This document shows positions 1-40,523 of a stretch of 40,523 nucleotides of DNA, piece by piece. This stretch comes from Proteobacteria bacterium UBA1673 (GTDB lineage: Bacteria; Pseudomonadota; Gammaproteobacteria; Comchoanobacterales; Comchoanobacteraceae): the NCBI GenBank assembly GCA_002320385.1, contig DCKN01000037.1, positions 1 to 40,523 of the forward strand, read 5' to 3'. The notes below the pieces were generated by a model. It saw nothing but the letters and a program-made list of their open reading frames with translations, ran no database searches and had not been told where the DNA came from. The position numbers were made by a program, and so were the translations under genes. Each line of letters begins with the position of its first letter. Within the stretch, counting starts at the first letter, position 1.

Positions 1-1680
1 ATAAAGCGGATTCGCCTGCATTTGTCCTTGTGGTTATGACGGCATTCAGTGCATCTACGCTTATCATCTCTATTAATCGACCACCATCAGCTGTTAACAC
101 ACTTCGACCCTGCTTAGCCCGCGCTAGCCAAAATAAAGCGGATTCGCCTGTAGACTCACCTGAAGCGATGACGTGATTCAAGCCTTGTGGCGTAATCTTC
201 TCTCTCAAACTCGGATGATGGAACAATAGCTCTCGTCCGACATTAGTACACGCTAGCCAAAATAAAGCGGATTCGCCTGCAGACTCACCTGAAGCTATCA
301 CAGCATTCAGTGCTTCTTCGCTTATCATCTCTATTAATCGACCACCATCAGCTGTTAACACACTTCGACCCTGCTTAACCCGCGCTAGCCGAAATAAAGC
401 GGATTCGCCTGCAGACTCACCTGAAGCGATGACGTGATTCAAGCCTTGTTCGCCTATCTTTCCACGTAGACTTGAATGTTTAAGTAACAAAGCTCGTCCG
501 TACTCATCACTTGCTAGCCTAGACAAGGCGGATTCGCCTGCATACTCACCTGAAGCTATCACGGCATTCAGTGCATCTTCGCTTATCATCTCTATTAATT
601 CATCATGTCTAGTTAACACAGTCACATTCTTCATTTTTATCGCCAGCCATAATCTTCCGACTCCTCTTGCGGCACGTGGATATGCTGTACCTGTCAACCA
701 AAACAAGGCGGATTCGCCTGCATGCTCACCTGAAGTTATGACATGATTCATGCCTTGTGGCGTAATCATATCTATCAAACTCGATTCATAGTACAATAGA
801 TCTCGTCCGTCAGAATATCTCGCTAGCCAAAATAATGCGGATGTGCCTGCACGCTCACCTGAAGTTATGACATGATTCATGCCTTGTGGCGTAATCTTCC
901 ATCTCAAACTCAGTTCATCATGGTACAATAGTTCTCGTCCGTCACGATTAATCGCTAGCCAAAATAATGCGGATGTGCCTGCATTTGGCCCTGTGGCTAT
1001 GACGGCATTCAGTGCATCTTCGCTTATCATCTTTATTAATCGACCATCATCAGCTGTTAACACACTACGACCTTGCTCATGTCCTGCTAGCCAAAATAAA
1101 GCGGATTCGCCTGCAGACCCACCTGAAGCGATGACGTGATTCAAGCCTTGCGGCGTAATCTTCTCTCTCAAACTCGGATGATGGAATAATAGCTCTCGTC
1201 CGTCATAAGTACACGCTAGCAAATAAATGGCGGATTTGCATGCATTTGGCCCTGTGGCTATGACGGCATTCAGTGCATCTTCGCTTATCATCTCTATTAA
1301 TCGACCATCATCAGCTGTTAACACACCTCGACCCTGTTCATCTTTTGCTAACCAAAATAATGCGGACTCTCCTATTTTTTTAACTGAAGCTATGACGTGA
1401 TTCAAGCCTTGTTCGCCTATCTTTCCACGTAGACTTGAATGTTTAAGTAACAAAGCCCGTCCGTCCTTATTAGCTGCTAGCCAAAATAATGAAGATGAGC
1501 CTTCATCCTCTCCTGATACTATCAAGGCATTCAGTGTCTTTTGGCTTATCATCCCTAATAATCGACCATCATCTGCAGTTAACACACTACGACCTTGCTC
1601 ATGTCCTGCCAGCCAAAATAGAACTGATTGCTTTTCTATATCTACTGCATTCAAAACTTGCTCTGTGATACGTATTCTTA
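1..1680 (-). repeat. Coding tandem repeat array. Units alternate between 132 and 129 bp (a 261-bp super-unit of two subtypes), with one 180-bp unit.
   Basis: The anchor word gcggattcgcctg (or close variants) starts at 6, 138, 267, 399, 528, 708, 837, 969, 1101, 1230, 1362 and about 1491 and 1621. Successive offsets are 132, 129, 132, 129, 180, 129, 132, 132, 129, 132, 129, 132. Distant units such as 121-240 and 1081-1200 are nearly identical at the DNA level. Confidence 0.9.
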
Positions 1681-1894
1681 GCGCTTTATCACGCAATAAT
1701 ATCCATCGTCCACAAACATGTAATGCCAAGCAATATGCAATACTCTTGCCAGCATACTTGCCATCTCGGATCACAGCGCTGATATCGATATTATCACTTA
1801 CATCGACTCCATCTGTTATGGACTCAGTATTCTCTGCAATGATGGAAAGGTCTATCTCTGGATAGTATTTTGTTAGAAAGTCCCGCAGTTTCAT
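1..1894 (-). CDS. Tandem-repeat protein. The N-terminus is complete and the C-terminal part runs off the left window edge. It has at least 13 copies of a 43/44-aa repeat (alpha-solenoid, ANK/ARM-like) and is a candidate secreted effector.
   Basis: My own reverse-strand translation starts at ATG (complement of 1892-1894) and reads MKLRDFLTKYYPEIDLSIIAENTESITDGVDVSDN.... It stays open to position 1. It is missing from the ORF track, apparently because there is no stop inside the window. The motif ..(A/G)LN(A/H)VIASGESAGESALFWLA-x4-GR-x-(L/V)L.. recurs throughout. A Trp codon of the motif (complement of 1613-1615) is in frame with the ATG, and all repeat offsets are multiples of 3. Confidence 0.75.
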   Translation of the reverse strand, partial: MKLRDFLTKYYPEIDLSIIAENTESITDGVDVSDNIDISAVIRDGKYAGKSIAYCLALHVCGRWILLRDKALRIRITEQVLNAVDIEKQSVLFWLAGHEQGRSVLTADDGRLLGMISQKTLNALIVSGEDEGSSSLFWLAANKDGRALLLKHSSLRGKIGEQGLNHVIASVKKIGESALFWLAKDEQGRGVLTADDGRLIEMISEDALNAVIATGPNACKSAIYLLACTYDGRELLFHHPSLREKITPQGLNHVIASGGSAGESALFWLAGHEQGRSVLTADDGRLIKMISEDALNAVIATGPNAGTSALFWLAINRDGRELLYHDELSLRWKITPQGMNHVITSGERAGTSALFWLARYSDGRDLLYYESSLIDMITPQGMNHVITSGEHAGESALFWLTGTAYPRAARGVGRLWLAIKMKNVTVLTRHDELIEMISEDALNAVIASGEYAGESALSRLASDEYGRALLLKHSSLRGKIGEQGLNHVIASGESAGESALFRLARVKQGRSVLTADGGRLIEMISEEALNAVIASGESAGESALFWLACTNVGRELLFHHPSLREKITPQGLNHVIASGESTGESALFWLARAKQGRSVLTADGGRLIEMISVDALNAVITTRTNAGESAL

Positions 1895-2255
1895 ATAATT
1901 ACCATTATTAATCTACTGTTGCCACCTTATCATCTACAGACACATGAGTAAAGACAATGTCGTGCCACGCTTTTAAACATCAAAATTTAGTCTGTTTAAT
2001 AATACTGAACTTTTCTGTAACTCACTTTCTTGTAGTGTTGTAATTTTTCATGAATACGGGATATTATTTCGTCTCGTGTATGCTCATCAAATTTTGGTAG
2101 CTCTTTAGCAATACTTTTTGTGTCTATTCTAATAACTGGTCAAGTATACTCAAAGTTAAGATCTTCTGTTTTTAAATTTATTTAGACGGCTTAGCGGTGA
2201 TGATTTTCTGTCATTGTGATGCTAAATTTTAATTGGGCATGTCGCAGTGTAACGA

Positions 2256-2765
2256 TTATGTATATTCTAATCTACAATCAAGATTATCGCTTGCTATTGG
2301 TTGATCTTGTCTAGATTTCTTATTGGACCATGACGTATCTGTACGGTTGGCTTTGTTAACATATTTGCTTTTGTTCGTACCTGCGATTGGAGTTTTACGC
2401 GCCCTAGAAATCTCATCATCTAAAATAGTACAAGTGATGCCAGAAATACTGCTTTTCGCTTCGAGTACAGTTTTTAGATAAACTGAGCCACCCGTATCCG
2501 TGATTACAATGATACCTGGTTGGGTGCTATCGGTTGTAAACTGACCGGTTTCCCGATTATTCATACCGTTCTGTACGGATCGTATTTGAACACTAGTTCG
2601 ATGCCATTCTGTGATACGATTACCTTCTAGAGTTTTTGGTGATGCAATGCTGACATAAGCAATTCGTTTTGATTGATTGATTAGTGTGTAATTTTTCTTT
2701 ACTAATTCCGCGTGTAGGGCTGTTGAACTGAGTGCTAGAACACAGCTAAAAAAATATTTGTACAT
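2256..2765 (-). CDS. Hypothetical secreted protein with an N-terminal signal peptide.
   Basis: 169-aa ORF. The N-terminus MYKYFFSCVLALSSTALHA/ELV looks like a Sec signal with an AxA-type cleavage site. AGGAG lies about 7 nt upstream of the ATG. I recognise no family. Confidence 0.6.
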   Translation of the reverse strand: MYKYFFSCVLALSSTALHAELVKKNYTLINQSKRIAYVSIASPKTLEGNRITEWHRTSVQIRSVQNGMNNRETGQFTTDSTQPGIIVITDTGGSVYLKTVLEAKSSISGITCTILDDEISRARKTPIAGTNKSKYVNKANRTDTSWSNKKSRQDQPIASDNLDCRLEYT

Positions 2766-3071
2766 TTAATGGCTCCTAATTGTTCTGATGATTTTAGCAT
2801 AAGCATACCACGATGCAATGCTTTTGCTGTGTTGTGACGCGGCGTCTTCTCATTGACATTATCAGACAGCTATTTTTTTGCCCCCTCTACTTTTTAGCAA
2901 TACTTGTTGATGAATATGATCAATCGCTACAGGTCTACATAATGTCCCTGAATTTCAAGTATCGCTGGCTTTCAGGTCCCATATTACGATGCGTACTTGT
3001 GTAGTGACGATATTGATGCGACTTAATGGTTCGGAATGAAATGTTCCTTAACTCTCTTGGCATGTAGCTGT

Positions 3072-3101
3072 TTGACTGCCAACAATGAAATATGTTACAA
3101 T
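3072..3101 (+). promoter_or_regulatory. Candidate sigma70 promoter, TTGACT-N18-TACAAT.
   Basis: TTGACT at 3072-3077 and TACAAT at 3096-3101, immediately upstream of the ORF that starts at 3109. Confidence 0.4.
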
Positions 3102-3108
3102 ATAATCA

Positions 3109-3612
3109 TTGATAAGAATAATACCATCATTTAGAAACTCTATCTCTGAACTCAAAGGCACTCTCGTGTTTTTTACCCGACATAACGCAGAATCTCTAAA
3201 ACCGCTCGATATTTTTTCATTACATTGTCCTACTCGTGTCACTCGTCTTCAAACACTAAAGACTTACCTGAGCCATGTCATTGATACAGTTGGTGCCTCT
3301 GATACAGTTAGCCTGTCTGCATTGAATGGCGACCAAACCGAACAGCTTATTCGATTTATAATCCAACTGACAAATTTCTATAAGCCTGATAATACAATTG
3401 ATGATGGCTTCTTTGAGTTATATAAATCCCATAAAGATGTTCGAGATTTTATCACTAAAGCCTTTGATAAAGACAAAAATAGTGACCGGATAATAGAGTT
3501 TATGTCTCGTTATACCAAATTTCTTCAACACAAAGTCGTGGGTTATTCCCAATCTATGAGGTCTTTTATAAGAAATCAGGAGATGATAATCTCTCCAAAA
3601 AGCAAATTTTAA
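3109..3612 (+). CDS. Hypothetical protein, probably the 5' half of a frameshift-split gene.
   Basis: 167-aa ORF with a TTG start and no internal ATG until near its end. A consensus-like promoter lies just upstream. The downstream ORF's frame is already open across this ORF's last codons. Confidence 0.4.
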   Translation: MIRIIPSFRNSISELKGTLVFFTRHNAESLKPLDIFSLHCPTRVTRLQTLKTYLSHVIDTVGASDTVSLSALNGDQTEQLIRFIIQLTNFYKPDNTIDDGFFELYKSHKDVRDFITKAFDKDKNSDRIIEFMSRYTKFLQHKVVGYSQSMRSFIRNQEMIISPKSKF

Positions 3613-3656
3613 ATAAACAATCAGAGCTTCTCAGCGCAATTATTCAACCGATCCAA

Positions 3657-4085
3657 TTGTTTTCTCAGTCCAATCATCACCTTTTGGCTCATTCACCGTT
3701 GTTATCTCGAGCATCTGTTTTTTTCGTTGATCTTTTATGTGATATATGCAGCAGCGATGAAGTCATTGACAAGATTAGTGAAGATAAACCGGACTTGATT
3801 TTTGAATCACTTCAATATTTTCTTTCCTTGAGAGTCATAAAAATATTTGTTGATGATGAAAAATGTCAATTCGAGGGGCTGTTCAAAATATTTTTACATA
3901 ATACTTTAGTCATACTGCGCGACTTAAAACTTGATCTTGAAAAGACCCCACCTCGATATAGTATCGAGTATTTAATCCCTGAACTCGTGCATGATGTTTT
4001 ATCAAATCTAGATTTTATTAAAGTCTGCGATCGTTACCACATCGAATCATTTCCTCATCAATCATCCTTCACACTAAATTCCTAA
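3657..4085 (+). CDS. Hypothetical protein, probably the 3' half of the same frameshift-split gene.
   Basis: 142-aa ORF with a TTG start. Its frame reads ..LSKKQILNKQSELLSAIIQPIQ.. without a stop from at least 3591, so it overlaps the end of ORF 3109-3612. Confidence 0.4.
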   Translation: MFSQSNHHLLAHSPLLSRASVFFVDLLCDICSSDEVIDKISEDKPDLIFESLQYFLSLRVIKIFVDDEKCQFEGLFKIFLHNTLVILRDLKLDLEKTPPRYSIEYLIPELVHDVLSNLDFIKVCDRYHIESFPHQSSFTLNS

Positions 4086-4217
4086 AAGCCGTGTTCGTTT
4101 TGGGTATCCTTAGTCTTATTCTAATCTTTGACTAAAAAATATTTTCATGGATGTGCATTGGCCAAACTTGTCTTTACCAACAATTCAGTGCTATGGTTCT
4201 TGATTTACACCCTGTCT

Positions 4218-5225
4218 ATGTCATCACTAATCTCAGACCGCATTGTTGATTGGCAACTCAAATACGGAAGGCATGACCTTCCGTGGCAACAGGATATCAC
4301 TCCTTATCGTGTATGGGTGTCTGAAGTTATGTTGCAACAAACGCAAGTTAGTACGGTCATCCCCTATTACAATTCTTTCATGCATCAATTCCCATCTGTT
4401 GATAAACTAGCAAGATCTGATGAAGACACTGTCTTTCAATTTTGGTCAGGTCTTGGTTACTATCGTCGAGCCAAACATTTGCATAAAGCAAGCATGATCA
4501 TCATGGACCAGTACGACGGCATGATGCCGGGCTCACCCCTTGAACTTGAGGCGCTTCCAGGTATAGGCAAATCGACTGCACACGCCATTATGAGTATCGC
4601 GCATAATCAACCTTTTGCCATTCTTGACGGCAATGTTAAGCGCGTCTTGTCCCGCGCTTTTTGTATAGAATCGCCTATCGACTCTTCTACAACAATTAAG
4701 CAGCTGTGGCATATCGCTAATAGAGAAATGCATCAAAAATCTTGTCGGACTTATACTCAAGGCATCATGGATTTGGGTGCGCAAATCTGCGTAAAAACTC
4801 CGCTTTGCGACATCTGTCCAATTCAACAGCACTGTCTGGCATTCAAAAATCACAAGCAATCGTCCATTCCTGCCAAAAAGAAAAGTAAAAAGAAACCAGA
4901 ACGAGAAACTTTTTGTGTCTGTTATATTTCTAATAATCAACTTTTTATGCAGCAACGTGATGATCAAGGAATATGGCCGAGATTGTGGACACCGATCATG
5001 ACTGAATCACTTGATGATACGATTTGTGGTGAGAAACTGTATTTAAAGTCATTCAAGCATGTTTTTACTCATTTTTCTCTAACGATAAAGCCTGTCATCG
5101 TGTTTTCAAAACCAAAAACATTGCTGGGAAGCTGGTTTGATAAACACTCAGCGCTTGCTGCTGCTATACCAGCAGCAATTTCTAAACTTATTCTTCAGGG
5201 GAAGATTTTTGAGTACCCGCGTTAG
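4218..5225 (+). CDS. mutY: A/G-specific adenine DNA glycosylase MutY.
   Basis: Contains DLPWQQDITPYRVWVSEVMLQQTQVSTVIPYY, GLGYYRRAKHLH, the HhH-GPD segment LPGIGKSTAHAI, and the 4Fe-4S loop CVKTPLCDICPIQQHC. I moved the start from the track's TTG (4128) to the ATG at 4218 (MSSLISDRIVDWQ). Confidence 0.93.
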   Translation: MSSLISDRIVDWQLKYGRHDLPWQQDITPYRVWVSEVMLQQTQVSTVIPYYNSFMHQFPSVDKLARSDEDTVFQFWSGLGYYRRAKHLHKASMIIMDQYDGMMPGSPLELEALPGIGKSTAHAIMSIAHNQPFAILDGNVKRVLSRAFCIESPIDSSTTIKQLWHIANREMHQKSCRTYTQGIMDLGAQICVKTPLCDICPIQQHCLAFKNHKQSSIPAKKKSKKKPERETFCVCYISNNQLFMQQRDDQGIWPRLWTPIMTESLDDTICGEKLYLKSFKHVFTHFSLTIKPVIVFSKPKTLLGSWFDKHSALAAAIPAAISKLILQGKIFEYPR

Positions 5226-5279
5226 TTTTTCAACTTCGCCTCGGCAATAGCTGATCCGACCGAATGGTCTAATGCGCCA

Positions 5280-7703
5280 TCATCCGTTCTGGAAGTTTAG
5301 AGCTGAATTGCTTCTGCTTGGGTATACCGATCTATCTTTAGGGGTCGTGCTATCATGACTTGTATCGGTCGTATTTTTAGCGATAAGGGATTCAAAGTCG
5401 CTACTCGGCCATGAGTCACTCATTAAGTTTGATGCGGTTGATTTTGAAAATCCTCGACTGTTATAGTCACTTTTAATAAAAGTTGTTTGAGACTCGATAT
5501 CGGATGTGGATAGACTATCACTTTCAGCACTGTTTGAAGCGCGCCCAGTGATGTATTTGTAACAATTTTTCCCAGCTTTTCTTAGCGAACTATCCAAGTT
5601 TTTTTTTAGCTTATGTGGAAGGTCTAACAGAGTATTCGCAATTGCTCGCCACGCCGCAACATTACTTGTTTGTTTGGTGATACTTTTCTTCAAAATGTTG
5701 TCCAATACTGATGAACGAGATAATAATGTGACCGCGAAGCAATAGCTCGTTGTAAACATACACAGAAATGCTGGATTTACGCTCATATTGATTTGTATGA
5801 TTCCTGACACGATTGACATCAAAGCAACTCCAAATACTGCTGACATTATGGTTAAAATACGTATCCACAATGATGATCGATCTAGGGTCATCATCAATTT
5901 GTAGAGTTTTGGTAGATGGTCTTTGTTTGTTAGAAAATGTGCATACGTTTCGATTTGATCATTAAATGCTAGGTTGTTTTTCCCAACAGAACCATTACTG
6001 TTGATATCGACATGTCCAACAGCAACTGATATATCTGCTGCTTTCATTGCTTTCTCATCGTTGATGTCGTCGCCTATCATAATCACTGACTGTGGTGACC
6101 ACAAGTTGAATAGCTGTCCCCATATCTTCTGCGACCAAGTTGGATTGAGACCGTAGTAATTGTAGCGCTTTAAATTTTTAATGTATTCACCTTTTTTGCT
6201 GTTTTCGCCATGTAAGTCTTTACAGAAAATCACTGCATTATCGACGTCTTTCACCCGAAAACTTCTTAACAGCTCTTTGGTTTTTCTTAGGTTTTCCTCC
6301 CATCCATTCGTACTGTGTCCACTTAGAATCTTGATATTGACACCATCTCGAATGAGGTTTTTCAACATTTGTTGAGCGTCGGGAGAAATGATATAAGGCC
6401 CCTGTTTATCTTGCGGATTTTCATGCCATAGGGTTCCAGTTCGATCAAAAACGATTGTCTTACGCTTATTGATTAGAGGTAAACTTTCAGTACACATTAA
6501 AAACCCTAGATGAGGAACAAGCTTGAATACTTTGCTCAATGTAGCAGGTCTAATTACCATGTAGACACAAGGACATGCCACCATCAGCGTTAGACATAGC
6601 TTTTCAATTCCAAGAACAAATCCCACATGTAATGCTGTGGTTAATGATGAAGATAATGCTGTAGCGTACATTAAAAATAGGAAGACTCTGGTCCCTAGAT
6701 CGTCTTTCAACGTGTGTTGTTTTCGTAGATTCTTGTTTTCTTTTGACCGATTCGACTGATAGTCTTCGGTGCATAAGAAATTCCCTTGATAAACCTTATG
6801 ATGCGCCGCCAGGAGAATTTTTTCATGGTCACTTTCACTGATTGTTTTAGTGACTTTCTGCTCTCCTTGACAGTCTCTATATATCGATGTTCCTGGCATT
6901 AACTCAACCTGGACAGGGAGATAGACACCGCTCTGACTTTCACTAAGTTTATCAACGATAACGATGTCCCCTTTGCGCAGCTGATGGATTGGCTTCTCGA
7001 CAATTCTCTTATGGTTGAAGGCTAAACCTTTGACGTTTCTTTCGGGTACTTCAACTGTCACTCTGGTCGTATGGTTGTGAAAAAAAGCTGATGAATCGAA
7101 GTGAGATCTTAACCAGCGACCTAGGTTGTAAACCGATAACTGCATAAATGTATCGTGTAATAATACTTCGCCATGGATCAGTGGGTGAAAAACAATGAGC
7201 GCTGAGGAGCTCCAGGTGATGCATAGTGAGCTCAATACAATCATTTCCATGGACGGAATCCACGCCATTGTATATATCTTATCAAGTGTACTTTGAATGG
7301 ATTGTTTGATGGTGAGCAGGTTGATGTTTGTGCTCTTTTCCGCAAGCTTTGATAGCCATTCTAGCGTATATTTCGAGGTAGCCACGGTTAGTAGACAGAT
7401 TAATGCGGGTAGCGCTGAGATGTTCAGTATTGGCTGAATCGCTGCCCAAAGTAATAAAGACATGAATACTCTTCTGAGGTGTGTTTTCATGTTGATGTGT
7501 TCAAAGTCTTTGATTAGTACGTAGATAAACATCGCAGTTAGTGAAACAAAAGAGATGACACCTAATTGGCCGTGAAAAAGGAATGCCTCGAGCTCATGAA
7601 ACTGCAATAGCAGCCCCATGACCAATACAATGATATTTCTGTAAAACAGTGCATCTCTGTTTTTAGCGTCTCTGACATGCGTTGCACAACAATGATCGGC
7701 CAT
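5280..7703 (-). CDS. Divergent P1B-type (heavy-metal) P-type-ATPase-like membrane protein. It appears to lack the nucleotide-binding domain and has a Ser-rich C-terminal tail.
   Basis: Contains CPC in a TM helix (LMVACPCVYMV, residues 377-379), a phosphorylation-site motif IVFDRTGTL (D420), hinge motif MIGDDINDEKAMKAADISVAVG (544-), and an actuator loop QGE (279-281) where TGE is normal. Only about 124 residues separate D420 from GDD. There are several hydrophobic helices on both sides. Confidence 0.8.
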   Translation of the reverse strand: MADHCCATHVRDAKNRDALFYRNIIVLVMGLLLQFHELEAFLFHGQLGVISFVSLTAMFIYVLIKDFEHINMKTHLRRVFMSLLLWAAIQPILNISALPALICLLTVATSKYTLEWLSKLAEKSTNINLLTIKQSIQSTLDKIYTMAWIPSMEMIVLSSLCITWSSSALIVFHPLIHGEVLLHDTFMQLSVYNLGRWLRSHFDSSAFFHNHTTRVTVEVPERNVKGLAFNHKRIVEKPIHQLRKGDIVIVDKLSESQSGVYLPVQVELMPGTSIYRDCQGEQKVTKTISESDHEKILLAAHHKVYQGNFLCTEDYQSNRSKENKNLRKQHTLKDDLGTRVFLFLMYATALSSSLTTALHVGFVLGIEKLCLTLMVACPCVYMVIRPATLSKVFKLVPHLGFLMCTESLPLINKRKTIVFDRTGTLWHENPQDKQGPYIISPDAQQMLKNLIRDGVNIKILSGHSTNGWEENLRKTKELLRSFRVKDVDNAVIFCKDLHGENSKKGEYIKNLKRYNYYGLNPTWSQKIWGQLFNLWSPQSVIMIGDDINDEKAMKAADISVAVGHVDINSNGSVGKNNLAFNDQIETYAHFLTNKDHLPKLYKLMMTLDRSSLWIRILTIMSAVFGVALMSIVSGIIQINMSVNPAFLCMFTTSYCFAVTLLSRSSVLDNILKKSITKQTSNVAAWRAIANTLLDLPHKLKKNLDSSLRKAGKNCYKYITGRASNSAESDSLSTSDIESQTTFIKSDYNSRGFSKSTASNLMSDSWPSSDFESLIAKNTTDTSHDSTTPKDRSVYPSRSNSALNFQNG

Positions 7704-7729
7704 TTCTTATCCTTTCCTATATTTGAGAC

Positions 7730-7757
7730 ATTATAACATATTTAAAAGCACTGTCAA
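7730..7757 (-). promoter_or_regulatory. Candidate consensus sigma70 promoter for the ATPase-like gene, TTGACA-N16-TATAAT with a TG extension.
   Basis: The reverse strand reads acTTGACAgtgcttttaaatatgtTATAATgtc. The -35 is the complement of 7752-7757 and the -10 is the complement of 7730-7735. It is followed by AGGAAAGGA and the ATG at 7703. Confidence 0.5.
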
Positions 7758-7801
7758 GTACTGTGTTTAATTAAACTGATATGATTTTGAAACACATAAA
7801 A

Positions 7802-15327: not shown

Positions 15328-15750
15328 ATGACGCAAGACGTTCAACAAACTTTATCAATTATCAAGCCTGATGCTGTGCAGAGAGACTTTATTGGAAATA
15401 TCATTTCTCGCTTTGAGGGTGCTGGCTTGAAAATCGTTGCGATGCAAATGAAACAACTCTCCAAGAGTGAGGCAGAAACTTTTTATGCGATTCATAAAGA
15501 GCGTCCTTTTTTTGGTGAACTGGTTGACTTCATTAGCTCTGACAAAGTAGTCATTATGGTTTTAGAGGGTGAAGATGCCATTCAAGCGAATCGTGATATC
15601 ATGGGCGCAACTAATCCAGATGATGCCAAGGCAGGTACAATTAGGCATGATATTTCATTATCTATTGGCGAGAATTCTGTACATGGATCTGATAGCGAAG
15701 CCAACGCAAAGATAGAGATAGAACAGTTTTTCCCTGAAATCTTGAAATAA
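15328..15750 (+). CDS. ndk: Nucleoside diphosphate kinase.
   Basis: [33 protein letters not shown], and NSVHGSDS containing the active-site His. Confidence 0.96.
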
Positions 15751-16835
15751 TGCCCAGTATTTTCAATTACAGCCGATCAGAGCTTGGCGATGTGCTCGTT
15801 GAGCTCGGGCATCAACGTTTCCGCGCAGAGCAAATCATGCGTTGGATTTATCATCAAGATGTCACTGATTTTTCCGCCATGGAAAATCTGCCGAAAGCCC
15901 TACGCTCTGAACTGGCTGGACAATTTGTCACAGCATTGCCAATTGCCCAATCGGAGCATATCAGTGGTTGCGGGACGGTTAAATGGTTGTTTAGCATGGA
16001 TAGTAAAAATGCTGTCGAAACTGTTTATATTCCAGAGTCTCGGCGCGCGACACTGTGTATATCTTCGCAAATCGGCTGTGCGCTTGCATGTCAATTTTGT
16101 GCAACTGGCCTTGCGGGTTTTTTACGTAATCTCAGCACTGCAGAGATTATTTCCCAGGTTTATGCTGCTAAAGAACGGCTTGCAATTATTGCCCCAGATC
16201 AACCTAAAATCACCAATATTGTTTTTATGGGGATGGGTGAACCACTACTTAATGTAGAAAATGTTTTTCGAGCGGTTGATATCTTGCTTGATGATCTTGC
16301 CTTTGGACTGTCAAAATATCGGGTTACCGTCAGTACATCGGGTATTATTCCCGCGATTCGACGACTGACAACCGACTGTAAAGCCGCACTTGCCATATCT
16401 ATTCACGCTGCTGATAACGATGTTCGAGATCAGATTGTTCCAATCAATCGGAAGCATCCGCTGAAAAAACTGATTGAAGCCTGTGATGCTTACACTCAAG
16501 CAACCAATCGACCAATTACGTATGAGTATGTGATGCTGAAAGATATCAATGACCGACCTCAAGATGCCAATAAACTTGCTAAGTTACTTGCATCTCGTAA
16601 AGCGAAAGTAAACCTTATTCCATACAATCCGGTTCCAGAGCTGGCGCTTGCCTCTAGTTCATCCGAGCGTATCGAAGCCTTTAAACGACGACTTAATCAA
16701 AGTGGCATCGTCACTACTGTAAGAAAAACACGTGGAGACGATATCAACGCTGCATGTGGCCAGTTATTTGGCCAAGTGACCGAACGTAACAAGCGTATCG
16801 ACACTTATCAGTTTCACAGAGCAGATTGTGCATGA
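15750..16835 (+). CDS. rlmN: Dual-specificity 23S rRNA/tRNA m2A methyltransferase RlmN (radical SAM).
   Basis: FRAEQIMRWIYHQ, radical-SAM CALACQFCATG, FMGMGEPLLN, and C-terminal DINAACGQL. The start overlaps the ndk stop (TAATG). Confidence 0.95.
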   Translation: MPSIFNYSRSELGDVLVELGHQRFRAEQIMRWIYHQDVTDFSAMENLPKALRSELAGQFVTALPIAQSEHISGCGTVKWLFSMDSKNAVETVYIPESRRATLCISSQIGCALACQFCATGLAGFLRNLSTAEIISQVYAAKERLAIIAPDQPKITNIVFMGMGEPLLNVENVFRAVDILLDDLAFGLSKYRVTVSTSGIIPAIRRLTTDCKAALAISIHAADNDVRDQIVPINRKHPLKKLIEACDAYTQATNRPITYEYVMLKDINDRPQDANKLAKLLASRKAKVNLIPYNPVPELALASSSSERIEAFKRRLNQSGIVTTVRKTRGDDINAACGQLFGQVTERNKRIDTYQFHRADCA

Positions 16836-16985
16836 TGCGTTTGCGACTATCAATGGCCCTACTCTCTGACTACTTGAACATGAAGATATTGCGCGTAGTG
16901 GGCTCTTTCCTTGATTCTCAGTGTTGACATGACTGGACGAGTATGACCCGAACTAACCGTTATGGGGCATTATCGCCAGAGCGCT

Positions 16986-17459
16986 CTACTGGATTGTTTG
17001 CGCTAAGCTCTTGATGACCCATGGCTGCATCGCACTTTGATAGCAATCCATCACGCCCATCACACCCCAAGAACAGATATATAAAAACACCAAATACCCG
17101 ACCATGAAGAAAATTTGGTTGATGCCATCAATAACATAGCTATAGATCCATCCTCGAATCCATGTCGCGTATACCAATAATCCTAGCGTGTAATAGGCAA
17201 AATAAAAACCGAAACAACTATCGTAAAATAGCGACGATGCCAATAAAAAAACACTGTAGTCATCACTCGTTATCAATTGCTGAATCGACCACACACTCAC
17301 AAAGTAAATCAAATAGAAATAGAAATCGTAGTTACCACTGATCACGCTCTGCCAGCAGCAGAATGCAGAGAAGATTATGAGTGCTAAGGCTGTTTCCGTT
17401 AGCACTTCGATGCATACCAGAATGTTGCTGGTATTATTCTTTAAATAAGTACTAACCAT
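16986..17459 (-). CDS. mreD: Rod shape-determining protein MreD.
   Basis: 157-aa polytopic membrane ORF that overlaps the 3' end of mreC in the conserved mreBCD order. Confidence 0.7.
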   Translation of the reverse strand: MVSTYLKNNTSNILVCIEVLTETALALIIFSAFCCWQSVISGNYDFYFYLIYFVSVWSIQQLITSDDYSVFLLASSLFYDSCFGFYFAYYTLGLLVYATWIRGWIYSYVIDGINQIFFMVGYLVFLYICSWGVMGVMDCYQSAMQPWVIKSLAQTIQ

Positions 17460-18238
17460 TCGATGTCTTTCAGCGTGTCTCTGTGCTTAATTTTTGCGAT
17501 CAGAAAAGTTTTATCCGGCGTTGCTTGCACACTCTCAACTTCTCCAAAAGCATAATATTTTAAGCCTTCTTTGGTCGTAGACGGCACTTTGACTTGGTCA
17601 CCTTTACGCACTTGAGCATCGATCGGAATATGGATAAGCTCAATCTCAGCACCCACACCCACCGCGATAGCGCTGCTTTTAGACTTACCGACAACAACTG
17701 GGATTGCGCTTCGTTTGTCTTGCGCTAATAGAACTTGAGCTGTCTGGCCCGTCACTGCTCGTACTCGACCGATCAGCATACCTCGGTTATTTATCACTAG
17801 CATTCCAGGCTTTGCTTTGTGATCAGGTGTTCTGACATATAACAGTCGCGCAGATGGATAATTGTATACACGCTCAAGTCTTGCAATGATATTGTGCTGA
17901 TCTGGATGCGCATGCCCGATTGAAGCTTTTAGCTGTTTATTCTCTTGCTTGAGCGACTCTAAATCCATAATGTATTGTCTAAGTCGGTGGTTTTCGAGTG
18001 ATAGATCATTGTTTGACGCTTCAAGCGCTGCGAGCAATTTTGCTTGAAAAGCTTTAGAACTGTAATGCTTGTGCACGTGATCGAAACGCGAAATTACCTG
18101 CTTTCTAAGTGCTTGCATGCCATTATGAACAAGCCCACCAGAAAGATACTCAAAGCTACAGCATCCAATGATCAATACTAAATAAACCACATAGTGGGCT
18201 GGAAATACTTCATTCTGATATTGTCTCATTGCTCTCAA
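17441..18238 (-). CDS. mreC: Rod shape-determining protein MreC.
   Basis: N-terminal TM helix, coiled coil (LENHRLRQYIMDLESLKQENKQLKAS), then a beta-domain (GMLIGRVRAVTGQTAQVLLAQDKRSAIPVVV). It lies between mreB and mreD. The start is TTG at 18238, or ATG at 18229. Confidence 0.85.
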   Translation of the reverse strand: MRAMRQYQNEVFPAHYVVYLVLIIGCCSFEYLSGGLVHNGMQALRKQVISRFDHVHKHYSSKAFQAKLLAALEASNNDLSLENHRLRQYIMDLESLKQENKQLKASIGHAHPDQHNIIARLERVYNYPSARLLYVRTPDHKAKPGMLVINNRGMLIGRVRAVTGQTAQVLLAQDKRSAIPVVVGKSKSSAIAVGVGAEIELIHIPIDAQVRKGDQVKVPSTTKEGLKYYAFGEVESVQATPDKTFLIAKIKHRDTLKDIEWLVLI

Positions 18239-18245
18239 TCGACAC

Positions 18246-19301
18246 CTAATCCTCGGTCAATAGATCCAAAGCAACTTGATCGAAGACATTCAGTAGCTTT
18301 GCTCCACCTCTCACCACACATGTTTTCGGATTGTCAGCAATAACAACTGGCAAGCCCACTTCTTCAGCAATTAATCGATCAATATTATTTAACAGTGCGC
18401 CACCGCCACTCAATACCATACCTCGATGATTGATATCTGCTGACAATTCAGGTGGCACCTGCTCCAGTGCTGTACGAATAGCGCTGATGATACCTGATAG
18501 CGGCTCTGAGAGCGCCTCAAGCACTTCACTGCTTCGTAACACGAAGCTTCTGGGCACCCCTTCTGATATGAGTCTACCGCTGATTTCCATTTCTAAGTCG
18601 TCACCCGTTGGGTATGCCGTTGCAATTTTAAGCTTGATATTTTCTGCGGTTGCTTCGCCAATAAGACAGCCGTAACGACGACGCACGTAAGTAATGATTG
18701 CTTCGTCAAATGCATCACCGCCAATTCTCACTGACTGCGCATAGACAATACCATTGAGTGAAATGATTGCAATTTCAGTGGTTCCACCACCGATGTCAAC
18801 AATCATATTGCCGCTTGGTCCGTCGATCGGCAAATTTGCGCCAAGTGCTGCTGCAAGCGGCTCATCAATACATCGAACATAACGCGCACCTGCACCGTAA
18901 GCCGATTCTTTGATTGCGCGCCTCTCAACTTGCGTTGACCCACACGGAACGCAGATTACGACGATGGGGCGAGGCTTGAATATTGAATTGCTGTGTACCG
19001 ATGAAATGAAGTGATGCAGCATTCGCTCTGTTAAATGAAAATCAGCGATTACCCCTTCTCGTAGAGGGCGTACCGTCTTGATACGGCCTGGTGTTTTGCC
19101 AACCATGCGCTTCGCCTCACTGCCAACGACACATATCATATCTTTGGGGTTGGTTTGGGCATTGCTTACTGCCACTATAGACGGCTCGTTAAGAATAACC
19201 TCTCCGTTAGGATTGGCAACCAGCGTGTTTGCTGTGCCTAAATCGATGGAATATTTTTGTGTGAATGAGTCAAACATAGATCTCAATCGTGTAATCGACA
19301 T
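18246..19301 (-). CDS. mreB: Rod shape-determining actin homologue MreB.
   Basis: IDLGTANTLV, MIVDIGGGTTEIAIISL, GGDAFDEAI, and MVLSGGGALLNNIDRLI. Confidence 0.97.
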   Translation of the reverse strand: MSITRLRSMFDSFTQKYSIDLGTANTLVANPNGEVILNEPSIVAVSNAQTNPKDMICVVGSEAKRMVGKTPGRIKTVRPLREGVIADFHLTERMLHHFISSVHSNSIFKPRPIVVICVPCGSTQVERRAIKESAYGAGARYVRCIDEPLAAALGANLPIDGPSGNMIVDIGGGTTEIAIISLNGIVYAQSVRIGGDAFDEAIITYVRRRYGCLIGEATAENIKLKIATAYPTGDDLEMEISGRLISEGVPRSFVLRSSEVLEALSEPLSGIISAIRTALEQVPPELSADINHRGMVLSGGGALLNNIDRLIAEEVGLPVVIADNPKTCVVRGGAKLLNVFDQVALDLLTED

Positions 19302-19351
19302 AATTATACCTAGAAAATTTTCTTGTCTATTACGTTACCTTAAAAAAATTC

Positions 19352-19379
19352 TTGACACAAGCATTTTAATCAATATGAT
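19352..19379 (+). promoter_or_regulatory. Candidate sigma70 promoter for gatCAB, TTGACA-N16-TATGAT.
   Basis: TTGACA at 19352-19357 and TATGAT at 19374-19379, in the divergent mreB/gatC spacer. Confidence 0.5.
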
Positions 19380-19410
19380 AGGTGCTACGGAACCAAATCA
19401 TCGCCTCAGT

Positions 19411-19719
19411 ATGCCAAAATCAATTGATAACGAAGCCATTGACCTCATTGCGAAATCTTCTGGTCTAAAGTTTACGCCTGACGAGAATGCTGCCCTTACA
19501 TCAAGCCTTGGTAGCATGATTGAACTGTTCATCAATATGGATAACATCGAGGTCTGCCCCACCAAGCAATCAGATTTTAACAAAACGACTTATCAGTGCC
19601 TACGTGAAAACACTGAGACATGTGCCACAACGCCCAAAAATCTGTCAAGTACCTACCCGTACTATGACCAAAGCACTGGCTTTTTTACTGTCCCAAAGGT
19701 ACTAAAATCCGAGGATTAA
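19411..19719 (+). CDS. gatC: Glu-tRNA(Gln)/Asp-tRNA(Asn) amidotransferase subunit C.
   Basis: This is the C-terminal 102 codons of track ORF 19078-19719. It contains IDNEAIDLIAKSSGLKFTPDE...LREN...GFFTVPKVL, sits directly before gatA, and lies downstream of the promoter, so the upstream part of the long ORF is rejected. Confidence 0.85.
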   Translation: MPKSIDNEAIDLIAKSSGLKFTPDENAALTSSLGSMIELFINMDNIEVCPTKQSDFNKTTYQCLRENTETCATTPKNLSSTYPYYDQSTGFFTVPKVLKSED

Positions 19720-21183
19720 ATGCATACGAAGACACTCAAAGCGCTCTCTGAACTTCTGAAAGATAAAACTATTTCTTCCAGAGAGCTAACGCAGCACTAC
19801 ATCGATCGAATAGACCAGTACAATGACGCCATCAACGCCGTTGTTCATATCGACCGTGAGCGCTGTCTCAAAGCTGCTGATTCTGTTGATCAGCGTCGCT
19901 CCCAAGACGATCAAGGTTTATCTGTACTTGCTGGCATCCCCCTAATGAACAAAGATATTTTCTGTACGGTCTCTGAACCCACCACTTGTGCCTCTAAGGC
20001 ATTGCAAGGTTATCAATCCCCATTTGATGCCACGATCATCAAGAACTGTCGAGATGCAGGCATGGTGATGTTTGGAAAATGTAATATGGATGAGTTTGCG
20101 ATGGGTGGATCCAATGAAAACAGTTTCTACGGACCAACCAAGAACCCTTGGGATCTCAGTCGTGTACCAGGTGGCTCATCTGGTGGTAGCGCTGCTGCGA
20201 TTGCAGCACGCCTTACCCCTGCTGTCACTGGCACAGATACTGGTGGGTCTATACGTCAACCCTCTGCATTTTGTGGCATCACTGGTATTAAGCCAAGTTA
20301 TGGTGTCATTTCACGGTATGGGGTGGTGGCGTTTGCTTCAAGCCTAGATCAAGCTGGTCCCATGGCATGTAGTGCAGAAGACTGCGCATTATTATTATCA
20401 CAGATGGCAAGCTACGATCCTGCTCATGACATGACAAGTGTCCGGCAGCAAGACTATGACTACACCACCAATCTCAATGATTCACTCAAAGGACTAAGGG
20501 TTGGCCTGCCAAAAGAATATTTTGATCATTTTGCCGATGCTGACATTGAAAAATGCATGCAAGCGGCAATTGATGAATTCAAAAAGCTCGGGGTTGAATG
20601 TGTTGAAATTTCATTGCCTGATGTAAAACATTGTATCTCGGCTTACTACACGATTGCGCCTTGTGAGGCATCATCGAATCTTGCGCGATTTGATGGTAAT
20701 ATCTATGGATATCGCAGCCCGAATAGCCGTGATATCGATAGTATGTACAGTGCGTCTCGCTCAGAAGCTTTTGGTAATGAAGTTAAGCGACGCATTGTGA
20801 TGGGCACTTATGCATTGAGCAGTGGCTACAGCAATGATTATTACTCAAAAGCACAGAATATCCGCAACCTAATTCGTCATGATTTTGACGAAGCCTGGCA
20901 AAAAGTAGACATCATTTTGGCGCCAACCACGCCTTCGGTCGCTTTTAAAATAGACCAATTCTGTAACGATCCGATCAAAATGTATCAACAAGATGTCTTT
21001 ACGATACCTGTTAATCTCGCTGAGCTTCCAGCTTTGAGTATGCCAGTCGGGTTTGCGCATCAAATGCCAGTTGGTATGCAGATCATTGGTCCGAGATGGC
21101 AAGAAAAAAGGATTCTCAACTGTGCGCATCAGTTCCAAACCATCACTGATTGGCACACACGTATTCCAGAGCAATTTGCGTAA
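19720..21183 (+). CDS. gatA: Glu-tRNA(Gln) amidotransferase subunit A.
   Basis: Amidase signature GGSSGGSAAAIAA and GTDTGGSIRQPSAFCGI. Confidence 0.97.
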   Translation: MHTKTLKALSELLKDKTISSRELTQHYIDRIDQYNDAINAVVHIDRERCLKAADSVDQRRSQDDQGLSVLAGIPLMNKDIFCTVSEPTTCASKALQGYQSPFDATIIKNCRDAGMVMFGKCNMDEFAMGGSNENSFYGPTKNPWDLSRVPGGSSGGSAAAIAARLTPAVTGTDTGGSIRQPSAFCGITGIKPSYGVISRYGVVAFASSLDQAGPMACSAEDCALLLSQMASYDPAHDMTSVRQQDYDYTTNLNDSLKGLRVGLPKEYFDHFADADIEKCMQAAIDEFKKLGVECVEISLPDVKHCISAYYTIAPCEASSNLARFDGNIYGYRSPNSRDIDSMYSASRSEAFGNEVKRRIVMGTYALSSGYSNDYYSKAQNIRNLIRHDFDEAWQKVDIILAPTTPSVAFKIDQFCNDPIKMYQQDVFTIPVNLAELPALSMPVGFAHQMPVGMQIIGPRWQEKRILNCAHQFQTITDWHTRIPEQFA

Positions 21184-21196
21184 CTAAGGAGTAGTC

Positions 21197-22654
21197 ATGG
21201 GTAAACGATGGCATGTTGTGATTGGCCTTGAGGTACACGCGCAACTTACAACAAAAACGAAACTATTCTCTGAGTCATCAACATTGTATGGTGCCTCTCC
21301 CAACGACCAAGCTAATTATGTTGACTGTGCGCTACCAGGAACACTTCCTGTACTTAACAGGGAAGCTGTTCACCAGGCGATTCGCTTTGGTCTGGCAACG
21401 CATTCGGAAGTACAAAATCGTATCAGCTTTGACCGTAAGAACTATTATTATCCTGATTTACCTAAAGGCTATCAAATCACCCAACATTACCGTCCAATCT
21501 TACAAGGTGGTTACGTAGATATAAACGTTGACGGTGAAGCCAAGCGCATTCATATTCATCATAGCCATCTTGAGGAAGATGCTGGTAAAAGCAACCACGA
21601 CTACAGCAAAACTCACACAGGTATTGACCTGAACCGAGCTGGCATGCCGCTCCTGGAGATTGTCTCGCAACCTGAGATGCGCTCACCGCAAGAAGCTGTT
21701 GCCTATATCAAGGCGCTGCATAAGCTCATCGTGTTTCTGGAGATTTGCGACGGTAATATGCAAGAAGGATCAATGCGTGTAGACGTTAACGTTTCCATTC
21801 GAGAAAGTGAGACAGCACCTTTTGGTACCAAGGTTGAAATAAAAAATATAAACTCGTTCAAATTTGTTGAGAAAGCGTTGAACTATGAGATTCTCAGACA
21901 AGCGGAAATTCTTGAATCAGGCGGTGTTATTCAACAAGAAACACGCTTATTTGACGAGGCTTCAGGAACAACCATCTTCATGCGTGGCAAAGAAGATGCC
22001 CATGATTACCGCTATCATAAAGATCCTGATATTCCCTACATAGACATTGATGAGGCTACGATTGAGGCTATACGGCAACAAATGCCTGAGTCACCTAGCG
22101 ATAAGAAACAGCGTTATCTTGATATGTACCAGCTGAGTGATTATGATGCTGGTATTATTAGCCAGGACAAAGGATTTGCAACGCTTTTTGACCAAATTAT
22201 TGCGTTGAAAACTTGTACAGCGAAGACCTTGGCTAACTGGATATTAGGGCCGATTGCTGGCGCTGTGAATAAAACAAACTGCTCGCTTTCGCAGTCCAAG
22301 GTAGGTTTTAAGGCTGTTGCCACTCTGCTATCAATGATAGATGATCAAACAATTTCAAATAATAATGCAAAACTTGTTTTTGAGAAAATGTGGGATACTG
22401 GCAAAGACCCACAGACTATTATTCGTGAGGAAGGCTTAGAAGAGATTTCTGATCAGAGTATTATTCAAGCCATGATTGATCAAGTCTTAAGTGAAAATCC
22501 ATCGCAACTGGAGCAATACAAACAGGGGAATGGTAAACTTGCAGGCTTTTTTGTTGGACAGGTCATGAAAAAAGGCCAAGGCAAAGTTAATCCTAAAATA
22601 GCGAATCAGATGCTACAAACTACCCTCAAGTCGCTACTGGATGATAAACCCTAG
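21197..22654 (+). CDS. gatB: Glu-tRNA(Gln) amidotransferase subunit B.
   Basis: WHVVIGLEVHAQL, FDRKNYYYPDLPKGYQITQ, LEEDAGKS, and a C-terminal GatB/YqeY tail GFFVGQVMKK. Confidence 0.97.
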   Translation: MGKRWHVVIGLEVHAQLTTKTKLFSESSTLYGASPNDQANYVDCALPGTLPVLNREAVHQAIRFGLATHSEVQNRISFDRKNYYYPDLPKGYQITQHYRPILQGGYVDINVDGEAKRIHIHHSHLEEDAGKSNHDYSKTHTGIDLNRAGMPLLEIVSQPEMRSPQEAVAYIKALHKLIVFLEICDGNMQEGSMRVDVNVSIRESETAPFGTKVEIKNINSFKFVEKALNYEILRQAEILESGGVIQQETRLFDEASGTTIFMRGKEDAHDYRYHKDPDIPYIDIDEATIEAIRQQMPESPSDKKQRYLDMYQLSDYDAGIISQDKGFATLFDQIIALKTCTAKTLANWILGPIAGAVNKTNCSLSQSKVGFKAVATLLSMIDDQTISNNNAKLVFEKMWDTGKDPQTIIREEGLEEISDQSIIQAMIDQVLSENPSQLEQYKQGNGKLAGFFVGQVMKKGQGKVNPKIANQMLQTTLKSLLDDKP

Positions 22655-22710
22655 CTATTTTGTCTCGAAAAAGGTATCATAGATGCTTTAACTTATCGAT
22701 GCGAGGATCA

Positions 22711-23928
22711 ATGGACAAGCTTAAAGTCAGACAAGGCTGGATCATGTATGCCATTGCCGTGTCTTTTTATTTTTATGATTTCATACTGAAGTTGATTCCC
22801 TCTATTATGATGGATAACATCATCGACCGACTGGATATTACCACGGAGCAGTTCGGTTTCGTTGAATTGAGCTTTTATTCAACCTACATCCCAATGCAAC
22901 TGTTTTGCGGGCCAATACTTGACGAATACGGCCCCAAGAAAATCTTACCATCGGTCATTGGGTTATGTTTGTTGGGAAGTATTATTTCAGCGGTGACTAG
23001 GGACTATTATTGGTACCTGCTTGCGCGTTTGTTGATTGGTTTTGGCTCTGCGTTTGCATTCGTCAGTGTTCTAAAAATCGCCAGTGAATGGTTACCGAAA
23101 CGCGCTTACCCGTTTTTATCTGGCCTTACCACAACTTTCGGTATGCTGGGTGGTATTTTTTCAGAATCCATTGTGCCGATGTTCAACGACTATGACCAAT
23201 TGTATTTCTACTCAGTGATTTGCAGTGTTGCTGTTCTTCTCATCATTTTGTCTGTTTTGTTCGTTCGCGATGGAGAGCAACATGATGAACCTTTTGATCT
23301 GCTCCTTATACTCAAGGATATTAAAACTGTTCTCAGTCGACAACAAATTTGGGTTGCAGGATTGATCGGCCTTGCGATGTTCTCGCCAATTCAATTATTC
23401 GTGACCTGGGCAATACCATTTTTTGCCCATGACTTGGCCATTGACAAGATCACCAGTGGCAATATTGCCAGTATGCTGTTTTGGGGCACTTGTGTGTTTG
23501 CTCCAATTATTGGCTGGGTTGCCACTAGAATACAGCATATGAAATCGTTACTACTATTAGGTAATTTTTTATCACTTGTTGGGATGATCATGGTAATATT
23601 CAGTGCGCACAATAGTGTTTTATCAGCGATGCTTCTCATGTTTCTTGTCGGCGCGGGGGTTTCTGCTCAACCATTAGTATTTGTTTACGCCACACGTGAA
23701 GTTGATATTCACCTAACCGCGACAGCTGTGGCTGCAACAAACTTTATTGTTAATTTAAGTAGTCTGCTCCAGCCTTATATCGGCAGACAGCTGATACAAG
23801 TGTCGCGCAGTGTTTACAGCCTTGCTAGCTGGCGCAATGCGCTCGCTATTATTCCGTTGCTTTTGTTCATAAACTTCATATTCATTTATATACTTAAGGA
23901 AACTCAGTATGACAATGACAACAGCTAG
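22711..23928 (+). CDS. MFS transporter, substrate unknown.
   Basis: About 12 hydrophobic helices. GAGGA lies before the ATG at 22711; the track ORF starts at 22660. Confidence 0.75.
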   Translation: MDKLKVRQGWIMYAIAVSFYFYDFILKLIPSIMMDNIIDRLDITTEQFGFVELSFYSTYIPMQLFCGPILDEYGPKKILPSVIGLCLLGSIISAVTRDYYWYLLARLLIGFGSAFAFVSVLKIASEWLPKRAYPFLSGLTTTFGMLGGIFSESIVPMFNDYDQLYFYSVICSVAVLLIILSVLFVRDGEQHDEPFDLLLILKDIKTVLSRQQIWVAGLIGLAMFSPIQLFVTWAIPFFAHDLAIDKITSGNIASMLFWGTCVFAPIIGWVATRIQHMKSLLLLGNFLSLVGMIMVIFSAHNSVLSAMLLMFLVGAGVSAQPLVFVYATREVDIHLTATAVAATNFIVNLSSLLQPYIGRQLIQVSRSVYSLASWRNALAIIPLLLFINFIFIYILKETQYDNDNS

Positions 23929-25336
23929 CACACAGCAGACAACGAATACAGCTGGATTGTATTATATCAAAACGCATGGTTGCCAAATGAATGAGGAGGA
24001 TTCCAACAAGATGGGCAACCTATTGCAGGAGCAGTGCCAAATGTCTCCATGCACAAGTGTTCAAGATGCCGACTTAATTATTCTCAACACCTGTTCAATT
24101 CGTGAGAAAGCACAGGAGAAGGTTTTTTCTGAGTTAGGAAGATGGCGTAAAGAAATCAAGTGTAAAGATGATGTTGTCATCGCAGTTGCTGGTTGTGTTG
24201 CTTCTCAAGAGGCTGATGAGATTTTTAAACGTGCGCCGTTTGTAAAAATTGTGATTGGGCCACAAACAATCCATCGTTTAGGCGATTTATACCGTCAGTG
24301 TAAATCATCTAAAAAGCGTCAAATCGACGTTAGTTTTCCTGCAATAGAAAAATTTGATCATCTACCGCAGAATACCGAGAGCGCAGTATCATCTTTTTTG
24401 ACTATCATGGAAGGTTGCAACAAGTTCTGTAGCTACTGTATTGTCCCCTACACCCGCGGAGAAGAGATTAGTCGCGATTTCAAAAACGTGATTGAAGAGG
24501 CTAAGCATTTAGCGCGCACTGGAGCAAGAGAAATTGTACTTCTTGGTCAAAATGTCAACGACTATTACGGCAAGATTGACGAAACGATTGATGGCAACCT
24601 AGCGCTATTAATACAGACGATCAGTCAGATACCGGGCATTGAGCGTATTCGATTCACGACATCACATCCACAAGCTTTCGATGATACGCTTATTGATGCC
24701 TATGATGCTCGAAACACTAAGTTGTGTAACCACCTCCATTTACCTGTACAGAGCGGTAGTAATCGTATTCTCAAGAATATGAAACGTGATTATACAATTG
24801 AAAAATATCTTGAAATCATTGACCAGCTCCGATGCAAGCGGCCCGGCTTGCCTATCTCAACTGATATCATTGTCGGGTTTCCTGGTGAAACCGAAGATGA
24901 TTTTCAACAAACGATGGCCTTAGTTGATCGGGTAAAATTTGACTCATCATTTAGCTTTATTTATAGCCCGAGGCCGGGAACGCCTGCTAGTGAGCTTGTT
25001 GATGAGGTTCCGCTTGAAGAAAAAAAATCACGCCTTGCGCGCTTACAGACGCGGTTGAAATACTATGCTGACCAAATCGCTCTGTCTATGGTTGGACAGA
25101 CGGTAACAGTACTTGTTGAGGGGATGTCAAAAAAGAGCAATCGTCAGCTTTCTGGCCGAACCGAAAATAATCGTATCGTTAACTTTCCTGGTGATGCCAG
25201 TTTTCTTGGTCAAATTGTACATGTTACCATCACGGAGAAATGTCAAAATAGTCTTAGGGGTCGGCTTGTCTCTGGCGCCGATCAAGCACAAGCCAACCAC
25301 TCTACTGATAGACAGTCATTGGCAGCGGCAACCTAA
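23909..25336 (+). CDS. miaB: tRNA-i6A37 methylthiotransferase MiaB.
   Basis: YIKTHGCQMNEEDS, NTCSIREKA, radical-SAM CNKFCSYCIVPYTRG, and a C-terminal TRAM-like segment. Confidence 0.95.
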   Translation: MTMTTASTQQTTNTAGLYYIKTHGCQMNEEDSNKMGNLLQEQCQMSPCTSVQDADLIILNTCSIREKAQEKVFSELGRWRKEIKCKDDVVIAVAGCVASQEADEIFKRAPFVKIVIGPQTIHRLGDLYRQCKSSKKRQIDVSFPAIEKFDHLPQNTESAVSSFLTIMEGCNKFCSYCIVPYTRGEEISRDFKNVIEEAKHLARTGAREIVLLGQNVNDYYGKIDETIDGNLALLIQTISQIPGIERIRFTTSHPQAFDDTLIDAYDARNTKLCNHLHLPVQSGSNRILKNMKRDYTIEKYLEIIDQLRCKRPGLPISTDIIVGFPGETEDDFQQTMALVDRVKFDSSFSFIYSPRPGTPASELVDEVPLEEKKSRLARLQTRLKYYADQIALSMVGQTVTVLVEGMSKKSNRQLSGRTENNRIVNFPGDASFLGQIVHVTITEKCQNSLRGRLVSGADQAQANHSTDRQSLAAAT

Positions 25337-25502
25337 TGGTAGGACTTTAGTCTACACGCATCATAATCGCTATCTTCGGATCTTATTTTGGCAGTGTGTA
25401 TACAATATGCCTATTACATGAGATTGAAATTGATGTTCTGACCAATAAATCCACACAAAACTCATCAACAGTGCTATACTTTATTTTATTTGGAGCCTTA
25501 TT

Positions 25503-26462
25503 TTGTCCACAGCTGGCGCAAAGCAAAAAATCAAACTGCTACCGCATGACCCGGAAAAAATCAAGATATTGTGTGGTGTCTGCGATGAATACCTTACAGC
25601 ATTGGAAAATCATTTTCATGTAAAAATAAATCATCGAGATCATCAGTTCTCGATCATCGGATCAAAGGATGCACAATCTAATACTGCTCGTGCGCTACTT
25701 GAGCTCTATGATATTGTTAAAGAGACACAGCAGCTCTCTATTGAGGAAGTTCATGCGCTTCTATTGCGTATTGGAGAAACCACCGACAGTCAAAGTGCAG
25801 TTTCCAGTCGACAAATTGTATTGGCTGAGCGAAAAATACAATTACAAAATGCCAAGCAGATAGAATATGTTGATGCAATTCAACAGCATACTGTTACATT
25901 TGCATATGGCCCAGCAGGTACCGGAAAAACATTTCTTGCAGTTGCAGCTGCGCTCGAGGCGTTGTATCAACATGAGATAAAAAAAATCATATTAGTTAGA
26001 CCTGCGGTGAATGCCGGAGAAAGCATTGGGTTTTTGCCGGGGGATATCAATGAAAAGTTTAACCCTTATATACAGCCATTTTACGACTCATTACAGACAC
26101 TTATTTCCTATGAAAAAAGCAAAAAACTGCAAAATGAGCACGTAATTGAAATCGCTCCGCTTGCATTCATGCGTGGGCGTACGCTTGCAAATGCGTTTAT
26201 TATTCTCGATGAGGGTCAAAATACAACGATTGAGCAAATGAAAATGATACTCACACGTATTGGTCATAACAGTAAACTTGTTATAACTGGTGATATTAGT
26301 CAAATTGATTTACCAAAACCTCAATTATCAGGTTTGGTGCACGCAAAACGAATATTAACGGATATTCCTGATATTGCTCATCTTAGCTTTAAAAATAATC
26401 ACGTGGTTCGCCATAGACTGATCCAAAAAATCATCACAGCCTATGAAAAGGATAAGCATTGA
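25503..26462 (+). CDS. ybeZ: PhoH-like ATPase (YbeZ).
   Basis: Walker A GPAGTGKTFLAVA, RPAVNAGESIGFLPGD, APLAFMRGRTL, IILDEGQNTT, and VITGDISQIDLP. TTG start with GGAG upstream. Confidence 0.93.
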   Translation: MSTAGAKQKIKLLPHDPEKIKILCGVCDEYLTALENHFHVKINHRDHQFSIIGSKDAQSNTARALLELYDIVKETQQLSIEEVHALLLRIGETTDSQSAVSSRQIVLAERKIQLQNAKQIEYVDAIQQHTVTFAYGPAGTGKTFLAVAAALEALYQHEIKKIILVRPAVNAGESIGFLPGDINEKFNPYIQPFYDSLQTLISYEKSKKLQNEHVIEIAPLAFMRGRTLANAFIILDEGQNTTIEQMKMILTRIGHNSKLVITGDISQIDLPKPQLSGLVHAKRILTDIPDIAHLSFKNNHVVRHRLIQKIITAYEKDKH

Positions 26463-26464
26463 TT

Positions 26465-27295
26465 ATGGGTAAGCAGTCATCATCTTTGTTTAGCGCATGG
26501 TCTAAAGTATTCTCGTGGTTTGAGACACCTAAGACGCCTGACGATCTCAAGGCACTTTGCTCGCGCTTGTATACACAGAAAGTGATTCGTCATGACTTGA
26601 TGACAAAAATTTGTCGATTGATCGACCTTGATCATATTCGTGTCAAGGATATCATGGTATCAAGAGCGAATATGACACTCATTTGTATCGACCAACCTGT
26701 TAGTGAGATCCGTCGACTCGTTGCGGACTCGGGTCACTCAAGATTCCCCGTTTTAGACTCTGATCAACGCAAGGTGATTGGTATTGTTTTTGCTAAAGAT
26801 CTTGTTATCCATCAACAAAAAAAGTCCATTAAGCATTTACTGCGTAAAGCATTTTTCATACCCGAGAGTAAACGTTTGGATAACTTATTAAACGAATTCC
26901 AAAGTAAACATCAGCATATGGCTATCGTCGTTGACGAATACGGTGATCACGCTGGCCTTGTCACCATAGAAGATATCATTGAACAAATTACCGGTGATAT
27001 CGAAGATGAGCATGATCACCAGGATGATACAGATGGGATAAGACGTGTTGATGATTCCCATTTTATTGTGCAAGCGACATTAACTATTGAAGACTTTAAC
27101 GAAACTTTTGGGACGCAATTATCTCGTGAAAATACAGATACCATTGGCGGAATTATTCTAGGTCATTTGGGCTACATACCAGAACAAGGAACACAGCTGT
27201 CCTTGCATGGCATACAAATCAAAATTCATGCAGCCAATGAGAAGCAAATTCTCTCTCTTCTCGTATCTATTGATGGTGTCGCTAAGAAGCCATAA
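26465..27295 (+). CDS. corC: CorC/YbeX-type CBS-domain magnesium/cobalt efflux protein.
   Basis: CBS pair (VKDIMVSRANM... HSRFPV, HMAIVVDEYGDHAGLVTIEDIIEQITGDIEDEHD) plus a C-terminal CorC_HlyC-like domain. Confidence 0.93.
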   Translation: MGKQSSSLFSAWSKVFSWFETPKTPDDLKALCSRLYTQKVIRHDLMTKICRLIDLDHIRVKDIMVSRANMTLICIDQPVSEIRRLVADSGHSRFPVLDSDQRKVIGIVFAKDLVIHQQKKSIKHLLRKAFFIPESKRLDNLLNEFQSKHQHMAIVVDEYGDHAGLVTIEDIIEQITGDIEDEHDHQDDTDGIRRVDDSHFIVQATLTIEDFNETFGTQLSRENTDTIGGIILGHLGYIPEQGTQLSLHGIQIKIHAANEKQILSLLVSIDGVAKKP

Positions 27296-27437
27296 GTTGT
27301 CTTTTTCACCATGACTCTTCAAAATACGCAACGAGGGTTGACCTTACTGCAATACATAATCTTAGCGGGTACGTGCTTCAATGCTTTTTGACCTCATGAC
27401 GATTGGCATTTACAATCTGTAACGTCTCATAAACATT

Positions 27438-27465
27438 TTGATGCGATGATTAAACCTGTTATAAT
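27438..27465 (+). promoter_or_regulatory. Candidate promoter for leuS, TTGATG-N16-TATAAT with a TG extension.
   Basis: TTGATG at 27438-27443 and tgtTATAAT with TATAAT at 27460-27465. Confidence 0.4.
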
Positions 27466-27492
27466 GGCCTCACAGTTCATTTGTTAGGTTTT

Positions 27493-29916
27493 ATGATCGA
27501 CTCTTATCAACCAAAAATAATTGAAAAAGAAGCACAAAAGTACTGGGACACCACACAAGCGTTCAAAATAGACCATCTTGCTGATGCGCCCAGATCAAAA
27601 AACTTCTATTGTTTGAGTATGTTTCCCTATACCAGTGGCAATATTCATATGGGGCATGTGCGTAATTATACAATTGGTGATGTGATGACGCGTATCAAAA
27701 AAATGCAAGGATACAATGTGCTGCAACCAATGGGCTGGGATAGTTTTGGATTACCAGCTGAGAATGCAGCGATTAAGGGCAAACGCCACCCGGCCGAATG
27801 GACTCGAGAGAATATCGCAAGTATGGGACATGAGCTCAAGCAAATTGGTTTTGCCTATGATTGGAACAGAGAGTTTGCGACCTGTGACGAAGATTATTAT
27901 CGATGGCAGCAATGGCTTTTTATACAGATGCTTGAGCGAGGTTTGGTTTATCGAAAGGCATCGATTGTAAATTGGGACCCAGTTGATCAAACCGTTCTGG
28001 CGAACGAGCAAGTTGTTAATGGTCGTGGCTGGCGCTCAAATGCGCTTGTCGAGCAAAAAAATATTCCGCAGTGGTTCTGTAAGATAACTGATTATGCAGA
28101 ACGACTTTCAGATGATCTTGAAAATCTTGATGAATGGCCGGATGCCGTAAAAATCATGCAGAGAAATTGGATCGGAAAGTCGCATGGCGCTAATGTATTT
28201 TTTAAATTAAAATCGCGATCTGATCGTCTTGAGGTTTTTACAACCCGTCCTGATACCCTGTTTGGCGCGACATTTATGGCCATTGCACCTGATCATCCGT
28301 TGGCAATTGCATGCGCAGAAAATGACGAAATAATTCAAGAATTTATCAATACTTGCAAGCAACAATCAACCGCAGAAGCTGATATTGCGACAGCAGAAAA
28401 AAAAGGCGTTTTGACTCCATTGATCGCGATTAACCCCATCAATGGTGAGGAAATCCCAGTGTGGATTGCCAATTATATACTTATGAGCTATGGCACTGGT
28501 GCCATCATGGCGGTACCAGCTGAAGATGAGCGGGATGCTGAGTTTGCTGACAAGTATCAACTTCCTATTGTCACTGTTTATGACCATAACTTAGATAAAC
28601 CAACACTGATTAACGCACAACAGTTTACAGGACTTGATCAAGAAGCAGCAGTGACAAATATCATTCAGGCGCTGGCAGATGCTGGGCATGGTGAGGCGAC
28701 GACGACTTTTCGATTACGTGATTGGGGCATTTCGCGTCAGCGATATTGGGGCGTTCCAATCCCAGTGATCTACTGTGATGACTGTGGCGTTGTTCCTGAA
28801 AAATCTGAGAATCTTCCAGTCCGCTTACCAATTGATATTCAATATGCTTATGGTGAACCGCTGCTGAAAAACTGTGATGACTTCTACCAATGCACATGCC
28901 CTCAATGTGGTAAACTTGCTCGTCGAGAAACCGATACATTTGATACATTTTTTGATTCCTCATGGTATTACCACTATTTCATCAGCCAAGGTCAGGGAGG
29001 CATTACCAGTAAACGAAATGATCAATGGCTTGGCGTTGATTTGTATATCGGCGGTATTGAGCATGCCATTTTACACCTTCTTTATGCACGGTTTATTCAA
29101 AAAGTCCTGAAGGATCTTAACTTATCAAGTGTTGATGAGCCATTTAAACGCTTACTGTCTCAGGGCATGGTTCTTAAAGATGGTGCAAAAATGTCTAAGT
29201 CTAAGGGAAATGTGATTTCACCCAATGATCTTATTGATCAGTATGGCGCCGATACGATTCGCTTATTTATGATTTTTGCCGCCCCACCAACCCAGGATCT
29301 TGATTGGTCAGATGGCGCTGTGGAAGGCTGTTTCCGCTTTTTAAAACGTATATGGACATTTGCGAACGAACATCTTTCTTTATTGCAACCGTCTGTCCCG
29401 TTGGACACCGATTCGTTGACTGCTTTGGACAAACGCATACTGATCGATATGCATAAAGAACTGGCACTTATCAATCGTGACGCCAATGCTATTCATCTTA
29501 ATACTGTTGCTTCAGGTGCGATGAAACTATTCCAGCATTTGACGAAAATTGATGATTTTCAGCGAAATAACGCGCTTATACAACATGGTCTGTCGCTACT
29601 TTTGCGCGTACTCAATCCCATCACGCCACATATCACGCATTATCTATGGGTGCATTGTGGTTTTGGAAAAACTATCGAGACATCTGAGTGGCCAGTGGCT
29701 GAACCGAAGATACTTGCCCTTGAAGATCAGGTCTCGATCGTTGTCCAATTTAACGGTAAAAAGAAAGCTATGATTGCAGCAAAATCAAACGCAACGGAGC
29801 AGGATGTGATCGAAGCGATACAGTCTGATGCATTAGCTAAATCCCAACTTGAGAAACATGCAACGATTAAGAAAACGATATATGTTAAAAACAAGCTCAT
29901 TAATTTTGTTATTTGA
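27493..29916 (+). CDS. leuS: Leucyl-tRNA synthetase.
   Basis: HMGH motif (SGNIHMGHVRNY), KMSKS motif (GAKMSKSKGN), and the zinc-finger-like segment CPQCG. I moved the start to the ATG at 27493. Confidence 0.97.
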   Translation: MIDSYQPKIIEKEAQKYWDTTQAFKIDHLADAPRSKNFYCLSMFPYTSGNIHMGHVRNYTIGDVMTRIKKMQGYNVLQPMGWDSFGLPAENAAIKGKRHPAEWTRENIASMGHELKQIGFAYDWNREFATCDEDYYRWQQWLFIQMLERGLVYRKASIVNWDPVDQTVLANEQVVNGRGWRSNALVEQKNIPQWFCKITDYAERLSDDLENLDEWPDAVKIMQRNWIGKSHGANVFFKLKSRSDRLEVFTTRPDTLFGATFMAIAPDHPLAIACAENDEIIQEFINTCKQQSTAEADIATAEKKGVLTPLIAINPINGEEIPVWIANYILMSYGTGAIMAVPAEDERDAEFADKYQLPIVTVYDHNLDKPTLINAQQFTGLDQEAAVTNIIQALADAGHGEATTTFRLRDWGISRQRYWGVPIPVIYCDDCGVVPEKSENLPVRLPIDIQYAYGEPLLKNCDDFYQCTCPQCGKLARRETDTFDTFFDSSWYYHYFISQGQGGITSKRNDQWLGVDLYIGGIEHAILHLLYARFIQKVLKDLNLSSVDEPFKRLLSQGMVLKDGAKMSKSKGNVISPNDLIDQYGADTIRLFMIFAAPPTQDLDWSDGAVEGCFRFLKRIWTFANEHLSLLQPSVPLDTDSLTALDKRILIDMHKELALINRDANAIHLNTVASGAMKLFQHLTKIDDFQRNNALIQHGLSLLLRVLNPITPHITHYLWVHCGFGKTIETSEWPVAEPKILALEDQVSIVVQFNGKKKAMIAAKSNATEQDVIEAIQSDALAKSQLEKHATIKKTIYVKNKLINFVI

Positions 29917-30174
29917 GGCTGTTCGTTACTTGTCTTAGGTGCCATCGTTTCGAATTATGTCTTTTTGTACCGACAAAGGGAATCTATGCGTTATGTTTTA
30001 TCTGTGGGGTCTGCATGGCGCCTAGCACGATGTTGAACTATTGTGAAGCGTATGACTTGTGAGCGCGTGTCATTTTCGCAGTGTGTTTTTGTCTTCACAG
30101 CGTGGTGCCCAGTCATAAGGGTGATGCGTGACTCAGTCGCTAAGTGTCTATTTTAGGCATAGTCGTGAGACGCT

Positions 30175-31065
30175 TTAATCCACCAGCGCATCATCGTAAA
30201 CGCTTTGCGAGGCAAGTTTTCGGTTATAATTGATCTCTTTCTGATCGTTCTTTTCCTCACTGTGGGATTCATGCTTTCGTTGTGTATTATGTTGCGTTTG
30301 TGAAAACTGATCCAGTGGTACATTTAGCATCTCGAGTACTTCTTCGTCGTAGAAAAACTCTCCGTTGAATCGATCACTGGGCTGAGTGACGATACCGTAT
30401 GCTGCCTCGCTAAACAATTTGACAGACTTTAGATTATTCAGTGTATCTATGTGTGATTGGTAAATTCCAAGATTACCTCCGTCATTAAATGGGGCGACTG
30501 GCCATAATGCGTTACAGGCAATCCCTTTCCATGCTTCGGAGTTTGCGATGCTGATGGTAAGCATGCTACGAAGATATTGGGTTGCTGTGTAGGCAGTTCT
30601 GTATCCCATGACTTTGGGATCAAGATTGATTGGTGGCGCAATATTTAGCACATGAGGGTTGTGCGATTTTCTTAGATATGCTTGACTTGCTCGCATGAGC
30701 ACATAGCTACTTCGTGCATTGATCTTATAAAATAAATCGAGCTTATCCGGTGTTGTATCTTCGTAGCTCATTGCTTGGGAAATCAGTGCCGCGTTGATAC
30801 AGATGTCTATCACACCATCAGCTGAAGCAGCAGCTTTGCTAATCGCATCTTGCACCTGCGCTTCGTCCATGATGTCGGTTGGTATGATACGCACATCACT
30901 GCCCATTTTACGATATTGGGAAAATAATGCCATGATTTTTTCCATATCCACGTTCTTGGCATTTGCAATAATGGCAATGTGGCATTGCTCCTGGGCAAAA
31001 CGCTCAACAATCTCAGCGCCAATGCCATGCAATCCACCTGTTATCACGACAGATAGTTTAGTCAT
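30175..31065 (-). CDS. Short-chain dehydrogenase/reductase (HSDL2-like subgroup) with a low-complexity C-terminal tail.
   Basis: Rossmann motif VITGGLHGIGAEI. NIAPPINLDP...YTATQY...NALWP resembles HSDL2-type SDRs as I remember them. Confidence 0.85.
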   Translation of the reverse strand: MTKLSVVITGGLHGIGAEIVERFAQEQCHIAIIANAKNVDMEKIMALFSQYRKMGSDVRIIPTDIMDEAQVQDAISKAAASADGVIDICINAALISQAMSYEDTTPDKLDLFYKINARSSYVLMRASQAYLRKSHNPHVLNIAPPINLDPKVMGYRTAYTATQYLRSMLTISIANSEAWKGIACNALWPVAPFNDGGNLGIYQSHIDTLNNLKSVKLFSEAAYGIVTQPSDRFNGEFFYDEEVLEMLNVPLDQFSQTQHNTQRKHESHSEEKNDQKEINYNRKLASQSVYDDALVD

Positions 31066-31283
31066 AATATTTTCCTAATCATTATCAACTCTGTTGATTC
31101 TAGCATTAATAATCGTATTTTCAACAAAAATTTTTATCTATGCGCTTTTTCGATCAGCATTTTATGAGCGAACAATTGAAAAATGGTTTGTGTCTCTAGG
31201 CTATCTTAAAATCGAATGATACACGTTGCTCACTCCGTCAGCCCATCTGATCGTTCTTTATAGTATTGTTGGTAACGTCATGA

Positions 31284-32336
31284 CTATCGGGTGCTGTTTG
31301 GTCTTGATGGGAGGCTTCCTTGCTCGGGTTCACGCTTATCATCATGATTTGGATGATCTAAACGTGCTTCATAACTAGTCACTCTATTTTCTAGATCGTT
31401 TTTTACCTTATTTACCCATGAATTTTCTGGTCGATTCTCTTGATCTGGTGATACCTCGTTCACTCTCTGCTGAGCATCCATAGACTTATCAGTTGCTTTT
31501 TTCGACAATCCTATGGTCCTTTTTTCAACAGCTTTTACATTACCATCCCCATCGATCAAATTGTTTTGTAGCGCATTGGCGATTTCATGCCAATTGTGAT
31601 ACTTTAAAGCGAGAACGTCATCACATTGATACACTTGTTTATCATTTATCTTATTCTCTAATGTATCCAGCCCGTACGCATTGAGAAGGTTTCTGATGGG
31701 TGATGGTTCATCTTTTCCCATATTTATAGAATCAATACTGTCGATATATTGACGGACTAATTGGGTTTCAAGATTCTGATTATCATTATTTATCAATTTT
31801 AGCATCATATCTTGATGGTCTCTCAACTTATCATCAAACATCGTCAGATTGTTCTTGAATGTTTCCAACTGTGTGGCACTCATTTTACCCATTTTTAGTT
31901 TTTTTGGATCTTTGAGCTTTAGATAAGGCACTAATAATAATTGCGTATAAAATAGCGCTTTGTAGATCTCTTCACCATTCGAGGGAGTGATATCATCTGA
32001 ATTAAATTTTTCTATGTTCTTACTTTGCCTTTCCAATAGTTCTTGGATACTGATTGTTGGCTCACCTTCAATAATTTCATTGGAAATATCTTCATAATTA
32101 TAGATCACATCCGATAGATCCTGATTGCCGATCATTTTAGTCTCAGCTCCAATATCCGGACTGCACAATATCTCTCTGAAAGGTTCAGGGAGTGCTTTGA
32201 TTTCTTCCTTACCTCTGTAATATGGTTCACCATCTCTTAGAAAAGCCAAAAGCTCTTCTTCTCTTGCGTGGTGGTCTACATAGCTGGCAGCAATGGCGAT
32301 GGCACTTAACAGCGATATGACAAAATAATGTTCCAT
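31284..32336 (-). CDS. Hypothetical protein with an N-terminal hydrophobic anchor or signal and an acidic, coiled-coil-rich body (ORFan).
   Basis: ATG at 32336 gives MEHYFVISLLSAIAIAASY.... The track ORF starts earlier at a TTG. I recognise no family. Confidence 0.55.
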   Translation of the reverse strand: MEHYFVISLLSAIAIAASYVDHHAREEELLAFLRDGEPYYRGKEEIKALPEPFREILCSPDIGAETKMIGNQDLSDVIYNYEDISNEIIEGEPTISIQELLERQSKNIEKFNSDDITPSNGEEIYKALFYTQLLLVPYLKLKDPKKLKMGKMSATQLETFKNNLTMFDDKLRDHQDMMLKLINNDNQNLETQLVRQYIDSIDSINMGKDEPSPIRNLLNAYGLDTLENKINDKQVYQCDDVLALKYHNWHEIANALQNNLIDGDGNVKAVEKRTIGLSKKATDKSMDAQQRVNEVSPDQENRPENSWVNKVKNDLENRVTSYEARLDHPNHDDKREPEQGSLPSRPNSTR

Positions 32337-32637
32337 AGCAGTAACGGTCTTGTATATGGTGTGTATATAGATCAAAAATAATTTTTTGTCACAAATATTA
32401 TTGCGATATATCTCTGTATCAATGAATAAAATTTCACTTATTTACCCGCTATCGTGTCACCACTCTTTTTCCATCTTTAATTCTGGATTGATCGATAAAA
32501 GATACAGTAAAATTTCCTATTTTGTCTTATCTCTATCTGCGGCAATAAATTTCAGTTCTTTTTGATCAAAATCCGTTATTTTCCTGGCGATCAACCATGA
32601 GTTATTGTAACATAAAGTATTTTAAGATAATTGCGTT

Positions 32638-33252
32638 ATGGAAAAGCTTGTTAGTGACATCTTGATTGCCATACCGCTCCTTGTGCTTGCTTACTTAGTT
32701 GGCGGCACGATGAGTGCGATTTGGGTTGCACGATTGTTTGATCTTCCCGACCCAAGAAGTTACGGCTCGATGAATCCCGGCACGACCAATATATCACGCA
32801 GTAATCACAAATTTGCCACTGCTATGACTTTTGTGATGGATATTTTAAAAGGCTCTGTTGCCACTAGCCTAGCATTGGGATTGGGATTTTCTTTACAACT
32901 TGCTTATTTTTGTGGCATGTTTGCTGTTGTCGGTCATTTATTCCCGTTGTTCCACAATTTTTCTGGTGGAAAGGGTGCGGCAACCTATTCTGGTGTCTTA
33001 CTTGCTATCAATGTCTTGTGTGGCGGGGCGTACGGCTTGGTGTGGTTTTCAATTCTGGCTTTATTTAGAAACGCTGGTCTTAGCTCGATACTAGCATCAA
33101 TGATGATCCCATTTGTTTTCCTAATGGTGCCTGAGGTCTCTCACCTATTTTTTGCTGTTGTACTGACCAGTAGCCTCATCATTGCAGTGCACGCGAAAAA
33201 TATTGATCAAATCTCGCAACAACTATTCCGTAAGCCAAACCCAAAGCATTGA
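32638..33252 (+). CDS. plsY: Glycerol-3-phosphate acyltransferase PlsY.
   Basis: GSMNPGTTNISR, DILKG, GHLFPLFHNFSGGKGAAT, and multiple TM helices. Confidence 0.93.
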   Translation: MEKLVSDILIAIPLLVLAYLVGGTMSAIWVARLFDLPDPRSYGSMNPGTTNISRSNHKFATAMTFVMDILKGSVATSLALGLGFSLQLAYFCGMFAVVGHLFPLFHNFSGGKGAATYSGVLLAINVLCGGAYGLVWFSILALFRNAGLSSILASMMIPFVFLMVPEVSHLFFAVVLTSSLIIAVHAKNIDQISQQLFRKPNPKH

Positions 33253-33498
33253 TGGTCTTACTTTTTGCTCTAAAACCATTCAATCATTACTGCGCTGCTT
33301 GAGCAACCACTCCATATATAATTGACTTTTTAAGCTTATTTTATTTCGCTCGTCATTTTACTCAGGGAAATTGCTTATTTGCGTGGTACCTATGTTTTGT
33401 AAGCGATACGTGCGCTCAGACCCTGTCACTCATATGACTTTTTGCTATTCTTGCGTGGTTTTATTTTAATATTAGCGCTAAGGTTGTATCATGATGCA

Positions 33499-34545
33499 TT
33501 ACCATGGATTCAGACTATCGATTGGCCAACGGGGTTGAACTTTCTGCTTAAGCACTTCTGGCTTGCTGAGTTTTGTTAACCGTAAATAGGCATTATGTAC
33601 GATCATACCTGCGTTATCAGTACAATATTGCATACTTGGAAAATACGCACTTTGCTTACGATTTGTCATACACGTCTTGATTTTCTCACGTAGACACCGG
33701 TTGGCCGCCACACCGCCCGCTACAACCAGTGGTATATCAGGATGTTGGTCTAATGCCTGCTCAACGCGTTTGAGCAGTGCATCAACAATTGCTTGTTCGA
33801 TGGCCCAAGCAAAAGCTGCCGGAGAATATTGATTTTTGTGTAGCTGCCACGCTCGGGCGAAGGCTGTTTTTAATCCACTAAAACTAAAATCGAGTGTTTG
33901 TTTACCCTTGAGTGGTTCTGGTAGCTCTGGTACGGGTTCTTGAGGATCAACTGTGGTTGCCTGTTGGGCAATCTCAGGCCCTGCAGGATAATTCAGACCC
34001 ATAATTTTTCCTGACTTATCGAATGCCTCCCCTGCTGCATCATCCATTGTTGAGCCTAAAATGCGATAATGTCCCAGTGACTCAGCGAGTATTAACTCTG
34101 TGTGGCCGCCAGATACCAGCAAGGCAAGAAATGGGAATTGTAATGCCTGATATTCATGCAATGCAATGGTGATATGTGCTTCTAAATGATGTACTGGAAC
34201 AAGCGGCACTTGTAGCGCATAGGCCAGTGCGTCAGCATAGCACGCACCGATCAGTAGCGGTCCAACCAAGCCTGGCCCCCGAGTATAGGCAATGGCATCA
34301 ATATCTTTCAGCGTGCAGTCAGCTTGACTAAGGGCCTGTTCGACCACACCATAGAGTTTTTCAAGGTGCGAACGCGATGCAATCTCTGGCACAACACCAC
34401 CGTATGCTCGATGCAACTCAACCTGAGAATATATTTTTTGTTGAATGGTTTTTGTTTGCGCACAATAGACTGCTGCTGATGTTTCATCGCATGAGGATTC
34501 AATCGCCAGAATTTTATGAAAGTGCCTAGGGTTTGTTGATGCCAT
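33499..34545 (-). CDS. tsaD: tRNA N6-adenosine threonylcarbamoyltransferase TsaD.
   Basis: ILAIESSCDETSAAV, VPVHHLEAH, LLVSGGHTEL, and VVAGGVAANRCLR. I moved the start to the ATG at 34545. Confidence 0.95.
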   Translation of the reverse strand: MASTNPRHFHKILAIESSCDETSAAVYCAQTKTIQQKIYSQVELHRAYGGVVPEIASRSHLEKLYGVVEQALSQADCTLKDIDAIAYTRGPGLVGPLLIGACYADALAYALQVPLVPVHHLEAHITIALHEYQALQFPFLALLVSGGHTELILAESLGHYRILGSTMDDAAGEAFDKSGKIMGLNYPAGPEIAQQATTVDPQEPVPELPEPLKGKQTLDFSFSGLKTAFARAWQLHKNQYSPAAFAWAIEQAIVDALLKRVEQALDQHPDIPLVVAGGVAANRCLREKIKTCMTNRKQSAYFPSMQYCTDNAGMIVHNAYLRLTKLSKPEVLKQKVQPRWPIDSLNPW

Positions 34546-34663
34546 GTTGATCAAGGTTTCGTTTGTAAAAAAATGTGATTACAGCGTGAATTTACGTGCC
34601 CATTTGAGCTCTTTATGCTACAATAATGCTTCATAAAAAGCAATATCGATATTGCCAGCGCAC

Positions 34664-35200
34664 ATGGAGCCAATTCACTCACATGCATCGCTAGGACCAT
34701 TGCGTCCTGAGGACTATGAGGTCTTTTACGAATTATTCACCCATGAAAAGCTGGTACCATTTTTGCCAGAGCAAGCCATACCTAAAAATCTTGCTGATGC
34801 TGTTAAGGAAATGAAATACCTGATGGATAAAGAATGGCAGGGCAATGGCAAGTATTGGGGCATCTATCACAATAATCGCCTGATTGGCACAGCCGGGCTT
34901 CATACCCTGGTGGCGCATGATCAAAGCATTGAGATTTCTTATGAGCTCCACCCTGACTATTGGGGGTACGGGATTGCCACATGTGCTGCGATTTATTGTG
35001 TTGAATATGCACGTATTCACATGCTGAATGTTAAGAAAATACTGGCCTATACCTTAGTTGATAATATCGGCTCTCACCGTGTTGCTGAGAAAGCTGGCTT
35101 CGAGCGTGTTGGCATTCGTCAAAATGACTGCTTCTATCATGGTCAATTGATTGATCGGCTCCTGTACGCAATTACGATTCGACCAGATGACCCATCCTAA
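34664..35200 (+). CDS. GNAT-family N-acetyltransferase (RimJ/RimL-like).
   Basis: YELHPDYWGYGIATCAA is the acetyl-CoA loop and NIGSHRVAEKAGFERVG is the C-terminal GNAT motif. Confidence 0.85.
   Translation: MEPIHSHASLGPLRPEDYEVFYELFTHEKLVPFLPEQAIPKNLADAVKEMKYLMDKEWQGNGKYWGIYHNNRLIGTAGLHTLVAHDQSIEISYELHPDYWGYGIATCAAIYCVEYARIHMLNVKKILAYTLVDNIGSHRVAEKAGFERVGIRQNDCFYHGQLIDRLLYAITIRPDDPS

Positions 35201-40523: not shown

What the first reader, a model, noticed from the sequence alone, without database searches (positions are those of the whole stretch)
1..1894. Unlisted reverse-strand gene made of at least 13 near-identical 43/44-aa tandem repeats with a two-subtype (261-bp) super-repeat
Seen in sequence: the ORF track shows only short plus-strand ORFs here. 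The reverse strand, however, is open from the ATG at 1894 to the window edge. The anchor word gcggattcgcctg recurs at offsets of 132/129 bp, all multiples of 3, so each copy is read in the same frame. Two unit subtypes alternate. Subtype A reads GRSVLTADGGRLIEMISEDALNAVIASGESAGESALFWLA. Subtype B reads GRELLFHHPSLREKITPQGLNHVIASGESAGESALFWLA. One unit is 60 aa long. Units more than 900 bp apart are nearly identical in DNA, which implies recent expansion or ongoing gene conversion. Established knowledge: the core G-x-S-A-L-x-W-L-A-x4-G-R-x-x-L resembles the ankyrin core G-x-TPLH-x-AA-x2-GH-x3-V-x2-LL, but the period is that of ARM/HEAT repeats (about 42-44 aa). Inference: this is an alpha-solenoid protein-interaction scaffold, plausibly a secreted effector with a variable copy number. 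I cannot assign the repeat to a named family.
Basis: partly seen in the sequence, partly recalled or inferred. Interest (0 to 1): 0.7.

Follow-up and report, generated by a model that had tools for sequence, protein, structure and literature searches.

The report
Unnamed ankyrin-like repeat effector gene
The window edge carries a real, intact gene built almost entirely of 43/44-residue helical repeats from a family no database names, found only in Legionella-like intracellular bacteria, where it is often fused to ubiquitin-ligase domains and so is most likely injected into a protist host to bind its proteins.

Summary
The minus strand is open from ATG 1894 to base 1 (631 codons). It holds 13 regular 43/44-aa units in alternating A/B subtypes (261-bp super-repeat), two degenerate N-terminal units and one 60-aa unit. 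"Near-identical" is overstated: same-subtype units share 78-92% of their DNA.

Five independent assemblies match the window exactly, and all break inside the array. A metagenome contig overlaps the last 357 nt without mismatch and reaches a stop codon. That gives an intact ORF of at least 857 aa with no catalytic domain.

Pfam, NCBIfam and PDB sequence searches find no family. AlphaFold2 predicts a confident helical solenoid (pLDDT 92-94). Its best structural matches are weak: ankyrin, PUF and armadillo domains.

An exhaustive profile search finds 543 protein clusters. Confirmed genomic members lie only in Legionellales, Coxiellaceae, a Francisellaceae-labelled MAG, unclassified MAGs and the choanoflagellate symbionts Comchoanobacter/Synchoanobacter. 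Of 85 short members, 22 carry U-box/RING domains and 21 have nuclear-localisation-like tails. One long member carries SidC_N.

Best reading: a translocated host-protein-binding effector built on an unnamed ankyrin-like repeat. Secretion, target and exact copy number are not shown.

The parts
1..1894 (-). 5' part (631 codons) of the repeat-protein gene. It continues off the window; the reconstructed ORF is at least 2574 nt (857 aa).
   Evidence: Open frame. Identical in five other assemblies. Contig L035 overlaps the last 357 nt with 0 mismatches and reaches a stop.
1808..1894 (-). N-terminal non-repeat leader, aa 1-29 (MKLRDFLTKYYPEIDLSIIAENTES...). It has no Sec-type hydrophobic signal.
   Evidence: Translation. 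The same leader is conserved in the orthologue on L006.
1559..1807 (-). Two degenerate N-terminal units (aa 30-72 and 73-112), probably the N-terminal cap of the solenoid.
   Evidence: Unit-HMM hits of 32 and 43 bits, against 56-73 bits for regular units.
776..1558 (-). Six regular units (aa 113-373) alternating between A (43 aa, I-x-M-I-S-E-D-A-L-N-A-V-I...) and B (44 aa, R-E-K-I-T-P-Q-G-L-N-H-V-I...).
   Evidence: Confident AlphaFold2 solenoid model of aa 73-373.
596..775 (-). Irregular 60-aa unit (aa 374-433) with a 17-aa insertion that partly duplicates the first helix (FWLTGTAYPRAARGVGRLWLA).
   Evidence: The other two reading frames encode nothing repeat-like, so this is not a compensated frameshift.
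1..595 (-). Four and a half further units (aa 434-631) running into the window edge. This is the most homogenised part of the array (units up to 92% identical).
1895..2255 (-). 360-nt AT-rich upstream intergenic region containing the presumed promoter.
   Evidence: Only weak sigma-70-like matches (9 of 12) on the minus strand. No experimental support.

Best explanation
The gene encodes a protein of at least 857 aa that is almost entirely a helical solenoid of about 18 tandem 43/44-aa units. The consensus unit is xxKIxxxALNxVIxxGxxAGxSALxWLAxxxxGRxLLxxxxxL.

Each unit is predicted to have two main helices (SALFWLA, then xEGRxLLxx), two one-turn helices (SLRxK, xxALN) and a 12-residue loop. In effect it is an ankyrin-like GxSALxxLA helix pair with the connecting hairpin enlarged by about 10 residues.

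Variation between units is concentrated in the loop just before helix 1 (positions 17-19 and 21) and in the turn after it (positions 29-32). These are the equivalents of the target-contact positions of ankyrin repeats.

Inference: an uncultured marine Legionellales-like gammaproteobacterium delivers the protein into its protist host, most likely through a Dot/Icm-type IVB system. There the solenoid binds or sequesters a host protein. This copy has no catalytic domain. Relatives attach the same solenoid to U-box/RING or SidC-type ubiquitin-ligase domains, where it would act as the substrate-recognition arm. Many relatives also carry a C-terminal nuclear-localisation-like tail.

Unit duplication, loss and gene conversion keep the array partly homogenised, which is why short-read assemblies break inside it.

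Shown: gene integrity, repeat anatomy, predicted fold, absence from databases, family size, taxonomic range and domain partners. Inferred: secretion, host-protein binding and the ankyrin relationship.
For: Gene integrity
- Intact ORF of 857 aa after joining L035 (357-nt exact overlap; the longest internal exact repeat is 86 nt).
- An orthologue on L006 has the same N-terminal leader and a C-terminal tail 79% identical. A neighbouring GNAT gene is 92% identical between L035 and L006.
- No signal peptide and no Pfam domain anywhere in the protein.

Fold
- AlphaFold2 solenoid models: pLDDT 92.2 / pTM 0.90 and pLDDT 93.7.
- The best Foldseek hit is an ankyrin domain (IkappaB-zeta, E 9e-4). TRPV-type and AnkX ankyrin domains give the best TM-scores for the 3-unit model, up to 0.52.
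- Hypervariable columns are 17-19, 21 and 29-32. At those columns 63-72% of codon comparisons differ non-synonymously, against 15-34% elsewhere, with no excess of synonymous change.

Family size and range
- 543 representative proteins at E<=1e-3, and 115 at E<=1e-30.
- 25 of the 28 loci returned by the GTDB genome scan are true members. All lie in Legionellales, Legionellaceae, Coxiellaceae, a Francisellaceae-labelled MAG, unclassified Gammaproteobacteria/Pseudomonadota MAGs, or Ca. Comchoanobacter / Ca. Synchoanobacter.
- The Comchoano genomes encode a complete, expressed Dot/Icm-like T4SS and many host-interaction proteins (PMC9418006).
- The window's LeuRS is 52% identical to Legionella and Francisella LeuRS and 67% identical to that of unnamed MAGs.

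Domain partners and neighbours
- 22 of 85 short members carry zf-Nse, RING or U-box domains.
- Long members carry SidC_N (E 1e-28), RING, ULD and XPC-binding domains.
- The U-box member P0006 sits between two ubiquitin-domain genes and an IcsB-like gene.
- 21 of 85 members have a K/R cluster in the last 30 aa, against 6% of internal 30-aa windows.
- Tandem ANK, ARM and LRR repeats fused to other domains are typical of Dot/Icm effectors (PMC11696984).
Against: - No secretion system, chaperone or translocation signal could be examined for the window organism. Its C-terminus (...GLFASAASGNGLVSPRNH) has no obvious E-block.
- This copy has neither a U-box nor an NLS-like tail, so partner-domain evidence is borrowed from paralogues and distant relatives.
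- All structural matches are weak. For the 7-unit model only one reaches E<=1e-3 and TM is at most 0.38. For the 3-unit model none reaches E<0.1, and PUF and ARM domains score about as well as ANK.
- A profile-profile comparison with ankyrin units aligns only 13 columns, at 17% probability.
- The Francisellaceae label on one MAG would not fit a Dot/Icm route if that label is correct.
- The hypervariable positions were chosen because they vary, so the N/S contrast is partly circular.
Confidence: 0.6

Rival explanations
1. It is simply a divergent ankyrin-repeat protein: a true evolutionary member of the ANK superfamily whose inter-repeat hairpin grew by about 10 residues. No new family is needed. 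Its function would still be protein binding.
For: - The motif G-x-S-A-L-x-W-L-A matches the ANK G-x-T-P/A-L-H-x-A-A.
- The best Foldseek hit is an ANK domain, and ANK domains with long finger loops (TRPV, Nanchung) dominate both hit lists.
- The ANK protein next to the orthologue has 39-41-aa units of the form GxTALMWAA...LLL...LAALN, which look intermediate. The tool's precomputed Pfam table lists Ank families for it.
- The variable positions map onto ANK contact positions.
Against: - No Ank-clan Pfam model hits the window protein even at E<=10.
- No Ank family appears among the families matched by the 85 short and 36 long members scanned.
- A unit profile finds none of the many ANK chains in the PDB at E<=10.
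- hhalign against ANK units gives 17% probability over 13 columns.
- The period is 43/44 aa, not 33.
- TM-scores are at most 0.52.
Confidence: 0.2
2. It is a modular nucleic-acid-binding repeat protein of the TALE or PUF type. Each unit would read one base through its few hypervariable residues, and the protein would act in the host nucleus.
For: - PUF domains (FBF-2, PUF-3) are among the best Foldseek hits (E 0.007-0.3).
- Units are highly conserved except for 2-4 residues in a loop and a turn. In Comchoanobacter the units are nearly invariant outside those sites.
- NLS-like C-terminal tails occur in 25% of short members.
- SF1/SF2 helicase fusions occur in several long members.
- ITPQGLNHVIASG superficially resembles the TALE LTPEQVVAIASNG (own recollection).
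Against: - No TAL_effector or PUF Pfam hit appears at any threshold.
- The unit profile hits no TALE, BurrH or PUF chain in the PDB.
- No TALE structure is among the top 50 Foldseek hits for either model.
- The VIASG segment is predicted to be loop, not helix.
- The dominant partners are E3-ligase domains, which point to protein substrates.
- The window copy has no NLS-like tail.
- The arrays are net acidic; this is weak evidence, because TALE repeats are acidic too.
Confidence: 0.08
3. It is a non-secreted bacterial protein, for example a cytoplasmic scaffold or cell-surface repeat protein, with no role in the host.
For: No secretion system or signal was seen in the window. Helical repeat proteins also occur in free-living bacteria.
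Against: - The family was confirmed only in lineages of intracellular or host-associated Gammaproteobacteria.
- Fusions to eukaryote-type U-box/RING, SidC_N and ubiquitin-like domains, and the NLS-like tails, have no obvious use inside a bacterium.
- There is no signal peptide or anchor for surface display.
Confidence: 0.09
4. The array is a decaying pseudogene or an assembly artefact (collapsed or expanded repeats).
For: - Every short-read assembly ends inside the array.
- L001 and L035 diverge after a shared 430-nt stretch.
- The orthologue contains a scaffold gap inside its array.
- One unit is irregular.
Against: - There is no stop or frameshift over 2574 nt.
- Five assemblies from different samples and assemblers are base-identical over up to 1894 nt.
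- The orthologue keeps the frame, the A/B alternation and both termini.
- The irregular unit is in frame, and its other frames encode nothing repeat-like.
Confidence: 0.03

Closest known systems
Ankyrin-repeat Dot/Icm effectors of Legionella and Coxiella (e.g. AnkB/LegAU13 with an F-box plus ANK; AnkX with FIC plus ANK)
   Same: - Tandem helical repeats form a solenoid.
- The G-x-[ST]-[AP]-L-x-x-[AL]-A first-helix motif is shared.
- Variable residues flank that helix.
- The repeats are often fused to a ubiquitin-ligase adaptor or enzyme domain.
- The host range is the same kind of bacteria.
- AnkX is among the Foldseek hits (TMq 0.47).
   Different: - The period is 43/44 aa (41 aa in Comchoanobacter) instead of 33.
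- Two extra one-turn helices and a 12-residue loop replace the ANK hairpin.
- No Ank Pfam model matches.
- hhalign probability is 17%.
Armadillo / HEAT repeats
   Same: The period is about 42-44 aa. The fold is an all-helical solenoid used for protein binding. Beta-catenin and APC appear among the weak Foldseek hits.
   Different: There are no Arm or HEAT Pfam hits. The unit has two main helices plus two helical turns, not the H1-H2-H3 pattern. Foldseek probabilities are mostly below 0.4.
Bacterial U-box and SidC-type E3-ligase effectors (Legionella LubX, GobX, SidC)
   Same: About a quarter of short family members begin with a U-box/RING-type domain, and one long member carries SidC_N. The architecture is a catalytic E3 module joined to a repeat arm.
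   Different: The window protein has no E3 domain at all. As far as I know, LubX, GobX and SidC do not contain this repeat (own knowledge, not tested).
TALE / PUF modular nucleic-acid-binding repeats
   Same: Long arrays of highly similar units differ at a few positions. NLS-like tails occur in many family members. PUF proteins are among the top Foldseek hits.
   Different: There is no sequence or profile match. The period and the predicted secondary structure differ. The partner domains point to protein targets.
Host-interaction repertoire of Ca. Comchoanobacter / UBA7916 (Needham et al. 2022, PMC9418006)
   Same: Those genomes carry tandem genes of this family: 791 and 931 aa with 13 and 17 units. 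They are marine and protist-associated, as the window organism appears to be. The paper notes that contig ends are enriched in repeats.
   Different: In the passages read, the paper reports ANK, LRR, Sel1 and a TAL effector by Pfam and does not mention this repeat. Whether the window organism belongs to UBA7916 was not established.

Membership tests
Ankyrin repeat (Pfam clan Ank) | Significant match to the Ank, Ank_2, Ank_3, Ank_4 or Ank_5 profile HMMs | tested here: not met
   No Ank model at E<=10 for the window protein. No Ank family among the families reported for the 85 short members (top 25 of 27 families shown) or the 36 long members.
Ankyrin repeat (Pfam clan Ank) | Repeat period of about 33 residues | tested here: not met
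   Units are 43/44 aa in the window and 41-44 aa in relatives.
Ankyrin repeat (Pfam clan Ank) | G-x-T-P-L-H-x-A-A first-helix motif followed by a second antiparallel helix | tested here: inconclusive
   G-x-S-A-L-x-W-L-A is conserved, with S, L and L in at least 90% of units. hhalign against ANK units aligns only these 13 columns, at 17% probability.
Ankyrin repeat (Pfam clan Ank) | Structural superposition on solved ANK domains | tested here: inconclusive
   The best Foldseek hit is an ANK domain (9bor, E 9e-4), but TM is at most 0.38 for seven units. For three units E is at least 0.1 and TMq at most 0.52.
Armadillo / HEAT repeats | Match to Arm or HEAT profiles and a three-helix (or helix-hairpin) unit of about 40-47 aa | tested here: not met
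   The period fits, but there is no Pfam hit. Beta-catenin and APC appear only at Foldseek E>=0.03 with low probability. The predicted unit has 2 main and 2 short helices.
TAL effector repeats | 33-35-aa units matching PF03377, with a two-residue RVD loop | tested here: not met
   No PF03377 hit. The unit profile hits no PDB chain. No TALE structure is in the Foldseek top 50.
PUF / Pumilio repeats | 36-aa three-helix units matching PF00806, with RNA-contact residues on helix 2 | tested here: inconclusive
   No Pfam hit. FBF-2 and PUF-3 are among the top Foldseek hits, but at E 0.007-0.3 and TMq at most 0.40.
Dot/Icm (type IVB) translocated effector | The organism encodes a Dot/Icm system | not testable with these tools
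   No dot/icm gene lies in the 40.5-kb window. Family-bearing Comchoanobacter and Synchoanobacter do encode one, according to PMC9418006.
Dot/Icm (type IVB) translocated effector | C-terminal translocation signal (E-block, small polar residues) and demonstrated translocation | not tested
   The C-terminus was recovered from L035. It was inspected only by eye; no predictor or assay was available.
Dot/Icm (type IVB) translocated effector | Eukaryote-like or effector-specific domains, and restriction to host-associated lineages | tested here: met
   At family level: U-box/RING in 22 of 85 short members, SidC_N, ULD, and ubiquitin-domain neighbours. The 25 confirmed genomic loci are all in Legionellales-like lineages, unclassified MAGs or protist symbionts.
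U-box / RING E3 ubiquitin ligase | Presence of a U-box or RING domain in this protein | tested here: not met
   No such hit in aa 1-631 or in the recovered C-terminal 344 aa. It is present in relatives P0006, P0146 and others.

The most novel reading that the evidence does not exclude
The 41-44-aa unit is a new programmable recognition module. [quoted passage not shown] Each unit reads one element of a linear target (DNA, RNA or an extended peptide) through its 2-4 hypervariable residues. This would be a third natural 'code' system beside TALE and PUF repeats. Gene conversion would continually reshuffle the units.
Probability: 0.07. Interest if true: 0.85.

Novelty: new variant of a known kind. 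Interest (0 to 1): 0.5.

Why it matters
Tandem-repeat effectors are how Legionella-like bacteria capture host proteins. This work defines a sizeable repeat family (at least 543 clusters at 50% identity) that has no Pfam, NCBIfam or PDB representative, so current annotation misses it. That includes the published Comchoanobacter genomes.

The family's recurrent fusion to U-box, RING and SidC ligase domains suggests a new substrate-recognition arm for bacterial hijacking of host ubiquitination. The nuclear-localisation-like tails point to a possible class of nucleus-targeted effectors in uncultured marine symbionts of protists.

There is also a practical point. The family systematically breaks short-read assemblies, so it is under-counted in MAG-based effector surveys. 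A profile built from the unit alignment would correct that.

Tried and rejected
- Pfam, NCBIfam and PDB sequence searches of the window protein returned only sub-threshold or repeat-inflated hits. The SMC_hinge hit (27 bits, above the gathering score) is rejected. The same model also hits the Comchoanobacter protein with no significant stretch, and the matched region is the irregular unit.
- The unit profile against PDB sequences found nothing at E<=10.
I replaced it with a hand-built degenerate 86-nt unit pattern.
- The third homologous-protein search, run with the unit alignment, found nothing because the word index needs longer queries. That search was wasted.
- The first word-indexed search found only 7 homologues and badly under-reported the family (against 543).
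- TALE-like idea: rejected on Pfam, PDB and Foldseek evidence.
- A compensated frameshift as the origin of the 60-aa unit: rejected.
- A degenerate U-box in the C-terminal domain of P0001, suspected by eye: no Pfam support. That region is in any case absent from the window orthologue.
- Three of the 28 genome-scan loci (one Ramlibacter MAG, two Opitutales MAGs) are chance pattern matches with no HMM support.
- Net charge and pI do not discriminate between protein and nucleic-acid binding.
- Naming the window organism: LeuRS only places it near Legionellales, Francisellaceae and unnamed MAGs. Cluster look-ups carried no organism names.
Full report
1. THE OBSERVATION

Translating window 1-1894 on the minus strand gives 631 codons without a stop, starting at ATG 1894. 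An in-frame TAG lies 24 nt upstream, so 1894 is the first usable ATG. The ORF listing shows only two short plus-strand ORFs here because it omits ORFs that run off the source.

Tandem Repeats Finder reports periods of 129, 132 and 261 nt, and the 261-nt rows score best.

Splitting at the conserved L-N gives units of 40, 43, 44, 43, 44, 44, 43, 60, 43, 44, 43, 44 and 43 aa. A unit HMM finds one more degenerate unit at aa 38-72. A-type units (43 aa, IEMISEDALNAVIA.G.NAG.SALFWLA....GRELLFHHPSL) alternate with B-type units (44 aa, REKITPQGLNHVIASG.SAGESALFWLA..EQGRSVLTADDGRL).

"Near-identical" is too strong. DNA identity is 78-92% within a subtype and 50-70% between subtypes. The longest exact repeats are 86 and 65 nt. 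The 60-aa unit carries an in-frame 17-aa insertion, and its other reading frames encode nothing repeat-like.

2. THE ARRAY IS NOT AN ARTEFACT, AND THE GENE CAN BE COMPLETED

The neighbouring 169-aa gene lies on seven public contigs. Five were retrieved, from Tara Oceans/ENA, IMG, NCBI and Logan. All five are identical to the window at every overlapping base; two span all 1894 nt, and one runs 35 codons further. All end inside the array.

The closest homologue, P0001, turned out to be the C-terminal part of an orthologue. The full ORF on L006 starts MNLQDFLTKYYPEIDLSIIAENTES, like the window protein. It carries 20 or more units around a scaffold gap and ends in a non-repeat region.

I scanned the metagenome contigs with the C-terminal region of P0001 and found a single relative, L035. 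Its first 357 nt equal the last 357 nt of the window gene with no mismatch. It then runs through three more units and a roughly 100-aa tail, 79% identical to the P0001 tail, to a stop codon. A GNAT gene downstream is 92% identical between L035 and L006, which supports synteny.

The joined ORF is 2574 nt, or 857 aa, with no internal stop.

One caveat remains. L001 and L035 agree for 430 nt and then diverge. The array may therefore contain a long internal duplication. 857 aa is a minimum, and the unit count (about 18) is unresolved.

3. WHAT THE PROTEIN IS

Sequence searches find no family:
- No Pfam or NCBIfam family passes for aa 1-631 or for the recovered C-terminus.
- The one above-threshold hit, SMC_hinge, is a repeat-driven artefact.
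- PDB sequence searches with the protein, the unit profile and the tail find nothing meaningful.
- The N-terminus has no signal peptide.

AlphaFold2 gives confident all-helical repeat models:
- Seven units: pLDDT 92.2, pTM 0.90.
- Three units: pLDDT 93.7, pTM 0.89.
- Each unit has helix 1 (SALFWLA), helix 2 (xEGRxLLxx), two one-turn helices and a 12-residue loop.

Foldseek against the PDB finds no close structure:
- Seven units: the best hit is the IkappaB-zeta ankyrin domain (E 9e-4, TM 0.36). TRPV ankyrin domains follow, with PUF and ARM domains interspersed.
- Three units: nothing below E 0.1. The hits are a mix of long-loop ANK domains (TRPV3 TMq 0.52, Nanchung, AnkX), PUF and beta-catenin.

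A profile-profile comparison with the 39-41-aa ANK units of the L006 neighbour aligns only G-x-S-A-L-x-W-L-A against G-x-T-A-L-x-x-A-A, at 17% probability.

So the unit works like an ankyrin repeat with an enlarged connector. Membership of the ANK family is not demonstrated.

Variation among units is concentrated at positions 17-19, 21 and 29-32. These flank helix 1. To my knowledge they correspond to the positions randomised in designed ankyrin binders (positions 2, 3, 5, 13 and 14).

At those codons 63-72% of pairwise comparisons are non-synonymous, against 15-34% elsewhere, with no excess of synonymous change. This test is partly circular, because the positions were chosen for their variability.

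4. THE FAMILY

The word-indexed search found only 7 homologues. An exhaustive HMMER search with a 47-unit profile found 543 representative proteins at E<=1e-3 and 115 at E<=1e-30.

Partner domains in 85 members of up to about 720 aa:
- 22 carry zf-Nse, RING or U-box domains and 2 carry DnaJ. No known repeat family matches.
- 21 end in a K/R cluster of classical NLS type (e.g. VTKRPRRI, PAKRTRRP, NKKPRI). Only 6% of internal 30-aa windows have such a cluster.

Partner domains in 36 longer members:
- SidC_N (E 1e-28), RING, ULD_2 and XPC-binding.
- Sel1.
- SF1/SF2 helicase domains.

The U-box member P0006 lies between two ubiquitin-domain genes and an IcsB-like gene.

A degenerate 86-nt unit pattern matched 6 of the window's units and none of 100 shuffles. 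Scanned over 185,579 species genomes, it returned 28 loci.

HMM scoring confirms 25 of these 28 loci. They lie in:
- Legionellales, Legionellaceae and Coxiellaceae MAGs.
- One Francisellaceae-labelled MAG (four loci).
- Unclassified Gammaproteobacteria and Pseudomonadota MAGs.
- The choanoflagellate associates Ca. Comchoanobacter bicostacola and Ca. Synchoanobacter obligatus.

In the closed Comchoanobacter genome, two tandem genes (791 and 931 aa) carry 13 and 17 units of 41 aa. They end in ...KKRRYK and ...PPAKRSRPAKI.

The paper describing those bacteria reports a complete, expressed Dot/Icm-like T4SS, abundant eukaryote-like repeat proteins, and contig ends enriched in repeats. In the passages read it does not mention this repeat (PMC9418006). 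Tandem repeats fused to other domains are a hallmark of Dot/Icm effectors (PMC11696984).

5. THE HOST ORGANISM

The window is ordinary chromosomal DNA. It encodes MutY, LexA plus a Y-family polymerase, Ndk, RlmN, MreBC, GatAB, MiaB, PhoH, LeuRS, PlsY, TsaD and one tRNA.

Its LeuRS is 67% identical to that of unnamed Pseudomonadota MAGs and about 52% identical to Legionella, Francisella and Methylophaga LeuRS. All sources are marine metagenomes.

The organism is therefore an uncultured marine gammaproteobacterium near the Legionellales / Francisellaceae / UBA7916 radiation. I could not place it more precisely or check it for a secretion system.

6. EVOLUTION OF THE ARRAY

The A/B alternation is shared with the orthologue, so the 261-nt super-repeat is older than the split between the two organisms.

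Most internal units nevertheless match another unit of the same gene better (75-92% DNA identity) than any unit of the orthologue (69-86%). The unique flanks are 82-87% identical. That pattern indicates unit turnover or gene conversion after divergence.

No copy-number difference is visible among the five assemblies.

7. VERDICT

The most likely mechanism (confidence about 0.6) is a translocated host-protein-binding solenoid. This copy has no catalytic domain. In relatives the same solenoid serves as the recognition arm of U-box/RING/SidC ligases and of nucleus-directed proteins.

Rivals:
- A merely divergent ANK protein (0.2; same function).
- A TALE/PUF-like nucleic-acid reader (0.08).
- A non-secreted bacterial protein (0.09).
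- A pseudogene or assembly artefact (0.03).

The kind of protein, a tandem-repeat effector, is well known. The repeat family itself is unnamed and structurally unrepresented. I therefore rate it a new variant of a known kind, of moderate interest.

Noticed in passing
L006 1331-12487 (scaffold MEHR18-1...6427): One 20-kb scaffold carries at least three genes of the repeat family: a 151-aa ORF, P0002 and the orthologue of the window gene. Next to them is a 765-aa ankyrin protein whose ANK units are unusually long (39-41 aa, GxTALMWAAQNGHxExVQLLLxxLxxxxxLAALN). These may be an intermediate form between ANK and the new repeat.
   Followed up: partly
L036 131-7540 (Logan SRR21359122_567): The U-box-plus-repeat protein P0006 is flanked by two genes encoding ubiquitin / Rad60-SLD domains, a 2OG-Fe(II) oxygenase and an 1114-aa IcsB_M-domain protein. 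This looks like a small island of host-ubiquitin-directed effectors.
   Followed up: no
L012 1690-7173 (Ca. Comchoanobacter bicostacola NZ_CP092900.1): Two tandem paralogues (791 and 931 aa) share a roughly 230-aa N-terminal domain with no Pfam hit. Each then has 13 or 17 nearly invariant 41-aa units and an NLS-like C-terminal tail.
   Followed up: partly
window 596-682 (aa 405-433 of the repeat protein): The Pfam SMC_hinge model scores 27.4 bits (gathering score 22.5) on the irregular unit. The same model hits the Comchoanobacter protein with no significant stretch, so this is a repeat-inflated false positive that automatic annotation could propagate.
   Followed up: yes
window 10862-12739 (-): A LexA-type repressor (LexA_DNA_bind plus Peptidase_S24) lies directly upstream of a Y-family DNA polymerase (IMS) gene, followed by a small RnfH-like gene. 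This is a compact SOS/mutagenesis cassette.
   Followed up: no
window 2256-4085; 12974-14686; 31284-32375; 38453-39316: Several ORFs of 142-570 aa have no Pfam hit. They include three small ones immediately upstream of the repeat gene. L035 likewise has 761-, 600- and 482-aa ORFs without hits just downstream of the gene. The locus may be an effector-rich, fast-evolving region.
   Followed up: no
window 5280-7703 (-): An 807-aa protein has only a weak partial HAD-hydrolase match (aa 436-557). The rest is unassigned.
   Followed up: no
L007-L037 (many loci): Family genes very often sit at contig ends (e.g. L008, L009, L014, L015, L017, L018, L022, L024). The repeat systematically breaks short-read assemblies, so it will be under-counted in MAG surveys.
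   Followed up: partly
window 40019-40091 (+): A single tRNA gene (Rfam RF00005, 69.8 bits) lies near the right end of the window.
   Followed up: no

Follow-up and report, generated by a model that had tools for sequence, protein, structure and literature searches.

An N-domain-less homologue of copper-type P1B pumps that keeps the phospho-acceptor, the actuator glutamate and the membrane metal site

The window, the whole 40,523-nucleotide stretch of DNA that was analysed, carries a gene for a P1B-type pump homologue that has no nucleotide-binding (N) domain and belongs to a diverse clade with the same architecture. We lean towards reading the protein as a transporter of a thiophilic metal, probably Cu+, that still cycles through an aspartyl phosphate, but is not charged by ATP bound to an N domain. 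The reading frame and its motifs had been claimed in an earlier note, made from the DNA letters alone, and were borne out by translation: CPC (residues 377–379), QGE (279–281), FDRTGTL (with D420), SGH (461–463) and IGDDINDEKAM (from 543/544) are all readable in the 807-residue product. The features of the gene are listed below; fractions refer to members of the clade.

5280..7703 (-): coding sequence of the N-domain-less P1B-type pump homologue (P0001), 807 aa, from ORF translation and family searches
7677..7691 (-): CCxxH N-terminus, residues 5–9, candidate cytosolic metal site
7104..7670 (-): N-terminal membrane block, residues 12–200, about six helices by DSSP of the model and by hydropathy
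7071..7079 (-): HNH triplet, residues 209–211, at the junction between membrane and A domain, invariant in 15 close relatives
6768..7070 (-): actuator (A) domain, residues 212–312, with QGE and a beta-rich fold in the model; E281 at 6861..6863
6507..6743 (-): M3–M4 helices, residues 321–399, with an HMM match to CopA and ZntA; CPC at 6567..6575
5916..6491 (-): P domain, residues 405–596, a capless HAD core without an N domain; model pLDDT 91.8
6432..6446 (-): DRTGT, HAD motif I, with the phospho-acceptor D420; D 51/51, R 51/51, T 50/51, T 51/51
6315..6323 (-): SGH, residues 461–463, HAD motif II (TGD equivalent), aligned to the canonical TGD; S 49/51, G 47/51, H 47/51
6192..6194 (-): K504, the HAD motif III lysine, 51/51
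6087..6164 (-): Trp/Tyr-rich insertion, residues 514–539, between motifs III and IV; helix 523–535 in the model
6057..6074 (-): GDDIND, residues 544–549, HAD motif IV (Mg2+ site); G 51/51, D545 49/51, N548 49/51, D549 51/51
5715..5915 (-): M5–M6 helices, residues 597–663; C648 at 5760..5762, C655 at 5739..5741
5283..5567 (-): disordered Ser/Thr-rich C-terminal tail, residues 713–807; pLDDT <50, 34.7% Ser+Thr, not conserved in the alignment

The loss of the whole nucleotide-binding domain, the central claim of the earlier note, was confirmed by the spacing of the motifs, by the alignment gap and by the structure models. The distance from D420 to G544 is 124 residues, as had been counted, versus 170–211 in the canonical P1B relatives retrieved by the same searches. 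In a MAFFT alignment with canonical relatives, a gap of ≈110–115 columns spans the canonical N domain and the S.HPL stretch within it; IISPDAQQMLKNLIRDGVNIKILSGHS stands opposite the canonical return segment ..EIKQDAKQVIEELKAMDLNLILLTGD, and the proposed replacement of TGD by SGH was likewise evident. Compared with canonical pumps, the Trp/Tyr-rich insert that had been noticed at 514–539 amounts to an insertion of ≈22 residues, and a second P-domain insertion, of ≈14 residues, follows motif II. Between DRTGT and the helix leading to motif II there are ≈17 residues, and 160 of the 273 residues of the CopA P+N crystal structure (3a1c) align with the model. A compact N domain was sought in the structure models and none appeared; a canonical-length orthologue was sought among the relatives, where all 56 DRTxT proteins with both motifs proved to be short. 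The Ser/Thr-rich tail also agreed with its description, the last 150 residues being 29% Ser+Thr (44/150) versus 13.5% elsewhere in the protein. With the N domain absent, TGD replaced by SGH and a P domain that is a HAD-type module, the protein should be unable to bind ATP in the canonical way, as the earlier note had reasoned.

Upstream of the gene, a full-consensus promoter, TTGACA-N16-TATAAT, had been reported and was found at 7757..7730(-). The features on this side are as follows.

7711..7717 (-): ribosome-binding site GGAAAGG, 7 nt upstream of the ATG
7730..7757 (-): sigma-70 promoter TTGACA-N16-(TG)TATAAT, a 12/12 consensus match with TG extension
7802..9136 (-): AmpG-family MFS permease, the upstream same-strand neighbour; TIGR00901 216.5 bits, below the cut-off of 350
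9338..10105 (+): membrane-anchored pseudoazurin-like cupredoxin, divergent; PF00127 1.6e-13, TIGR02375 108.5 bits versus a cut-off of 109.85

The whole promoter scan returned 9 promoter-like sites versus 9.2 expected, so what is noteworthy about this promoter is its perfect match and its position only. The orthologues at loci L004, L005 and L006 have a similar upstream TTGAC-N17-TGTTATAATAT. Control of the gene by Zur/Fur was considered and rejected: a 15-nt Zur-box consensus fits the -10 region with 3 mismatches, and other promoters match it equally well or better. Such matches resemble the strong -10 element of the lineage and were dropped as evidence. The AmpG-family permease is syntenic at L004, L005, L006, L008, L010 and L011, and the pseudoazurin-like gene in the window and at L004, L005 and L006. 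This synteny is confined to relatives in one genus-level group, and may have inheritance rather than function as its cause. More distant members (L012, L014, L016) have different neighbours; L014 adjoins a Fur-family gene, with an inverted repeat, GTGTTA-N5-TAACAC, in the intergenic region. Sequence words from the gene were found in 18 datasets; these are contig sets of marine or seawater metagenomes, none of them an RNA run, and 2 of the 18 contain at least half of the words.

The homologue is not a peculiarity of one gene. An exhaustive profile search yielded at least 51 cluster representatives that form a clade, and in every one of them the stretch between the phospho-acceptor Asp and GDD is short; this clade is large and old. 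Forty-four representatives matched at E<1e-30 with colinear alignment. At a mean column identity of ≈26%, CPC, D420, R421, T424, K504, G544 and D549 are invariant (51/51), and T422 and E281 (50/51) as well as S461, D545 and N548 (49/51) are nearly so; the catalytic chemistry appears to have been kept under selection across the clade. E281 aligns to the Glu of the CopA SGEP, while the other two positions of the TGE loop are variable (279 is A, Q, H, S or V; 280 is S, G, A or D). The Lys of canonical DKTGT is Arg in every member. In the CCxxH motif, which is invariant in the 15 close relatives, C5 is present in 41/51 and C6 in 42/51 members, the remaining rows being mostly gaps. The HNH triplet is kept less widely (H 31/51, N 37/51, H 33/51), and of the two M6 cysteines, C648 is found in 47/51 and C655 in 44/51, plus Ser in 7.

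Within the window's order, 14 of the 31 genomes, spread over 11 of the 18 genera, contain an intact copy without an internal stop; the carrier genomes are 53–97% complete. In the carrier genomes searched, the N-domain-less homologue was the only P1B-type protein detected. A TIGR01525 match over the cut-off was seen in 0/14 carriers versus 3/17 non-carriers, which is a small contrast between related genomes that are not independent. The homologue itself falls below all curated P-type and P1B family cut-offs tested, with 45.5 bits versus 346.25 for TIGR01525 and 26.6 versus 62.3 for TIGR01494, and the matches lie in two short stretches. For a "headless" CPC protein (C76), no link to the family emerged other than a weak match to the M3–M4 profile (probability 18%, E 1.3e-3). 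Scores so far under the cut-offs, in a gene from a fragmented metagenome-assembled genome, could also be those of a functionless, decaying remnant or an assembly artefact. We consider this very improbable, since the 807-residue frame is intact and is preceded by a consensus promoter and a ribosome-binding site, stop-free copies occur in 14 genomes of the order, the same architecture is seen in independent assemblies, and the catalytic residues are invariant in 51 diverged members. The conservation data contradict this explanation.

The P domain was found to be a complete HAD-type module with motifs I–IV, in agreement with the suggestion of a HAD-phosphatase-like module. It scored 33.5 bits against PF00702 (HAD superfamily), above the gathering threshold of 26.4, and its fold matches HADs at Z 12–14. 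In HADs a cap module may be inserted after motif I (C1 site) or between motifs II and III (C2 site); here C1 has no cap module and the C2 position holds only the ≈14-residue insertion, which corresponds to cap class C0. When the isolated P domain was searched with Foldseek, the best matches were whole capless HADs, namely the KDO-8-phosphate phosphatase KdsC/YrbI (4hgn, 4um5, 2r8e) and GmhB (3l8e), at E 7e-6 to 2e-4, TM 0.46–0.58 and lengths of 156–185 versus 196 aa. Like the C0 HADs KdsC/YrbI, KDN-9-P phosphatase and GmhB, the domain has all four HAD motifs but lacks a cap. Unlike these soluble proteins, the homologue has its HAD domain inserted between M4 and M5, facing the actuator domain. 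TIGR01662 (HAD-IIIA) gave 29 bits versus a cut-off of 44.6, and the KdsC/HAD-IIIA likeness is one of fold only. KdsC is oligomeric, and neighbouring subunits cover its active site; a predicted P-domain homodimer with a KdsC-like neighbour-subunit cap scored 0.02 and 0.17 (mark 0.42), values that speak neither for nor against such a dimer.

A capless P domain that is overall closest to soluble phosphatases would also suit a protein that does not pump: without energy coupling, the HAD head would be a metal-gated phosphatase or sensor, or would do no more than open and close a passive metal channel. Large or exposed phospho-substrates are typical of capless HADs, the long, disordered and non-conserved tail could be regulatory, and the neighbour of the gene at L014 is a Fur-family regulator. 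We nevertheless think such a role unlikely. The A domain with its Glu (50/51) and the CPC motif (51/51) are features of coupled transport and not of a phosphatase. In real pumps the A-domain Glu catalyses dephosphorylation, and its near-invariance here means that a pure sensor or channel role fits less well. The whole model, like the other AlphaFold models built on a shallow alignment (15 and 34 rows), superposes on pumps, with Z 22.8, rmsd 6.3 and 490 aligned residues for LpCopA 3rfu (LpCopA residues 74..736) and Z 22.0, rmsd 5.6 and 457 aligned residues for E2P-state ZntA 4umv. The carrier genomes searched, moreover, contain no canonical P1B pump.

In a KdpB-rooted tree built by quick search, the clade (support 99) fell inside a group (support 97) with TIGR01511-type proteins. 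Since the rooted tree nests the clade within copper-type P1B pumps, we infer that it descends from these and that the N domain is secondarily lost. The best whole-protein structural match was the Legionella pneumophila CopA (LpCopA) structure 3rfu, one of the CopA structures (LpCopA 3rfu/4bbj; Archaeoglobus fulgidus CopA 3j09). The homologue and the Cu(I)-exporting P1B-1 CopA have in common the CPC helix, the A-domain Glu, the D-x-T-x-T loop and GDxxND. Unlike CopA, the homologue has no N domain, has DRTGT for DKTGT, SGH for TGD and xxE for TGE, and lacks the HMA domain, having instead the CCxxH N-terminus and extra N-terminal helices; in the model, the N-terminal membrane block superposes on LpCopA from LpCopA residue 74 onward. 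A further difference from CopA is that the window's own subclade has two Cys in M6 and has lost the M5 YN, which is kept in other clade members; with the YN gone, the identity of the metal is uncertain. In the alignment, C655 takes the place of the second Ser in the CopA M6 MxxSS, the position of the CopA ligand Ser715, which PMC7558416 includes among the CopA metal ligands.

For the Zn/Cd P1B-2 ATPases (ZntA 4umv/4umw; CadA 7qbz), 4umv was the second-best whole-protein match and 4umw the best match to the P domain (VIA; Z 14.4, rmsd 2.6, 133 residues aligned, chain 420..668, with the ZntA N domain skipped). The P domain of CopB, without its N domain, is likewise similar to that of the homologue. 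The CPC motif and the Cys-rich N-terminus make the homologue similar to ZntA, which has a Cys-rich N-terminus together with an M5 Lys and an M6 Asp. Unlike these pumps, the homologue has no N domain, and the tree groups the clade with Cu-type, not Zn-type, proteins. A search of the ESM Atlas returned generic P-type ATPase clusters only. Full-text literature searches brought up no paper on N-domain-less homologues of P-type ATPases.

In P-type pumps the gamma-phosphate and Mg2+ are held entirely by residues of the P domain, all of which are still present here, and ATP might still be the fuel, either through the nucleotide-binding module of a partner acting in trans or through a simpler ATP site newly formed on the P domain by the clade-specific R421, H463 and H498 and the two P-domain insertions. 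These three residues are conserved in the clade (51/51, 47/51 and 40/51, respectively), R421 and H463 differing from the canonical K and D, and the superfamily has no established physiological donor other than ATP (PMC7558416). We regard this possibility as rather unlikely. An N domain could not be built from the ≈40 extra residues, which form short helices in the models. An N domain supplied in trans, as the earlier note had envisaged, did not come to light among the neighbours or elsewhere in the 83.7%-complete genome: a canonical N-domain query, run without a positive control, found nothing there, the generic P-type model TIGR01494 matched only this gene, and there was no conserved nucleotide-binding neighbour in the window or at the relatives' loci.

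In the mode of working that we prefer, a metal transporter with an aspartyl-phosphate cycle, D420 would be phosphorylated and its dephosphorylation would be helped by E281, as their conservation suggests, and this cycle would gate the passage of a thiophilic metal (Cu+ being the most likely) at the inner-membrane CPC/Cys site. Because there is no adenine-binding domain, the donor would be something other than N-domain-bound ATP. The phosphoryl group would pass straight to the open P domain, and its candidate donors are a small acyl- or pyro-phosphate, Pi via a "back-door" reaction, or low-affinity ATP. A precedent described in PMC2268108 is the Na,K-ATPase, which is phosphorylated by the non-nucleotide donors acetyl phosphate and pNPP. 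Acetyl phosphate made by the cell's own Pta-AckA was rejected as the donor: a search of the 14 carrier genomes, 53–97% complete, turned up acetate kinase and phosphotransacetylase in a single one, G014, and the most obvious small donor therefore looks unlikely. More tentatively, the protein could be a working P-type pump that is not an ATPase, charged by pyrophosphate, an acyl phosphate, a phosphorylated partner, or Pi in a gradient-driven reverse cycle. In the preferred reading as a metal transporter, the protein would perhaps deliver copper to periplasmic cuproproteins, for example the syntenic pseudoazurin-like protein, or remove copper on their behalf. As no canonical P1B pump was found in the carrier genomes searched, the protein may be the sole such pump there.

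According to the textbook view, as given for example in PMC7558416, the cytoplasmic part of every P-type ATPase comprises three domains, N, P and A. We describe a diverse and apparently selected clade that has no N domain but retains both the P and the A domain, along with the phospho-acceptor and the metal site in the membrane, raising the questions of whether the N domain is needed beyond ATP delivery and whether the Post-Albers cycle can run on another phosphoryl donor. If the protein is indeed a non-ATPase pump, it would be the first natural example of a P-type transporter that is energised in the absence of an N domain, and the N domain would be dispensable for the E1/E2 transport cycle. 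The homologue would also provide a natural minimal scaffold for structures of P–A domain coupling. Since no other P1B-type protein was found in the carrier genomes searched, it probably matters for the handling of copper or other soft metals in these small-genome marine bacteria.

The open reading frame at 5280..7703(−) is intact and encodes a product of 807 residues (P0001, to which all residue numbers refer). The motifs listed for it in an earlier note were all found where that note had placed them, and the full-consensus promoter that it had proposed scored 12/12:

7757..7730, minus strand: TG-extended sigma-70 promoter TTGACA-N16-TATAAT, 12/12 match
7 nt 5' of the ATG of 5280..7703(−): GGAAAGG
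Q279-G-E281: QGE
C377-P-C379: CPC
D420: FDRTGTL
S461-G-H463: SGH
From I543 (I543-GDDIND): GDDIND

The element TTGAC-N17-TGTTATAATAT, at 7730..7757(−) in the window, is kept 5' of the orthologues at three other loci (L004, L005 and L006), and similar elements lie 5' of other, unannotated genes in the genome. It looks like the strong extended −10 promoter of the lineage rather than a regulator box. At the other end of the gene, the predicted Ser/Thr-rich tail was borne out: Ser and Thr make up 29% of the last 150 residues, against 13.5% in the rest of P0001. Residues 713–807 are disordered in the model and show no conservation among relatives.

The sole Pfam family recognised in P0001 was PF00702 (HAD 'Hydrolase'; 33.5 bits, residues 436–557). 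The NCBIfam P1B model TIGR01525 matched in two short stretches with 45.5 bits (cut-off 346.25), and the capless HAD-IIIA model TIGR01662 covered residues 415–558 with a score under its cut-off. In most of its parts, P0001 resembles a P1B pump, and it derives from such a pump, but it lacks the nucleotide-binding (N) domain, a defining feature, and falls under all curated cut-offs; for these reasons, it was not filed as a P1B ATPase.

The loss of the N domain, first proposed from the sequence, is supported by the spacing between D420 and G544, which is 124 residues in P0001. Word-indexed and profile searches yielded 157 proteins, 130 with both motifs and 27, mostly fragments, without the pair. 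Among the 130, DKTGT was combined with a spacing of at least 150 in 72 (observed range 170–211) and DRTxT with a spacing below 150 in 56; P0095 was the single DKTGT protein with short spacing and P0103 the single DRTGT protein with long spacing. Local alignment with canonical relatives set IISPDAQQMLKNLIRDGVNIKILSGHS of P0001 opposite the return segment ending in TGD, as had been proposed, and left ≈110–115 canonical columns, the S.HPL stretch included, unmatched. The family profile matched A. fulgidus CopA in two pieces, profile positions 226–412 to CopA 143–338 and 516–583 to CopA 511–579. Relative to canonical pumps, the alignment showed two short insertions in the P domain, of ≈14 residues after motif II and ≈22 before GDD, neither of them nearly large enough for an N domain.

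The word-indexed search returned 14 close relatives with 32–60% identity to P0001, all annotated as nameless or 'hypothetical' and all from Legionellales or Pseudomonadota metagenome-assembled genomes. An exhaustive profile search of 1.84 billion representatives gave 44 proteins at E<1e-30 that were colinear in a single stretch; canonical P1B pumps came further down the list, matched as two stretches. In the clade of such short proteins to which P0001 belongs (the short clade), mean column identity is only ≈26% (34-row alignment). In an alignment of 51 full-length members, C377, P378, C379, D420, R421, T424, K504, G544 and D549 were each present in 51/51, T422 in 50/51 (one Ser), E281 in 50/51, S461 in 49/51 (two Thr), D545 and N548 in 49/51, G462, H463 and C648 in 47/51, and C655 in 44/51 (seven Ser). 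These residues are the four HAD motifs responsible for forming and breaking down an aspartyl-phosphate, together with the Glu by which P-type pumps catalyse dephosphorylation; PMC7558416 gives this role to the A-domain GE motif. The suggestion that P0001 is a non-functional remnant is contradicted by this conservation. A copy without internal stops is present in 14/31 genomes and 11/18 genera of the window's order (genome sizes 0.7–1.9 Mb). In an even sample of the class, 4/400 genomes have a copy, one genome being unscored; two of the four lie outside the order. Taken together, the sequences point to a family of N-less P1B homologues and not an accident.

In a FastTree phylogeny of 86 rows, a 99* branch separated 37 short proteins, together with two GND variants, from the other rows. 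In a second tree (50 rows, rooted on five KdpB sequences; IQ-TREE quick search, LG+G4, SH-aLRT support only), the 21 sampled short-clade members formed a clade at 99*, joined at 99* by L021 (G017:C9), a further N-less protein from this order, in which DKTGT and SGD are retained and GDGxND is missing. All of these sat inside a 97* grouping with the canonical proteins P0091, P0105 and P0132, which score highest with the general heavy-metal model TIGR01525, the copper model TIGR01511 being close behind; P0091 exceeds the TIGR01511 cut-off. The long-branched short clade thus nests within P1B and not beside the outgroup, which speaks for an N domain that was lost rather than primitively absent. P0095 is CopA-like (HMA, TGES, DKTGT, SGD and GDGIND, with only 82 residues from D to GDG), and its position among canonical copper pumps in the trees indicates an independent, clean deletion of the N domain; it could be a functional or a broken gene.

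Further P1B-like ORFs below cut-off, like L021, were found in the order at G013:C81, G023:C1 and G014:C60; these four are ≈680–780 aa long, with only 8–68 residues at the N-domain positions of the profile. The nearest clusters by features in the ESM Atlas include Chloroflexota 'hypothetical proteins' of 557–575 aa, 89–94% of whose members have PF00122 (E1-E2_ATPase) alone. As a lead only, a second phylum may thus have P-type homologues with a reduced head.

A full-length AlphaFold model (15-sequence alignment, pLDDT 70.5, pTM 0.68) superposed best on L. pneumophila CopA (3rfu; Z 22.8, rmsd 6.3, 490 aligned), ZntA (4umv; Z 22.0, rmsd 5.6, 457 aligned) and CadA (7qbz; Z 21.3, rmsd 7.8, 470 aligned). 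Of the CopA P+N crystal structure 3a1c, just 160/273 residues were aligned. The P domain modelled alone (residues 405–596, 34-sequence alignment) reached pLDDT 91.8 and pTM 0.88. Its best Foldseek matches were whole capless HAD phosphatases, KdsC/YrbI, KDN-9-P phosphatase and GmhB (E 7e-6 to 2e-4). An aligner independent of Foldseek placed the P domain of ZntA at the top (Z 14.4, rmsd 2.6, 133 aligned), with many HADs less than 1 Z unit away and so in a tie with it; the match runs over ZntA chain 420..668, skipping the N domain. By motifs and modelled fold, the head of P0001 is a capless HAD module. The sensor or channel role proposed for it in the earlier note stays a rival reading, in which P0001 would be an uncoupled phosphatase, a sensor or a channel.

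The Cys-rich membrane site is conserved in the short clade. The 'YN' of copper pumps in M5 is kept by other members and lost in the subclade of the window. C655 aligns at the position of Ser715 and T651 at that of Met711, both among the CopA ligands according to PMC7558416. Elsewhere, on contig C76 of genome G000, a 692-aa membrane protein (L003:751-2829(+)) is encoded directly 3' of a cytochrome oxidase subunit III-like gene. This protein lacks A, P and N domains; its features are an N-terminal CC, the invariant stretch FCDCWKTMG, a SACPCV helix and, at the end, a long Lys/Ser-rich tail. Its conserved family comprises 13 proteins from similar MAGs, one of which is named, like P0009, after MAG series VX737. 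Only a weak M3-M4 profile match links the protein with the membrane core of P1B pumps (probability 18%, E 1.3e-3).

The window is core chromosome (MutY, LexA, DinB-type polymerase, Ndk, RlmN, MreBC, GatAB, MiaB, PhoH, CorC, LeuRS, PlsY, TsaD). Directly upstream of 5280..7703(−), on the same strand, is an AmpG-family MFS permease, as also in L004, L005, L006, L008, L010 and L011; divergent from the permease is a membrane-anchored pseudoazurin-like cupredoxin, also found at L004, L005 and L006; and downstream is a convergent MutY, also convergent in L004, L005, L010 and L011. More distant clade members have other neighbours, including a Fur-family regulator at L014. Other features observed were as follows:

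9338..10105, plus strand: the pseudoazurin-like protein, with a Pro/Ala-rich linker and copper loop C-N-Y-H-Y-I-V-G-H, in which a His occupies the position of the axial Met of pseudoazurins; TIGR02375 108.5 bits, just below the cut-off of 109.85
10862..12739, minus strand: LexA, then a DinB/IMS-type translesion polymerase, forming with MutY a few kb off a small DNA-damage gene cluster near the locus
2256..2765(−), 3109..3612(+), 3657..4085(+), 12974..14686(+), 31284..32375(−) and 38453..39316(+): open frames of 142–570 aa, putative genes, for which Pfam gave no match at the thresholds applied
L014:3469-3888(+), in the distant carrier G008: the Fur-family gene, divergent from the clade member, with a perfect inverted repeat GTGTTA-N5-TAACAC in the intergenic region 5' of the family gene

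The assembly of the window's genome (1.42 Mb, 122 contigs) is 83.7% complete; within it, no P1B pump over cut-off and no other P-type ATPase was found, TIGR01494 matching the subject gene alone. A canonical N-domain query gave no match there, in a search without a positive control. Canonical P1B pumps over cut-off occur in 3/31 genomes of the order, none of them among the 14 carriers of the family gene.

P0001 has the architecture of a P1B pump that has lost the N domain and keeps the apparatus for the phospho-aspartate, the Glu of the actuator and the Cys-rich membrane site. We infer that it would still cycle through D420-phosphate, and that this cycle would gate a soft metal, probably Cu+, across the membrane. 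ATP in the grip of an N domain is excluded as the phosphoryl donor; in a rival reading, a new site or a partner would bind ATP. Some HAD enzymes use pyrophosphate as their phosphate source, among them 3qu2, which is in the fold list of the P domain. Non-nucleotide donors are also known for P-type pumps, since acetyl phosphate and pNPP phosphorylate Na,K-ATPase, according to excerpts of poster abstracts (PMC2268108). Acetyl phosphate from the cell's own Pta-AckA is an unlikely donor, because the genes are present in just 1/14 carrier genomes.

No account of P-type homologues without an N domain came up in a full-text literature search, two surveys possibly naming truncated forms being outside its reach. 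The N-less clade is at odds with the general statement that N, P and A domains are found in every P-type ATPase; it also allows an experimental test of whether the N domain is needed.
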